Shown: positions 1 through 64,000, counted from the first letter of the stretch. The stretch: DNA of 64,000 bases from Chlorobiaceae bacterium (GCA_012972835.1 JABDHK010000004.1:153530-217529), one strand, 5' to 3'. Numbers and translations are program-made. Notes: a model not told the origin generated them from the sequence alone.

Positions 1-399
1 ATGAAACTCCAGAAAGTTTATCATCGCCCTGTCAGAGTGCATGGCAGGATGGCGTGAATCAAGCAGCAGGACAATCAGTGAAATGGTTTGCCTGTGCTCA
101 ATATAGGAGGAAAGCAGATTTCCCCATGCCGCCTTCTGTTCATGACCGACAGCTGCATAACCATAGCCGGGCAGATCGACAAAGAAAAACTGGTTATTAA
201 TTAAAAAATAGTTGATCAGTCTTGTTTTTCCTGGAGTTGAGCTGGTTTTTGCCAGGCCTTTAACCTCAGTAAGGGAGTTGAGCAGCGTTGACTTACCTAC
301 ATTGGACCTCCCTGCGAAAACAATTTCAGGAGATGATCCTTCCGGAAGGCCGGAAAGAGCGGAAACACTGATGTGAAAGGCAGCATGGGTAATCTTCAT
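1..399 (-). CDS. engB: Ribosome-biogenesis GTPase EngB/YihA, N-terminal part (C-terminus lies beyond the window start)
   Basis: My own minus-strand translation from the ATG at 397-399 gives [13 protein letters not shown]...[19 protein letters not shown] (P-loop)...[11 protein letters not shown]...[10 protein letters not shown] (G3). The frame stays open to position 1. It is not in the ORF track because it has no stop. Confidence 0.8.
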
Positions 400-529
400 A
401 CAGAATAAAAGCGGTCATACAAAAAGAGCAATAAAAAGGAAGCTAAAAACCTTGCGTTAAAAACCCAAATGTTTAACTTTCATCCGGCTTTTTACGCATT
501 ACACCTACAAAAAGGAAGAACAGCAGAAG

Positions 530-1984
530 ATGTCACTTTTCATATACAATTCCCTCGGCAGAGCCAAAGAAAAGTTCGAACCCCTCTATCCGGGCATCGT
601 GAGCATCTATGTGTGCGGACCGACCGTATACGGGCATGCCCATTTAGGCCATGCAAAAAGCTATGTATCATTTGACGTGGTTGTCCGCTGGCTGCGCCAC
701 AAGGGATACCATGTAAAGTATGTTCAAAACATCACCGATGTTGGACACCTGACCGATGACGCCGATGAAGGTGAGGATAAGATCTCAAAACAGGCGCGCC
801 TCGAAAAAACAGATCCGATGGAAATTTCGCAGTTCTACACCCGAAGTTTCTATGAAGATATGGATCAGCTTGATGTTCTCCGCGCAAATATAGCGCCGGC
901 AGCGACCGCCCACATTCCCGAGCAGATTGCACTTGTAGAGCGATTGATTAAAACCGGTAACGCCTATGTGGTAAATGGCAATGTCTATTTCTCCGTTGAA
1001 TCATTTCCAGAATATGGAAAGCTTTCCGGTCGAACTGATCAGGATGCTCTGCAGTCGGGTATAAGAGTAGAGATGCGCTCTGAAAAACGCCACCCATCAG
1101 ACTTTGCGCTCTGGAAAAAAGCAGAGGAGGGTCATCTCATGAAATGGAATTCACCCTGGAGTGTCGGCTATCCCGGATGGCATCTGGAGTGTTCGGCCAT
1201 GTCGATGAAATATCTTGGAGAGACCATTGACATTCACGGTGGAGGTATGGAAAACAAGTTTCCACACCATGATTGTGAAATTGCCCAGTCAGAAGCTGCA
1301 ACAGGTAAACCCTATGTGAGGTTCTGGATGCACAACAATATGGTGACGGTCAATGGCATAAAAATGGGAAAATCCCTTAAAAACTCGGTCAATCTCAAGG
1401 ATCTCTTTAAAGAGTGTGATCCTCAGGTCATAAGATTCTTTGTGCTTCAATCGCACTATCGGTCGCAACTGGACTTTTCGGTATCAGCCATCAAAGCATC
1501 GACGACCGGACTCGAAAAACTCCGTGAGACCTGGCGCCGCCTCCGGGATCAAAAAATAGGGAGTGCCGAGTTTGCTCTCGAACCCTTCCTTCAGCGCTTT
1601 ACCGATGCAATGGATGATGATTTTAACACTCCAGTGGCCATAGCGGTTCTTTTTGACCTTTCAAAGGCCATTAATGCGGCACTGGATCGCAGCGAAGGCA
1701 TGTCAGAAAAGTCACGGCAGGAGACTCACGATTTTCTTCAAGCAGCCGGTTCTGATATTCTTGGGATTCTCAATCACCATGAAGAATCTTCCGGAAGGGA
1801 TAACCAGCTGATGAGTAAACGACTTGATGGGGTTATTGAGATTCTCCTCGGACTGCGGGCTGAAGCCAGAAATAACAAGGATTTTCCACTCAGCGATAAA
1901 ATCCGGGATAGACTACTTGCCGCAGGAATTGAAATCAAGGATACCAAGGAAGGGGTAAGCTGGTCAGTTAAATCCAGGGCTTAA
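530..1984 (+). CDS. cysS: Cysteine--tRNA ligase
   Basis: 484 aa. It has the class-I HIGH-type motif (GHAHLGHA), a KMSKS-type motif (KMGKS), and the WHLECSAM zinc/cysteine-site region typical of CysRS. Confidence 0.95.
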   Translation: MSLFIYNSLGRAKEKFEPLYPGIVSIYVCGPTVYGHAHLGHAKSYVSFDVVVRWLRHKGYHVKYVQNITDVGHLTDDADEGEDKISKQARLEKTDPMEISQFYTRSFYEDMDQLDVLRANIAPAATAHIPEQIALVERLIKTGNAYVVNGNVYFSVESFPEYGKLSGRTDQDALQSGIRVEMRSEKRHPSDFALWKKAEEGHLMKWNSPWSVGYPGWHLECSAMSMKYLGETIDIHGGGMENKFPHHDCEIAQSEAATGKPYVRFWMHNNMVTVNGIKMGKSLKNSVNLKDLFKECDPQVIRFFVLQSHYRSQLDFSVSAIKASTTGLEKLRETWRRLRDQKIGSAEFALEPFLQRFTDAMDDDFNTPVAIAVLFDLSKAINAALDRSEGMSEKSRQETHDFLQAAGSDILGILNHHEESSGRDNQLMSKRLDGVIEILLGLRAEARNNKDFPLSDKIRDRLLAAGIEIKDTKEGVSWSVKSRA

Positions 1985-3144
1985 AGGTACTCCTTCAGCC
2001 CTTCCCTTCTGAGGGTATCGACGACATCGCTGACCCTGTGAGAGTACCCTTTACCACAAATAAGCAAAGCATTGTCAGTCTCAACAATAATCAGGTCACT
2101 TACTCCAATAGTACAGACGATCTTGCCCTCAGGTTTCCGGACAAAAACATTGTCACACTCAATCTTGATCAATCGATTATCGAGCTTCTCCTCCTCTATC
2201 ATACTCCGTCTTTCGGCAACTTTCAATACCTCATCCCAGCAGCCAAGATCAGTCCACCCGAACTCTCCTGTCAGTACAAAAACCATATCAGCTTTCTCCA
2301 TAATACCATAGTCTATGGAGAGAGAATGAATCCAGGAATAAACATCTTCAATAACCTTTTGTTCATGCTCTGTGCCGAGGCTGTCATAGATAGTAAGGAG
2401 ATCTTTGTATAAATCAGGCATTGATCGTTCAAACTCTCTTGATATCGCATCAATATGCCAGATAAAGACTCCGCTGTTCCAGTAGAAATCCTTGCTTTCA
2501 AGAAACTCGTCTGCCGTTACGGCGTCCGGTTTTTCAGCAAAAGCCTTGACCCTGAAAAGCATGAATTCACAACCTGCGGAAAAGGCCAACGGTATGGAGA
2601 GTTTTTCATCAACCTGGATATAACCATACTCTGTTGCAGGCCTGTCGGGTTTAATACCGATGGTGACAAGCCCCTGCTTGCCCCTTGCTATCTCAATGCC
2701 AGCCTCAATAATTTTATTAAATGCCTGATCGTCAAGCACAAGATGATCAGAAGGGAGCACAACGGTCACAGCATCTGGATCCCGCTTTTTTATGTGGGCA
2801 GTTGCAAGAGCGATACAGGGGGCTGTATTGCGACTGCATGGCTCAACAATAATATTGTCTGGTCTGAAACTTCCGAGAGATGATAAAATCAGCTGTCGTC
2901 CAACTTCGTTGGTGATAATAAATATATTGTCCTCTATGACGACCTCGCTGATACGTTGAACTGTTTTAGCAATCATGGTACCTTCGTCAAAGAGATCGAC
3001 GAACTGCTTTGGCATTCTTTTTCTTGAAACAGGCCATAACTGCTTTCCTATACCGCCAGCCATAATAACTGCATAAACATGCTTGATCAAACTACTACTC
3101 ATAAAGATCAATCGCTTATATGCATTTTCTGAAACTTTAATCAC
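1981..3144 (-). CDS. Mannose-1-phosphate guanylyltransferase-like sugar nucleotidyltransferase (short form, no cupin domain)
   Basis: N-terminal AVIMAGGIGKQLWPVSRKRMPKQF nucleotidyltransferase signature. The likely true start is the internal Met at 3102 (MSSSLIKHVYAVIMAGG). The 3' end overlaps cysS by 4 nt, convergently. Confidence 0.75.
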   Translation of the reverse strand: MIKVSENAYKRLIFMSSSLIKHVYAVIMAGGIGKQLWPVSRKRMPKQFVDLFDEGTMIAKTVQRISEVVIEDNIFIITNEVGRQLILSSLGSFRPDNIIVEPCSRNTAPCIALATAHIKKRDPDAVTVVLPSDHLVLDDQAFNKIIEAGIEIARGKQGLVTIGIKPDRPATEYGYIQVDEKLSIPLAFSAGCEFMLFRVKAFAEKPDAVTADEFLESKDFYWNSGVFIWHIDAISREFERSMPDLYKDLLTIYDSLGTEHEQKVIEDVYSWIHSLSIDYGIMEKADMVFVLTGEFGWTDLGCWDEVLKVAERRSMIEEEKLDNRLIKIECDNVFVRKPEGKIVCTIGVSDLIIVETDNALLICGKGYSHRVSDVVDTLRREGLKEYL

Positions 3145-3224
3145 CTGCCACTCACTTCTTGCCGCAATTTACAACTATTTCTCTTTAAATAGGAGAGAGT
3201 GTATGGTCAAATATAACAGTCGAT

Positions 3225-3944
3225 TTGTCATTCATCGTAAAATGTTGTTTTTTCCGTAAACAACTGAACAGAAGGATTGAACTCATGGCAAGATTGAACG
3301 ATGATTTAGCAACACTGAAGAGTTTATGTGCCGAACAGGGAATGGTGTTCGATCTACTAACACTTGATCAATTAGTACGATATGGCGCCTTGCTTGAGCA
3401 GTGGAACCATAAAATAAACCTTATAAGCCGAAAGGAAGACGCTCCGGTAATTGTCAAGCATATCTTTCATTCGCTCTTGATCTCTCTGTACCACACCTTC
3501 AACGCAGGCGAAAAAGTACTTGATCTTGGAACAGGAGGAGGACTGCCGGGTATCCCGCTCTCCATAGCCTTTCCTGATACACAATTCCTTCTTGTGGATG
3601 CAACAGGAAAAAAAATAGCGGCGTGCCAGGCCATGATCAAGGAGCTTGGCATCAAGAACGTTATTGCTCTCCATACAAGGGTAGAAGAACTTAAGGGTGT
3701 TCTATTTGATACAGTACTGTCACGGCAGGTTGCTCCTCTCGATCAACTTTGCGCCTATGCAGGCACTCTTCTGAAGCCGGGTGGTATTCTCATCTGCCTG
3801 AAGGGGGGAAATCTTGAAAAGGAGATTGCAAAAGCTGTAGGGTCAGGCAAAAATCATAACGGATTCCCCACAAAGGTCGAACTGCATCCAATCAGCTCTA
3901 TCAGTCCGTTTTTCTCAGAAAAGCAAATAGTCATTGCCCGCTGA
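3225..3944 (+). CDS. rsmG: 16S rRNA (guanine527-N7)-methyltransferase RsmG/GidB
   Basis: [19 protein letters not shown] motif and overall GidB-like length. The track ORF starts at TTG 3225; ATG 3285 (MARLNDD) is the more plausible start. Confidence 0.85.
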
Positions 3945-4007
3945 TAAGAAGTATCCTGCGGACAATGACTAATAATGGTCTTATTGATAGGTTGTAAAGA
4001 GAGTTGC

Positions 4008-4472
4008 TTACTCAGCCGCAGTTGTTGCCGCTGGAGCTTCACTTGTCTTCTTTGAACCTTTGACTCGTTTTGCGCGATCCTGCTTGGCCGCTTTCTGCTG
4101 AGTTGCCGGTGCTTCCTGATAATCAACAAGCTCAATAACAGCCATTTTCGCTGCATCACCAAAACGCGGAGCAAGCTTTATAACTCTTGTATACCCTCCG
4201 TTACGTGAACCAACTTTTGCTACAATCTCTTCAAAAAGAATTCTGATGGCTTGCTTATCCCTGATATCCTTGAAGATTTCGCGCTGGGCATGAACTGTTC
4301 CTTTGCGAGCTTTTGTAATAATCTTCTCAACAACCCGGCGGGTCTCCTTTGCCTTGGCCTCTGTCGTCTCAATACGCTTGTAAACAAGCAGCTGTGTCGA
4401 CAGATTGCTTAGTGTGGCCTTTCTATGGGCTGCGGTTCTTCCGAGTTTTCTTACCGGCTTAACTTTACGCAT
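4008..4472 (-). CDS. rplQ: 50S ribosomal protein L17
   Basis: [24 protein letters not shown]... is the canonical L17 N-terminus. It follows rpoA as the last gene of the alpha operon and has a Lys/Ala-rich C-terminal tail. Confidence 0.95.
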
Positions 4473-4519
4473 GACTGTATCCTGATCTCAATAATTCAAA
4501 AAAACGTTTACTATTTTTA

Positions 4520-5503
4520 TCATTTCATCTGATACTTGGTAATATCCATACCAAATTTCAGGTCAAACTTTTCAAGCTGTTCCTTGAGCTCCGTCAACGA
4601 TTTCTTTCCAAAGTTCTTGTAGTTGAGCAGTTCATCTTCCTTGCGCGACACAAGGTCACCGATAGTATCAATCTCCGCAAGTCTCAGGCAGTTATGCGAG
4701 CGTACCGAAAGATCAAGATCTTCTATTTTGGTATGCAGCAGTCTGCGCATGGTCTCGAACTCATCATCCTGCTGTTTGAACTCCTCTTCTGTAAACTCTT
4801 CCTCAGTCGGTGAGAAATTGGCAAAATAGGTAACATGTTCAGTAATAATCTTTCCAGCAAGACTGATGGAGTCATCAGGAGTGACTGAACCATCTGTTTC
4901 AACATCAAGAATCATCTTTTCATAATCGGTTCTCTGACCGACACGAGTATTTTCAACGATGAACTTAACATTCCTGATTGGTGTATAAATCGCATCAATC
5001 GCTATATAACCTATCGGCATACCTTCAGGTCTGTTTTCCTCTGCAGGAATGTAGCCCCGACCTCTACCGATATAAAGATCTATGGTGATGGTTGCATTTG
5101 CATTGATCGTCGCAATATGCATATCCCTGTTCAACACCTCAAACTCCCCTTCCTGAGCTACAATATCACCTGAAGTAAACTCCATTGGCCCGACAAGGGT
5201 TAGAGATGTCTTACAATTTCTTTTGCATGTCGATTTAAAACGTACCTTCTTGAGGTTAAGAACAATTTCCGGTACATCCTCTCGGACACCATCAATCGCA
5301 GCAAACTCATGAAAGACGCCGTCTATTTTTATGCCTGTAATTGCAGTACCCGGCAGTGAAGCAAGCAGAACCCTTCTCATAACATTTCCAAGGGTCACAC
5401 CGTAACCACGCTCAAGCGGCTGCGCAACGAACCTGCCGAAACGATCAGTATGTGTAGTTTCGTCAACCTCGATTTTTGCAGGCATCTGCATCTGGTATAT
5501 CAT
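4520..5503 (-). CDS. rpoA: DNA-directed RNA polymerase subunit alpha
   Basis: 327 aa with an N-terminal assembly domain and a C-terminal domain ([22 protein letters not shown]). It lies between rpsD and rplQ. Confidence 0.97.
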
Positions 5504-5531
5504 AGTATTGATACCTTAGAATTCATTAAAA

Positions 5532-6143
5532 TCACTTGGAGTATAACTCAACAACCAACTGCTCATTAAACGGCTCCTGAACCTCAACTCTTTCAGGAAC
5601 ACTGAGAAAAACAGCTTTCTGGTTGGCTTTGTCGACCTGAATCCATGAAGGAATACGAGAATCCGGGGTTTTAATGATTGAGTCAGTAACCGATCCCATA
5701 TTTTTGCTTCTCTGACGAAACTCAATGACTTCAGAAGGTGAAACCATATAAGAAGGAATATCTACTTTCTTTCCGTTGATAAGGAGATGTCCATGGGTTA
5801 CAAGCTGACGTGCAGCTGACCTTGAAGGTGCAAAACCAGCACGAAAGACAACATTATCAAATCTTCTTTCAAGCAGTCTGACAAGGTTATCACCTGTAAC
5901 ACCTCTCTGTGATGCAGCTTTTCTGAAGTAATTTCTAAACTGCTTCTCGAGAATTCCATACAGGTATTTCATCTTCTGCTTCTCTCTGAGCTGGAGGGCA
6001 TATTCTGATACTTTACCTTTCCTGCCCTGGCCATGCTGACCTGGAGGAAAAGGACGTCTTTCGAGATATTTTTCAGCTTTAGGTGCAAGCGCAATACCTA
6101 ACCTGCGGGATACTTTTGTTATTGAGCCTCTAAATCTTGCCAT
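5532..6143 (-). CDS. rpsD: 30S ribosomal protein S4
   Basis: [16 protein letters not shown]... plus an S4 RNA-binding domain ([26 protein letters not shown]). Confidence 0.96.
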
Positions 6144-6180
6144 ATCAATTGCTTCATTGAAATTCTATGAATATATAAAA

Positions 6181-6564
6181 TCAGACCCTTCTGCGCTTGG
6201 GAGGCCTGCAGCCATTATGCGGTAAAGGGGTAATATCCTTAATGGTACGAACATCAAGACCTGCACCCTGCAGAGCACGGATAGCAGCATCACGACCAGC
6301 ACCGGGACCTTTGATAAAGACATTGACATGCCGCATACCAAGATCATACGCTTCTTTTGCTGCGGCTTCAGATGTCACCTGCGATGCATAAGGAGTATTC
6401 TTTTTAGAGCCCTTGAACCCGTTTTTGCCCGCGCTTGACCAGGAAACCGTATTGCCCTGAACATCGGTAATGGTTACCATAATATTATTGAAGGATGCTT
6501 TGATATGTACAGCACCTTCCGCGGTAACCTTTATTTTCTTTTTCTTCCTGCTTATTGTAGCCAT
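6181..6564 (-). CDS. rpsK: 30S ribosomal protein S11
   Basis: [18 protein letters not shown]...SSAG...[10 protein letters not shown] is the canonical S11 core. Confidence 0.96.
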
Positions 6565-6609
6565 GAACTTATACTCTTTAGTATCGAAGATTTTATTGCC
6601 TATACACTA

Positions 6610-6987
6610 CTACTTCTTAACAGCCTTCTTCTTTCCAGCAACAGTCTTACGTTTACCTTTTCTGGTCCTTGCGTTAGTCCGGGTACGCTGACCGCGAACA
6701 GGCAGCGAGCGGCGATGACGAAGTCCTCTGTAGCAACCGATATCCATCAAACGTTTTATGGCAGTCTGCTGCTCACCGCGAGCCTGCCCCTCAACCTTGT
6801 ATTGTTCGGCAATAATTTCTCTAATTGCATGAGCTTCTTCATCATTAAGCTCAGAGACTTTTCTGTTTGGCGCAATTCCTGCTCTCTGCAGAATACTCTC
6901 TGCTGATGCTCTCCCAATACCATAAACATGCGTTAAAGCAATAACGACATGTTTGTTTAACGGCAAATTTACCCCAGCTATCCTCAT
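6610..6987 (-). CDS. rpsM: 30S ribosomal protein S13
   Basis: [26 protein letters not shown]... is the canonical S13 N-terminus. Confidence 0.96.
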
Positions 6988-7021
6988 ATGCTTTTTAAAA
7001 TTCTATTGTTTTTTCTGAAGA

Positions 7022-7138
7022 TCAACCCTGGCGCTGCTTATGGCTTGGATTCACTTTGCAAATCACAAATCTTTTGCCTTTACGTTTCACAATTCGGCAG
7101 TGCTCACAACGTTTTTTAATAGAAGAATATATTTTCAT
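7022..7138 (-). CDS. rpmJ: 50S ribosomal protein L36
   Basis: Not in the ORF track (38 aa). My translation is [38 protein letters not shown], with the C-x2-C...C-x5-H zinc-ribbon pattern. It sits in the canonical slot between infA and rpsM. Confidence 0.93.
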
Positions 7139-7248
7139 AATAACCCCGAGATGCAATAATTAATCCAACTAAATCAGAAATCTGAAAAGGCTTGTAATGT
7201 AATAAATATTGATGAATAAATCAATATCATGATTCGTTATTTCATCAC

Positions 7249-7467
7249 TTATTTGTATCGATAGGTAATCCTTCCTTTTGTGATATCGTAGGGTGAAATC
7301 TGGACTTTAACCTTGTCACCAGGCAGTATCCTGATATAGTGCATCCTGATTTTACCGGAAACATGCGCCAGAACCTCAAGGCTGTTTTCGAGTTTTACCT
7401 TGAACTGCGCATTTGGAAGTGCTTCCAGAATCACGCCTTCAATCTCAATTGATTCTTCTTTAGCCAA
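7249..7467 (-). CDS. infA: Translation initiation factor IF-1
   Basis: 72 aa, [28 protein letters not shown]...[26 protein letters not shown]. This is the canonical S1-like IF-1. Confidence 0.97.
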
Positions 7468-7514
7468 ATTATTTGCTCCTTTATTCGATAGTATTGTAAA
7501 CGTTTCAAGAGTGA

Positions 7515-8303
7515 TTACCTGCCAAGAAAGGTACGGGTCAGTACTTCCGCTTTCCCCAACCTGACAACGATAGTATGTTCAAAATGTGCTGAAGGCTTCC
7601 CGTCCTCCGTCACTGCTACCCATCCACCCCGCTTACTGATAGCCCTGCGTGATCTTCCAAGAGCAATCATAGGTTCGATGGCAAGTGTCATTCCGGCCAC
7701 CAGCCTCACTCCGGTATTCTTTCTGCCATAATTTGGAACTGCGGGATCCTCGTGCAATTCACTGCCAATGCCATGGCCGACCATGTTTTCGATAACACTG
7801 AAGCGGAAAGAACGGGCATGATCCTCAATAGCAGAAGATATATCGTGCAGGCGGTTGCCCTCAACAGCCATGGCAATTCCTCTTTCAAGACATTCACTGG
7901 TCACATCTACAAGTTTCTGTACCTTTTCGTCAATAATTCCAAGAACAAATGTTCTTGCTGCATCACCGTGATATCCGCCCTTATAGACTCCGCAATCAAC
8001 CGAAACAATATCACCTTCCTTGAGAATCCTTTTTATACTCGGCACACCATGAACTACCTCTTCGTTAATCGAAACACACAGAGTAGCAGGATATGGTGTA
8101 ACATCAGGATCGCCTTTAGGCGCATAGTTCAGAAAACTTGGTACTGCACTATGATCCCTGATAAAAGCTTCAGCCATTGAGTCAAGCTGTTTGGTCGACA
8201 TACCCGGCTTGATTTCTTTCTCGAGCAGATCAAGTACCTGAGCGGTAAGTGCTCCTGACTCTCTCATCAACTCTATTTCCCGCTCGCTTTTTATAGTAAT
8301 CAT
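7515..8303 (-). CDS. map: Type I methionine aminopeptidase
   Basis: 262 aa with metal-ligand contexts ([29 protein letters not shown]). It lies directly downstream of secY. Confidence 0.95.
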
Positions 8304-8313
8304 TTAGGATTTT

Positions 8314-9645
8314 TTACCTGGACTGTCGACCGCGTGTCTTACCGGACTTCATGAAGCCGTCATAATGACGCATCATCAAATGGCTTTCGACCTGTTGCAA
8401 AGTATCAAGGCCAACCCCAACAATAATCAGAAGGCTTGTTCCTCCAAAAAATTGCGCAAACCCCTGTGTCACATTGACAAATTTTGTTAGAAAGGTAGGC
8501 AGTATGGCTATGATAGCAAGCGATATTGCTCCCGGAAGAGTAATACGTGTTAAAATATTATCTATAAAATCAGCAGTGCTTTTTCCAGGACGCACACCCG
8601 GTATAAACCCACCCTGGCGGCGCATGGTATCAGCAACCTCTTTAGGGTTAAATGCTATTGCAGTATAAAAATAGGTAAAGAAAACAATCATGGTGCCGAA
8701 CATCAGTGCATACCACCAGGAGTCATAGGCCAAGAGAGCAGCAATACCCTGCATAACTTCGTTTTCGGGGAAAAAGGAGAGAAAAGTACCAGGAAGAAAC
8801 ATGATCGACTGGGCAAAAATGATCGGCATAACACCGGCAGTATTAATCCTCATGGGAATATACTGTGTGCTTCCACCATAGACCTTGCGTCCGACAACAC
8901 GTTTGGCATGCTGAACCGGGATGCGTCGCGTTCCAACAGTCAGTACTACAACAAAAGCTACAATTGCAGCCATGATGGCAAGAATCACAATCTCTATAAT
9001 CCAGTTCTTGCTGCCAAGAGAGACTGATCTGAATTCAGCAACAAGCGCCTGCGGGAACCTTGCAAGTATACCGATCATGATAATGAGCGATATACCGTTT
9101 CCTATACCGCGCTCTGTAATTTTCTCGCCCAGCCACATGACAAAAACAGTAGCAGCTGTCAAAAGAATAACGACTGTAACCGTAAAGAAAATGCCTGGAT
9201 CAGGCACAACGATCTTGCCAAAAGAGGTTGGACTTGAGAGACTGACGCTGACACCCCATGACTGGAGAATAGCAATAACCACTGTTCCATAGCGTGTCAT
9301 CTGACTGATTTTCTGACGCCCATCCTCACCCTCCTTCTGAAGTTTCTGAAAATACGGAGTTACCGCACCAAGAAGCTGGATAATGATAGAGGCTGAGATG
9401 TAAGGCATAATGCCAAGAGAAAATATAGAGGCTCTGGCAAAAGCTCCACCGACAAAAAGATCAAAAAGTCCGAAGAGATCGTTGGAGTGGGTTTGCGATG
9501 CGCCTGACACTGCAGCCGCATCAACACCCGGAATGGTAATGTGTGAACCAAGTCTGTAGATAAATAACAGAAGAAGCGTATAAAGGATCCTCTGACGGAG
9601 CTCAGGGATTTTATTGATATTCCTTATACTTTCATTAAGCTTCAT
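8314..9645 (-). CDS. secY: Preprotein translocase subunit SecY
   Basis: 443 aa polytopic membrane protein with a SecY signature (GIMPYISASIIIQLL). It sits at the end of the spc cluster. Confidence 0.97.
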   Translation of the reverse strand: MKLNESIRNINKIPELRQRILYTLLLLFIYRLGSHITIPGVDAAAVSGASQTHSNDLFGLFDLFVGGAFARASIFSLGIMPYISASIIIQLLGAVTPYFQKLQKEGEDGRQKISQMTRYGTVVIAILQSWGVSVSLSSPTSFGKIVVPDPGIFFTVTVVILLTAATVFVMWLGEKITERGIGNGISLIIMIGILARFPQALVAEFRSVSLGSKNWIIEIVILAIMAAIVAFVVVLTVGTRRIPVQHAKRVVGRKVYGGSTQYIPMRINTAGVMPIIFAQSIMFLPGTFLSFFPENEVMQGIAALLAYDSWWYALMFGTMIVFFTYFYTAIAFNPKEVADTMRRQGGFIPGVRPGKSTADFIDNILTRITLPGAISLAIIAILPTFLTKFVNVTQGFAQFFGGTSLLIIVGVGLDTLQQVESHLMMRHYDGFMKSGKTRGRQSR

Positions 9646-9663
9646 AGTGTCCTTTTAACGGAT

Positions 9664-10218
9664 TCAGGGCTTGGGGGATTTTTTTACTCTCTTGACCAAA
9701 GGAGTCTTTGGTTTCAAGAGCGCCTCTTCAAACGGCAGATCCCTGACCTTGGAAGCCTCTTCAAGCGTACGGAATGCCTTGATTACTTTTCCGCCTGCTG
9801 CAATAATTTTTTCTTCAGCACTCTTGCTGAACGCATGAGCGGTTATGGTAATCGCACTCGACAGTTCGCCGTTGCCAAGTATCTTGAAATAGTCGGCGTT
9901 ACTTGCATGAAGCAGTGACTTGAGATCCAGAATTGAAATCTCATTTTCTATAAGACCATCCTGTATCCACTTGTCGATCTGTATAAGATTGACCGTATTG
10001 ACCGGCTTACTGTCAAGAGGAGTAAAACCAAACTTGGGCAACCTCCGGTAAACCGGTACCTGTCCACCCTCAATGATAGGTCTCTTGTAGCCGCTTCGCG
10101 CCTGTTGACCTTTGTTGCCCTTGCCAGCTGTTGTTCCATTTCCAGAACCTTGCCCGCGGCCAACCCGCTTTTTGTTTTTTACTGCGCCTTCTGCTGGACG
10201 AAGTGAACTTAAATCCAT
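9664..10218 (-). CDS. rplO: 50S ribosomal protein L15
   Basis: The L15 core is MDLSSLRPAEGAVKNKKRVGRGQGSGNGTTAGKG. The track ORF extends to 10266, but that extension overlaps rpmD, so the Met at 10218 is used. Confidence 0.93.
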   Translation of the reverse strand: MDLSSLRPAEGAVKNKKRVGRGQGSGNGTTAGKGNKGQQARSGYKRPIIEGGQVPVYRRLPKFGFTPLDSKPVNTVNLIQIDKWIQDGLIENEISILDLKSLLHASNADYFKILGNGELSSAITITAHAFSKSAEEKIIAAGGKVIKAFRTLEEASKVRDLPFEEALLKPKTPLVKRVKKSPKP

Positions 10219-10252
10219 GGTTTCAATTCCCGACTTGCTATTAGTAAAAATC

Positions 10253-10444
10253 TTAGACCTCTTCAACCTTTACAAGGTGCTGTACAACCCTTATCTGTCC
10301 TCTTGTACAAGGATTATCCTGCCTGTCAACCTGGTAGTGTGGTCTGCCGAGTCCAAGCGCCTTGATGGTAGCCTTCTGTTTTTTTGTTCCACCAATGATG
10401 CTACGCACCTGGGTAATTTTCAGTGTCTTCTCACTCATGATCAC
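10253..10444 (-). CDS. rpmD: 50S ribosomal protein L30
   Basis: 63 aa, LKITQVRSIIGGTKKQKATIKALGLGR. It lies between rpsE and rplO. Confidence 0.94.
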   Translation of the reverse strand: MIMSEKTLKITQVRSIIGGTKKQKATIKALGLGRPHYQVDRQDNPCTRGQIRVVQHLVKVEEV

Positions 10445-10455
10445 ATTCTCTCTTT

Positions 10456-10974
10456 TTAACTTTCAAAAACCTCTTTCAGGCTCTTAGACCGTCTTTCGCC
10501 GACGTCATAGGCATCAGAAATGCTTTGCAATCCCTTGATAGCAGCTTTCACCACATTATGGGGATTTGATGACCCAAGCGACTTGGTCAGAATGTCGTGT
10601 ATACCTGCCATTTCAAGAACAGCACGTACAGCGCCTCCGGCAATAAGTCCTGTACCAGGCGTTGCTGGCTTCATCATAACCTTTGCTGCACCGTAACGTG
10701 CTACAATCTGATGAGGTATGGTACCTTTTACAATCGGCACTTTGATAACATTTTTCTTGCCATCTTCAATGCCCTTGGCAATAGCATCCTGAACTTCGTT
10801 TGCTTTACCGAGACCATAACCTACATGTCCTTCTTTATCACCAACCACAACAATTGCGTTAAATCCAAAACGCTTTCCGCCTTTAACAACCTTTGCAGTC
10901 CTGTTGATATGAACCAGTTTCTCTTTCAGATTTAATTCTCCGGGCCTGATAATCTTTGCAGATGTTTTCGCCAT
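10456..10974 (-). CDS. rpsE: 30S ribosomal protein S5
   Basis: [34 protein letters not shown] is the canonical S5 core. Confidence 0.96.
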
Positions 10975-10996
10975 TTACTTTCTCTTTGAAAAGTTT

Positions 10997-11356
10997 TTAA
11001 AAGATCAGTCCTGCTTCTCTCGCACCATCAGCCAACTCCTTGACTCTGCCATGATAACGAAAACCATTCCTGTCAAATACTACATTTGTTATTCCTGCGG
11101 CAAGGGCTTTTTCTCCGATTTGCTTGCCGACAACGCGGCATATTTCAGACTTAGAACCCTGAAGTACCTTGTTATCCTTTGACATGGTTGATGAAGCTAT
11201 AATGGTTTTGCCATTCACATCATCAATCAGCTGTGCATAAATCTGGGAGAGACTCCTGTAAACACAAAGCCTCGGCTTTGCCTGGGTACCCTGGACATTG
11301 TCTCTGCTTCTGTCCTTGATTTTCTGCCTCCGGGAGGCTTTATCGATTTGACTCAT
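10997..11356 (-). CDS. rplR: 50S ribosomal protein L18
   Basis: [19 protein letters not shown]... and the C-terminal [24 protein letters not shown] are both canonical for L18. Confidence 0.96.
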
Positions 11357-11409
11357 TCTCTTGAACCGTTGTATAATGTTATTGCCTGAATTCCTGAGCT
11401 CTGGATTTC

Positions 11410-11949
11410 TTACTTGCCTGCAGCCTTACCTTCCTTGCGACGGATTACTTCACCTGCATACTTGATACCCTTTCCACGATAAGGCTCTGGCTTCCTGAAT
11501 GAACGTATCTTAGCAGCGACCTGACCAACAAGAGCCTTGTCGATACCGCTTATCAGCACGGTAACCTGATCTGGAACTTCAATCTTGATCTCGTCAGGAG
11601 CCTTAAAGTAAATCATATGCGAATAACCAAGAGTCAAGGCAAGCAGATCATTTTTAAGCTCAGCACGAAATCCAACACCGGCAATTTCAAGTTTTCTTGT
11701 AAACCCTTTGGTAACTCCCTCAACCATATTGCTGATAAGCATACGGTAGAGACCATGCTGCGCTTTAGCCTTCTTGCTATCGTCAACTCTCTTGACTGTA
11801 ATGATATCACCCTCAACCGTAACGTTTACCTGATCCGTAAGTCTCTGCTCCAGAGCGCCTTTAGGACCTGATACCCTGATGTTCAAGTCATTGATCTCTA
11901 TCTTCGCCTGATTGCTCAGGGGTATGGGCATTTTTCCTATTCTTGACAT
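11410..11949 (-). CDS. rplF: 50S ribosomal protein L6
   Basis: [11 protein letters not shown]...VSGPKG... with the C-terminal [13 protein letters not shown]. Confidence 0.96.
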
Positions 11950-11977
11950 GGTATTCTAATGCTCTGTGGCTTATAGA

Positions 11978-12373
11978 TTAATAGATACGGAACAGGATTT
12001 CACCGCCAACTCCCTGTGCCCTTGCCTCTTTATCGGTTATGACACCTTTCGATGAAGAAAGAATGTACAACCCGAGACCACCAAGATATTTTTTAATATC
12101 CTTTCCGTCATAAACACGCCGACCAGGCTTGCTGACCCTTGTAATCTCCTTAATGGCCGGGTCACCATGAGCGGTATACTTCAGATCAATCCGTAGAAAA
12201 GGAAATTTTTCGGTGGTAATGACCGTAAAGCTTTTAATGTATCCTTTCTCCACGAGCAAATGCGAGAGACTCTCCCTGAGCTTTGAATACGGGATATCGG
12301 TTGTTTTATTTTTTGCTCTTCCCGCATTTCTGATACGGGTGATATAATCTGCAATAGAATCCGTTACAGGCAT
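11978..12373 (-). CDS. rpsH: 30S ribosomal protein S8
   Basis: [17 protein letters not shown]... with the C-terminal GGEILFRIY. Confidence 0.96.
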
Positions 12374-12434
12374 AGCGAACGTTGGTTACTTTCGAAAATG
12401 AACAAATACCTTACTTAAACTTTTGCAAGCGGAA

Positions 12435-12704
12435 TTACCAACTTGCTTTTTTAACACCAGGCAGCTTTCCTTCAAGAGCAAACTTGCGGAACATATGCCT
12501 GCACAATCCATACTTTGCATAAACGCCTCTTCCTCGGCCAGTAAGTACACAACGGTTACGTACTCTTGTCGCTGAACTGTCTCTCGGCAGTTTACGGAGA
12601 GCTTCATAGTCGCCGGCTTTAAGCAGCTCTTCACGGATGACTGCATATTTCTCCACAAGCCTTTTTCTTTTCTCGTTCCTTGCTACAACGCTTTTCTTTG
12701 CCAT
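12435..12704 (-). CDS. rpsN: 30S ribosomal protein S14 (long form)
   Basis: 89 aa, [20 protein letters not shown]...[14 protein letters not shown]...LPGVKKASW. Confidence 0.95.
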
Positions 12705-12720
12705 CTGTTTTCTGAATTAT

Positions 12721-13308
12721 TTAGTTGATCTTCTTTTTGAATGGCATTCCAAGTTCCGAAAGCAGCGCATAGGCCTCTTCGTCTGTCGGGGCGGAGGTTA
12801 CAAAACTGATATCCATACCAGATATTCTTGGTACTTTATCGATATCAATTTCCGGAAATATAATCTGCTCCTTGACACCAACAGTGTAGTTTCCTCGACC
12901 ATCGAAACTCGTATCGTTGAGCCCGCGGAAATCACGTATTCTTGGAACGGCAAGACTGACAAAACGATCAAAAAACTCATACATGGCCTTGCGACGAAGC
13001 GTTACACGGCAGCCAATAGCCTGCCCTTCACGCAGCTTGAAGTTTGATATCGCTTTTTTTGATTTACGGATCTGTGGTTTCTGACCGGTAATCTGACCAA
13101 GCTCCTGCATGGCAATTTCAAGCAGTTTCGGTTCTGCTGCTGCAGCACCTACACCGATATTAATAGATATTTTTTTCAGCCTCGGAACTTTCATGACATT
13201 CTTGTACTGAAAGCGCTCGATAAGCTTCGGCGTGGCCTTCTCCTTATAAAAGGTTTCAAGTCTTGCCGTTGAAGGGTTTACCGGTGTTATCTCTTTGTTC
13301 TTGGCCAT
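12721..13308 (-). CDS. rplE: 50S ribosomal protein L5
   Basis: [20 protein letters not shown]...[26 protein letters not shown] is the canonical L5 core. Confidence 0.96.
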
Positions 13309-13366
13309 CTTTTCTTTATCAGTTAATCAGGATGGTCTTTGTCATCCCGACATTTAGTAGAAACAC

Positions 13367-13609
13367 TTAACTTTTCTTGACGTTAGAAGCGTGAATAGGG
13401 AACTCCCTTTCAATGATCGACCCTTGTGGCTGGCCCTGAGAAGGACGCATATGTCGTTTTCTGATATTTACGCCTTCAACAATAACCCGGCTCTTTATCG
13501 GAAATACTTTCAGAATCTTGCCAGCTTTTCCTTTATCATTGCCGCTTATAACAACAACTGAGTCGTTCTTCTTGACGTGCAGCTTAACCTTCTTGATCCC
13601 TGTTTTCAT
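13367..13609 (-). CDS. rplX: 50S ribosomal protein L24
   Basis: 80 aa with a KOW motif ([23 protein letters not shown]). Confidence 0.95.
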
Positions 13610-13643
13610 TTTTCACTGATATGATATTATTCATAAAATCCTG

Positions 13644-13716
13644 AGCGGGAGACGAGATTCGAACTCGCGACCAACAGCTTGGAAGGCTGTGACTCTACCA
13701 ACTGAGTTACTCCCGC
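13644..13716 (-). tRNA. tRNA-Gly (anticodon UCC), no encoded CCA
   Basis: Hand-folded from the minus strand: GCGGGAG-TA-ACTC-AGTTGGTA-GAGT-C-ACAGC-CTTCCAA-GCTGT-TGGTC-GCGAG-TTCGAAT-CTCGT-CTCCCGC-T.
- 7-bp acceptor stem.
- 4-bp D stem with GG in the loop.
- 5-bp anticodon stem with loop CU-UCC-AA.
- Canonical TTCGAAT T-loop.
- U73 discriminator, as in bacterial tRNA-Gly. Confidence 0.9.
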
Positions 13717-13726
13717 CTGTAGCACC

Positions 13727-14095
13727 TTACAATACTTCTGGCGCCAAAGAAACAATCTTCATAAATTTTCTGTCACGAAGTTCTCTTGCTACAGGTCCGA
13801 ATATACGAGTTCCTCTCGGTTCTCCCTGCGCATTAAGCAGAACAACAGCGTTTTCATCAAAACGGATATAAGAACCATCTTTTCTCCGCGACTCCTTGAC
13901 ACAGCGCACAACAACAGCCCTGCAGACATCCTTCTTTTTTACAATACCACCAGGAACTGCGGCTTTGACCGTTACAATAATCTGATCACCCAATGAGGCA
14001 TATCGCCTCCCGGTTCCACCGAAAACATGAATACAACGAACTTTCTTGGCTCCGCTGTTATCGGCAACAACCAGATTTGTTTCTTTCTGGATCAT
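13727..14095 (-). CDS. rplN: 50S ribosomal protein L14
   Basis: [24 protein letters not shown]... is the canonical L14 N-terminus. Confidence 0.97.
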
Positions 14096-14133
14096 CCTGT
14101 TTCAAACTTTATTAAATGTAAAAAAATCCTCTC

Positions 14134-14433
14134 TTACCTGGCTTTTTCAATAATTTCTACCAAACGGCAGCTCTTTCTCTTGCTCAGGGGACGGCACTCA
14201 ACAACCTTGACAAGGTCACCAATTCCGGCTTCATTCTTTTCATCATGAGCCATAAGCTTGGTTGTTTTCTTGAAATACTTTTTGTAGACAGGGTGCTGTA
14301 CCCTGCGCTCTACAGCAACAATGCACGCTTTATCCATCTTATCACTGACCACCTTTCCCAACCAGCTTTTTTTTCTCCCCCTAACTGGAACATTCTGTTC
14401 CTTCGGTGCACTCTCCATTGTATGCTCTTCCAT
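14134..14433 (-). CDS. rpsQ: 30S ribosomal protein S17
   Basis: [40 protein letters not shown] is the S17 core. The exact start is uncertain (Met at 14433 or 14418). Confidence 0.93.
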
Positions 14434-14465
14434 GTAAATAAACGGTTTTTTTAGTTAGCCTGCCT

Positions 14466-14672
14466 TCAAGCCTGTGCTCTCTCAGTGGCAGCAAGTTGAT
14501 GAAGCCGGTTTTTCATCCGCGCAATATCCCGTTTTGAATTGCGAAAAACCATAGGATTCTGCGGCTGCTCAATAACCTTAAAAAAATTGATATCGGCAAG
14601 TCTATCTTCAAGCTCCTTGAGTCTGTCAATCAATTCCTGTTTGCTCAATGCCGCAATTTCATACTTTTTCAT
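14466..14672 (-). CDS. rpmC: 50S ribosomal protein L29
   Basis: The L29-like part begins at the internal Met (MKKYEIAALSKQELIDRLKELEDRL...). The track ORF extends to 14792, but that part overlaps rplP, so the start is set at 14672. Confidence 0.92.
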   Translation of the reverse strand: MKKYEIAALSKQELIDRLKELEDRLADINFFKVIEQPQNPMVFRNSKRDIARMKNRLHQLAATERAQA

Positions 14673-14694
14673 AATAAGTAACCCTCTTGTCGAA

Positions 14695-15126
14695 TTAGTT
14701 GCTCGGTTTATCTTCGTAATCAGGACGGACAATGAACTTTGTCTTGATCGGCAGTTTCTGTGCTGCAAGGCGGAAAGCCTCAGTTGCAACATCTTTTGGA
14801 ATACCGTCGGCCTCGAACATAACTCTTCCGGGCTTTACGACTGCAACCCAAAACTCTGGAGAGCCCTTTCCTGAACCCATTCGTGTTTCAGCCGGTTTTT
14901 TTGTTACCGGTTTATCCGGAAAAATCCTGATCCAGATTTTTCCATCCCGCTTCATAAATCTGGTCATTGCAACACGTGCTGCCTCAATCTGACGGGCTGT
15001 AATCCACGCTCCCTCAATTGCTTTCAAACCGAAAGAACCAAAAGATACATCAGTACCCCGCCCTGCATTGCCTTTCATGCGGCCTCTTTGTGTCTTTCTA
15101 TATTTAACTCTCTTTGGCATTAACAT
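14695..15126 (-). CDS. rplP: 50S ribosomal protein L16
   Basis: [24 protein letters not shown]... is the canonical L16 N-terminus. Confidence 0.97.
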
Positions 15127-15168
15127 ACAGGCAACTCCATTCGTTTTCTAATTGTATGGTACTTTATA

Positions 15169-15933
15169 TTAAGATCGCTTGGTGCGGTTACGTCGTTTGG
15201 TACGACCATCGCGATTGTCGCCGCGACCTCTTGCACCGGAGTCACTGCGTCTCTCCTTTATTCTCTTCAGCTCATCCTCTTCAATCGCATCGATACGCTG
15301 AACAAGTACTTCGCCTTTGTAAACCCAGACTTTAATTCCGATTGTTCCTGCAATGGTATGCGCTGTGCAGCTTGCGTAATCAACATTGGCGCGAATCGTA
15401 TGAAGCGGAATCTTTCCCTCTTTATACTGTTCGGAACGTGCTATCTCAGCACCACCAAGACGACCGCCGCACTTGATCCTGACACCTTCAGCTCCAGAGC
15501 GCATTGCCTGCTGGATGGCCTGTTTCATTGCCCTTCTGAACGAAACACGATTTTCAAGCTGGTAAGCAATATTGTCACCGATCAGCTGTGCCTCGATTTC
15601 CGGCTTCACAACCTCAACGACATCTATTTTCACCTCTTTACCGGTGATACGACTAAGCTCCTGAGAAAGATTGTTGATTTCCTCTCCTTTTCTTCCGACA
15701 ACGGCTCCTGGACGAGCTGCATAGATATTGATCTTGACATGTTTTGTCGTTCTTTCAATAATAATGCGTGCTATACCAGCCCTCTCCTTCTTCAGTCGTG
15801 CAAGAACGTAGGTACGTATAACGTGATCCTGCTTAATTTTTTCCGAAATTACCGGACTATCATCGTACCAACGTGAAGACCAGTCCCTGATAATTCCGAG
15901 CCTGAATCCAGTAGGATTAACTTTCTGACCCAA
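15169..15933 (-). CDS. rpsC: 30S ribosomal protein S3
   Basis: [14 protein letters not shown]... with a KH domain, plus an Arg/Lys-rich C-terminal extension. Confidence 0.97.
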
Positions 15934-15948
15934 TGCGCTCTCCTTGTT

Positions 15949-16308
15949 TTATTTTGTTACTGGATTGATAACCTTATCAATGACTATTGTGAGATGATTC
16001 GATCTTTTACGAATCCTGAATGCCCGACCCATAGGAGCCGGAAGCGTTCTTTTCAGTGTAGTACCTTCATCAACAAAAATAGTCTTGACAAAAAGCTCCT
16101 GGTCACTGACTCTTTCATCTGGATTCAGCTGCGTGTAATTTGCTACGGCTGACTTTAGCGTCTGCATAACATTTCGAGAAGCTGCCTTGGTTGAGTTAAG
16201 CAAAATAGCCTTTGCCAGATCAACCTGTTTCCCACGAACGAGACCTGCCACAAGACGCATTTTTCTTGGCGAAGTTGGCGTATCCCGTAAAATTGCTTTA
16301 GCTTGCAT
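15949..16308 (-). CDS. rplV: 50S ribosomal protein L22
   Basis: [15 protein letters not shown]... is the L22 core. It lies between rpsS and rpsC. Confidence 0.95.
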
Positions 16309-16337
16309 GATATCTTTACCCTTTCGCGTTTTTCAAT

Positions 16338-16637
16338 TTATTTTTTCCTTGGTGCTGAGCCACCTTTTTCGGCCTTTCCACCACCAGCATGGCTGCGAAA
16401 CGATCTCGTCGGGGCAAACTCTCCAAGCTTGTGGCCTACCATATTATCACCTACATAGACAGGGACATGACTTTTGCCGTTATGGACTGCAACCGTATGA
16501 CCGACAAAATCAGGTGAAATCATTGAGCTTCTGGACCAGGTCTTGATAACCTTTTTTTCACCCTTGCTATTCATATCAAGGATCCGTTTTTCCAGTTTTA
16601 TATCAATGAACGGTCCCTTTTTAAGTGATCTTGGCAT
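16338..16637 (-). CDS. rpsS: 30S ribosomal protein S19
   Basis: [12 protein letters not shown]...[15 protein letters not shown]...[13 protein letters not shown]. Confidence 0.97.
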
Positions 16638-16670
16638 AGTTTCTCTGCTTGTTGTTGTTAACCGCTATAG

Positions 16671-17510
16671 TTATTTGGCGTTTCTGCCACGTACAATCAA
16701 TTTCTGTGAAGCCTTCTTCTTGTTTCTGGTCTTCAGACCCTTTGCAAGCTGTCCCCATGGTGACATAGGATGTTTTCTTCCACCGCCTGACTTCGACTTA
16801 CCTTCACCACCACCCATCGGGTGATCTACCGGGTTCATCGCCATACCTCTTGTCTGGGGACGGATACCAAGCCAGCGACTTCTTCCAGCCTTGCCAAGAA
16901 CAACGTTCTCATGATCACTGTTCCCTACAACACCGATAGTCGCACGACATTCGACCCTGAGCTTGCGGATTTCACCTGAAGGAAGTTTCAAAGTAACATA
17001 ATCACCTTCACGAGCAGCAAGAACAGCAAAACCTCCTGCTGACCTTACAATCTGTCCACCCTTACCGGCTTTCATTTCAATATTATGAATATCGGTACCG
17101 AGAGGTATGTTTTTCAGAGGCATGGTGTTGCCTGCCTTAATTTCGACCTTTTCACCGCTCTCCACCTTGTCACCCACATTTAAACCTTTCGGGGCGAGAA
17201 TATAACGTTTTTCTCCATCATTGTAATGCAATAATGCAATTCTTGATGAACGATTCGGATCATACTCAATAGCAGCAACCAGAGCTGGCACGCCATCCTT
17301 GTTGCGTTTAAAATCGATAATCCTGTAATGCCTTTTATGTCCTCCGCCTCTATGCCTTGAAGTCTTCCTTCCTGCAGCATTACGACCACCCGATTTCTTT
17401 AAAGGAACAAGCAGTCCCTTTTCAGGCTTACTTTTTGTAATTTCATCGAATGCAGGGTATGACATAAACCTTGACCCTGGCGTTACCGGCAGTAATTTCC
17501 TTATAGCCAT
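16671..17510 (-). CDS. rplB: 50S ribosomal protein L2
   Basis: 279 aa, [22 protein letters not shown]...[14 protein letters not shown]. Confidence 0.97.
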
Positions 17511-17541
17511 TTGAATGTATGATCTATCCTTTTTATGATTT

Positions 17542-17853
17542 CTATCCTTCGCTCTTCTGGGCTGATCCTGAGTAGTAGTCTATCGACTGCTCCTTTTCAA
17601 GAGTGATAATAGCCTTTTTCCAATCGCTCTTTTTACCAGTTACCAACCCTTTTCTGGTATTCTGACTCCGTGATTTCCCAAGACAGTTAATCGTGCGAAT
17701 CGATTTTACTTCTACACCAAATTTCTTTTCAACTGCTTTCTTTATATCAGTCTTGTCAGCATCGGGTTTAACGATGAAGACATACTGTCCTTTCTTCTCT
17801 GTCAGCCCGGTACTTTTCTCAGTCAACCAGGGGCGCAACAATGGGTTTTTCAT
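17542..17853 (-). CDS. rplW: 50S ribosomal protein L23
   Basis: [40 protein letters not shown]. Confidence 0.95.
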
Positions 17854-17884
17854 CTCTTTTACTCCTTTTTCTGGAAAACTGCAG

Positions 17885-18523
17885 TTACCCTAATGTATCT
17901 TCTATTGTTTTCAACGCGGTCTTTTGAACAACTACCGTATGACTTTGAAGAATATCGTACGTTGAAACTTTATCGGCTGTCATAAGATTAAGTACCTCAA
18001 TATTTCTGCCCGATCTTGCCATGATCATATCATACTCAGGCGTCAGCATCAAGGTTTTTTTCTCTGAAAGACCAAGATTTTTTAATATATCGGCAAATGG
18101 TTTTGTCTTGATCTCATCAAATCTGAAATCCTCAACAACAACAATTTTACCCTCATAAGCCTTGGTGCTCAAAGCAGAACGACGAGCAAGAAGCTTTACT
18201 TTCTTGTTGACTTTCTGGTCATAAGCATGGGGTGTAGGGCCGAATATCGTTCCACCACCAATATTAAGTGGCGAACGTGTAGAGCCCTGACGAGCATTAC
18301 CGGTACCTTTCTGACGCAGGGGCTTTCTGCCTCCACCTCTTACTTCACCACGTGTTTTAGACTTGTGTGTTCCCTGCCTCTTATGTGCGAGGATCGACTT
18401 GACATCAAGATACATCGCATGTTCAGATACTTCAGCGCCGAATATATCATCACGGAGCGTTACCACTTCCCCGGTTTCTGTACCGCTGGTATTTAAGACT
18501 TTAAGTTCCATAGCTTCGTGCAT
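17885..18523 (-). CDS. rplD: 50S ribosomal protein L4
   Basis: [26 protein letters not shown] is the L4 core. The start is probably the second Met (MELKVLN, 18511). Confidence 0.95.
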
Positions 18524-18530
18524 TCAGCTT

Positions 18531-19160
18531 TTACTTTTTTGTAGAAACAATCTTGACATAGGAATTCTTTGGTCCAGGCACAGATCCCTTTATCACAATA
18601 AGATTAGATTCAGGCATGATCTTGAAAATCTCAAGATTTCTGACGGTAATATTATCTGACCCCATGCGTCCAGCCATTCTGGTACCCTTGAAAACCCTTG
18701 ACGGATCGGATGAGGCACCGATAGAACCTGGCGCTCTCTGCCTGTCTGACTGACCATGCGTTCTCTGCGCTCCACTGAAATTATGGCGCTTCATGACACC
18801 GGCAAAGCCTTTTCCTTTTGAAATACCGAGAACATTTATTTTCTCGCCCTCTTTGAACGATTCAACACTGACAGGACTACCGAGTTCAAGTTCCTGATTA
18901 AGCTCTGTAAAGTTAAACTCAGCAAGCTTGAAACCTGGGGTTACTCCAGCTTTTCTGTAATGTCCCTGCAGTGGTTTGCTGACATTCTTTTCCTTTCTCT
19001 CTCCGATACCAATCTGATAAGCATCGTAACCGTCTGTATCAACACGCTTAACCTGTGTTACAAAGCACGGTCCTGCCTGGATAATCGTGCAAGATACTGC
19101 TTCGCGTTTATCATTGAATAAACGGGTCATGCCGATTTTTTTTCCAAGAATCGCACCCAT
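18531..19160 (-). CDS. rplC: 50S ribosomal protein L3
   Basis: [12 protein letters not shown]...[16 protein letters not shown] is the L3 core. Confidence 0.97.
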
Positions 19161-19182
19161 AGGAATTAACTATTCAAATTCT

Positions 19183-19494
19183 TTAAGACTTAATTTCAAC
19201 ATCAACGCCACTTGGAAGCTCAAGCTTCATCAGCATATCAATGGTTCTGGATGTCGGGTTTATAATTTCTATCAACCTCTTGTGAGAGGAGAAAGAGAAC
19301 TGCTCACGGGACTTCTTGTCAACATGCGGAGAACGGTTTACCGTATACACATGTGATTTTGTAGGCAGCGGTATCGGACCAAAAATGATTGCATCCGTCT
19401 GCTTGACCACATCAATAATTCTTAGAGCCCACTTATCAACCAGGCTATGGTCGTAAGACTTGAGCTTGATTCTTATCTTTTGCTGTACAGCCAC
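19183..19494 (-). CDS. rpsJ: 30S ribosomal protein S10
   Basis: [16 protein letters not shown]...[24 protein letters not shown]. Confidence 0.97.
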
Positions 19495-19521
19495 TTGTCA
19501 ACCCTGTTTCGTGTTATCAAT

Positions 19522-19553
19522 AAAATAAAGGACGGGATTTCAAGGCCCCGTCC
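19522..19553 (-). terminator. Intrinsic terminator/attenuator hairpin between tuf and rpsJ
   Basis: The minus-strand RNA reads GGACGGG-(10 nt loop)-CCCGTCC followed by UUUAUUUU. It lies 25 nt after the tuf stop and about 28 nt before the rpsJ start. Confidence 0.6.
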
Positions 19554-19577
19554 CGGGACGCCATACAATCTATATTA

Positions 19578-20759
19578 TTACTCGATAATCTTGGTTACAG
19601 AACCCGCACCGACGGTACGACCGCCCTCACGGATTGCAAAACGCAGACCTTCATCCATAGCGATAGGAGCAAGAAGCTCAACATCGACTCCAAGGTTGTC
19701 GCCTGGCATAACCATCTCGACACCTTCAGGCAGAGTTACAGAACCTGTAACATCTGTGGTACGGAAGTAGAACTGGGGACGGTATCCGTTAAAGAACGGA
19801 GTATGACGCCCACCCTCTTCCTTTTTAAGAATATAGACCTGAGCATTGAACTTGGTGTGTGGCTTGATAGTACCTGGCTTGGCGATAACCATACCACGCT
19901 CGAGTTCAGTCTTATCGACACCTCTGAGAAGAAGACCGGCGTTATCGCCTGCCTGACCTTCATCAAGAAGCTTCTGGAACATCTCAATACCTGTAACAAC
20001 TGATTTACGGGTAGGTCTTATACCAACAATCTCAACCTCTTCGTTAATCTTGATACGACCTCTCTCAATCCTTCCTGTACCGACAGTACCACGACCTGAA
20101 ATAGAGAATACATCCTCAACTGGCATCAGGAATGGCTTGTCAACGTCACGGACAGGCTCAGGAATAAACTCATCAACCGCATCCATAAGCTCTATAATGG
20201 ATTTTTCAGCCTCTGGATCGCCTTCAAGAGCTTTCAGAGCGGATCCCTTGATAATCGGAATATCATCACCAGGGAAATCATACTGAGTCAAAAGCTCTCT
20301 AAGCTCAAGCTCTACAAGCTCAATAAGTTCAGGATCAGCAATGTCAACTTTATTAAGATAAACAACAAGTGAAGGAACGTTAACCTGACGGGCAAGCAGG
20401 ATGTGCTCGCGAGTCTGAGGCATCGGACCGTCAGTACCGGCAACTACAAGAATAGCGCCATCCATCTGCGCCGCACCTGTAATCATATTTTTAATGTAAT
20501 CAGCGTGACCTGGACAGTCAATGTGCGCATAGTGGCGCTTTTTGGTCTGGTACTCTACGTGTGCTGTGGAAATGGTAATACCACGTTCCCGCTCTTCCGG
20601 AGCCTTATCGATGCTACCAAAATCTCGTACTGCAGCAAGTCCCTGCTTTGCAAGCACTGAGGTAATTGCAGCTGTCAAGGTGGTCTTGCCATGGTCGACG
20701 TGACCAATGGTTCCTATATTGACATGGGGTTTATCCCTTTTGTATGTCTCTTTTGCCAT
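19578..20759 (-). CDS. tuf: Elongation factor Tu
   Basis: 393 aa with [18 protein letters not shown] and NKVD motifs, full length. Confidence 0.99.
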
Positions 20760-20825
20760 AACTTATCTCCGTGTCGGTTATCTTTATTGATTGTAGTAGT
20801 AAAAACTGATAGTCTCTCTGTCCGC

Positions 20826-22940
20826 TTAGTCTGAATCCTTGCTAACCCGCTTCTCTTGCAAAGCTTCCGCAATATTTCGCGGAACCTCGCGATAACATTC
20901 AAACTCCATAGAGTAATTCGCCCTTCCCTGACTCATTGAACGAAGATCGGTCGAATAGCCGAACATCGCTGAAAGTGGGACCTTGGCATTGACAAACTGA
21001 GCTCCTGCCCTCTGCCCCATACCTTCGATATGGCCGCGACGGCTCGACAGATCACCCATCACATCTCCAAGATACTCCTCGGGAGTTATGACCTCAACCT
21101 TCATGATTGGTTCAAGCAGAACAGGATCAGCTTTCTTGGCAGCGCCCTTGAATCCGATAGAACCAGCGATCTTGAAAGCCATTTCTGAAGAGTCAACCTC
21201 ATGATACTTACCATCATACAGGGTCACCTTGATATCCTGCATCGGATAACCTGCTACAACACCGCTTTTCATGGCCTGCTGCACACCTGCATTAACTGCC
21301 GGTATATACTCTCTCGGTATAACACCACCCTTGACAGCATCAACAAATTCGTATCCCTTCCCTTCTTCAAGTGGCTCAACAGTAATATTAACCAGACCAA
21401 ACTGACCTTTACCGCCAGACTGACGAACAAACTTACCCTCAAAGTCAACTTTCTTTCTGATAGTCTCACGGTAAGCAACCTGCGGCTGGCCAACATTTGC
21501 CTCAACCTTAAACTCACGCCGCAGCCTGTCAACCAGAATTTCGAGATGAAGCTCACCCATACCAGCAATAAGCGTCTGGCCCGTTTCATCATCTGTTTTG
21601 ACCTTAAACGTAGGATCCTCTTCAGCAAGCTTTGCAAGGGACATACCGAGCTTGTCGGAATCCGCCTTGGTTTTTGGCTCAATCGCAATCTGAATAACCG
21701 GCTCAGGAAAAATCATTTTCTCAAGCACAACCGGATTATTTTCATCACAGAGAGTATCTCCGGTTCTAACATCTTTCAGACCTACTGCTGCTGCGATATC
21801 ACCACAATAAACACAATCTATATCCTCTCTCTTGTTTGAGTGCATCTGAAGCACACGGCCAATACGCTCTTTCTTGCCAGTCATGGTATTCAACACATAA
21901 CTGCCAGCTTTGAGAATGCCTGAGTAAACCCTGAAAAAGGTAAGCTTACCAACAAACGGGTCGGTTGCTATCTTAAAGGCAAGAGCGGCAAAAGGCTCTT
22001 CATCCTTCGGCTCGCGCGATATTGACTCTTCAGTCCGAGGGTGGTGACCAACTACAGCGCCTACATCAACAGGTGAAGCAAGATACTCCACTACAGCGTC
22101 CAGCATGAACTGAACACCCTTATTCTTAAATGAGGAACCGCACAGCACCGGAATAATAGTGACCTTGAGCGTTGCCTCACGCAACACATCTCTTATCTCT
22201 TTCTCAGTAATCTCTTCTCCATTCAAATACTTCTCAAGCAATGTATCATTATGCTCCGAGACCGCTTCAAGCATATTAATGCGCCAAGTCCTTGCCTCGT
22301 TCTGAAGGTCATGCGGAATGTCGACTTCATTATAGGTGCTGCCATCATCTTTATCATAAATAATACCTTTCATCCTGATAAGATCGACGAAACCAGCAAA
22401 TATCTCACCTTCACCGATCGGTATCTGCAAAGGTACCGGATTAGCACTCAACCTTTCCCTTATTGCCTTGACCGTATCAAAAAAGTTTGCACCTGTCCTG
22501 TCCATCTTATTGACATAGGCAATCCTCGGTACTCCATACTTGTTTGCCTGACGCCATACCGTTTCCGACTGAGGCTCTACTCCACCAACAGCACAAAACA
22601 GCGCTACAGCGCCATCAAGCACACGCAGCGATCGCTCAACTTCAACCGTAAAATCTACGTGACCAGGGGTGTCAATTATATTAATACGGTGATTAACACC
22701 GATATAGTTACCAAACTTCGGCGTCCAAAAACAGGTTGTAGCTGCAGATGTGATTGTAATACCGCGCTCTTTCTCCTGATCCATCCAGTCCATCGTCGCG
22801 CCACCTTCATGCACCTCACCCATACGGTGCAAACGACCAGTGTAATACAATATTCTCTCTGTCGTCGTCGTCTTTCCGGCATCAATATGAGCCATGATAC
22901 CGATATTGCGTACTTTATCTAAATCAACCAGCCTTGCCAT
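20826..22940 (-). CDS. fusA: Elongation factor G
   Basis: 704 aa, [27 protein letters not shown]. It lies between rpsG and tuf. Confidence 0.99.
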
Positions 22941-22980
22941 AACAAATTTTTAGACCTTTTAGCCACACCTTTACAATTAC

Positions 22981-23448
22981 TTAGAACCTGAAATGCGCAA
23001 ACGCCTTATTAGCATCGGCCATCCTGTGTACTTCATCACGCTTTTTCACCGATGCACCCTGCTCGTTAGCAGCATCCATCAACTCAGCAGCAAGCTTTTC
23101 AGCCATTGATTTACCACCACGCTTTGCGGCATACATCTTAAGCCAGCGGAACGCAAGAGCACCTCTTCGTGAAGCCTTCACCTCCATTGGAATCTGGTAA
23201 GTAGCGCCACCAACTCTTTTACTGCGAACCTCAACGACCGGAGCGATATGCGACATAGCTTTACGGTAGACTTCCAGCGGATCTTCACCACTCATTTTTT
23301 CGCCAATAATAGCAAATGCATCATAAACTATCTTTGTCGCAACAGCCTTCTTTCCGTCAAGCATCACAGCATTGATGAAACGGGCAACACTCTCATCCCC
23401 GTAACGAAAATCAACACCCACTCTCTTATAGCCACCTTTTTTCGGCAT
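22981..23448 (-). CDS. rpsG: 30S ribosomal protein S7
   Basis: The C-terminal ...[17 protein letters not shown] and the core [19 protein letters not shown] are both canonical for S7. Confidence 0.97.
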
Positions 23449-23474
23449 ATTCTTCTATAAATTTATGATTGGAC

Positions 23475-23882
23475 CTATCTGCCTTTACCCTTGACAGGAG
23501 CAGCTGCACCGGCTTTCGGCTGCTTGGCCCCGTACTTCGAACGACTTTGCTTACGATCAGCAACACCGGAGGTATCCAGCGAGCCACGTACAATATGATA
23601 ACGCACACCAGGAAGATCCTTGACCCTGCCGCCTCTGATTAAAACAATTGAGTGCTCCTGCAGGTTATGACCCTCTCCCGGGATATATGCCGTAACTTCA
23701 ATCTTGTTGGACAACCTTACACGCGCAACTTTCCGTAACGCTGAGTTAGGCTTTTTTGGTGTGGTCGTATAGACACGTGTACAAACCCCGCGCTTCTGCG
23801 GACACTTCTCAAGCGCCGGTGACGCTGTTTTCGATGCTTTTACACTTCTCCCAAGCCTGATGAGCTGCTGAATCGTCGGCAT
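23475..23882 (-). CDS. rpsL: 30S ribosomal protein S12
   Basis: [12 protein letters not shown]...[35 protein letters not shown] is canonical for S12. It is the first gene of the str cluster. Confidence 0.98.
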
Positions 23883-24148
23883 ACTAAAACTCTCTTTCTA
23901 TTTAAAAACCTCTGATTACAAAAAACGTAATGCTTAAAAATCCATAAGGACAGACAATGTAAGAGAATTATAAAAAGAAACAAAACCTAAATCATCATTT
24001 TTGTTCTCTGCATAAAAAATATTTCATACCATCCGTTGCCTCCGCACAAAGATATTTCTATACCTGCACATAGTGGTTTTGCAGCTTTTCAGGCAAGGGG
24101 ATCAAGCAAATTGAGAACAAAGGAGATAAAAAACCATACCAATATCAT

Positions 24149-24180
24149 TGCAAATCTGGGTATGAATGCCCAGATTTGCA
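24149..24180 (-). terminator. Perfect 12-bp inverted repeat (putative terminator/insulator after the glycosylation cluster)
   Basis: TGCAAATCTGGG-tatgaatg-CCCAGATTTGCA, 29 nt downstream of the 24209 stop. On the minus strand the U-run (UUUUUU) only begins about 14 nt after the stem, so this is not a textbook intrinsic terminator. Confidence 0.45.
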
Positions 24181-24208
24181 CACTTAACCGTTAACTCTCT
24201 TCGGATAA

Positions 24209-26575
24209 TTACTTCCGAAGGAAGCGGCCTTCCACCAGCCCACCCGTTATAAGCAGCAGCGCAAGCACGAATGCTCCGAGAGATATTCTTTGCCCCGTTT
24301 CAAATCCGCTTCTGTCATAATAGAAATGTACCTCCCTGCTCCCAGCAGGGACTACAACACCCCGCAGCAATCCATTCACCTTGACCATTGAGGCTGGCTT
24401 CCCATCAACTGACACTTTCCACCGCAAGGGGTAATAAATTTCACTGACAACAAGAAATGCCTCGCCTGGAGCTGAAACCTTGAGGATCATTGACTCTGGC
24501 TGTGCATTGAGCGATGTAACCGTTGCAGAAGCAAATGTCCGGCTTTCCGTCCAGAGAGATCCATCGACATAGGCCTCACCTGAAGCGGCACGGTCATCAA
24601 GAAGCCGAGTAAACAGTGCCTCGTCGCTCTTCAATGCTATCACACGTTGTGCAAACCAGGCCCTCGGAACTGTTTCCTTGAGAGCATAAACTGAAACCAT
24701 CTGCGGACCGTTTGCCAGCTGGAGCGAACCGCTCTTGACCAGTTCAAGAGCCGGATGCACAATTGGTTCAGCACTGATGACATAACCAACATTGAGCATT
24801 CTGAGAATATTCAGGCTGGCAAGGTTACCGGTTTTTGAAAGAAACTCTTCATAGATCTTGAGTTTAGCCGGATGGTAGCCGCCCGCTGACTCAATTCCGA
24901 AAAGAGCAAACTTGTTTTCGGCAAAAAGCGGCCCTGCTGGATAGATCCTGAACAACCCTTTTCTTGAAGCAAGGAAAAGGGTAATCTCATCGTGGCGGAA
25001 GGCAGGCTCCACCACACGGCTTTCGGCAAGCACCGGAGAGCGCAGTGAGGCGGAAGAGGGATTAACTATCTGCAAATCAAGCCAGATAATATCACCAAGT
25101 CCCAAAACAAGAAGGAGCACAACCGACAACTTCCTGGAAAACCGATTATTCATACAAAGCCAGAGTACGCCAGCCGAAAGAGATAAAAGCATCATGACAA
25201 CAAGGAAGCTATCTTTCAAATGCTCCCACCGCACTTTATTGACCATAAAAGCCAGATCGAAGCTTCCAGCGGACGGTTCGGGGAAAAGTGAACGAAAAAA
25301 TCCCTCGATACTCGGCTCAAACAGAAAAAAAAGAATGATTAGAAGCGCAAAAGCAAGTGCGCCTTTATAAAGAGGCTTTCTCAGTCGATCAAGCTGACAT
25401 TGAAACAACTCTTGAAGTCCTGCCGCAGCAAAAACCGCAAGAATAAGGTAGACCATGATAAGCGCCATCGAAGGAACCCTGAACTTGCTGAACAGAGGTG
25501 CGGCCTGATAGAAAAGGTTAAAAACAGGGCTGAAAAAATTTCCGAATGACAAGAGCAAATAGAGCATCAATCCTGCAACGAGAAACCAGGTCATCGGTTC
25601 CTTCCTGCGTATGGCAGCACCGCCAATGGCAAGCATGAGCACAAGAATACCTGCATAATGGGGGAAATCGGTAAAGGGCATAAACCCCCAGTAGGTAGCC
25701 CCGCCAAAACCAAAGCTCCCCGGAACAAGGAAGGTAAGGAGTTCCATAGGGTGCATCGACCAGAGGGTAGCATAATCCCATGCAGCCCCTCCACCCTGTC
25801 CTGCCATTCCCCTTACCGAATATGCTGCATACTGTGATGCCGGGATATAAATCGAAGCCGACATAGCAACCCCGCAACCCAACCCAACAATCAACAAAAA
25901 CAACAAACGAAATCCCCCTACACCACCCCCAAAAACACCACGCCGTGACAAAAACAGAAAACAAACAAACAACACCATCAACATCCACGAATAATAGGCA
26001 ATCTGCACATGAGACCGCTGCAACTGAAATCCGGCAACAAGAGCAAGAATCCCTGCATCGACCATCCCTCCGCGCTCCATAAGCCGCAATGTCGCCCAGA
26101 GCATCCAGGGTATGTATGCCGCTGTCATGAGCTGACTTCCATGGCCATGAACCAGCATGGCCGTCAAATAGGGATTGAGCATGAAAACCGCACCACCGAA
26201 GAACGCGGCAAGCGTTGTCAGTCGGTACTCCCGCAAGAACAGAAATAGTCCGAAGCCGGCAAAAGCAAGGTGAAAAAGCTGCAGCACTATACCATCAGTA
26301 TGGAAAAGATTAAACAACACATTGGGATAATAGAGCCCGCTGAGGTAGCTGAATGCTTCCACCGTCGGCATGCCTGAAAAAACCCAGGCTTGCCAGAGCG
26401 GATAACTGCCGGTTGCCTCATGAACTCTGTCAAGCGCAATGGTTGATGCCAGAGGGACAAGAGTGTCGGGTGCAAGCAAAATGTTCGACTGAAAAACAAG
26501 CGGGTAAAAGAGCAATACCGCCAGAAAAGTATAGCCGGCAAAAACAACAGGAAACAGCAGAATGGTTTTCTTCAC
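24209..26575 (-). CDS. YfhO-like polytopic membrane protein (putative GT-C-type extracytoplasmic glycosyltransferase)
   Basis: 788 aa. There are many hydrophobic helices over the first ~500 aa, a ~250-aa soluble domain, and a final TM helix. The N-terminal YPLWQAWVFSGMP resembles the YfhO-family motif as I remember it. This is a family call from memory, not a search. Confidence 0.6.
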   Translation of the reverse strand: MKKTILLFPVVFAGYTFLAVLLFYPLVFQSNILLAPDTLVPLASTIALDRVHEATGSYPLWQAWVFSGMPTVEAFSYLSGLYYPNVLFNLFHTDGIVLQLFHLAFAGFGLFLFLREYRLTTLAAFFGGAVFMLNPYLTAMLVHGHGSQLMTAAYIPWMLWATLRLMERGGMVDAGILALVAGFQLQRSHVQIAYYSWMLMVLFVCFLFLSRRGVFGGGVGGFRLLFLLIVGLGCGVAMSASIYIPASQYAAYSVRGMAGQGGGAAWDYATLWSMHPMELLTFLVPGSFGFGGATYWGFMPFTDFPHYAGILVLMLAIGGAAIRRKEPMTWFLVAGLMLYLLLSFGNFFSPVFNLFYQAAPLFSKFRVPSMALIMVYLILAVFAAAGLQELFQCQLDRLRKPLYKGALAFALLIILFFLFEPSIEGFFRSLFPEPSAGSFDLAFMVNKVRWEHLKDSFLVVMMLLSLSAGVLWLCMNNRFSRKLSVVLLLVLGLGDIIWLDLQIVNPSSASLRSPVLAESRVVEPAFRHDEITLFLASRKGLFRIYPAGPLFAENKFALFGIESAGGYHPAKLKIYEEFLSKTGNLASLNILRMLNVGYVISAEPIVHPALELVKSGSLQLANGPQMVSVYALKETVPRAWFAQRVIALKSDEALFTRLLDDRAASGEAYVDGSLWTESRTFASATVTSLNAQPESMILKVSAPGEAFLVVSEIYYPLRWKVSVDGKPASMVKVNGLLRGVVVPAGSREVHFYYDRSGFETGQRISLGAFVLALLLITGGLVEGRFLRK

Positions 26576-26578
26576 AAG

Positions 26579-28072
26579 TTATCCCCTTGGTTTCTTCTTA
26601 ATAAAGGGTAAAGCTTTCAAAATAATCTCTCTTTCCTCCTGTTCCAACTTAAGAAGCAGCATCAGCACACTATAACTGCTGACCGCAAGCAGGGCACCCG
26701 TCAAAAATCCGGCAAATACCGGTATGCTGTGCAGCCACGGGCGTGCAGCCATAAGTATCACTGCTGTAACGATACCAGCTGCAAGTGGCTTCCACAACGC
26801 TTTCCCGAAGGGATGAATTTTCAACAGAATATATATTTCGCCAAGCCGGACAGTGGAGAGCAGAAAAAAAACAAGCAATGTTGCCAGAGCTGCGCCGTTT
26901 ATGCCCATCCGTGGTATCAGGATAAGGTTCAGGACGACCTGCAGGCCGAGGGCACCGAGGGCGTTGAAAAGACTGAGCCGCGCATAACCCGTCATGGCAA
27001 GTACGGTTGAAGAGAGTCCAAAAGATACCTGCAGGAGTGAGGCTGCTGTCAAGAGAATCAAGGCGTGACTGCCTGCAGTAAACCGTTGCCCAAATACCCC
27101 GAGTACCGGCTCAGGCAGCAGTATGAAGAGAAGAACAGGAGGAATAACAAGCCCGAAAATCCAGCGTGTCACCATTTTATAAATCCTTCCTATCTCAGCA
27201 TTGTCGCTTCCTGTATGCAGCGCGGCAATCATCGGTGCTGCAATACCGGCAAAAGAGAGAAGCACCGCGCGAATAAGACCAGCAGTTCTGGCTACAGGAT
27301 GATAAAGTCCTACCGTTGCAGTATCGGTAAGCATTCCAAGCATCATGACATCGAGCCAGTGAGTCATCATACTCAACAGTGAAACCACCATAAACGGCAG
27401 AGCATAGAGAAGCATGGCCCGGTCAGGGGTAGCACGAACAATATCGAGTGGCAAAACGCCGCTGATTTTTGACAAATAGGGACGAATCCAGAAAAATGCT
27501 ATTGCCGCCGAAAGTGCAAAAGGAAAAATCAGGGCGGCTTCCTGTCCCGCCATATAGCGAAACACGATTGTCAAAAGAAGCAGCAACAGAGGACTCACCA
27601 CCTGGGTTGCAATAATTTTAGGCTGAAGCTGCCTGAACCCCTGAATCGCATGTCCATAAAGCATTGTCGCGACATTGAAAGGAATGGCAACTGCATAGCA
27701 GCAGAGAGTGAGCTGTAGCCGATGGCTGCCATGAAGAATTAAAGCTATTCGCCCTGAAAAAAGCAGCAAAAGGAGCACTATAGAGATTGAAAGAAAAAAG
27801 CTTGTTTTAAGTGCGGAACCAATCACTGCTTTCTGACGGAGAGCATCACTGCTGTGAACACTGATAAATCGCAGTAAACCCGAATCAAGGCCGGCAATGG
27901 CAAGCACCTCTGAAATCTGCATCACAGCAACAGCGAGAGCATAAGTACCAAGAGCATCGGCATCAAGCACTCTTGCAACAAGCAGGTTAAAGCCGAACCG
28001 GGATGCCTGTCCGAAAAGAAATCCTGCAAAGGAAAATCCAGCCTGACCAGCTATGACACTATTGCGATTCAA
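26579..28072 (-). CDS. MOP/Wzx-type polysaccharide (lipid-linked oligosaccharide) flippase
   Basis: 497 aa and about 12-14 TM helices, with no soluble domains. Its composition and length are typical of polysaccharide biosynthesis protein / Wzx. The stop lies 4 nt from the next start. Confidence 0.7.
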   Translation of the reverse strand: MNRNSVIAGQAGFSFAGFLFGQASRFGFNLLVARVLDADALGTYALAVAVMQISEVLAIAGLDSGLLRFISVHSSDALRQKAVIGSALKTSFFLSISIVLLLLLFSGRIALILHGSHRLQLTLCCYAVAIPFNVATMLYGHAIQGFRQLQPKIIATQVVSPLLLLLLTIVFRYMAGQEAALIFPFALSAAIAFFWIRPYLSKISGVLPLDIVRATPDRAMLLYALPFMVVSLLSMMTHWLDVMMLGMLTDTATVGLYHPVARTAGLIRAVLLSFAGIAAPMIAALHTGSDNAEIGRIYKMVTRWIFGLVIPPVLLFILLPEPVLGVFGQRFTAGSHALILLTAASLLQVSFGLSSTVLAMTGYARLSLFNALGALGLQVVLNLILIPRMGINGAALATLLVFFLLSTVRLGEIYILLKIHPFGKALWKPLAAGIVTAVILMAARPWLHSIPVFAGFLTGALLAVSSYSVLMLLLKLEQEEREIILKALPFIKKKPRG

Positions 28073-29253
28073 AAAGAGTACTCCTGATAAGCGTTCTGCA
28101 GTTCCCTCTCCATTGTAGCAGCAATCGTATCCCAGCTATGTTGTCGGGCAAATGCCTGCCGTGCTTCCTTGCGCCTGTCAAGAAGGGCTTCCGGTACCAT
28201 ACCGACAAACTCATCATGCGAAGTAGCAACATGCACAACCTCCCGCGCTCTCTCAACTGCACTGCAGTAGTTCATCGATAATACCGGCACTCCCGAGGCA
28301 CAATATTCATAAAGCTTGTTGGGATGAGAAACCCCTTTAAGCTCATTACCGAGCAGCGGCATCAACGCCAGATCGAAATGTTGAACCCATGCAGGCAGTT
28401 CCGCATAGTCCACTTTACCAAGATAGTGCACATTTGGAATCGTGTTAATATCTCCACGTTTTTTCCACCAATCCCTTTCATAAGCCGGACCGAGCAGCAC
28501 AATCGAATACTCCGGCCAGGCTCGTGCTGTAGCTGCAACAAGAGTGGTATCGAGCCAGTCCATGGCCCCGGCATAACCGAGAATAGGCTTCCTCAGTCCG
28601 GAAAGCCCTGCAGGCGCTTGAGGGTATGGAGTAGCAAAATGAGTGAACTCAACCCCGTTTCCAAGCTCAATAGAACAAATTCCGGGCGGTACACGAAGTC
28701 GGGCAGTCAGTTCCGGACTCACACTGAAAAGGAGTTGCACGCCTGAAAGATAGGTGTCGAGGTAACCCTTCAGCCAGTAAGGAGTCCCTGGAAAGGCAAG
28801 ATGATCATCATTGGCATCATAAAAGCGAAAACGGCAGGACAAAAGGGCCGCAACCCTTCCCCAGTAGACATTGCTCAGACCAATTATTTTTTTACTGGAT
28901 GCAAATCCAAGAGTGGTCATCCAGAACAGCATCAATACAATTCCAGGCAGTGAGAGAAGCGTTCGCAAAAGCAGGTTATCAAGCAGACGTCCGAATCTGA
29001 AAGGCACGCTCTTTATGAATGGCACACTGACAACCCACACCCGCCCTCTTTTAACTGGAAGCCAGTGATGACGACGTCCAAGAGTATAGGGCTCAATAAA
29101 GAGAATCCTCCAGTTTCCGGGAAACCGCCCGAGGATACGCTGTTTACGAGTCGAAAGAAAGTCCCACTGTATTTCTGAAAACCATACAAGCAGGAATGGA
29201 GTGCATGGCACTCCATTATTGGGCGGCAAGTTCATAAATCTGCACTTTTTCAA
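28069..29253 (-). CDS. Glycosyltransferase, GT-B fold (family 1 / TuaH-like)
   Basis: The N-terminal ...VWFSEIQWDFLSTRKQRIL resembles the TuaH-like WDF motif. The C-terminal half has YLGKVDYAELPAWVQHFDLALMP....HPNKLYEYCASGVPVLS, a GT1 E-x7-E-type region. It overlaps the flippase start by 4 nt (ATGA). Confidence 0.7.
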   Translation of the reverse strand: MKKCRFMNLPPNNGVPCTPFLLVWFSEIQWDFLSTRKQRILGRFPGNWRILFIEPYTLGRRHHWLPVKRGRVWVVSVPFIKSVPFRFGRLLDNLLLRTLLSLPGIVLMLFWMTTLGFASSKKIIGLSNVYWGRVAALLSCRFRFYDANDDHLAFPGTPYWLKGYLDTYLSGVQLLFSVSPELTARLRVPPGICSIELGNGVEFTHFATPYPQAPAGLSGLRKPILGYAGAMDWLDTTLVAATARAWPEYSIVLLGPAYERDWWKKRGDINTIPNVHYLGKVDYAELPAWVQHFDLALMPLLGNELKGVSHPNKLYEYCASGVPVLSMNYCSAVERAREVVHVATSHDEFVGMVPEALLDRRKEARQAFARQHSWDTIAATMERELQNAYQEYSF

Positions 29254-29779
29254 ACAATGCCCGCAGAAGCGGCTTTACTCCTGTAAGATAAAACAAGAGA
29301 GGGCGGATACGAAACTCCTCGCTTCTGACAACGCTGAACCCCGCACGCTTAAAAAGTGATAGGGCCGATTGACGGCTCATCTCATGAAAATGGTCGGGGC
29401 TTGCAAGAAAAGAGGGCTTCCTGAGAGGCATGGACACAAAAAGCCGGGCACCATCACCCTTCAAAACCTGCCTGACCTCAAGCAACGCATGGAGAGGATT
29501 GTAGAGATGTTCAAGCACTTCAAAAGCCGTAACCACTCCAAACGATCCTTCAAGCAAGGCAAGGTCAAGATCACCAGTTGTATTGTCAAGCGGAAAGCCG
29601 AAACTATGCTCAAGCAAGTCGGTAAACGGTGTTCTGTCACCCAGATCAAGCCCCTTTGAAATTGTGAAGCGGGAAAACGAAGAGCGGTTGAGGAAAGCAA
29701 TGCTCTTCTGCCAACGAATACTGTGGGCTGGATCATTGATGTAGCTGGAATCAATGACTGTTCTGAATCTGTTCTCCAT
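29216..29779 (-). CDS. Class I SAM-dependent methyltransferase (small)
   Basis: 187 aa with GLDLGDRTP... and FGVVTAFEVLEHLYNP...LKGDGARLFVSMP, a pattern typical of Methyltransf_11/23-type enzymes. Confidence 0.6.
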   Translation of the reverse strand: MENRFRTVIDSSYINDPAHSIRWQKSIAFLNRSSFSRFTISKGLDLGDRTPFTDLLEHSFGFPLDNTTGDLDLALLEGSFGVVTAFEVLEHLYNPLHALLEVRQVLKGDGARLFVSMPLRKPSFLASPDHFHEMSRQSALSLFKRAGFSVVRSEEFRIRPLLFYLTGVKPLLRALFEKVQIYELAAQ

Positions 29780-30635
29780 TCTGCAACCTCCCTGTTTTGT
29801 ACATCCCGGAATGTTTCTCTCTCATCGCATCTCCTAAACTGCTCGCAAGACGCAGAGGAAGCAGAAGCAGATAACAGACCATACCGCTCCATGCCCGATG
29901 CTTTCTGAAAAGACGAAGCGCCCCTATGCTTTTTTTTTGCAGTTTCAAGAACTGGCTACCCTGAAGTGATGCCGATACCTTGTGCCATACCCTTGACAAT
30001 GGAACATATTCAATACTCATCCCCAGCGAGCAAACCCTGAGCGAGAGATCCACATCTTCCGCATACATCCCGAACGCTTCATCAAAACCACCGACGGCTT
30101 GAAAATCCCGGCTTCGCATGGCCATGCAACAACCTGTAGCATACCCTGTTCTGCCTGGACAACTGAATTCCGGAGCATCTTTTTTCCGCAATCCAACATG
30201 ACTGATAAGTCCTGTAGAAAGCCTGACAATCCCTCCGGCGTACCAGAGCGTATCAGGACGATCCCAATAAAATATTTTCGGTACAGCAATTCCTGCCGAA
30301 GCGTTTTTCAACAGAGTTTCAATAAGTGGCACATGAAACCCCGCATCGACAATGGTATCATTGTTCAGAAAAATCACCATCTCTGCCCCCAGCTCCACAA
30401 CCCGCCTGTAGCCGGCGTTGTTGCCTGCCGCATAACCAAGATTAACGGGCAAAAGTAGCAACTCAATATCGTTAAACGCAGCCCTGATCAGCTCAGCAGA
30501 TCCATCGGCCGATCCGTTATCAACAACAATTACCCTGCATGATGCCGACTCGATTCCTGTAAGAGAGGCGAGACAGGCAAGAGTATCCCGAGCACCGTTC
30601 CAGTTCAAAACAACAATCCATGTCATGGGATACAT
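29751..30635 (-). CDS. Glycosyltransferase family 2 (GT-A)
   Basis: IVVLNWNGARDTLACLASL...VIVVDNGSADGS...NLGYAAGNN...DVDLSLR is the classic GT2 (rhamnosyltransferase-like) layout. Confidence 0.8.
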   Translation of the reverse strand: MYPMTWIVVLNWNGARDTLACLASLTGIESASCRVIVVDNGSADGSAELIRAAFNDIELLLLPVNLGYAAGNNAGYRRVVELGAEMVIFLNNDTIVDAGFHVPLIETLLKNASAGIAVPKIFYWDRPDTLWYAGGIVRLSTGLISHVGLRKKDAPEFSCPGRTGYATGCCMAMRSRDFQAVGGFDEAFGMYAEDVDLSLRVCSLGMSIEYVPLSRVWHKVSASLQGSQFLKLQKKSIGALRLFRKHRAWSGMVCYLLLLPLRLASSLGDAMREKHSGMYKTGRLQNGEQIQNSH

Positions 30636-31882
30636 TATGTAACCTTCCGCGAAACTTCAGCTTCAAGAAAACTGCCAGCAGCATCAGCAAAAGCCTTCCA
30701 TGAATAATCATGGCGAAATGTTTCGATAGCCGAACGCATCGTTGTCAGATTCTCCCTGCTGTCGAGAAACTCCCCGACCACCTGTGCAAGCCCTTCAGAT
30801 GAACAATGCCGGGCAACCCAGCCGGTTTCGCCATGACGCACCATCTCAGGGAGTGCGCCTGCCGGTGTGACAATAACCGGCAAACCGTGACCGTAAGCAA
30901 GCTGCACCACTCCTGACTGCGTTGCACTGCGGTATGGAAGCACAACAGCATCAGCGGCGGCAAAAAAAAGTACACTGCGCTCTCTTGAAACATACCCGGG
31001 ATAGAGGTCAACGCTCCCTTCTATACCGAGCTGTTCGACAAGCTCTCGGTACATCTCTATGGATTCATGAAACTGCCCGGCAACAACAAGCCTGAGCGCC
31101 GGTTCCCTCTTTAAAATCTCTGGCATGGCACGAAGCATCATATCAAGCCCCTTATATCGACGGACATAACCAAAAAAAAGCAACACAGGAGAGTGCTCAT
31201 CAAGATTGAGCGCAGTGCGCGCATCAGAAAGTGAAGGCATCCCCACTTCAGGCTCATAGAGTGGATGAAAAAGCAGAATGCTTGGAATTATGGGCATTGC
31301 AATACCTGCCTCCTGAGCAACGACATTCGAAAGGGTTAAAATACCATCCGTCGAGGCGGCAAGCAGCCGACGCATAATAGTGTCAAAAAAAAAGGATTCA
31401 TGGGAAGTAAGGTTATGAAGCAACACCACAATCTTGATGCCGGTCAAACGACGAAGCACATAGTAGAGTGGGGCCAGCACTCCTGTCCAGTATGCAGCAA
31501 GCAGGATATCCGGCTTCAATAACCGTATAAAACGGATTGTTCCATACCAGGTCAAGGGATTATAAAGCACCAGGCGCACCTCTTTGGTGAAAGCGGTATC
31601 TGCTGTATGAGCATCTTCAACTGCTCCCTGAGATAAAAATTCCGGGTAGAGAGCCTTGAACGCTACTGGAACTACATCATACCCCCTGTCGCAAAGGGCA
31701 TCCCTCAAGAGTCCGCTGAAACGGGCTATACCACCCTTTAAGGGATAAAAAGGAGAGATGAATGCGATCCGTAACGGTTTCAATAACGCTCCTGGAGCGG
31801 CTTTCAAACTACTGTTCTCCAAACCCCTGTTCAAAAAACTCCACAAGCTGACGGGCGGCCTCAACAGCATCCTCGCCATCAA
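30635..31882 (-). CDS. Glycosyltransferase family 4/1 (GT-B)
   Basis: RIAFISPFYPLKGGIARF at the N-terminus and ...PYRSATQSGVVQLAYGHGLPVIVTP.GALPEMVRHGETGW at the C-terminus. The track ORF overlaps the ptsH 3' end by 74 nt. An in-frame TTG at 31805-31807, immediately after the ptsH stop, is a plausible real start. Confidence 0.75.
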   Translation of the reverse strand: MMARMLLRPPVSLWSFLNRGLENSSLKAAPGALLKPLRIAFISPFYPLKGGIARFSGLLRDALCDRGYDVVPVAFKALYPEFLSQGAVEDAHTADTAFTKEVRLVLYNPLTWYGTIRFIRLLKPDILLAAYWTGVLAPLYYVLRRLTGIKIVVLLHNLTSHESFFFDTIMRRLLAASTDGILTLSNVVAQEAGIAMPIIPSILLFHPLYEPEVGMPSLSDARTALNLDEHSPVLLFFGYVRRYKGLDMMLRAMPEILKREPALRLVVAGQFHESIEMYRELVEQLGIEGSVDLYPGYVSRERSVLFFAAADAVVLPYRSATQSGVVQLAYGHGLPVIVTPAGALPEMVRHGETGWVARHCSSEGLAQVVGEFLDSRENLTTMRSAIETFRHDYSWKAFADAAGSFLEAEVSRKVT

Positions 31883-32087
31883 GTTTGAGCGTCAAGCGGG
31901 TACCTCTCGGGGCAGCAAGACTCATAACACCAATAATTGACTTTGCGTTAATCTCTACACCCCCCATTTCGATAAAAAAATCTGATTTGAACCGAGATGC
32001 AAGCTTAACGACTGATGCTGCGGGTCTGGTATGCAGCCCGGCCTTGTTTTTAATAACAACTTCCTTGACAATCACAAATATGCTCAA
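31809..32087 (-). CDS. ptsH: Phosphocarrier protein HPr
   Basis: 92 aa with the active-site context NKAGLHTRPAA (His-15 equivalent) and the regulatory Ser context NAKSIIGVMSLAA (Ser-46 equivalent). Confidence 0.9.
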   Translation of the reverse strand: MSIFVIVKEVVIKNKAGLHTRPAASVVKLASRFKSDFFIEMGGVEINAKSIIGVMSLAAPRGTRLTLKLDGEDAVEAARQLVEFFEQGFGEQ

Positions 32088-32135
32088 CCCGTTTGTTTTA
32101 TTTAACCCACCGCCCGAAATGGTTATAACTACATT

Positions 32136-32603
32136 TCAGAGTGTTTTCATCATAGCAATCTCATCACAAGCCATAAGCTTGGGACAATGAGTGCAATCCC
32201 TCCATATTTTCTGAGGAAAATACTCCTTCTGAATTTCGCGGTATCCAACACGCCTGAAAAACTCAATGCTCAACGTCAGGACAAAAACCTCACTGACACC
32301 TTCCTCACGTAAAACAGACTCTGCCTTTTCAACCAGCAACCGTCCTATCCCCTTCATTTTATAGCGGTTAAAAACTGCCAGAGAACGGATTTCAGCAAGT
32401 TTCAACGTATAGAATGCAATAGCACAGCACCCTATCACCTCACCGTTATATTCGGCGACAAAAAAGTTACGAATATTTTCAACAATATTATCACCGGAAC
32501 GTTCCAGCATAATTCCCTGACTGGCATACTCTGCGGTGATGGAGGAAATTGCAGCTGCATCGGCAAGACGCGCATATCTGACAAAAAGTTCAGTATGCTT
32601 CAT
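32136..32603 (-). CDS. GNAT-family N-acetyltransferase (short ArgA-like)
   Basis: 155 aa with the acetyl-CoA motif RYKMKGIGRLLVEKAE. The C-terminal CTHCPKLMAC is as seen in short N-acetylglutamate-synthase-like proteins. Confidence 0.7.
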   Translation of the reverse strand: MKHTELFVRYARLADAAAISSITAEYASQGIMLERSGDNIVENIRNFFVAEYNGEVIGCCAIAFYTLKLAEIRSLAVFNRYKMKGIGRLLVEKAESVLREEGVSEVFVLTLSIEFFRRVGYREIQKEYFPQKIWRDCTHCPKLMACDEIAMMKTL

Positions 32604-32605
32604 GG

Positions 32606-33619
<1,014 letters not shown>

Positions 33620-33691
33620 TCACGCACCTGCCTTTTGAATAATCTTTCTCTTTAACTATTTTCATCAACAACATCTAAACTAAAACAACCC

Positions 33692-33949
33692 ATGACAGCA
33701 ACCCATTCCGGAAAGCCTGCTATTGAGGAACTTATCTCACGGCTTGAAGATATAACCCGGAACATTGAAAATCCAGAGACCGGCCTTGAAACATCTATCT
33801 CACTCTACGAAGAGGGCCTTGCCATTGCCGAAACCTGTAAAAAAAGGCTGCTGGAAGCCAGAAAAAAAATAGAGGTGATCAATCCGGAAATTGCAAAAAA
33901 CTGGCCCGATACACTTCGCATTAAAGACCTGTTCGACAGCGAACCTTGA
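33692..33949 (+). CDS. xseB: Exodeoxyribonuclease VII small subunit
   Basis: 85 aa. IEELISRLEDITRNIENPETGLETSISLYEEGLAIAETCKKRL is the typical XseB helical hairpin. Confidence 0.85.
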   Translation: MTATHSGKPAIEELISRLEDITRNIENPETGLETSISLYEEGLAIAETCKKRLLEARKKIEVINPEIAKNWPDTLRIKDLFDSEP

Positions 33950-33955
33950 AATCGG

Positions 33956-35383
33956 TCACACTTCAAGCTTCTTCAGAAGAACCTCATTAACCATCTTGGG
34001 ATTAGCTTTACCTTTCATACGGCTCATGCATTGTCCCACAAAAAAACCAAGCAGCTGGCTCTTACCGCTGCGATAAGCGGCAAGTTGACCAGGATTAGCC
34101 TCAAGAATTTCATCAACAACACTCTCAATCGCTCCGGTATCTGAAACCTGCAGAAGCCCTTCCCGTTCAACAATCTCCAAGGCAGAGACCCCGTTCTCCT
34201 GCATCAGTTCAAACACCTGCTTGGCAATGGTATTACTTATCATTCCATCACCAATAAGACGGACCAGCCCACCAAGTCTTTCCGGTTCAATCGAAAACTC
34301 CGCAATATCAAGATACTTCTCTTTAAGCGTACGCATCACCTCCCCCATTACCCAGTTCGAAGAGGCCTTGGTATCTCCCGAAACTCTGACGGTCGCCTCA
34401 AAATAATCAGCAACCTCTCTTTCAACAGTGAGAACAGCTGCATCATAGGCTGGAATGGCATACTCAGCCACAAAACGGCTTGCGCGAACTTCCGGAAACT
34501 CAGGCAGTTCACCAAGCATACGGTCAAGCATCTCCTGATCTACAAGCACAGGAACCAGATCAGGATCAGGGAAGTAACGATAGTCATGGGCAAACTCCTT
34601 CCCCCTCATCGAACGTGTCTCACCCTTGTCAGCATCCCAAAGCCGGGTCTCCTGTATAATAACACCGCCACTCTCAAGAATTTCCTGATGGCGCCCGGCC
34701 TCATACTCAATTGCTTTTTCAACATTCTTGAACGAGTTCATATTCTTGATTTCGGTTCGGGTACCATACTCCGTCGTACCAGCAGGACGCAGAGAAACGT
34801 TGGCATCACAGCGCAAGCTTCCCTCCTCCATGTTACCATCCGAAATACCAAGATATTTAACAATCTGCCGGACTTTCTGCAGATAAGCCGAAGCCTCCTT
34901 CGGAGTACGCATATCAGGATAACTGACAATTTCAAGCAATGGAACACCACTCCGATTGAGATCGATGTAGGTCTCCTCGCCAATATCATGAATCGACTTG
35001 CCAGCATCTTCCTCAATATGAATTCTGATCAGCCTGATAACCTTATTCCCCTCTCCGGCATCAACAGTAAGGGTTCCTTCACCGCAGATAGGCTCTTCAA
35101 ACTGTGAAATCTGGTACCCTTTCGGCAGATCAGGATAAAAATAGTTTTTCCGCGCAAGCACCGAATGGGGTGCAATAGTACAGCCCATTGCAAGACCAAG
35201 CTTCACGGCATCCTCCACCACACGACGGTTGAGTACAGGCAACGCTCCAGGAAGAGCAAGACAGACCGGACAGACATTACTGTTAGCAGGTTTTCCAAAC
35301 TGAGCAGAACAACCGCAAAAAGCCTTGCTCGCGGTATTAAGCTGACAATGCACCTCAAGGCCCACCACTAATTCATACTTCAT
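33956..35383 (-). CDS. gatB: Asp/Glu-tRNA(Asn/Gln) amidotransferase subunit B
   Basis: 475 aa, [24 protein letters not shown]...[17 protein letters not shown] is the canonical GatB N-terminus. Confidence 0.97.
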
Positions 35384-35455
35384 TGCAAAAATTAACGTTA
35401 TTGAAAAACATCGGTTTAAAATAACACCAGTGCTTCTCCTGCTTAAAAAAAATTA

Positions 35456-35992
35456 TCAGTACGGCTGATAGGAAAACTTCTGCCCGCCTACTGTCGCTTC
35501 AGCCATAATCCCAGCCTTCGGCAGAACAAAAACTGCTACACCATTGGAAAAGTCACTGTTGGTAGCCGCCCCCGTAGTAGCCACAATTCCCTCAACTTGA
35601 GCATTCAACTCATAATTACCTTTTTTGAAATTATCAAGCTCTTCCTTGTCCTTGAAGAATATGATTTCCGAAAAAGACTGACCACCAAGCTGCGGACCAA
35701 CATTGATCTGAGTAATAGTTGAATGCCCTACAAGATTATTAAGCTCATAGACATATCCATTACCATGCCCCCCTCCGACAATAAAATATCCTCCCTTGAA
35801 AACATCAGGAAAAACAACATAGCCATAAGCTTTTTCAAAAAAACGATCAAGCAATGGAGCATTCTTCCTGAAAAACTCAACACCAGCCTTCGCATGATCC
35901 TGTTCGGCAGGGTCCCACCCGGCCTTCGCTGTCGAAAAAAACAGTCCCACAATCATAAACGCAAGGATACCCACTCTTATCATCTTCATCAT
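35456..35992 (-). CDS. Secreted SYLF (Ysc84/DUF500) lipid-binding-domain protein
   Basis: Signal peptide (MMKMIRVGILAFMIVGLFFSTAKA), then YVVFPDVFKGGYFIVGGGHGNGYVY...GPQLGGQSFSEIIFF, which fits the SYLF pattern. Confidence 0.65.
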   Translation of the reverse strand: MMKMIRVGILAFMIVGLFFSTAKAGWDPAEQDHAKAGVEFFRKNAPLLDRFFEKAYGYVVFPDVFKGGYFIVGGGHGNGYVYELNNLVGHSTITQINVGPQLGGQSFSEIIFFKDKEELDNFKKGNYELNAQVEGIVATTGAATNSDFSNGVAVFVLPKAGIMAEATVGGQKFSYQPY

Positions 35993-36105
35993 TGGCGCTT
36001 ATTATATTTTTGTTTAATAAAAACCCGACATAAAAAACATGCACTGATATGCAAAAATAATGTACAATATTCACCGCAATAAATCGCCCAACTCCCATTT
36101 GATCT

Positions 36106-37428
36106 TTACTCTCCAGCTTCAAGCTCCCGCTTCAGCGCCTCACGCTCTATTTCAAGACGGCGAATCTCACGGTTAATCCTGTCGAGTTCCTCCGGGCTGC
36201 TGTCTATTTCAAGCCTGAGTCGCGAAGAGGCCTCGTCTATCAGATCGATAGCCTTATCGGGTAGAAAACGATCTGAAATATACCGATTCGACAGCTCAGC
36301 AGCTGCAACGATAGCAGCATCCTTGATACGCACACCATGATGAATCTCGTATTTCTCCTTGAGACCACGCAAAATGGAAACCGTGTCCTCTACACTCGGC
36401 TGATCGACCAGTACGGTCTGAAACCGGCGCTCAAGCGCGGCATCTTTTTCAATATGCTTGCGGTACTCGTCCAGCGTCGTCGCGCCGATACAGCGCAGTT
36501 CCCCTCGAGCAAGCGCAGGTTTGAGAATATTGGCCGCATCCATTGACCCCTCGGCAGAACCCGCTCCAACAAGCAGATGAATTTCATCAATAAAAAGAAT
36601 AATCTCGCCAGCTGACGCCTGAACCTCACGCACAACAGCCTTCAGCCGCTCCTCAAACTCCCCGCGAAACTTCGCTCCGGCAACAAGCTGAGCAATATCA
36701 AGCGCAGCAATCTGCTTGCTCTTCAGGTTTTCAGGAACATCACCAGCTACGATACGCTGCGCAATTCCCTCAACAAGAGCGGTCTTGCCTACCCCGGGAT
36801 CACCAATCAATACCGGATTGTTCTTGGTGCGACGGCTGAGAATCTGCAGCACCCTGCGAATCTCCTCATCACGTCCGATAACCGGATCGAGTTTACCCTT
36901 TCGTGCCTGGTCGTTCAGGTTGCGCGAATATTTTTTCAGCGAATTATAGGTCTCTTCTGCGCTCTGACTGGTCACGCGCTGCGTCCCCCTTATGGTGGTC
37001 AGCACCTTGAGAATGGCTTCGCGGTTAATACCCGCGTCCTTCAGCATACGCGAAACGTTGAGCCCTGCTTCACTCAGCGCAATAAGCAGGTGCTCTGAGC
37101 TGATATAGTCATCTTTCAGCTTTTCAGCCTCTTTCAAGGCCACATCAAAAACCTTTCCGAGGTTCTGCGAAAGATACTGCCCCGTAGCCGACGCGCCTGT
37201 TACCCTTGGAATTCTCTCTATTTCGCGATCAAGTGCCGCAAGCAGGTTTTCTGCAGAAACTTCCAGCTTCTGCGCTATCTGCACCGCAATACTGCTTTTA
37301 TCTTCAAGCATGGCCAAAAGAAGATGTTCCGGCTCTATCTGCTGGTGCTGCCTGCTGCTGGCCAGCGCTGATGCCGACTGTAATGCCTCCTGGGCTTTTA
37401 CCGTAAATTTGTTGGGATCAAACTGCAT
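36106..37428 (-). CDS. clpB: ClpB-type disaggregase, N-terminal half only (N-domain + AAA-1 + start of the M-domain coiled coil)
   Basis: 440 aa with the Clp_N repeats, Walker [14 protein letters not shown], Walker B ILFIDEIH, and sensor [23 protein letters not shown]. The ORF stops in the coiled coil (...[20 protein letters not shown]). No AAA-2 coding sequence is present in the 113 nt before the next gene. Confidence 0.85.
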
Positions 37429-37576
37429 GATTCTAATTGTTTTGGTTTTCGGTTCTTAACATAGAGGTATATTCCTGGTGGGGAAGCTTACCTCAACGCC
37501 ATAGAAACTACTTACGATATAACAATACAAATGCAAAAAAAGTTAACAGATGCAAATAGACGGGGTGCCATACCGG

Positions 37577-37618
37577 AAAGAAAAAAAGGTTGCGGCATTA
37601 TATGCTGCCGTAACCTTT
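37577..37618 (-). terminator. Intrinsic terminator after the 94-aa gene and upstream of clpB
   Basis: The minus-strand RNA reads AAAGGUUACGGCA-(8 nt)-UGCCGCAACCUUU followed by UUUUCUUU, with one A.C mismatch in the stem. Confidence 0.65.
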
Positions 37619-37678
37619 AAAACTCTTAAAACGGGCTATCCCATCACCCAGCTTTTGCGTCATCAGAAATGAGGAGAA

Positions 37679-37963
37679 TTATTCCTCTGGTGGTTTCGGC
37701 CAATTTTTTATGACAGAACTTAAAACCTGCCGGAAAATCTGTGCACTTGTAGAAAGCAGTTCAGCACTTTTCTCCTGAATGTGGCGCTGCGTATCAAGCT
37801 GATCCTTGAAAAGTTCCACACTTGCCGGATCATAATTTCCCTGGTTGACATAGTCGTCAATAACCTCTTCAGCTTCAACAAAGGGCAAATTAAAAACCTT
37901 AAACCCAAGCTTTGCCCGTTCAAGAGGGTCAAGAGCTTTCTGACTGGTGTTCTGCTGCTCCAT
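37679..37963 (-). CDS. Hypothetical acidic protein (94 aa)
   Basis: Clean ORF with its own downstream terminator. I recognise no motif. Confidence 0.5.
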   Translation of the reverse strand: MEQQNTSQKALDPLERAKLGFKVFNLPFVEAEEVIDDYVNQGNYDPASVELFKDQLDTQRHIQEKSAELLSTSAQIFRQVLSSVIKNWPKPPEE

Positions 37964-38082
37964 AACATTTCTGTTTTTCTTCTATAAAAAGCACTCTCAT
38001 CTCATGATAATAACGGAAATATAACATTGTTTTTCAACAAGAATTGAAACAAAGAGCCTGCTGAACCACAGTGGCAGCCCCA

Positions 38083-39105
38083 TTACCATCGCTTTCCTCC
38101 ACCTCTTCCTGTCATTGTTTCAGCAAGTAGAAAAAAAAGAGCTGCCGCAAGAAAATATTGAGCAAGCGGCACACGCTCTATGGGCTCCATCACCCAGCGC
38201 GATGATGCCGCAATGCGATTAATCTTTTCGGAAATTTCATTATCAGCAGTATGATCCGCCTTACTGCGAAAATAAAAACCGCCCGCTTCATGGGCCAGTT
38301 TCTGCAGTGCCTCACCCCTGAAACTTGTCATCACAGCTTTGCCGCCTTCATCCAGCTTAATCCCTTCTCCACTCCCACCCAACGGAATCTCGACCGGCAA
38401 ATTCATACCAACGCCTACGACAAAAACATGAATCCCCTTCATTTTCATCTTTTTAGCCTCCACCATAAAATCTCCGGCATGATCTTCACCATCACTCAGC
38501 AGAACAACAATTTTCTCACCTTTTATGCCTGATTCCGGATGGCTATCTGTTTCTGGTTTAAGTAGTTTTTCGGAAAGCTCCAGTGCAGAGCGAAAAACAG
38601 TACCCTGCTCCTCAATAAGATCAGGTGAGGCCATGCCAAGCAATGCCTCGAACGCTTCCTGATCAGTAGTGAGAGGACACTGAACGAGAGGAGCAGCCGC
38701 AAAAAGCAGAATAGCTCTCCTTCCTCCATTAACAGTACGACTGATACCGATAATTTCCTGTTTCGCCTGAGCGAGCCGGTCTGGAAGGACATCCCTTGCT
38801 CTCATGCTGCGGGAAACATCAAGCACAAAAACCATATCGGCACCTTTACGCAAGACCGGCCTGCCGCCACTGCTTAGCCGAGGGCCACTCATGGAAAAAA
38901 GTAAAAAGCCAATACCACAGAAGAGCAACACTTTTTTCAGAATGAGAAGCTCAAACCGTGAACCGGGCATTAAGGTATCAGCCATAAGCGGAGTGGCAAC
39001 CATCTCACGCGCATGAAGCTGCCTGATTACCCCATAGCCGAGAATCACAGCAAGAGGAATCAGCAACAACAGGAAGCCAATATTTTCTGGCCATGCAAAA
39101 CTCAT
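38083..39105 (-). CDS. batB: vWA-domain membrane protein, BatB-like
   Basis: Two N-terminal TM helices, a MIDAS motif (VLDVSRSM), a vWA fold and a C-terminal TM helix. It lies directly downstream of a BatA-like paralogue. Confidence 0.8.
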   Translation of the reverse strand: MSFAWPENIGFLLLLIPLAVILGYGVIRQLHAREMVATPLMADTLMPGSRFELLILKKVLLFCGIGFLLFSMSGPRLSSGGRPVLRKGADMVFVLDVSRSMRARDVLPDRLAQAKQEIIGISRTVNGGRRAILLFAAAPLVQCPLTTDQEAFEALLGMASPDLIEEQGTVFRSALELSEKLLKPETDSHPESGIKGEKIVVLLSDGEDHAGDFMVEAKKMKMKGIHVFVVGVGMNLPVEIPLGGSGEGIKLDEGGKAVMTSFRGEALQKLAHEAGGFYFRSKADHTADNEISEKINRIAASSRWVMEPIERVPLAQYFLAAALFFLLAETMTGRGGGKRW

Positions 39106-39135
39106 AGGTGTAATCCAGTCCTATTGGTACTCAGA

Positions 39136-40146
39136 TTAAGGTATCCGGAGAAGCCGGGTATTAGACAACATGATTTCAAGGAAAAGCAACGTTGCCACCA
39201 CAACCAGCAAACGAGTAAACAACTCTGAACGACGTTCCATTACACTCCCTGTAAGCCGTTTTTTTTCCAGCCGGTCTATAGCTCTCATGGTTTCATCAAA
39301 TGCAGCCGGATCCTTCACCCCGAAATACTGACCACCAGTGATTCGTGCAATACCATGAAGCGACTCCTCAGCTAACTCCGAATTAACCCCTTTTTCACTG
39401 GGTAAATCCATTCGATAGCCGGATGTTTTAAAACCAGCGTTAATGGCATATATCCTGATCCCACTCTGCACAGCCAATCCCGCCGCCGTTGCAGGGGCTA
39501 CCTCCCCGGCATTATTTTCACCATCCGTGACAAGAATGATAACCTTGTGCGACGACTCCGATGCTTTCAGCCTGTTGACAGCAATAAGGATCGCCGTACC
39601 AATGGCCGTACCTTCATCCTGAATCACACCTGGGGTGAGGTGGTCGAGCAGCATTGCAAGAACATCATGATCCAGCGTCAACGGACACTGCGTATATCCC
39701 TTTCCCCGGAATACCACCAGTCCAATCCGGTCGTTCGGCCTGTGCATTACAAAGTTGCGGGCAACCTCCCTTGCAACATCAAGACGACTTTCACCGGCAA
39801 AATCCTTCTGCAACATTGATTCGGAAATATCAAGAGCAAGAATGACATCAATACCCATCACTTCAGCTTCCGTCTGACGGTAAAGAAGGTAGGGCCCTGT
39901 CATGGCAATCACCAACAGAAAAAGAGCACTCCACCGCAGCCACTGAGGCAGTAACCGCATGATACGACCAACCGCAAATCCTGCATCACGCAGCCGTTCA
40001 ATACCCGGAAAAAGTATAACCGGAACTTGCCCCAATCGCACACGCCTCTCCCTGAACCACGCCGCCACAATAAGCGCAGGCAACAAAAGCAGCCACCAGG
40101 GCTCTGTCAGCTCAAAGCTGGGTAAACGGGCAAACCACTCCTGCAT
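39136..40146 (-). CDS. batA: vWA-domain membrane protein, BatA-like
   Basis: N-terminal WWLLLLP TM helices, a MIDAS motif (LALDISESM), ...ILVTDGENN, and a C-terminal TM helix. Confidence 0.8.
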   Translation of the reverse strand: MQEWFARLPSFELTEPWWLLLLPALIVAAWFRERRVRLGQVPVILFPGIERLRDAGFAVGRIMRLLPQWLRWSALFLLVIAMTGPYLLYRQTEAEVMGIDVILALDISESMLQKDFAGESRLDVAREVARNFVMHRPNDRIGLVVFRGKGYTQCPLTLDHDVLAMLLDHLTPGVIQDEGTAIGTAILIAVNRLKASESSHKVIILVTDGENNAGEVAPATAAGLAVQSGIRIYAINAGFKTSGYRMDLPSEKGVNSELAEESLHGIARITGGQYFGVKDPAAFDETMRAIDRLEKKRLTGSVMERRSELFTRLLVVVATLLFLEIMLSNTRLLRIP

Positions 40147-40372
40147 AAGCGAAACATTTTACCTCAAAGATGCAAAAACCCCGGCTAAATTCCCCCCTGC
40201 AGAAGAGCGATTGTGAAAGCTCGACATCCCATTGAAGTATTCAAGACAAAACACACATACATTACAATTAGTACCACTCCAATATTTTTTCTAAACTAAC
40301 AACTTTTGTGATGAATTTTTTTTAGTTCAATATCAAGTTGCAGAGAAGCTTGATATTCGGTAAGTGTGGTGA

Positions 40373-41263
40373 TCAATTCGCTGACGTTTCTGAAATTTTG
40401 TTGATGCGTAAAAAAAGATTTACTCCCAATGGTTCGCTTACAACAGTGATATTCTTCTGCTCAATACCAGCCTCTAATGCTAAAACAATAAGTTCCTGCT
40501 TGCTCCTATGATGAAGAAACCATTTCCCAAATAGTTCCATATATTTTCTTGTTGGATTATTATTGGAAAAATTACCAATAACAAGAAGCCCATTTGGCTC
40601 TATATATGCATGCAATCTATTCAATAGAAAAACAAACTTTTTATTATCAAGATAGTCAAAAACACCAGCAGACCATATTATACTATAGTGTTGATCAGGT
40701 TTAAATTTAAATACATTTTTATTAAAAAATCTAATCCTATCTAAATAAGAAATGCATAATTTTGATGCATACTCAATAGCCATTTGATCATAATCAACAC
40801 AATCAAAAATAATATTAGTATACGGATTGTTTTGAAAAAACTCCAACATATCCCTACCTGGGCCACTACCGACATTCAAAACATGAAGTTTTTTATTTAT
40901 TATCTCAGATGAAGCCAATAAATTCAAAAAAAACTCTTTTCTGTTTCTTACAGCTATTGTTGCTTCTTGTGTATGAAAAAATTCATCCCATTTTCGAAAA
41001 TTTTCATTTTCTGACTTTGATTTTATATAGATTCTATCTATAATTTCATAATCACCGGAATAACCATGAGGCTTGTGAAAGGCAAAACCTTGCATTGATT
41101 CCTCAGATAGCGCCGGTAATATAATGTCAAGGAAATCGTGATATTGGATTTCAGAAGATGCTTGTTCCAAGCGGGCACCAATAAGCTCAATAGCAATACG
41201 TAAGGCATGATAATCTGATTGATCGGGACCGTTTTGGTCTACTATCTTTTTTATAAATTCCAA
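40373..41263 (-). CDS. Class I SAM-dependent methyltransferase with a ~120-aa N-terminal extension
   Basis: 296 aa. Motif I is LHVLNVGSGPGRDMLEF, with the post-I acidic residue in FDCVDYD, then IIWSAGVFDYL and NGLLVIGNF. It has a TTG start preceded by AGGAAAGGAG 7 nt upstream. Confidence 0.8.
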   Translation of the reverse strand: MEFIKKIVDQNGPDQSDYHALRIAIELIGARLEQASSEIQYHDFLDIILPALSEESMQGFAFHKPHGYSGDYEIIDRIYIKSKSENENFRKWDEFFHTQEATIAVRNRKEFFLNLLASSEIINKKLHVLNVGSGPGRDMLEFFQNNPYTNIIFDCVDYDQMAIEYASKLCISYLDRIRFFNKNVFKFKPDQHYSIIWSAGVFDYLDNKKFVFLLNRLHAYIEPNGLLVIGNFSNNNPTRKYMELFGKWFLHHRSKQELIVLALEAGIEQKNITVVSEPLGVNLFLRINKISETSAN

Positions 41264-41396
41264 AAGAATACTCCTTTCCTATATTGTGATAACGTAAAAT
41301 TCCATAAAAATTTTCTATGGAGCCCCAATGTTAAATAAAGTTGCTTCCATTGTATCTTGAAGATGCACTGACAATTGCAGAGAATAACCATGTAAT

Positions 41397-43508
41397 TTAT
41401 TTCTGAGCCCTCATCAACTGCCCAATTTTTCTTATAAGTATCTGGTTGTCGACCGGTTTAACAAGGTAATCATTCATTCCTGCCTCAATTGCTTTAAATA
41501 TTTCTTTTTCATCTGATTCACCACTAAGCCCTATAATAGGAATATCCTTCAAACGAATATTTTGATGAGTGCGAATTTGTCGGGTTGTCTCAAGTCCGTC
41601 AATTCCAGGCATCTGAATATCCATCAGAATAAGGTTACAATCAAGGTTATCATCTTGCAGATGTTTAAGTGCCTCTATTCCATTGACCGCTTCAATAACC
41701 TTAAAATGAAATTTTTCAAGCAACCATCGGAGAGAGATCCTGATGACATTTGCATCGTCCACAATCAAAACAGTCATGCTGTGAAATGCATGTTGACCAT
41801 TAAAATATTTTTGATTGAATATCGTAGCCATACTCTTTATCAGCTCAAACTCCTGAACAGGCTTTGTAATAAACCCTTGCATTCCAACTTTTTCTGTTTT
41901 GGCGCGAGCTATATAGGGTGGATCAGCAGAATAGCCTACAATTGGAATGTCAAGGGATAATCCCCCTGCTTTTCCAGTTCTTATTGCTTCAGTTGTTTCA
42001 AAGCCATTCATGACGGGCATGCTCAGGTTCATCAACAGAGCATCATAGTGGTTTTGCTTTACCATCTCTATTGCTTCTTGTCCATCACTTGCTTCGTCTA
42101 TATCAGTTTGAAATGGTTTAAGATAGTTTATCACTAAATTTCTGTCTGAAGGCTTGTCATCAATCACAAGAAGTCGTTTGTCTTGGAAAGCCTCAAGATA
42201 TTCATCGATTATTCTTGTTCTGTATTCTACAATATCTTTCTCATTAACTATAGGAAAAGTCAGCATAAACTCTGTATACTTTCCCAATACTGAATGGCAA
42301 ACAATATCACCTTTGAAAGCTTTCATAACTCTTTTACAGTAAGAAAGACCTAGCCCTGTACCCCCTTTTTTTCCTGAGGTATAATAAGCCTCGAAAAGCT
42401 TTATAAGGTTCTCTGCTGGTATTCCCGGTCCTGTATCCTTGACATAAACCCGGTTATACAAAGCTTCTTTTTGAATGCGAATGGATATCCGTGCATCCGG
42501 ATAGGATTTCATGAAATAAAAAGCATTGATAATCAGATTGAAAAGTACAAAAACATACAATGTCTCATCTGCTTTGATAATAAAGTCTTCATGACACTCC
42601 AATGTTAATTTATGCCGTTCAGAGTCTGACTCGTAACTGTACTCATCAAGTGCTTTTCGGGTAATTGTAAAACAGGAATAATAAGTTAAAATTTGTTGAT
42701 TTATAGTCTGGTTTTTTGTTTCACTGAGTATCATGTCTATAATCTGCGCTCCACGAGCAACAGCCATCTTTCCCTGTGCTACGCATAGATAAACTTGATT
42801 GAGACCTTCGGTAGATAAATGTTTTTGATTCGAATGCTTGATTGGAATTTCAGATAATATCCGATCAAAACTGTATTTTACCTGCGCTAAAGGATTTCGC
42901 ATTTCGTGGGCAATACTCGATGCAAGCATTTGCAATACCGTATTGTTTTCCATAGCAATAACCCCTTTCAGGTTGCTTATACTGAACATAAAGCCAGCCA
43001 GAATGGAAAAAATAGCAACAATAGTATAATGTCCAATATTGAATTTTGGATCGAGAGTCACATAAGGAGGTATCAAGAAAAAAGCTATAAATGCGGCTGC
43101 AGTCCCAATACATAAATCAAACATAAACATGAAAAAATTTGGAACAAATGATATAAGCACAAAAATCATGAAAACTTCCCAAGCTAACCAGGGTTCTTCA
43201 AAATTGTTCTTGAGTGCAAAAAGAGTGATAATGAATGGCAGGACATAAATAAGCATTGTATGCCATAAGATGGCAAAATTCTTTTGGAGAAAATTGGGGG
43301 ATTTAATTTTGAAAAGAACAGCAAGACAGAGCGCTACCCCGATAAGGCGAACAGAAAGATTTTCCCACTTATTATGAAATATATATTTGTAAACAAAATA
43401 CAGCAAAAAATGTCCAGAAGCCCCTATAATAGAACCAACAATTAAATTAAAATTTGAAATCTGGGTTCCTTGACGAAATGAAGATTGTATAAAATTTGTG
43501 ACCTTCAT
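41397..43508 (-). CDS. Hybrid sensor histidine kinase, CqsS/LqsS-like multi-TM sensor domain + HisKA/HATPase + two receiver domains
   Basis: 703 aa.
- Residues ~20-185 form about 6 hydrophobic helices with no periplasmic domain.
- H-box SSIAHEMRNPL (His-201).
- N-box LFNLIINAFYF, G1 VKDTGPGIP, G2 GGTGLGLSY.
- REC1, residues ~445-565, has Asn-494 where the phospho-Asp is expected (LLMNLSMP).
- REC2, residues ~578-700, is canonical (LILMDIQMPGIDG, Asp-630, ...VKP). Confidence 0.85.
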   Translation of the reverse strand: MKVTNFIQSSFRQGTQISNFNLIVGSIIGASGHFLLYFVYKYIFHNKWENLSVRLIGVALCLAVLFKIKSPNFLQKNFAILWHTMLIYVLPFIITLFALKNNFEEPWLAWEVFMIFVLISFVPNFFMFMFDLCIGTAAAFIAFFLIPPYVTLDPKFNIGHYTIVAIFSILAGFMFSISNLKGVIAMENNTVLQMLASSIAHEMRNPLAQVKYSFDRILSEIPIKHSNQKHLSTEGLNQVYLCVAQGKMAVARGAQIIDMILSETKNQTINQQILTYYSCFTITRKALDEYSYESDSERHKLTLECHEDFIIKADETLYVFVLFNLIINAFYFMKSYPDARISIRIQKEALYNRVYVKDTGPGIPAENLIKLFEAYYTSGKKGGTGLGLSYCKRVMKAFKGDIVCHSVLGKYTEFMLTFPIVNEKDIVEYRTRIIDEYLEAFQDKRLLVIDDKPSDRNLVINYLKPFQTDIDEASDGQEAIEMVKQNHYDALLMNLSMPVMNGFETTEAIRTGKAGGLSLDIPIVGYSADPPYIARAKTEKVGMQGFITKPVQEFELIKSMATIFNQKYFNGQHAFHSMTVLIVDDANVIRISLRWLLEKFHFKVIEAVNGIEALKHLQDDNLDCNLILMDIQMPGIDGLETTRQIRTHQNIRLKDIPIIGLSGESDEKEIFKAIEAGMNDYLVKPVDNQILIRKIGQLMRAQK

Positions 43509-43889
43509 ATGCTGAAAATTTATTTTATCTTTGGCACTCTTTTGAATAAATTACCTGATTTATCATAGTTTTTTTCGGTAATTTTTTTAAATAAAGTAAC
43601 AGATATGGCCTATAACGGCTATACCAGAAAAATTACAATATAATTATCCGAATGTGTTAATGAAAGTGATCCAAATACATATAATGCGCCATATATAGCA
43701 TTTTTAGCATCAGTTCTTCATCCTCTAACCGTATCTGCAGAGTACTCATGAAAATCAGCAACAACAACAACTCTTGCATGACGCTGGCACATCAAAATAC
43801 CATTATCTATTGATTGGGGTCTTCTGAAAACATTTCACGCTTTTACCTGAGCATTAGCATTATAGTCATAAACCCAATAAAAAATAACA

Positions 43890-45251
43890 TTGAAAGAAAA
43901 ATTTACAGCGTTTCTTCTTGGTGCGCCCTCCAGCGGTTCCGGGAAAACAACTTTAACGCTTGCTCTCTTGAGGATTCTTGTACAGCGGGGATATTGCGTG
44001 CAACCCTTCAAGTGCGGACCCGATTATCTTGATACTCGCCTGCACTCCATGGCAGCGTCATACGGAGGGAATTTTCCTGCAGGCATTAATCTTGACACCT
44101 TCATGGCATCGGAAGCTCATGCGAAGGAGCTATTCAGCCGATATTCCTGCCGTGCGGATGCATCAGTTGTTGAAGGGGTGATGGGGCTGTTTGACGGTGC
44201 GGAAAAATCACAGGGAAGCAGTGCCGAGATTGCAAAACTACTCGGCATACCTGTTATCATGGTAATCAATGCAAAGAGTATGGCCTATTCAGCGGCTCCG
44301 CTTCTTTTTGGTTTCAGAACATTTGACCCAGATTTGAAACTTGCCGGTGTAATCTTTAATCAGGTCAACACCCCATCGCACTACCGCTACCTTGAAGAGG
44401 CCGCTCTTGATGCAAATGTCGAACCTCTCGGCTACATCCCCCGTAATGAAGCTATTGCAATCAGCGAGCGGCATCTCGGCCTCAATACCTCTCCAGGCTA
44501 CGACCGTGAGAGAGTTATTCAAGATATGGCAGAGCATATTCAAAAAACTGTTGCCATAGACCGCCTTCTTGAACTGACAACAATGGAGCGCCCGGCAATT
44601 CCCGGCAGCTCTGCTTCTAAAACTCTCTTCGGGAAAAAAGATGGAAAAGTCATTGCTGTTGCAAGAGATGAGGCGTTCAACTTTATCTACCAAGAAAATC
44701 TCAACGTGCTCGGAGAGTATGGGCGGATAGAATTTTTCAGCCCGATGGATGATAAGCGTCTTCCAGTCTGCGACCTGCTCTACCTTGCCGGGGGATACCC
44801 TGAACTCTATGCTGAAAAACTCTCCCTGAACTCTGCCATGCGTGAGCAGATCGCAGCCTACTGCCGGAACGGTGGCGCTGCCTATGCAGAGTGTGGCGGA
44901 ATGATGTATCTCGGCACCTCAATGATAAACAACAATGACACTCTCTATCCAATGTGCTGCGTGCTCGATCTGATAACGACCATGCAGCATGCCCGTCTGC
45001 ATCTCGGCTACCGCAAGGTGATTTTTGATACTGATTATGGGTACACCCGGGAACTGCTTGGTCATGAGTTTCACTACTCCCGTATCGACACTCATGGTGA
45101 TCTTGGCAATATCGCATCAGTTACCGATGCGAGAAACGAACAGACAGGAACCGGAATGTTCCGTTACAAGAACACCGTAGCATCCTACATCCATCTCTAC
45201 TGGGGAGAAACAAGAGATTTCCCTGAATTTCTGTTCACAAAAAATTATTAA
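43890..45251 (+). CDS. cbiA: Cobyrinate a,c-diamide synthase
   Basis: 453 aa with the N-terminal P-loop GAPSSGSGKTTLTLALL and a C-terminal glutamine-amidotransferase domain (AECGGMMYLG, HEFHYS). TTG start. Confidence 0.85.
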   Translation: MKEKFTAFLLGAPSSGSGKTTLTLALLRILVQRGYCVQPFKCGPDYLDTRLHSMAASYGGNFPAGINLDTFMASEAHAKELFSRYSCRADASVVEGVMGLFDGAEKSQGSSAEIAKLLGIPVIMVINAKSMAYSAAPLLFGFRTFDPDLKLAGVIFNQVNTPSHYRYLEEAALDANVEPLGYIPRNEAIAISERHLGLNTSPGYDRERVIQDMAEHIQKTVAIDRLLELTTMERPAIPGSSASKTLFGKKDGKVIAVARDEAFNFIYQENLNVLGEYGRIEFFSPMDDKRLPVCDLLYLAGGYPELYAEKLSLNSAMREQIAAYCRNGGAAYAECGGMMYLGTSMINNNDTLYPMCCVLDLITTMQHARLHLGYRKVIFDTDYGYTRELLGHEFHYSRIDTHGDLGNIASVTDARNEQTGTGMFRYKNTVASYIHLYWGETRDFPEFLFTKNY

Positions 45252-45375
45252 TTTTGATATATAGAAAAAATCACCCATCGCGCGGCCTCAACAAATGCGT
45301 AATGATTAATAGAGTACCCCGAAGCCATGCTCTGGGGAATGTTTTTGCTTCCAACCATTAACCAGGAACAACACT

Positions 45376-45582
45376 ATGAAAAAGAATTTTTTTGCCGCTC
45401 TTATTGTAGCTCTTGCCTTGACACCTCTCTTTGGCGGAGTAACCTTTGCAGTGGAGAATCAAGCCTCCGAGACCAAAACAGTTGCGACCACCGAAGTGAA
45501 AGCTGAAACGCCACCTGCAGCCGAAAAAAATGAGTCTAAAACAGATGAGTGCTGCACCGTCGGCGAACTGAAGCCTCTATAA
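45376..45582 (+). CDS. Small secreted protein (68 aa) with a C-terminal Cys-Cys
   Basis: Signal peptide MKKNFFAALIVALALTPLFGGVTFA, then a low-complexity T/E/K/A-rich segment ending ...DECCTVGELKPL. Confidence 0.5.
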   Translation: MKKNFFAALIVALALTPLFGGVTFAVENQASETKTVATTEVKAETPPAAEKNESKTDECCTVGELKPL

Positions 45583-45599
45583 AAAAAACGCTAACGCTG

Positions 45600-45620
45600 C
45601 CGCGAAAGCATTTCGCGGCA
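45600..45620. terminator. Hairpin between convergent genes (probable bidirectional terminator)
   Basis: GCCGCGAAA-GCA-TTTCGCGGC, a 9-bp perfect stem. An A8 run lies 10 nt upstream, which is a U-run for the minus-strand transcript. There is no U-run on the plus side, so it is non-canonical. Confidence 0.45.
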
Positions 45621-45642
45621 AACTGGTAACATTGGAATACGC

Positions 45643-46605
45643 TTACTCCTCGGGGGGAAGGGAAGGTCGGGCGGAACGAATGACCTCTTCGGCTTTGCGT
45701 AACGACTGGCGTGACTCCTCTGCATCAGGACGACTATCGGCAAATTTCACCAGATCAGCCTGCGCAAGGAGGTTCATAATACTTTCAAAACCGGCAACAC
45801 CGAGCTTTTTAAGATCGCGTTCAATCTCCTGCGTTACAGCCTCAAGCGCCCTGATCCTGTAGTGGGTCTCAAGAAAAGAGCGCATGATGTTGCTGAGCTC
45901 TTCGTAGCATTCGGGCGGTGGCATTCCGGCTGAAAGCCTCGAACGAAGTTTGCGAAGCTTTCGCTGTGCAACTTGACCGGGATCAACTTTTTCAGCGCTT
46001 GTACGCACCGATCGCTTCAGAAAAAACAGCAGAAGCAGCACCAGCCCGGCAATTGCGAAAACGCCAAGGATAACGGGCAAAAACAAAAGAAAAGGTAGCA
46101 AAGGCTTGATGGGTGGCTTGATGGGCCTGATCTCACGCATGGTAGAGTCAGTAAGCGCTTTGACCAGAACCAATGTCGATGACCGGTAAGAGTCACGCTT
46201 TATGACCTTTCCTTCGCTGTCGCGAAGCACCACACTGAAGGGGGGAATCAGCAGGCGCCCACTGCCAAATACAGCAAGCTCAAACTCAAAACTCTCTTTC
46301 GCAGTGCCAAGTGAAACAATGGAAGAGGATTGTTTGCGGCTGATCAGTTCGAAGGGCTGCACCGAAAGCGAATCAATACCTTCAAGGGCGACAAGCTCGT
46401 TTGCCGGGTGGCGCACACCAATGATGCAGTGGATACGATCGCCAACAAACACGCTGTCAGGAGCAAGCGTCACCGTTACTCCGGAAACCGCTCCCCAAGC
46501 CGCTACAGGTAATGCGCAAACCGTGAGCATTGGCAACGCAGCAAACAGCACAATAACAAGCCATTTGAGCGAACCGGATGCATACCCTTCAGACCTTCTG
46601 TTCAC
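45643..46605 (-). CDS. Membrane protein of the Bat/MoxR operon (BatD-like N-terminal domain, central TM helix, DUF4381-like tail)
   Basis: 320 aa with a signal/TM at the N-terminus and a central TM helix (LLPFLLFLPVILGVFAIAGLVLLLLFF). It overlaps the DUF58 gene by 17 nt. The family call is tentative. Confidence 0.55.
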   Translation of the reverse strand: MNRRSEGYASGSLKWLVIVLFAALPMLTVCALPVAAWGAVSGVTVTLAPDSVFVGDRIHCIIGVRHPANELVALEGIDSLSVQPFELISRKQSSSIVSLGTAKESFEFELAVFGSGRLLIPPFSVVLRDSEGKVIKRDSYRSSTLVLVKALTDSTMREIRPIKPPIKPLLPFLLFLPVILGVFAIAGLVLLLLFFLKRSVRTSAEKVDPGQVAQRKLRKLRSRLSAGMPPPECYEELSNIMRSFLETHYRIRALEAVTQEIERDLKKLGVAGFESIMNLLAQADLVKFADSRPDAEESRQSLRKAEEVIRSARPSLPPEE

Positions 46606-47515
46606 GGTACCGGAAAAAAGAGTTCAGGTCGCCTATGAACGAACGGTCAGTATCAAGAAAAACCGTATCAATACGCATGCGCCGGAGACGCTGACGAAGC
46701 TCCTCATGCTGTCTTGACTGCTCCTGGCGGTAACGGGCTACTTCCGTGCGACTTCCGGCATCAACGGTTATGCGCAATCCAGTTTCAGGTTCTTCAAGAT
46801 CAAGCATGGCGCTGAGAGGAAGTGCTTTATCGAGCGGATCGCTGATGTGCACCAGAATAACATCGTGGCGGGTATTAAGTTGCTTCATCCCTTTTTCATA
46901 ATCACTGGCCACCAGATCAGTCATAAAAAAAATAATTGCATGTCTCCTGAGAGTATAGCGTATAAAAGAGAGCGCTGCATTGATATCGGTCTTCCTGTTC
47001 TGTGGTTTGAGACGGAAGAGCTCTTCAAGAATAACCAGCACATGCTGCCTTCCTTTTCTGGGAGCAATAAAGGTTTCAACCTGATCAGTAAATACCAGAA
47101 GCCCAACCTTGTCATTATTCTGGATGGCGCTGAAGGCAAGCACGGCGCTGACTTCCAGAGCAAGTTCCTTTTTGCGGCGCTGTTGACTGCCAAAAAGCAT
47201 CGAAGCCGATCCATCAACCACAAGCAGCAGTGTCCTCTCCCGCTCTTCGGTAAAAAGTTTGACATACAATTCGTATTTGCGAGCGGAAGTATTCCAGTCA
47301 ATAGAGCGGACATCATCACCATACTGGTATTCACGGACATGGCTGAACTCAATCCCTTTTCCCTTGAATGAGGAGCGGTATTCCCCACTGAACAGCTCAC
47401 TGGCCATTCGTTTTGAGCGAATTTCAACCCGCCTTATGATTCTCTGAAGCTCTTTCAGATACTCTTCACTCTTTTCCATTACAAGACTCCAATACTTTTT
47501 CAAGCTCAATACCAC
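46589..47515 (-). CDS. DUF58-family protein (MoxR-associated, vWA-like)
   Basis: EFSHVREYQYGDDVRSIDWNTSAR is the hallmark DUF58 motif. It lies immediately downstream of moxR. Confidence 0.85.
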   Translation of the reverse strand: MVLSLKKYWSLVMEKSEEYLKELQRIIRRVEIRSKRMASELFSGEYRSSFKGKGIEFSHVREYQYGDDVRSIDWNTSARKYELYVKLFTEERERTLLLVVDGSASMLFGSQQRRKKELALEVSAVLAFSAIQNNDKVGLLVFTDQVETFIAPRKGRQHVLVILEELFRLKPQNRKTDINAALSFIRYTLRRHAIIFFMTDLVASDYEKGMKQLNTRHDVILVHISDPLDKALPLSAMLDLEEPETGLRITVDAGSRTEVARYRQEQSRQHEELRQRLRRMRIDTVFLDTDRSFIGDLNSFFRYREQKV

Positions 47516-47526
47516 AGAGTTCGATC

Positions 47527-48525
47527 TTACGGAACCTGTACATGCTGCAGAATCTGACGGATAATATCATCCGATCGTATATTGTCGGCTTCAGCTTCAT
47601 ACCCAGGCCTTATACGGTGCCGGAGGGTATCGTAGGCAATGGCCTTCACATCTTCAGGGGTTATGTACGCCCGGTGCTGCAGAAAAGCGTGGGCTTTGGA
47701 TGCAAGAAGAAGAAATATTGAGGCCCTTGGAGATGCACCAAATTCAATCATAGTTTCAAGAGAGGCAATACCATACTGTGCAGGTTTTCTGCTTGCTACA
47801 ACCAGATCGACAATGTAGCGCTGCACCCTTGGGTCAACATAGATAAGATCAATCAAGGCTCTCGCCTTTGCAATATCAACAGGCTGCACGACAGGTTGAA
47901 CTGGAGCAGCACTGGCGTTGGTGGCAGATTTAAGCATGATCTCAAGCTCTTCATCGTATGAGGGATAATCGACAATAACCTTCATCATAAACCGGTCTAT
48001 CTGCGCTTCCGGCAGAATGTAGGTTCCTTCATGCTCAATTGGATTCTGTGTAGCCAGCACCATAAAGGGCTCCTGCAGGGGAAAAGTTTGTGTGCCGATC
48101 GTTACCTGACGCTCCTGCATGGCCTCAAGCAGAGCTGACTGCACTTTGGCAGGTGAACGGTTGATTTCATCAGCAAGAATAACATTAGCAAAAACCGGGC
48201 CTTTGCGTGGATAGAACTCCATATCTTTTGGATTGTAGATCATCGTACCAATAAGATCGGCCGGAAGCATATCAGGTGTAAACTGGATTCGCTGAAACTT
48301 CAGGTTCATTGCTGCAGCAAAGGTCCTGATAATGAGTGTTTTGGCAAGTCCCGGCACACCCTCAAGCAATATGTGACCGTTAACCAGCATCGCGATAAAG
48401 ATCCGCCGGATAACATCATGCTGGCCTATAACCCGACGGGAAAGCTGTTCCTCTGCCTTTTCAATAAAACGTGAGGCCTCCGTAATCTGCATTCCAAGTT
48501 CCTCAAGTTCAACTGCATGCTGCAT
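47527..48525 (-). CDS. moxR: MoxR-family AAA+ ATPase
   Basis: 332 aa with Walker A LLEGVPGLAKT and Walker B ILADEINR, plus ...ATQNPIEHEGTYILPEAQIDRF. Confidence 0.93.
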   Translation of the reverse strand: MQHAVELEELGMQITEASRFIEKAEEQLSRRVIGQHDVIRRIFIAMLVNGHILLEGVPGLAKTLIIRTFAAAMNLKFQRIQFTPDMLPADLIGTMIYNPKDMEFYPRKGPVFANVILADEINRSPAKVQSALLEAMQERQVTIGTQTFPLQEPFMVLATQNPIEHEGTYILPEAQIDRFMMKVIVDYPSYDEELEIMLKSATNASAAPVQPVVQPVDIAKARALIDLIYVDPRVQRYIVDLVVASRKPAQYGIASLETMIEFGASPRASIFLLLASKAHAFLQHRAYITPEDVKAIAYDTLRHRIRPGYEAEADNIRSDDIIRQILQHVQVP

Positions 48526-48578
48526 AGTGCCCCCTCTCGCTTATCCTTGTTAAGTAACACCTCTCCGCTTGTCCCCTT

Positions 48579-48806
48579 TTACAGTTTTTTATACAGCCCG
48601 TTAAAACCAAAAACCAGTAATAAAAGCCCGCCGATCAGAGCTGGCCATGAATAGAGATCGGGGATGTAATGAATACTGTTAAGAATGCCGAAATCGGGCG
48701 CAAAAAGAAGAATCAAGTCGGCGCCTACAAGAATGACAAGAACATGAAAAACGCTTACCTTAACACCTGGTTTGCTATTATTCCCCGGTTTGTTAGCTTT
48801 GCCCAT
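48579..48806 (-). CDS. Small two-TM membrane protein (75 aa)
   Basis: Two hydrophobic segments follow a basic N-terminus. I recognise no family. Confidence 0.45.
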   Translation of the reverse strand: MGKANKPGNNSKPGVKVSVFHVLVILVGADLILLFAPDFGILNSIHYIPDLYSWPALIGGLLLLVFGFNGLYKKL

Positions 48807-48829
48807 AGCTCTTTAAAATAAATTATATC

Positions 48830-49885
48830 ATGAATATTTTAGGCATAGAAAGCAGCTGTGATGAAACATCGGCAGCTGTGCTTTGTGACGGTCAGGTATG
48901 CTCGAATGTGATCAGCTCACAACGCTGTCATGCAGCCTTTGGTGGCGTTGTACCTGAGCTGGCTTCGAGAGAACACGAACGGCTTATTGTTTCAATTACG
49001 GATGATGCCGTAACTGAAGCCAATATAACAAAAAATGAACTGGATGTCATAGCCGCGACCGCTGGACCTGGTCTCATCGGCGCAGTCATGGTTGGTCTTT
49101 GTTTTGCTCAAGGCATGGCCTATGCACTTGGACTACCTTTCATACCGGTCAATCATATTGAAGCGCATATATTCTCACCCTTTATCAATGAGGGTGCCGG
49201 TCATCACTCCCCCGACAACTCATTTATCTCTCTGACGGTTTCCGGAGGACATACCCTGCTTTCAGTGGTAGCACAGGATCTCTCATACGAGGTTATTGGT
49301 CGCACACTTGATGATGCTGCGGGTGAGGCTTTCGACAAAACAGGAAAGATGCTTGGCCTCCCCTATCCGGCAGGTCCAGTAATCGACAAGCTGGCAGAAC
49401 AGGGTGACCCGGCTTTCCACAAGTTTCCCCGTGCGCTCACCTCGCAATCACAGACCAGCAAAAGCTACCTGAATAATTTCGATTTCAGCTTTTCAGGGCT
49501 TAAAACCTCTGTACTCACCTGGCTTCAAAAACAGACACCAGAGTTCAGAGAACTTCATCTCCCCGATATAGCCGCATCAATCCAATGGGCCATTGTCAGT
49601 GTGCTGGTAGAAAAAACCATATCGGCGGCACAAAGCCGGGGCATCAAGAGTGTTGCAATTGCGGGAGGAGTAAGCGCCAACTCAGGACTCCGAAAAGCCA
49701 TGCAAGATGCCTGCAACAAGAATGGAATAACACTCTATCTCCCTGGCAAAATCTACTCTACCGATAATGCCGCCATGATTGCCACGCTTGCAGCTGTAAA
49801 ACTGTCACGAGGCATGAAAGCAGAGCGTTGCTACAATGTTGCACCTTACGCAAGCTTCGCCGCTGGAGCGCACAGGAAGGCATGA
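48830..49885 (+). CDS. tsaD: tRNA N6-adenosine threonylcarbamoyltransferase TsaD (Kae1/Gcp)
   Basis: [17 protein letters not shown]...VNHIEAHI...SGGHT is canonical for TsaD. Confidence 0.95.
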
Positions 49886-49967
49886 TTGAAATAGTTCTAT
49901 AAATACATTACATTATTGCTCATCAACAAAAGCTTTCAGATTTTTTTATAAATATCACAACGATACC

Positions 49968-50321
49968 ATGCATAATAGTATACTTGCTCTGCTCCTTTTC
50001 TCACCTCCCGCAGGAGGGCAGACTCCAAACCCATTCATTCAGCTTGTTCCGCTTGTCCTTATCTTTATTGTCTTTTACTTTTTCATGATCCGCCCGCAGC
50101 AGAAAAAACAGAAGGATAGAGAAAAAGTACTCGATAACTTAAAAAGAGGGGACCGTGTTGTCACCATAGGTGGTATTCATGGTACTGTTGCCGGAATTGA
50201 TGCAGAGAAAAAAACCGTTCTTGTTCAGGTTTCTGATGCCATTAAAATAACATTCGACCGCACTGCAGTTGCCAATATTGACAAACAGGAATCGGGCAAT
50301 AAACTCACGACCAAGGAGTGA
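49968..50321 (+). CDS. yajC: Preprotein translocase subunit YajC
   Basis: A single TM helix followed by [12 protein letters not shown]....L..GD.VVT.GGIHG.V, the YajC signature. Confidence 0.88.
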
Positions 50322-51439
50322 CCAGTATAATGCAGCCAAGACCAGCAAAATTGGTATTAGAAAACGGATCTGTCTATAACGGGACAGCATTTGGCCATAT
50401 CGGAGAAGCAACCGGTGAAGTTGTTTTCAATACATCACATACAGGATATCAGGAAATTCTGACCGACCCTTCCTATGCCGGCCAGATGGTGTTGATGACC
50501 TATCCGCTGATAGGAAACTACGGCATCAACAAGAGTGATAATGAATCAACGAAAATTTGGACATCAGCCTTTATAGTCCGCGAAGTATCCAATATCTACA
50601 GTAATTTCGAAGCCACACAGACTCTTGATGATTGCCTCAAGGAGTCAGGAGTCATGGGACTTGCCGGTATCGATACACGCAAGCTTGTTCGCGAGATCCG
50701 CGAAAAAGGCGCAATGAGGGGTATTATTTCAGCTCTTGACACCAGCGATGAAAGCTTGAAAGATAGAGTCCAGCATACGCCTGAAATGAGTGGACGTGAT
50801 CTGGTAAAAACTGTAACGGTCAGCGAAAACTATACCCTTGAAAAAGCTGATGCCCGCTTCCATGTGGCGGCATTTGATTATGGCATCAAAACCAATATCC
50901 TGCGTATGCTTCAGCACTCTGGCTGCAAGGTTACGGTACTTAATGCTGAAACAACAGCCGAAGAGGTGATAGCTCTCAACCCCGACGGAGTTTTTCTGTC
51001 AAACGGCCCTGGCGACCCTTCAGCAGTAGGCTATGCGATTGAGACCATCAAAAAACTTGCAGAGTATAACAGAACCACCAGGCAACTCCCGATATTCGGT
51101 ATCTGCCTTGGTCACCAGCTGCTTTCGCTCGCTTTCGGTGCTGAAACCTATAAATTGAAATTCGGTCATCACGGAAGCAATCATCCGGTTAAAAACCTCA
51201 CCAGCAAGCAGATAGAGATAACATCACAGAACCATGGCTTTGCAGTAAATATGGACTCGCTGCCTGACAATCTTGAAATGACTCATCTGAATCTTTACGA
51301 CAATACCGTAGAAGGGATCAAGCACCTCAAACTGCCTTGCTTTTCGGTTCAATATCACCCTGAAGCCGCACCAGGACCACACGACTCTCACTACCTGTTC
51401 AAACAGTTCACCTCGCTCATGGAGCAGGCGAAAAACTAA
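50318..51439 (+). CDS. carA: Carbamoyl-phosphate synthase small (glutaminase) subunit
   Basis: [17 protein letters not shown]...[17 protein letters not shown]...GICLGHQLL...QYHPEA. The start is possibly ATG 50330. Confidence 0.96.
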
Positions 51440-51483
51440 TTGCAAGGAATCTCTGTAATTAATTCAAACCACTTTCTGAAGAG

Positions 51484-52623
51484 ATGAAAAAAAGATTATT
51501 CACACCAGGGCCAACCCCTGTGCCCGAAAATGTCATGCTTCGCATGGCAGCTCCGATTATCCATCACAGGAACCCTGAGTTCATGGAAATTTTGACCAGG
51601 GTTCATGAGGATCTGAAGTATCTCTTTAGAACAACACAACCTGTTGTTGTCCTCAGTTGCTCAGGAACGGGCGGCATGGAATCCGCTATTTCAAGTATTT
51701 TTAATCAGGGCGACAAGGTCATCACCGTCAACGCTGGTAAATTCGGTGAACGATGGGGTGAGCTTGTACGGCTTTTTACTGGCAATTGCATTGAAGAAAA
51801 AATTGCATGGGGGAGTGCCATTCAGCCCGAACGATTGTTGGGGTTGCTCAAAGAACATCCGGATGCCAAGGGTGTCTGCCTGACCCACTCTGAAACATCA
51901 ACCGGCACCGCAGCTGATATCCAGACTCTCAGTGCTCTCATTCGCGAACACTCCGAAGCTCTTGTTCTGGTTGACGGCATTACTGCTGTCGGAGCACACG
52001 AGTTCCATTTTGATGACTGGGGCGTTGATATCTGCATTACCGGTTCACAAAAAGGACTTATGATGCCTCCGGGACTTGCACTGGTTGCTATTTCCGAAAG
52101 AGCGCAGGATGTCATTAATGGTCAGAGTGGCAAAATACAGTACTACCTGAGCCTTAAAAAAGCCCTGAAAGCTCATGCAGGAGACGACACACCCTTTACC
52201 CCCGCTGTTTCACTGGTGATCGGTCTTGATGAAGCACTCCAGATGATCAAGGAGGAAGGCATTGAGAAGATCTGGAAACGACATGAAAGCCTTGCAAGTG
52301 CCTGCCGTCAGGGATGTAACGCTCTTGGCATGAAGCTGTTCAGCAACTCTCCTTCATTTGCCGTTACTCCTGTCTGGCTTCCCGAGGGAGTCAAATGGTC
52401 AGCATTCAACAAGGCACTGAAAATCAACAACGGTATCACCGTGGCGGCAGGTCAGGATGACTTTAAGGACAAGATTTTCCGTATTGCTCATCTTGGATTC
52501 TACGATGAACTCGACATGCTGACGGTGATCGGTGGCCTGGAACGAGCTCTGAAGGAGATCAACTTCGATTTTGAAGTCGGGGTCGGTGTCAGTGCTGTTC
52601 AGAAGGCATTTCTCGGAAACTAA
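51484..52623 (+). CDS. Class V (PLP) aminotransferase, serine-pyruvate/alanine-glyoxylate type
   Basis: 379 aa with LFTPGPTPVPENV at the N-terminus and ...TGSQKGLMMPPGL (the PLP-lysine context). Substrate is unknown. Confidence 0.8.
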   Translation: MKKRLFTPGPTPVPENVMLRMAAPIIHHRNPEFMEILTRVHEDLKYLFRTTQPVVVLSCSGTGGMESAISSIFNQGDKVITVNAGKFGERWGELVRLFTGNCIEEKIAWGSAIQPERLLGLLKEHPDAKGVCLTHSETSTGTAADIQTLSALIREHSEALVLVDGITAVGAHEFHFDDWGVDICITGSQKGLMMPPGLALVAISERAQDVINGQSGKIQYYLSLKKALKAHAGDDTPFTPAVSLVIGLDEALQMIKEEGIEKIWKRHESLASACRQGCNALGMKLFSNSPSFAVTPVWLPEGVKWSAFNKALKINNGITVAAGQDDFKDKIFRIAHLGFYDELDMLTVIGGLERALKEINFDFEVGVGVSAVQKAFLGN

Positions 52624-52649
52624 AGCCGAACAATAGTCCTGGATAAAAG

Positions 52650-52674
52650 AACCGCCCATCCGGGTGGTTTTTTT
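52650..52674 (+). terminator. Rho-independent terminator after the aminotransferase gene
   Basis: AACCGCCC-ATCC-GGGTGGTT running into a T7 tract, 26 nt after the stop. Confidence 0.75.
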
Positions 52675-52680
52675 ATCCAC

Positions 52681-53382
52681 ATGGTTCCTCTCTTTATAAA
52701 AAGCACTCTCGTTATGATCAAACTGCCCGCACTCCTGCTTTTTATAACCTTGGGTTCTTCCATGCAGGAGATGTTTCATGACTACCGCCTGCAGTTACAA
52801 GCCAGTGCCCTCTATGAAAAACACGCTTACAGTCACGCAGAGAGCACCTTGCGACAACTTTTAAGCACCCTCCCTGAAGGAGAGATCACCACGGCAACCA
52901 CCTTTAATCTTGCCTGCACACTCTACATGCAAGGCAGATATGCTGATGCCGCCACGATGTTTGCACACAAACCAAAAACAGCAAGCAGACACCATGAGGT
53001 TGAGTTACAATCACTCTACAATGAAGGCAACTCGCTTGCCATGAGTGCCATCGGAACCTCCGGGAAAACTGGTAAAACAGCGCTTTTCCGCAACTCACTC
53101 GATCGCTTCAAAGCAGTGCTCCTGAATAACCCTAATGACGGCGATGCAAAAATCAATTACGAAATTGTCCGACGTTACCTTCATGAACTTGAAGCACCAA
53201 AGCATGGATCTTCATCCGGAACTGCAAAAAAAAGCAAAGTAGAGCCAAAATCGGGCATCGGTCACGATATATCAGAGCGACTGCTTGAACATTCTCAACA
53301 GGATGAATCTTCACTGATGCGACAACTTCCCCGGAATAGCGCTACAACTGCAAAGGGCAGCCATAACAACAGGGACTGGTAG
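52681..53382 (+). CDS. TPR-repeat protein, BatC-like
   Basis: Signal-like MIKLPALLLFITLGSS, with the probable real start at ATG 52714 because 52681 abuts the terminator. It has TPR-like repeats (FNLACTLYMQGRYADAATMF..., LYNEGNSLAM) and the conserved BatC-like NPNDGDAKINYEIV. Confidence 0.65.
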   Translation: MVPLFIKSTLVMIKLPALLLFITLGSSMQEMFHDYRLQLQASALYEKHAYSHAESTLRQLLSTLPEGEITTATTFNLACTLYMQGRYADAATMFAHKPKTASRHHEVELQSLYNEGNSLAMSAIGTSGKTGKTALFRNSLDRFKAVLLNNPNDGDAKINYEIVRRYLHELEAPKHGSSSGTAKKSKVEPKSGIGHDISERLLEHSQQDESSLMRQLPRNSATTAKGSHNNRDW

Positions 53383-53385
53383 AGC

Positions 53386-54831
53386 ATGGGTTCAATAAAA
53401 AAGGTTCTGCTGGTTTTTCTCCCTTCTGAAAGCGGTGTTGACGGAGCTCGCTCACTCTACAGCGAAAAGGATAAGAACATCATATTTTCATGGTTCAACC
53501 GTTCATTGAGAACCTTCATCAAGCAGAGCCAGTTTGCGATTCCTCCTCTTTCCCTCATGATACTCAGCTCGATCGAAGTAGATGGGGTTGAGCAGTCGAT
53601 CTGCGACATGCGTTTCGAAGAGTTTCCGTTGAACAGACAATGGGATCTGGTTGGTATAAGCGTACAGACCGGAATGGCAAAAAAGGCCTTCGCACTGGCC
53701 GACACCCTCCGTTCACGCGGGATCACGGTAGTGCTCGGTGGCGCCCACGTAACCCTTTTCCCGGAATCCTGCGAACCCCACGCTGATGTTCTGGTGCTCG
53801 GAGAGGCCGACGACCTATGGAAAGAGCTGCTTATCGATCTTACAACAGCCTCTCTCAAGCCTCTTTACCGCTCCGACACTTTTCCGGATCTGGCCATCTC
53901 AAGACCGGTCATGAAAACCTCACTGGTAAATAACCGCTACTTTACCACCAACCTGATACAGACAGGAAGAGGGTGTCAGCATAGCTGCGACTTCTGCAAT
54001 GTGCATCTCCTCAACGGCCATACCCTCCGAAGAAGAGCAATCGCCGACATTGTCTCTGAAGTCACCCGATTCAAGGGGAGTGACCGCAGAATATTCTTTT
54101 TTGTGGATGATTCCATCAACGCCGACCCAGCCTATGCCCTTGAACTTTTCCGAAAGCTCACTCCCCTGAAAATCCGCTGGTTCGGCCAATCAACCACAAC
54201 TCTTGGCCAGCAGCACGAGCTGCTTGAAACCTTTGCCCGCTCTGGCTGCATGGCGCTGCTTGTCGGTATAGAAAGTATTGAGGTTACAAGCAGGAATGCT
54301 CACAAAAAGAATCAGAACAAGGCCTCTGAACTCTCTCTTGCCATTAAAACCATTAGAAGTGCAGGAATAAGCCTCTACGGAAGTTTTATTTACGGACTCG
54401 ACGGTGATACGCTTGAAACTCCGGCGGCAATCCTTGATTTTATCGGTGATACAAGACTCGATGTCCCTGGAATCAATATCCTTCGACCCATTCCTGGAAC
54501 ACGGGTTTTCCAGCGGCTCAGGGAGGAGGGACGATTACTCTTTGATCCTCTCGACATCACTGCATTCCGTTACACTTTCGGTCAGGAAATGCTCTACACC
54601 CCGAAAAATATTCCGCTTGACGCTTTTATCGAAAGCTACTCAGCCCTGACACGGCAGATATTCACCATGAAAAGCTCAATAACAAGAGGCCTTGCGGCTC
54701 CGAGAGCAAAATCGGCTGTTCTTCTGTTTAATCTTTTTTACACCCATCTCTATAACCTCTCCCGTCATGACTTGCGGTATCAGCTTGAAAAGAACTCTAC
54801 GGAAAAAACCATTTTGCCATACGCTGAATAA
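53386..54831 (+). CDS. B12-binding-domain radical SAM protein
   Basis: 481 aa with an N-terminal Rossmann-like B12-binding region (DLVGISVQTG...VVLGGAHVT) and the radical-SAM cluster motif GRGCQHSCDFCNV. It starts 3 nt after the upstream stop. Substrate is unknown. Confidence 0.8.
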   Translation: MGSIKKVLLVFLPSESGVDGARSLYSEKDKNIIFSWFNRSLRTFIKQSQFAIPPLSLMILSSIEVDGVEQSICDMRFEEFPLNRQWDLVGISVQTGMAKKAFALADTLRSRGITVVLGGAHVTLFPESCEPHADVLVLGEADDLWKELLIDLTTASLKPLYRSDTFPDLAISRPVMKTSLVNNRYFTTNLIQTGRGCQHSCDFCNVHLLNGHTLRRRAIADIVSEVTRFKGSDRRIFFFVDDSINADPAYALELFRKLTPLKIRWFGQSTTTLGQQHELLETFARSGCMALLVGIESIEVTSRNAHKKNQNKASELSLAIKTIRSAGISLYGSFIYGLDGDTLETPAAILDFIGDTRLDVPGINILRPIPGTRVFQRLREEGRLLFDPLDITAFRYTFGQEMLYTPKNIPLDAFIESYSALTRQIFTMKSSITRGLAAPRAKSAVLLFNLFYTHLYNLSRHDLRYQLEKNSTEKTILPYAE

Positions 54832-54899
54832 TTTTTAAACTGTCGGTTATAAATTTCCGTACCACACCCTGCACAACAACCTTAACCCGTACCAAGAAT

Positions 54900-55352
54900 A
54901 TGAAAATGAAACCTTTTCTGCCTTTGTTGACCGTTGGCCTTGTTTTCCTTGGCGCATGCGGCCTTGAAAAACCACCTGCCAGTCTTAAGTTCCCCCAGGC
55001 AAAAGAAGAAGCAGCAGCTCCTGCACCCTCAGCACCCGCAGCAACAGCAACTCCTGCAGCCGCACCAGCAGCGGAAAAAGCTCCCGCAGATCCAAAACTT
55101 GCTGCCGGTAAAGCAGTCTATGACACAAACTGTGCCGCATGTCATGAGGCTGGCATGATGGGAGCCCCGAAACCAGGCGACAAGGCTGCATGGAGTGCAC
55201 GTATCCCTCAGGGTGTAGAGGCAATGGCTAAAAAATCAATCGCAGGCTTCCAGGGCAAGGCTGGCGCTATGCCGCCAAAAGGTGGAAACGCTACTCTGAC
55301 CGACGAAGCAATAACCAATGCAGTCGCCTTCATGGTCGACAAATCGAAATAA
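54900..55352 (+). CDS. Lipoprotein-anchored class I c-type cytochrome (c-555 paralogue with Ala/Pro linker)
   Basis: Lipobox LVFLGAC, an Ala/Pro-rich linker (AAAPAPSAPAATATPAAAPAAEKAPADP), heme motif CAACH, and ...GAMPPKGGN (Met ligand). Confidence 0.85.
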   Translation: MKMKPFLPLLTVGLVFLGACGLEKPPASLKFPQAKEEAAAPAPSAPAATATPAAAPAAEKAPADPKLAAGKAVYDTNCAACHEAGMMGAPKPGDKAAWSARIPQGVEAMAKKSIAGFQGKAGAMPPKGGNATLTDEAITNAVAFMVDKSK

Positions 55353-55425
55353 CCGGAACAAACTTTGACATTCAAACACACAATACCCGTTTTCATAAAC
55401 CCACAAATATAAGGGAGAATTATCC

Positions 55426-55755
55426 ATGTCTCGTTTCATGTCAGCTGCACTTTGTGCTCTTTTTGTTTTTTCAATGACCACAGCCAACGCCAGCGCTGCC
55501 GATGCTCCTGGTAAAGCTGTTTACGACATCAACTGCTCAACCTGCCACAAGGATGGCGTTATGAATGCCCCTAAACTTGGCGACAAGGCTGCATGGGCCC
55601 CACGTATCAAACAGGGCATTGCTGTATTGACCAAAAATTCAATTACAGGATTCAAGGGTAAAGTTGGCATGATGATGGCAAAAGGTGGCCATCCAAATCT
55701 TACTGACGCCCAGGTAAAAAGCGCTGTAGAATATATCGTCCTTCAGAGCAAATAA
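55426..55755 (+). CDS. cycA: Soluble cytochrome c-555-type (class I, c5-like)
   Basis: Signal peptide, CSTCH heme motif, GVMNAPKLGDKAAWAPRI...GMMMAKGG.PNLTDAQV. This closely resembles Chlorobiaceae cytochrome c-555 as I remember it. Confidence 0.85.
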   Translation: MSRFMSAALCALFVFSMTTANASAADAPGKAVYDINCSTCHKDGVMNAPKLGDKAAWAPRIKQGIAVLTKNSITGFKGKVGMMMAKGGHPNLTDAQVKSAVEYIVLQSK

Positions 55756-55776
55756 GCTCTTTGCCAATGACGGCTG

Positions 55777-55809
55777 AAAGGCGGGACGATCTCCCGCCTT
55801 TTTGGTTTT
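55777..55809 (+). terminator. Rho-independent terminator after cycA
   Basis: AAAGGCGGGA-cgatc-TCCCGCCTTT followed by TTGGTTTT. Confidence 0.85.
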
Positions 55810-55837
55810 CTGTCGAAAATCACACTGCTATCCGATC

Positions 55838-56095
55838 ATGATCTATCAAACAGAGTACCTTGGCTATGCTGCAGGAATCATTACTACCCTGGCGTTTCTT
55901 CCTCAGGCCATAAGGATTTTCAGAACCCGCCGTACCCGCGATATCAGCCTGCTTTGGGCTTTTGCCATGAATATCGGGATTATTCTCTGGCTTCTGTATG
56001 GCATTGCAAAAAACGATCTACCAATTATTGCCGCCAATAGTATCACCTTGATGCTTCTCATGATCATTCTTTACTGTAAAGTTCGCTACAGATAG
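55838..56095 (+). CDS. SemiSWEET / PQ-loop (MtN3-like) 3-TM transporter
   Basis: 85 aa from ATG 55838: MIYQTEYLGYAAGIITTLAFLPQAIRIF.TRRT.DISL....., i.e. 3 TM helices with the PQ motif. The track ORF starting at 55802 overlaps the terminator. Confidence 0.75.
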   Translation: MIYQTEYLGYAAGIITTLAFLPQAIRIFRTRRTRDISLLWAFAMNIGIILWLLYGIAKNDLPIIAANSITLMLLMIILYCKVRYR

Positions 56096-56190
56096 AGACG
56101 TGAAGCTCATCCCAGCGCTGAAGATGGAAAATCAGCTGAAAAAGCGTACATATCAATACAAACCAATCATTTAAAATAATAGAGTATTCA

Positions 56191-56991
56191 ATGAATCATC
56201 TTCATATCGGCTTTGTAGGAACAGGAAGAATTGCCCGGGCCCTTATTGCAGGACTAAGTGGAAAAAAAAACACAATTATTTCAGGTTTTGACAAAGATCC
56301 TGCAGCTCTCGCTTCCATTGCAGCCGACTACCCCGTTCTCCCCTGCCTCTCTATTGAAGAGATTGCCATTAAGGCACAGGTTATCATTCTTGCCGTTAAA
56401 CCCTACCAGGTCGCAGAGGTGCTGATGGAGCTGAAACCATCCCTCAGTACCGACCACCTGCTGATAAGCGTTGCCGCAGGAATCTCCTCAGAATTTATTG
56501 TCAATAACTCCATAGATACCCTGAGAGTTATTCGGGTAATGCCCAATACCCCAGCATTTGTTGGCGAAGGAATGACTGCTGTCAGCAGAGGAAAAATGGC
56601 TTCTGACGAAGACGTTACTCTTGCCTGTGACCTGTTCAGCTCAATCGGTCGGGTCGCCACTCTCGATGAATCACAGATGGACGCCGCAACTGCACTTTCA
56701 GGCAGCGGCCCAGCCTATATGTTCCATATTCTTGAATCCCTTGTCCAAGGCGGAGTTCAGTGCGGACTTTCAAACGATGAAGCCCTGCTCTTAAGCGCAC
56801 AAACTATGCTTGGAGCAGCAAAAATGGTACTTTCAGGAGAGAAAAGCCCAGAGGCACTGAAACGTGAGGTCACCACACCGGGAGGAACCACTGAAGCAGG
56901 ACTGAAAATTCTTGAAGAACAAAATATCCGCCAGATTCTTGTTGAAACAGTAGCTGTTGCAGCGACACGATCCATGGAACTCATGAAATAA
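56191..56991 (+). CDS. proC: Pyrroline-5-carboxylate reductase
   Basis: IGFVGTGRIARAL NAD(P) motif, ...RVMPNTPA..GEG..., ...VTTPGGTTEAGL. Confidence 0.93.
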   Translation: MNHLHIGFVGTGRIARALIAGLSGKKNTIISGFDKDPAALASIAADYPVLPCLSIEEIAIKAQVIILAVKPYQVAEVLMELKPSLSTDHLLISVAAGISSEFIVNNSIDTLRVIRVMPNTPAFVGEGMTAVSRGKMASDEDVTLACDLFSSIGRVATLDESQMDAATALSGSGPAYMFHILESLVQGGVQCGLSNDEALLLSAQTMLGAAKMVLSGEKSPEALKREVTTPGGTTEAGLKILEEQNIRQILVETVAVAATRSMELMK

Positions 56992-56996
56992 TTATT

Positions 56997-58343
56997 ATGA
57001 CAAGAGGCGTTTATCGTTACCTATACCGAGCCATTTTCACGCTTTTGATAGCATTTCTTGCCTCTCCGGCACTGGCCGGAGAGGCAAGAAATCGAGAGAA
57101 CAAAATCTTTCTCGCTTCTTCGATAAACAACAGCCACCCCTATGTTGGTCAGGAAACAGTTCTGACCTATACCCTCTATTTCAAGGAGACCGCACCGAAA
57201 ATATCCAATGAAACAATCCCTTTGCTTCGAGGAGTCTGGGCAAAAGAAACACCGCCTGAGCGCTACATCCAAAGCATACCAGCATTGTTTCAGGGGGGAA
57301 TTTTCCGAAGCGCTGTTATAAAGCAATTCCGACTTGTACCACTTCAAAGCGGTGAAATCACTGTTGCAGGATACAGTATAGTGTGTACCCAGCCACAGGA
57401 ACAAATTCCTGATGGTGGAAAAGATGTTTCGGATACCCGTTTACGGATTACAGCGCCACAGGTAATTATCTCCGCTCAAGCCCTTCCCGAGCCGGTACCT
57501 GAAGGATTTGCCGGCGCCATCGGTACCTTTCAGCTTAATCTCCTTGCAAACAAAAAAAGCATTAAGGCAGGAGAACCATTAATTCTAAAGCTCCTGCTCT
57601 CAGGAACAGGGAGTCTGCTTACCCTGAAACTCCCGGATCTTCACCTTCCCGCAAGTTTTCGACAGAATCCTCCTGAAATCACAACAACGTTAAAAGCAAA
57701 TGCACTACCTACAACCGGCTCCATAACAGCAACAACTGTTGCCTGGCCTCCTTCTGTGGGTGACTATCAACTCCCATCAGTGCAAAGTGTTGTTTTCAAT
57801 CCTGAAACCAAACAGTTCGACACCATTTTTACAAAACCGCTGACCATAACAGTAACCCCTGCCGCACAAAGAACAACATCAAGTGGTGTGCTGCCTCCCA
57901 CTGTCGTTCCAGAACAAGAGACAACGTTTTCAATACAGCTCATTATCGCCGCCATTGCCCTACTGTTAGCCTCTGCCTTTGTGGTAATAAGGAAACAGAC
58001 GAACACGGCAAAAAAAACACAACTTCATGGCAAGGAAAAGATGCAAACTGAGAGCGGCAGATCTGCAGCAAGCCTGAAACAACAACTTTTTGTGGAACTT
58101 GAAAATTCTGGAATCAAAAGTCCGGGAGGCCTGACAAGAGTAGAACTGAACCATGCACTGCATGAAATCGGAATTCCTGACAATGTTCAGTTGGAATTCA
58201 CTGCACTGCTTGACACACTGGACAAAATCCTTTACACTCCAGCCGGAGCAAAACAAGGCACTACTTCTGACTCGATTGCGGCAAAGGTTAACACTCTCTC
58301 AATAGCACTGAAAAACGCAGCGGGTTCCCAGAATATTCAATGA
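56997..58343 (+). CDS. BatD-like oxygen-tolerance protein
   Basis: 448 aa with a signal peptide, repeated beta-rich domains (YVGQETVLTYTLYF; AGEPLILKLLLSGTGSL), a late TM helix (IQLIIAAIALLLASAFVVI), and a cytoplasmic tail. Confidence 0.7.
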   Translation: MTRGVYRYLYRAIFTLLIAFLASPALAGEARNRENKIFLASSINNSHPYVGQETVLTYTLYFKETAPKISNETIPLLRGVWAKETPPERYIQSIPALFQGGIFRSAVIKQFRLVPLQSGEITVAGYSIVCTQPQEQIPDGGKDVSDTRLRITAPQVIISAQALPEPVPEGFAGAIGTFQLNLLANKKSIKAGEPLILKLLLSGTGSLLTLKLPDLHLPASFRQNPPEITTTLKANALPTTGSITATTVAWPPSVGDYQLPSVQSVVFNPETKQFDTIFTKPLTITVTPAAQRTTSSGVLPPTVVPEQETTFSIQLIIAAIALLLASAFVVIRKQTNTAKKTQLHGKEKMQTESGRSAASLKQQLFVELENSGIKSPGGLTRVELNHALHEIGIPDNVQLEFTALLDTLDKILYTPAGAKQGTTSDSIAAKVNTLSIALKNAAGSQNIQ

Positions 58344-58364
58344 GCAAAAAAGTTCGCAATAACA

Positions 58365-59216
58365 CTACACCTCGCAAGGCTCATCATGCATGCCAAAAAG
58401 TGCAACAGCGAGTTCTGGATAATCGGTGATGATGCCTTCGGCACCAAGATGCTTCATAGCCAGCATCTCTTCTTCCCGGTTCACTGTCCAGGGTATCATT
58501 CCTATCTTTTGTGCATGGAGATAGTCAGTCAGCTCGCGATCAACAAGAGAAAAATGGGGATTGACATATCGAGGTAAAAAACCAAGTGCCTGCAGAAGCC
58601 GCTCTTTGTTGTTCTTTTCCTCAATCAGCAATCCATAGCATAGATTGGGATTAATCTTCCATGCCTCTTGAACCACACGATAATCAAAAGACTGTATCCT
58701 GACTCGACTCAATAGCCCTGCATTTTCAACAAGACCCAGAAGGAGTGCAGCATACCAGTCAGGCGTTGGATGAAAAATCCCGTCCTTATCCGGCCACGAC
58801 TTTATTTCAAGATTATAGATCATGCTCCCCGTCACCCCCTTCGATGCGATATAAGCATCAACTGTTTTAAACACCTCACCGAGAAGTGGCTTGCAGGCAA
58901 CAAGACGTTGCTGATGGGGAAAAAAGGGATGAGGCAAGCCACAATCAAAGGTAGCAATATCGGCATAAGCCATATCGAAAATGACGTAGCGCTGCCAATC
59001 TTCATTGCTTAGTGGACGCCCGGAAGCATCAGCACAAAGGGGAGCGGAAAGGAAGGGATCATGAGACACAACAATCTGGTAATCTTTCGAAACCACCAGA
59101 TCAAGTTCCAGAACCCTGACACCAATATCTACAGCTTTGCAGAATGCCTGCAGGGTATTTTCAGGAAAGAACGATCTTGCCCCTCGATGAGCCTGGATTT
59201 CAAAACCACTATTCAC
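58365..59216 (-). CDS. Glycerophosphodiester phosphodiesterase family protein
   Basis: EIQAHRGARSFFPENTLQAF...ELDLVVSKD..VVSHD... is the GDPD catalytic signature. Confidence 0.85.
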   Translation of the reverse strand: MNSGFEIQAHRGARSFFPENTLQAFCKAVDIGVRVLELDLVVSKDYQIVVSHDPFLSAPLCADASGRPLSNEDWQRYVIFDMAYADIATFDCGLPHPFFPHQQRLVACKPLLGEVFKTVDAYIASKGVTGSMIYNLEIKSWPDKDGIFHPTPDWYAALLLGLVENAGLLSRVRIQSFDYRVVQEAWKINPNLCYGLLIEEKNNKERLLQALGFLPRYVNPHFSLVDRELTDYLHAQKIGMIPWTVNREEEMLAMKHLGAEGIITDYPELAVALFGMHDEPCEV

Positions 59217-59218
59217 TC

Positions 59219-59734
59219 TTACTGAACAACAATCCAGTGTTTGAAGCCTTCAAAAGTCTTGTCAAAAACGCTGTGCCCCTTTAGATCAGTTGATGATGCC
59301 AGCTGACCCTCATGGCCAACAATGGCAAAATAAATAGCCTTTTCGTAAAAGTAGTTCAACTGATGAGAAAATTCGATGGCCCTGTTTAAATCAATACCTT
59401 CGGTAACAATACCTTCATCAAGAATGTAACTCCAGAGAAGATCTCTTTCAAGCATGAACGAATAGACCATTTCGCTGCTTTTAATTCCAGACTGCGCAGC
59501 ATGAACACCGATATCACAAAACTGCTCTGCGATATCCCGATCACGTCCCTCTTGCTTGCCTATCCACTGGCCAAGTCGTCTGAACCGGCTATAGACAATA
59601 TCATGAAGAGTCTCTTTTGAAAGCGCACTGTAACCTGCTGTGAGAGGATTGTTGCGGATAATCTTGACCCATTGCAGAGATAGGGATTCCGCATGATCTT
59701 CAATAAGACGAATGAAGCGATTGATAAGCAGCAT
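59219..59734 (-). CDS. Hypothetical protein (171 aa, all-helical)
   Basis: Clean ORF 2 nt upstream of the GDPD gene. There is a vague resemblance to N-terminal sensor domains of RsbR-type proteins, but I have no firm recognition. Confidence 0.5.
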   Translation of the reverse strand: MLLINRFIRLIEDHAESLSLQWVKIIRNNPLTAGYSALSKETLHDIVYSRFRRLGQWIGKQEGRDRDIAEQFCDIGVHAAQSGIKSSEMVYSFMLERDLLWSYILDEGIVTEGIDLNRAIEFSHQLNYFYEKAIYFAIVGHEGQLASSTDLKGHSVFDKTFEGFKHWIVVQ

Positions 59735-59881
59735 GGCAAAAAAGATGTAATGATTAAGTTACCACCTTTTAAAGCTACGAATCTTCTTTGAAGAGTTCAA
59801 AAAATGAAATCGCATCACACAATTCTCACCATTGAAGCGGTTGAGAATTAAAGATTTAGCACACACTCTCAGCTGAACCTC

Positions 59882-60190
59882 TTAAGGGTTGCGTTTGGCT
59901 GGAGAAGCGCGGTATACCTTGGAGGATTGTTTCTTTTTCGGTTTCTTTTTCTGCAGCTTGTTTCCGTCAGCACTTTTCGAGGCCGATCGGCCCCCCGTAC
60001 TGCTCACGCTGAAATAATCGGAAGCGTTTTTACTTCTGCTTTTGTTAAAACGGTTTTTTCGATACTTTTTTTCAAGGTCGGCGTAAGGGCTTGGCGGATC
60101 TGGAGAGGTATTGGGATTATTAAAATTCGGCTCGTCAATGACCTCATCTACATCATCCAAAACCACTTCGGGATGAACTTTATTAAGCAA
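59882..60190 (-). CDS. Hypothetical Lys/Ser-rich, probably disordered protein (102 aa)
   Basis: Low-complexity basic sequence. A competing 106-aa ORF on the plus strand looks less protein-like. Coding status is uncertain. Confidence 0.35.
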   Translation of the reverse strand: MLNKVHPEVVLDDVDEVIDEPNFNNPNTSPDPPSPYADLEKKYRKNRFNKSRSKNASDYFSVSSTGGRSASKSADGNKLQKKKPKKKQSSKVYRASPAKRNP

Positions 60191-60391
60191 GTTGTTTCAG
60201 TTTATGTTGAACAAATCAGGAGCATTTTTTACTCACGATCATTCTGAAGGGAACATAATTTACAAAATTCGAATTAAATTGCAAACAATAGCATCATCAA
60301 ATATTGAAGAACTTCCTGATTATGTTTTTGCGTTGCTTGTTGTCAGTTTAAGTATTAAATTTTACTTATTTAATAAAAAAAGGAGCTTGTT

Positions 60392-60568
60392 ATGGATATT
60401 CGCCGTTTGATTCTCGCAGTTATTCTCCCCCCCTCCGCAGTGATGAACAAGGAAGCCGGGACTATCATGCTGACAGGACTTCTTACACTGCTCGGCTGGT
60501 TGCCTGGTGTTGTTTTTGCTCTTTTTCTTATATCCCAGGAAAAGTGCCAGTGCCAGGTGAAAGCCTGA
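60392..60568 (+). CDS. Pmp3/YqaE-family proteolipid (58 aa)
   Basis: Not in the ORF track. My translation is MDIRRLILAVILPPSAVMNKEAGTIMLTGLLTLLGWLPGVVFALFLISQEKCQCQVKA*, preceded by AGGAG 6 nt upstream. ILPP...LLT.LGW.PGV..A is the UPF0057/Pmp3 signature. Confidence 0.75.
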   Translation: MDIRRLILAVILPPSAVMNKEAGTIMLTGLLTLLGWLPGVVFALFLISQEKCQCQVKA

Positions 60569-60620
60569 CACTCTTGAACATTGTTGGCAATGACCAAAAA
60601 AGCCAAGGAAACCGTCTGTT

Positions 60621-61085
60621 ATGAAGCTACTTGTCGCTATCGACTTCTCGGAACTTGCCGACAGGATTATTACCGAAGCAGAAATACTCGCCAAATCTCT
60701 ACATGCGAAAGTTTTTCTGCTTCATGTAATACCCCCACCTTCACCAATCATTGACATACCTCCCGACGTTGAAGCCCTGCTTCCGCCAACAGAACAGCTT
60801 AATCAAGAGAGCCTTCCTGCTCCCTTTGATATCCCCGAATCCGCAAAACTTATAACAATTGCCAAACAGTTGCGGGAGTGCGGCATTGATACAGCAGCCA
60901 TCATAACACAAAACGACGAGGTAACCGCAATTATTGACGAAAGTGAAAAAAATGGCGCTGATATGATTATGCTTGGATCACATGGACATGGAGCGCTCTT
61001 TCACCTCCTCATCGGCAGTGTATCAGAAGGAGTAATCCGTCGGGCAACTTGCCCGGTTATTATTGTGCCTTCAAAAAAACGGTGA
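60621..61085 (+). CDS. Universal stress protein (UspA family)
   Basis: MKLLVAIDFSE... and the C-terminal GSHGHGALFHLLIGSVSEGVIRRATCPVIIVP. Confidence 0.88.
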   Translation: MKLLVAIDFSELADRIITEAEILAKSLHAKVFLLHVIPPPSPIIDIPPDVEALLPPTEQLNQESLPAPFDIPESAKLITIAKQLRECGIDTAAIITQNDEVTAIIDESEKNGADMIMLGSHGHGALFHLLIGSVSEGVIRRATCPVIIVPSKKR

Positions 61086-61100
61086 AAACACTGCTCTGCC

Positions 61101-62783
61101 TCAGGGAAGCCTGTTCAGTGCACTCACCGTAGCCTTGATCGAAGCAAGACTGATATTAGAATCAATTCCTGCACCATAGGAGACCCGTCCGTCAGCACAG
61201 CCAATCTTGATATAAGCAACCGCCAAAGCCCGGGCGCTGTGCCCGATAGCATGCTCGGCATACTCGTCAACGCTGAATTCAAAGCCGCTCTCCCTTATAA
61301 ATCCCTTGACAAATCCGTCAAGTGGACCGTTTCCCTTTGCCTCAAAACTAAACTCCCTCTCCATTGTCTGCACAGTGCAACTGATCGAAGTCGTCTCTTC
61401 ATTACTACTCAGAGGATCATCATCATCCCAGCTGAAATGGCATTTTTTGAGAGTAACAGGCTCCCTGAGCTTCACATACTCCGAATGAAAAAGCTCATGA
61501 ATCTGATCAGGCGAAAGCTCTTCACCTGTTGTATCCGCTACGGCCTGAACGGCTTCAGCAAAATCGGGCTGCATCCATTTCGGTATCTGAATATCAAAAT
61601 CCTTCTCAAGCACATAAGCCATCCCACCCTTTCCGGACTGGCTGTTGATACGTACAATCGCCTCATAGGTACAGCCTACATCCTGTGGATCGATGGGCAG
61701 ATAGGGTACAGCCCACAACCCGTCAGGCGACAGGGCATGTGCTTTCATCCCTTTGCTGATGGCATCCTGATGAGAACCAGAAAAAGCGGTATAGACAAGA
61801 TCCCCCGCATAAGGATGGCGAGGATGAATATCCATCCGGGTAGTCCGGCGATAGACCTCTCGCACCCGGGGCAGATCAGAAAAATCAAGCTCCGGATCGA
61901 CACCCTGACTGAAAAGGTTCAACGCCACGATGACAATATCCATGTTGCCGCAACGCTCGCCATTTCCAAACAGGGCTCCCTCGATGCGATCAGCCCCTGC
62001 CAGCAATGCCAGTTCAGCAGTTGCTACTGCCGTACCACGGTCATTGTGGGCATGAACGCTGATAAGAACAGCATCCCGATCCTTAATGTTTCGACAAAAC
62101 CATTCGATCCGGTCAGCATAAATATTCGGTCGCGACATTTCAACTGTTGAGGGCAGATTGAGAATGATCTTTTCATCCGCAGATGCTCCCCAGGTATCCA
62201 TGACCGCATGACACACTTCAAGCGCATAGTCAAGCTCAGTACCGGTAAAGCTTTCAGGGCTGTACTCGAATCGGATACCTGCGTTGCCGCTGATCTCTTT
62301 AAGGCGGCGAACAAGCTTTGTTCCTTCAACCGCGATAGCCTTGATCTCCTCCTTGTCTTTACGAAACACCACATCCCGCTGCAACCGTGATGTAGAATTA
62401 TAGAGGTGGACAATGGCATGTTTTGCACCACTGATGGCATCAAATGTTTTCCGTACAAGGTGTTCACGCGCCTGGGTCAGCACCTGTATGGTAACATCAT
62501 CTGGAATCAAATTGTCCTTGATAAGCCTCCTGACAAACGCATACTCGGTAGCTGACGCAGATGGAAAGCCGACCTCGATCTCCTTGAACCCAACGGAGGC
62601 CAGAAGCTGAAACATTGCAACCTTTTCCTCCACGCTCATCGGAACAGGAAGCGCCTGATTTCCATCACGAAGATCCACACTGCACCATATCGGCGCTTTT
62701 GTGATTGTCTTGTCGGGCCAGCTCCTTGCAGTTATATCAACCACAGGGTAGGGTGCATATTTTTGATAGTTCATCTTTTTCAT
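61101..62783 (-). CDS. leuA: 2-isopropylmalate synthase (long, ~560-aa type)
   Basis: WCSVDLRDGNQAL..., HAHNDRGTAVA, and a C-terminal LeuA dimerisation/regulatory domain. Confidence 0.95.
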   Translation of the reverse strand: MKKMNYQKYAPYPVVDITARSWPDKTITKAPIWCSVDLRDGNQALPVPMSVEEKVAMFQLLASVGFKEIEVGFPSASATEYAFVRRLIKDNLIPDDVTIQVLTQAREHLVRKTFDAISGAKHAIVHLYNSTSRLQRDVVFRKDKEEIKAIAVEGTKLVRRLKEISGNAGIRFEYSPESFTGTELDYALEVCHAVMDTWGASADEKIILNLPSTVEMSRPNIYADRIEWFCRNIKDRDAVLISVHAHNDRGTAVATAELALLAGADRIEGALFGNGERCGNMDIVIVALNLFSQGVDPELDFSDLPRVREVYRRTTRMDIHPRHPYAGDLVYTAFSGSHQDAISKGMKAHALSPDGLWAVPYLPIDPQDVGCTYEAIVRINSQSGKGGMAYVLEKDFDIQIPKWMQPDFAEAVQAVADTTGEELSPDQIHELFHSEYVKLREPVTLKKCHFSWDDDDPLSSNEETTSISCTVQTMEREFSFEAKGNGPLDGFVKGFIRESGFEFSVDEYAEHAIGHSARALAVAYIKIGCADGRVSYGAGIDSNISLASIKATVSALNRLP

Positions 62784-62817
62784 TACCTCTCATCCTCCTT
62801 TTTATTCTCTTTAAACG

Positions 62818-62849
62818 AAAAAAGCCACCAACCCTAAGAGGCTGGCGGC
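62818..62849 (-). terminator. Strand-specific intrinsic terminator 34 nt upstream of the leuA start (terminator of the upstream unit and/or leuA attenuator)
   Basis: The minus-strand RNA reads GCCGCCAGCC-UCUUAG-GGUUGGUGGC followed by UUUUUU. The 10-bp stem includes two G.U pairs that would be A.C mismatches on the other strand. Confidence 0.7.
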
Positions 62850-62994
62850 TTTAACAATGTTCTCGCAGACTACAAAAACGAACTATAAAGCACCTCCCCT
62901 TAGAGCGACAAAGCTCCGGAGTAGCAGGCCCAGGGTAAGCAGAAGGTTATGCAAGTTCGTTCCATGCATGGTCATCATAAAAAAAGTCAACCGG

Positions 62995-63060
62995 TCATTT
63001 CAATAATAGTTGTCTTAAAAATACAAAAATAGCGAAAGCTTCCAATACAAACCCCAACAT
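62995..63060 (-). promoter_or_regulatory. Candidate Leu-rich leader peptide ORF (21 codons) upstream of leuA
   Basis: GGAGGA lies 7 nt before the ATG. The peptide is MLGFVLEAFAIFVFLRQLLLK*, with 6 of 21 codons Leu, three of them consecutive near the end. It lies between the transporter stop and the terminator hairpin. Confidence 0.35.
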
Positions 63061-63094
63061 TTTCTGATCCTCCGGATTGAAAGAACAACAGCTC

Positions 63095-64000
63095 CTACAC
63101 CTTGACCGGTAAAATCACAAATGGAATACCATGAACATAGAGGTTCTGTTGTATGGCAAACACAGTGTAGTTGTGCAGCCAGCGATCCATCATGGACTCT
63201 TTGGTAAACACAAGCTGCCCGCCAAAAAAGACAATGTCCGGAAATTTTTCCCTGATGGCGGGAACAAGTTTATTGACCTCATCAACGACATCTGTTCCGA
63301 TAGAAAAATATGCTTCGGAATAGTATCCATGATCTTTCATATAGTCAACATACTTGGAGGTTTCGTTGCGGACAAAGCTGCCCAGATTATCAATTTCATC
63401 AGCCCCTTTGAAGTTTCCTGCGTCAATCGACCCGATTTCAACGAAGACATAATTTTTATAGGTGCTTCCAAAAAGACGGAAAATACTGAAGAGGGTATGA
63501 AGCCCAAGACCGTTAAAACCGTTAACCAGAATAGCTGCCGTCTTGGCTTTCGGCTCGAAAACCGGAACTGGAGAAGTGATGTCCTGTTCCTTGTCGTGCA
63601 CATCCGAGCCAGTAAGAACGGCTGCCTCTACAATAACATCGAGACGTTTCAGGGTAGCATAGGTCTTGTTGTAGTGGTTTTTGATAAAAAAAGCACCAAA
63701 AACCAAAGCGCCGGTTATCACCATGGTAACCCACCCACCCTCATTAAACTTGAGAACCAGTACAGAAATCAGGATAAAGGTGGTCAAGGTCAGCCCTATT
63801 CCGTTAATCATAAGTTTTTTAAGCCACTGCTTTTCCGTACCTCTCTGTTCCCACCAGTGACGAACCATACCGAGCTGCGAAAGTGAAAAGGTGATAAACA
63901 CATTGATGCTGTAAAGCACAATGAGAAAATCAACAGAGCCATTTGACGCCAGCATCATGACAAGAGAGGCGACACCCATAACAAGAATGCCCTTTTCAGT
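63095..64000 (-). CDS. APC-superfamily/KUP-like transporter, C-terminal part (N-terminus beyond the window end)
   Basis: The frame is open to position 64000. It has TM helices, then LKFNEGGWVTMVITG and a ~170-aa cytoplasmic C-terminal domain. The family assignment is approximate. Confidence 0.6.
   Translation of the reverse strand, partial: TEKGILVMGVASLVMMLASNGSVDFLIVLYSINVFITFSLSQLGMVRHWWEQRGTEKQWLKKLMINGIGLTLTTFILISVLVLKFNEGGWVTMVITGALVFGAFFIKNHYNKTYATLKRLDVIVEAAVLTGSDVHDKEQDITSPVPVFEPKAKTAAILVNGFNGLGLHTLFSIFRLFGSTYKNYVFVEIGSIDAGNFKGADEIDNLGSFVRNETSKYVDYMKDHGYYSEAYFSIGTDVVDEVNKLVPAIREKFPDIVFFGGQLVFTKESMMDRWLHNYTVFAIQQNLYVHGIPFVILPVKV

Follow-up and report, generated by a model that had tools for sequence, protein, structure and literature searches.

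The window, by which we mean the whole 64,000-nucleotide (64-kb) stretch of Chlorobiaceae bacterium DNA that was analysed, contains an AT-rich islet with two co-oriented genes, both on the minus strand. The first encodes a 703-aa hybrid sensor histidine kinase of the CqsS family (41397–43508; ORF, Pfam, NCBIfam and BLASTP). The second encodes a short, 296-aa PhcB-family class I SAM-dependent methyltransferase (MT) with a TTG start, a candidate signal synthase (40373–41263; Pfam, homologues, hhalign and AlphaFold2). Because the 133-nt spacer between them (41264–41396) contains no minus-strand terminator-like site, and because the same-strand gap in relatives is 29–295 nt where measured, the two genes are likely co-transcribed, an inference from sequence alone. 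The AT-rich intergenic stretch 5' of the kinase (43509–43889), with a divergent cbiA-like gene on its other side, is the presumed promoter region. Promoter-like matches within it are only weak, those across the whole islet do not exceed the level of shuffled sequence, and Rfam returns no match in this upstream region.

The composition of the islet sets it apart, with G+C of 0.27–0.39 within 40200–43800 as opposed to 0.46–0.53 in the flanks (400-nt windows). At the lower border, the intergenic stretch between the MT stop codon and a VWA (BatA-like) gene (40147–40372), G+C climbs from 0.34 to 0.51. When compared with the 55 other genes of the window (GC 0.469 ± 0.026, GC3 0.445 ± 0.046), both genes deviate in GC and in GC3: the MT gene has a GC of 0.316 (z −5.9) and a GC3 of 0.239 (z −4.5), and the kinase gene a GC of 0.361 (z −4.2) and a GC3 of 0.320 (z −2.7). 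The deviation in G+C lies well outside the gene-to-gene scatter of the window.

The kinase begins with a sensor domain (residues 1–195; 42924–43508) that consists of an N-terminal helix and six transmembrane (TM) helices, with no periplasmic domain, as supported by hydropathy, AlphaFold2 and hhalign. Hydropathy shows six hydrophobic segments within residues 22–180, and the AlphaFold2 model (pLDDT 91.9) has a short N-terminal helix ahead of six TM helices, of which the last (residues 158–194) continues directly into the H-box SSIAHEMRNPL. Conservation predicts His201 of this motif (codon at 42906–42908) to be the phospho-accepting histidine, as 64 of the 65 relatives in the alignment have His in its column. 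The Pfam match to HisKA is weak; the HATPase_c catalytic domain (residues 314–420; 42249–42569) is matched with an E value of 3.2e-19, and the top NCBIfam match of the kinase is the cytoplasmic part of LuxN. Two receiver domains follow. The first (residues 443–565; 41814–42182) is identified by Pfam Response_reg and by PDB receiver matches over the same residues. As Asn494 stands where the acceptor aspartate is expected, we infer that it is probably a pseudo-receiver; among the 65 relatives this column is N in 41, D in 16 and E in 8. The second (residues 577–700; 41409–41780; Pfam Response_reg 580–695) aligns with the receiver of CqsS, and its acceptor, Asp630, is invariant in all 65 relatives. 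The 64-kb window contains no second kinase gene or other receiver-domain ORF, and a receiver query detected neither an Hpt protein nor a partner response regulator in it.

These features belong to a genuine full-length CqsS homologue. In BLASTP, kinase residues 16–696 align collinearly with residues 13–683 of Vibrio cholerae CqsS (28% identity, E 3e-83), the reference sequence having been confirmed by exact database look-up. A profile of the sensor domain alone (A2) matches CqsS 1–200 over 184 columns (hhalign probability 99.8%, E 2.2e-30), and a sensor-domain search returned 274 cluster representatives at E ≤ 1e-3, some of which are named CqsS by JGI. Both His201 and Asp630 are intact, consistent with a CqsS-type assignment over the whole length. 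No BioF/CqsA-like gene is present in the 64-kb window; the remainder of the genome was outside the search, and a cqsA there is not excluded. None was found beside 72 close kinase relatives either. With no CqsA-like neighbour, we therefore expect, by inference, that the ligand is not a CqsA-made alpha-hydroxyketone.

The MT is a class I SAM-dependent methyltransferase. Some gene callers call a 240-aa protein; the 296-aa reading is favoured because residues 1–56 are conserved among homologues (MEFIKK..GP, with invariant G12 and P13). Residues 1–122 (40898–41263) form a helical N-terminal domain, defined by alignment A1 and AlphaFold2 helices H2–H122 and modelled confidently (pLDDT 91.7 for the MT), that carries the family motifs KPHGYxGDxExID and WDxFFH..AxxAVRNRK as invariant columns of A1. 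The class I SAM fold begins at about residue 125, with strands and helices alternating from residue 127 in the model, and LNxGSGPGRD and D154/D159 are invariant in A1. The protein scores above the Pfam cut-offs for Methyltransf_12/25/31 and is matched by PDB methyltransferase folds at E values of 1e-12 to 1e-9.

The MT is also homologous, and not just analogous, to PhcB-type signal synthases. PhcB is reported to make the signals methyl 3-hydroxymyristate or methyl 3-hydroxypalmitate (PMC8578825, PMC11960443). Many of the 864 full-length MT homologues are named "EF 3-hydroxypalmitic acid methyl ester biosynthesis protein" by JGI, where Chlorobiaceae homologues, 56–70% identical, bear the PhcB KO name. 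The MT was not aligned directly with Ralstonia PhcB; besides these names, the route to homology is a phcBSRQ-like MT-HK-RR-RR operon on a Paraburkholderia plasmid (L083). The first gene of this operon encodes a 468-aa PhcB-like MT, and the H-box histidine of its kinase is residue 233, near the published His230 of PhcS (PMC11960443). The A1 profile matches this PhcB-like MT over 237 columns (hhalign probability 99.8%, E 1.6e-27); the match extends to motifs beyond the SAM fold, and residues 47–122 of the islet MT align with residues 202–281 of the PhcB-like protein. The sensors show no such agreement, as A2 fails to align with the PhcS-like kinase of the same operon (probability 0.5%) and a PhcS-type TM profile reaches only 29% probability against A2.

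An earlier sequence-only reading had reported two co-oriented genes, their coordinates and a 133-nt spacer, all of which held exactly. Its estimate of about 30% G+C inside against 50–55% in the flanks reflects a real deviation with slightly exaggerated figures. Its description of a CqsS/LqsS-like kinase also held, with about six TM helices running directly into the H-box and no periplasmic domain; the TM domain aligns with CqsS and the whole protein is collinear. The kinase domain layout is corrected here to include two receivers. Its treatment of PhcB as only an analogy proved too cautious given the hhalign match and the JGI names, and the N-terminal MT domain of about 120 aa that it called uncharacterised is in part, at residues 47–122, common to PhcB-like proteins.

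The pairing of the two genes is conserved. The MT–kinase pair was found in at least nine Chlorobiaceae loci, and in L002–L005, L026, L084, L087 and L093 the MT adjoins, on one strand, a kinase of the same sensor clade. The flanking genes vary between loci and both gene orders, kinase-MT and MT-kinase, are seen; this adjacency across contexts is a computed result. So too is the co-inheritance of sensor and MT: the sensor domains of MT-linked kinases group as one clade in 184 of 200 bootstrap replicates, against 0 of 200 for their cytoplasmic parts, and it is therefore the ligand-binding part, not the rest of the kinase, that follows the MT. One could nonetheless propose that the genes were co-transferred without forming a synthase/receptor pair, the kinase sensing an environmental, host or neighbour lipid and the MT being an unrelated or merely co-regulated enzyme. 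In support of this, 27 of 72 kinases of the close sensor subfamily from metagenomes have none of the synthase-like genes looked for alongside, about half of 80 MT loci have no adjacent sensor, and neither gene has a demonstrated function. However, the adjacency survives both rearrangement and relocation in at least nine loci, and only the sensor portion of the kinase, as a clade, tracks the MT, so we consider this explanation unlikely.

In each of the nine Chlorobiaceae-type loci examined, the pair has a lower G+C than the flanking DNA. The anomaly is computed; the lateral acquisition that the sequence-only reading had proposed is inferred from composition and varying contexts only, and remains no more than possible. 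Insertion signatures are absent. No repeats pairing the two islet edges were found, there is no tRNA at the islet (the only one found is 26 kb away), no integrase or transposase gene adjoins it, and there is no empty site, as all contigs read with the exact flanking proteins also have the islet.

The nearest paralogues of the islet kinase sit behind AfsA-like and amine-oxidase genes, not cqsA, and in the close subfamily from metagenomes 41 of the 72 kinases are preceded by AfsA and amine-oxidase genes and only 1 of the 72 is found with an MT. In L004 and in L093/L109 the order is kinase 1-MT-AfsA-amine oxidase-kinase 2, and since the MT of L004 and L093 lies between kinase 1 and the AfsA-amine oxidase-kinase 2 genes, it could serve the latter pathway. 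This arrangement suggests a second alternative, in which the MT has a tailoring or quenching role and methylates a signal made elsewhere (the AfsA/amine-oxidase product or a CqsA-type alpha-hydroxyketone) and the adjacent kinase senses the modified or unmodified molecule. It is favoured by that gene order, which puts the MT beside another candidate synthase operon, by the preponderance of AfsA and amine-oxidase partners among the nearest sensor relatives, and by reports of cqsA/cqsS pairs in Chlorobiaceae (PMC5289986, PMC10158934), which mean that the same genome might have one. Against it, the surroundings of the pair are free of AfsA, amine-oxidase and CqsA-like genes in the window and in L002, L003, L084 and L087; the 64-kb window has no AfsA-like gene, and a tblastn search of the islet turned up no remnant of one. 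In other phyla, moreover, members of the MT family partner sensors that have none of these enzymes alongside, and in the characterised case, PhcB, the methyltransferase itself makes the signal (PMC8578825). We therefore regard a tailoring or quenching role as improbable.

In those other phyla the same MT family is found beside PhcS-type multi-TM sensors, which lie within 400 bp of the MT in 27 of 80 genome loci. The outputs of these sensors include hybrid HK, PAS-GGDEF and GGDEF, and in one Syntrophaceae ORF (L062) the TM sensor, PAS, GGDEF and MT are fused in a single protein. Because the MT accompanies the sensor regardless of output domain, and is fused to it in L062, the pattern is also what would be expected of a sensor-directed enzyme. 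A third alternative is thus that the MT methylates the receptor or another pathway protein in a CheR-like adaptation and makes no ligand. Some support comes from a CheR similarity too weak to pass the Pfam cut-off (E 2e-4; 21.3 bits, where 27 are required) and from a PDB CheR match at E 0.003. However, the CheR similarity is confined to the common SAM-binding core, the nearest solved folds are small-molecule O-, C- and N-methyltransferases and not protein methyltransferases, and the characterised family member produces a small molecule (PMC8578825). Furthermore, the MT partners two sensor folds without detectable sequence similarity, PhcS-type and CqsS-type, which a diffusible product explains more easily than a specific protein:protein substrate relationship. 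We consider this alternative very unlikely.

On balance, we lean towards reading the islet as a self-sufficient signalling cassette of two genes, in which a Phc-type synthase is combined with a Cqs-type receptor; there is no experimental evidence for this. The sequence-only reading had proposed a signal-synthase/receptor module, and this is supported, with function remaining a prediction. It would have been refuted by a TM domain that failed to align, by an MT without conserved linkage to such kinases, by unremarkable composition, or by a canonical cqsA beside another copy of the kinase; the first three were run and none refuted the idea, and for the fourth the absence of cqsA holds for the 64-kb window only. 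Under our preferred reading, the cytoplasmic MT would transfer a methyl group from SAM to a small lipophilic metabolite. The analogy of PhcB makes a (3-hydroxy) fatty acid, methylated at its carboxyl group, the likeliest substrate. The product would be a volatile, membrane-permeant methyl ester that builds up as cell density rises and is bound by the six-helix membrane domain of the adjacent kinase. Binding would toggle the kinase between kinase and phosphatase modes, as in CqsS, and alter the flow of phosphate from His201 to Asp630 and on to an Hpt protein and a response regulator, the latter two not encoded nearby. It is only inferred that the MT makes the kinase ligand, and the same holds for the ligand's chemistry, for which way binding switches the kinase and for the output pathway.

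A bolder reading, which we find slightly easier to doubt than to accept, is that green sulfur bacteria possess an unrecognised form of cell–cell signalling in which a Phc-type synthase has been recombined with a Cqs-type receptor. The papers searched contain no such combination of a PhcB relative with a CqsS relative. If true, lipid-like signals would have a modular receptor in the six-TM CqsS-type sensor, whose partners belong to four or more unrelated kinds of synthase, namely CqsA, a PhcB-like methyltransferase, AfsA together with amine oxidase, and a KASIII-like enzyme. PhcB-like MT/PhcS-type sensor modules would also be widespread far outside the Betaproteobacteria, the present home of the Phc system, whose gene cluster has been described as limited to that class (PMC10653808).

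The kinase most closely recalls CqsA/CqsS of V. cholerae (signal CAI-1) and the homologous LqsA/LqsS/LqsT of Legionella; with V. cholerae CqsS it is collinear from the first TM helix through the C-terminal receiver. It shares with CqsS the six-TM sensor lacking a periplasmic domain and an identical H-box (IAHEMRNPL). Trp104 and Phe162 of CqsS face identical residues; the tail-length position Cys170 faces Phe, which is also present in V. harveyi CqsS (PMC3285556), and Ser107 faces Trp. Unlike in the Cqs and Lqs systems, the partner is a SAM methyltransferase and not a PLP-dependent CqsA/LqsA synthase, and the host is not a proteobacterium.

The AfsA-like/amine oxidase/CqsS-type kinase operons use the same kinase subfamily (sensors 40–58% identical, both kinases with two receivers), and in L004 and L093 such a module directly adjoins the MT module. 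However, in place of a methyltransferase their putative synthases comprise a hotdog protein of the A-factor type and a flavin amine oxidase, and their kinase sensors lie outside the MT-linked clade. Conversely, the modules of other phyla, for which we found no description in the papers searched, have the same MT family (42–52% identity) with a multi-TM signalling protein as immediate same-strand neighbour. Their sensors are PhcS-type, with mutual homology probabilities of 97–100% and 96% to the PhcS-like sensor, and not CqsS-type. With respect to the Phc system itself, no PhcR, PhcQ or PhcA homologues were found near the islet, and the kinase sensor shows no relation to the PhcS-like sensor. 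The 296-aa MT lacks the N-terminal region of about 200 aa of the 468-aa PhcB-like protein, and substrate and regulation may therefore differ. What the islet and the Phc system have in common is their logic, in which a methyltransferase gene adjoins the gene for a multi-TM histidine kinase.

The islet is made up of two minus-strand genes in the ORF list, a 703-aa hybrid kinase (41397–43508) and a 296-aa methyltransferase (40373–41263), separated by 133 nt. In 400-nt windows, the G+C content is 0.27–0.39 at 40200–43800 and 0.46–0.53 outside. Relative to the mean of the 55 other genes in the window, the GC of the methyltransferase (GC 0.316, GC3 0.239) is 5.9 SD low and that of the kinase (GC 0.361, GC3 0.320) is 4.2 SD low. 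Homologues conserve the first 56 residues of the methyltransferase, in support of its TTG start. The islet is flanked by a VWA (BatA-like) gene (39136–40146) and, on the opposite side, by a cbiA-like gene on the plus strand with normal G+C (43890–45251). The two-gene AT-rich islet described in the sequence-only reading is therefore upheld by the ORF list, the spacing, and both windowed and per-gene G+C.

The surroundings show a MoxR/DUF58/VWA (Bat-like) gene set that is split across 38083–48525. MoxR (47527–48525), DUF58 (46589–47515), and a 320-aa gene (45643–46605) sit on the cbiA side of the islet, while the two VWA genes (39136–40146 and 38083–39105) sit on the side far from MoxR and DUF58; a small plus-strand ORF, the cbiA-like gene, and the islet separate the halves. 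A ClpB-like ORF at 36106–37428 encodes merely 440 aa (Clp_N and the first AAA module) and stops in the coiled-coil region, beside DNA of reduced G+C (0.42 at 35400–36200); it is possibly a clpB that has been truncated or split.

The kinase is a true homologue of CqsS, the CAI-1 receptor kinase of V. cholerae. Pfam recognizes a HATPase_c domain, two receiver stretches, and a weak HisKA match, and the best match in NCBIfam is to LuxN, in its cytoplasmic part. The N-terminal 195 residues, which form the sensor, contain six hydrophobic segments, modeled by AlphaFold2 as a short helix and six TM helices, the last of which runs into the H-box (pLDDT 91.9). Word-indexed protein searches with this region, either as a single sequence or as a 31-sequence profile, returned only 3 hits each, probably as TM-helix words swamp the index; an exhaustive HMMER search, in comparison, matched 274 cluster representatives at E ≤ 1e-3, several of them named CqsS by JGI. 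For direct comparison, the V. cholerae CqsS sequence was confirmed by exact look-up, and it is so named on at least 1000 contigs. The sensor profile matches CqsS 1–200 with a probability of 99.8 % (E 2.2e-30), and the whole proteins align collinearly at 28 % identity (16–696 against 13–683, E 3e-83), with His201 and Asp630 of the kinase conserved. The earlier claim of a CqsS-type sensor thus holds, with the caveat that Legionella LqsS was not directly aligned. The alternative that the sensor is PhcS-like, resembling the receptor of the Ralstonia phc system, was rejected by comparing it with the sensor of a PhcS-like kinase. No solved CqsS or LqsS membrane domain was found by sequence or fold, and the best fold match, the ImcA TM region, is not significant (E 0.2).

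Several details of this kinase family deserve mention. The position of CqsS Cys170, a determinant of ligand tail length (PMC3285556), is Phe in the window kinase. In the first receiver domain (41814–42182), Asn494 replaces the phospho-acceptor Asp, a substitution shared by 41 of 65 relatives, the others having D (16) or E (8) in this column; the matching stretch of V. cholerae CqsS aligns weakly and with gaps. A 193-aa "stand-alone sensor" (P0001) was dismissed, as it is merely truncated by a contig end.

The methyltransferase belongs to the PhcB family. Its full 296 aa are spanned by 864 homologues, with identities of 56–77 % within the Chlorobiaceae and about 45 % in other phyla, and many carry the JGI name 'extracellular factor (EF) 3-hydroxypalmitic acid methyl ester biosynthesis protein', the KO name given to PhcB. 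A tblastn search of plasmids identified a 468-aa methyltransferase on Paraburkholderia graminis pPHS1_P that is the first gene of an MT-HK(445 aa)-RR-RR operon, the histidine kinase of which has six hydrophobic segments and an H-box His at 233, comparable to the published His230 of PhcS (PMC11960443). The family profile matches residues 202–462 of this protein with a probability of 99.8 % (E 1.6e-27); the window enzyme lacks the first ~200 residues of its PhcB-like counterpart. Since motifs outside the generic SAM fold (KPxGYxGD, AxRNR, GLFDY, and NPxRxxME) are also part of the match, we regard the link to PhcB as homology, where it had earlier been offered only as an analogy; this rests on the Paraburkholderia operon and the JGI names, as Ralstonia PhcB itself was not directly aligned. 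AlphaFold2 models the enzyme with confidence (pLDDT 91.7), and the solved folds nearest to the model are an uncharacterized Bordetella protein (3ocj, TM 0.67) and O-, C-, and N-methyltransferases of small molecules. PDB sequence searches gave generic class-I similarity only, and similarity to CheR is under the Pfam cut-off and limited to the SAM core.

The pairing of the two genes recurs. Among the 80 genome loci of the methyltransferase family nearest the query, five named Chlorobiaceae or Chlorobi (L002–L005, L026) encode, directly beside the enzyme and on the same strand, a kinase that shares this sensor, and the adjacency is also seen in Prosthecochloris-type contigs (L084–86), in L087–89, and in a metagenome contig (L093). 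The flanks vary, comprising a bio operon with ahpC, a MacB-type ABC transporter with trehalase, aroC with hemB, and, in the window, the split MoxR/Bat operon. Gene order varies too, with the kinase first in the window, L002–L004, and L084, and the methyltransferase first in L005, L026, and L087. The pair also has less G+C than its surroundings in all nine loci, the difference being 0.035–0.13. Composition and changing contexts lead us to infer lateral acquisition, and to this extent the earlier suggestion of it is supported; no insertion signature was seen, as searches at the islet for flanking repeats, a tRNA target, and Rfam matches were negative, and an empty site sought in relatives via the exact flanking proteins was not found. 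In Prosthecochloris-type contigs (L084:639–7379), the pair adjoins a complete biotin operon whose bioF, an Aminotran_1_2 gene, could pass for cqsA in surveys seeking an aminotransferase near a CqsS-like kinase; we rejected it as cqsA because it belongs to the operon bioB-bioF-bioG-bioC-bioD-bioA.

It is the sensor, rather than the whole kinase, that tracks the methyltransferase. In neighbor-joining trees of 64 relatives, the sensors of nine distinct methyltransferase-linked kinases form one clade (bootstrap 184/200), whereas their cytoplasmic parts do so in 0 of 200 bootstraps. The window sensor is 53–68 % identical to other linked sensors and at most 56 % to the remainder. Eight positions in TM1–TM3 are diagnostic of the clade (window residues 39, 48, 52, 58, 63, 85, 88, and 94), although position 52 is Ser in the window and Pro in the remaining members. 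These are simple distance trees, and likelihood methods should repeat the result.

Elsewhere, the same enzyme family accompanies a different receptor. In 27 of the 80 loci (including L015, L018, L029–L031, L036, L038–L040, L044, L046–L048, L052, L054, L056, L071, L076, and L077), the methyltransferase has a multi-TM protein encoded no more than 400 bp away, the partners being hybrid kinases in Desulfobacterales and Bacteroidales, PAS-GGDEF proteins in Smithella, and GGDEF proteins in Cocleimonas. Their TM domains are mutually homologous (probability 97–100 %) and match the PhcS-like sensor (96.2 %, E 2e-9), but show no homology to the CqsS-type sensor (29 %). Spirochaetaceae are also among the hosts of a short PhcB-like enzyme with a PhcS-type sensor, the output being HK or GGDEF. 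A 995-aa ORF in a Syntrophaceae MAG (L062:7886–10873) joins a PhcS-type TM sensor, two PAS domains, GGDEF, and a PhcB-like methyltransferase, parts that are two adjoining genes in Smithella; this may be a true fusion or a stop codon lost in assembly. The phc cluster has been described as confined to Betaproteobacteria (PMC10653808), and the open-access literature that we searched held nothing relevant on PhcB in Chlorobi or other phyla.

The CqsS-type sensor likewise appears beside several candidate synthases. A metagenome scan, which used one motif from a narrow alignment and so samples only the close sensor subfamily, returned 72 kinase genes in 65 loci. An amine-oxidase gene, itself behind an AfsA-hotdog gene in most loci, directly precedes 41 of the kinases; 3 precede an AfsA gene, 1 has the methyltransferase, 27 have no neighbor among the synthase-like genes sought, and 0 have a BioF/CqsA-like neighbor. 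Chlorobiaceae cqsA/cqsS pairs have been reported (PMC5289986, PMC10158934). The 41 belong to a conserved operon (L004:11512–15922; L090–L154, e.g. L092:2684–7115) in which an AfsA-type hotdog protein and a flavin amine oxidase are encoded ahead of the CqsS-type hybrid kinase, and a ~250-aa protein whose family is unknown often comes next. In this operon the CqsS-type receptor may read a signal resembling a butenolide or butyrolactone; we found no joint mention of AfsA and CqsS in the open-access literature searched. L090 (4995–9852), L094, and L107 have the order kinase 1, AfsA, amine oxidase, kinase 2, without the methyltransferase, which in L004 and L093 fills the slot between kinase 1 and AfsA. 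The kinase-1 sensors of the three former loci are the sister group of the methyltransferase-linked clade, and tblastn found no methyltransferase remnants there. Another candidate non-CqsA synthase is encoded on Paraburkholderia caribensis plasmid 2 (NZ_CP013105.1; L082:4921–8562), where a hybrid kinase of 858 aa, whose sensor is CqsS-type (hhalign probability 100 %), comes immediately after a KASIII-like gene of the FabH family.

The most economical reading of the pair, which we hold with moderate confidence and for which there is no experiment on function, makes it a synthase/receptor cassette: the Phc-type methyltransferase would produce a lipophilic methylated signal, and the Cqs-type kinase would be the membrane receptor for it. 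No further receiver-domain gene that might act downstream is present in the 64-kb window. The cassette offers a cheap experimental way into signaling in green sulfur bacteria, with one 296-aa enzyme and one receptor; the sole quorum-sensing system given for these bacteria in a comparative study is CAI-1 (PMC10158934). The absence of a cqsA-like neighbor in all 72 close relatives surveyed suggests that the rule by which a CqsS-like kinase means CAI-1 signaling leads to over-calling of alpha-hydroxyketone systems.

It is customary to regard quorum-sensing systems as fixed families of synthase and receptor. Here, a putative Phc-type synthase keeps a stable linkage to a Cqs-type receptor, whose ligand-binding domain is co-inherited with the enzyme. 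If the cassette reading is true, membrane receptors and synthases are interchangeable modules, and receptors of the CqsS type are able to evolve toward chemically different lipids. CAI-1 is (S)-3-hydroxytridecan-4-one (PMC3285556), and from their structures it and the methyl 3-hydroxyalkanoates have in common a small polar head and a long alkyl tail, a likeness from which we infer only that adaptation of the binding pocket from one to the other is plausible.
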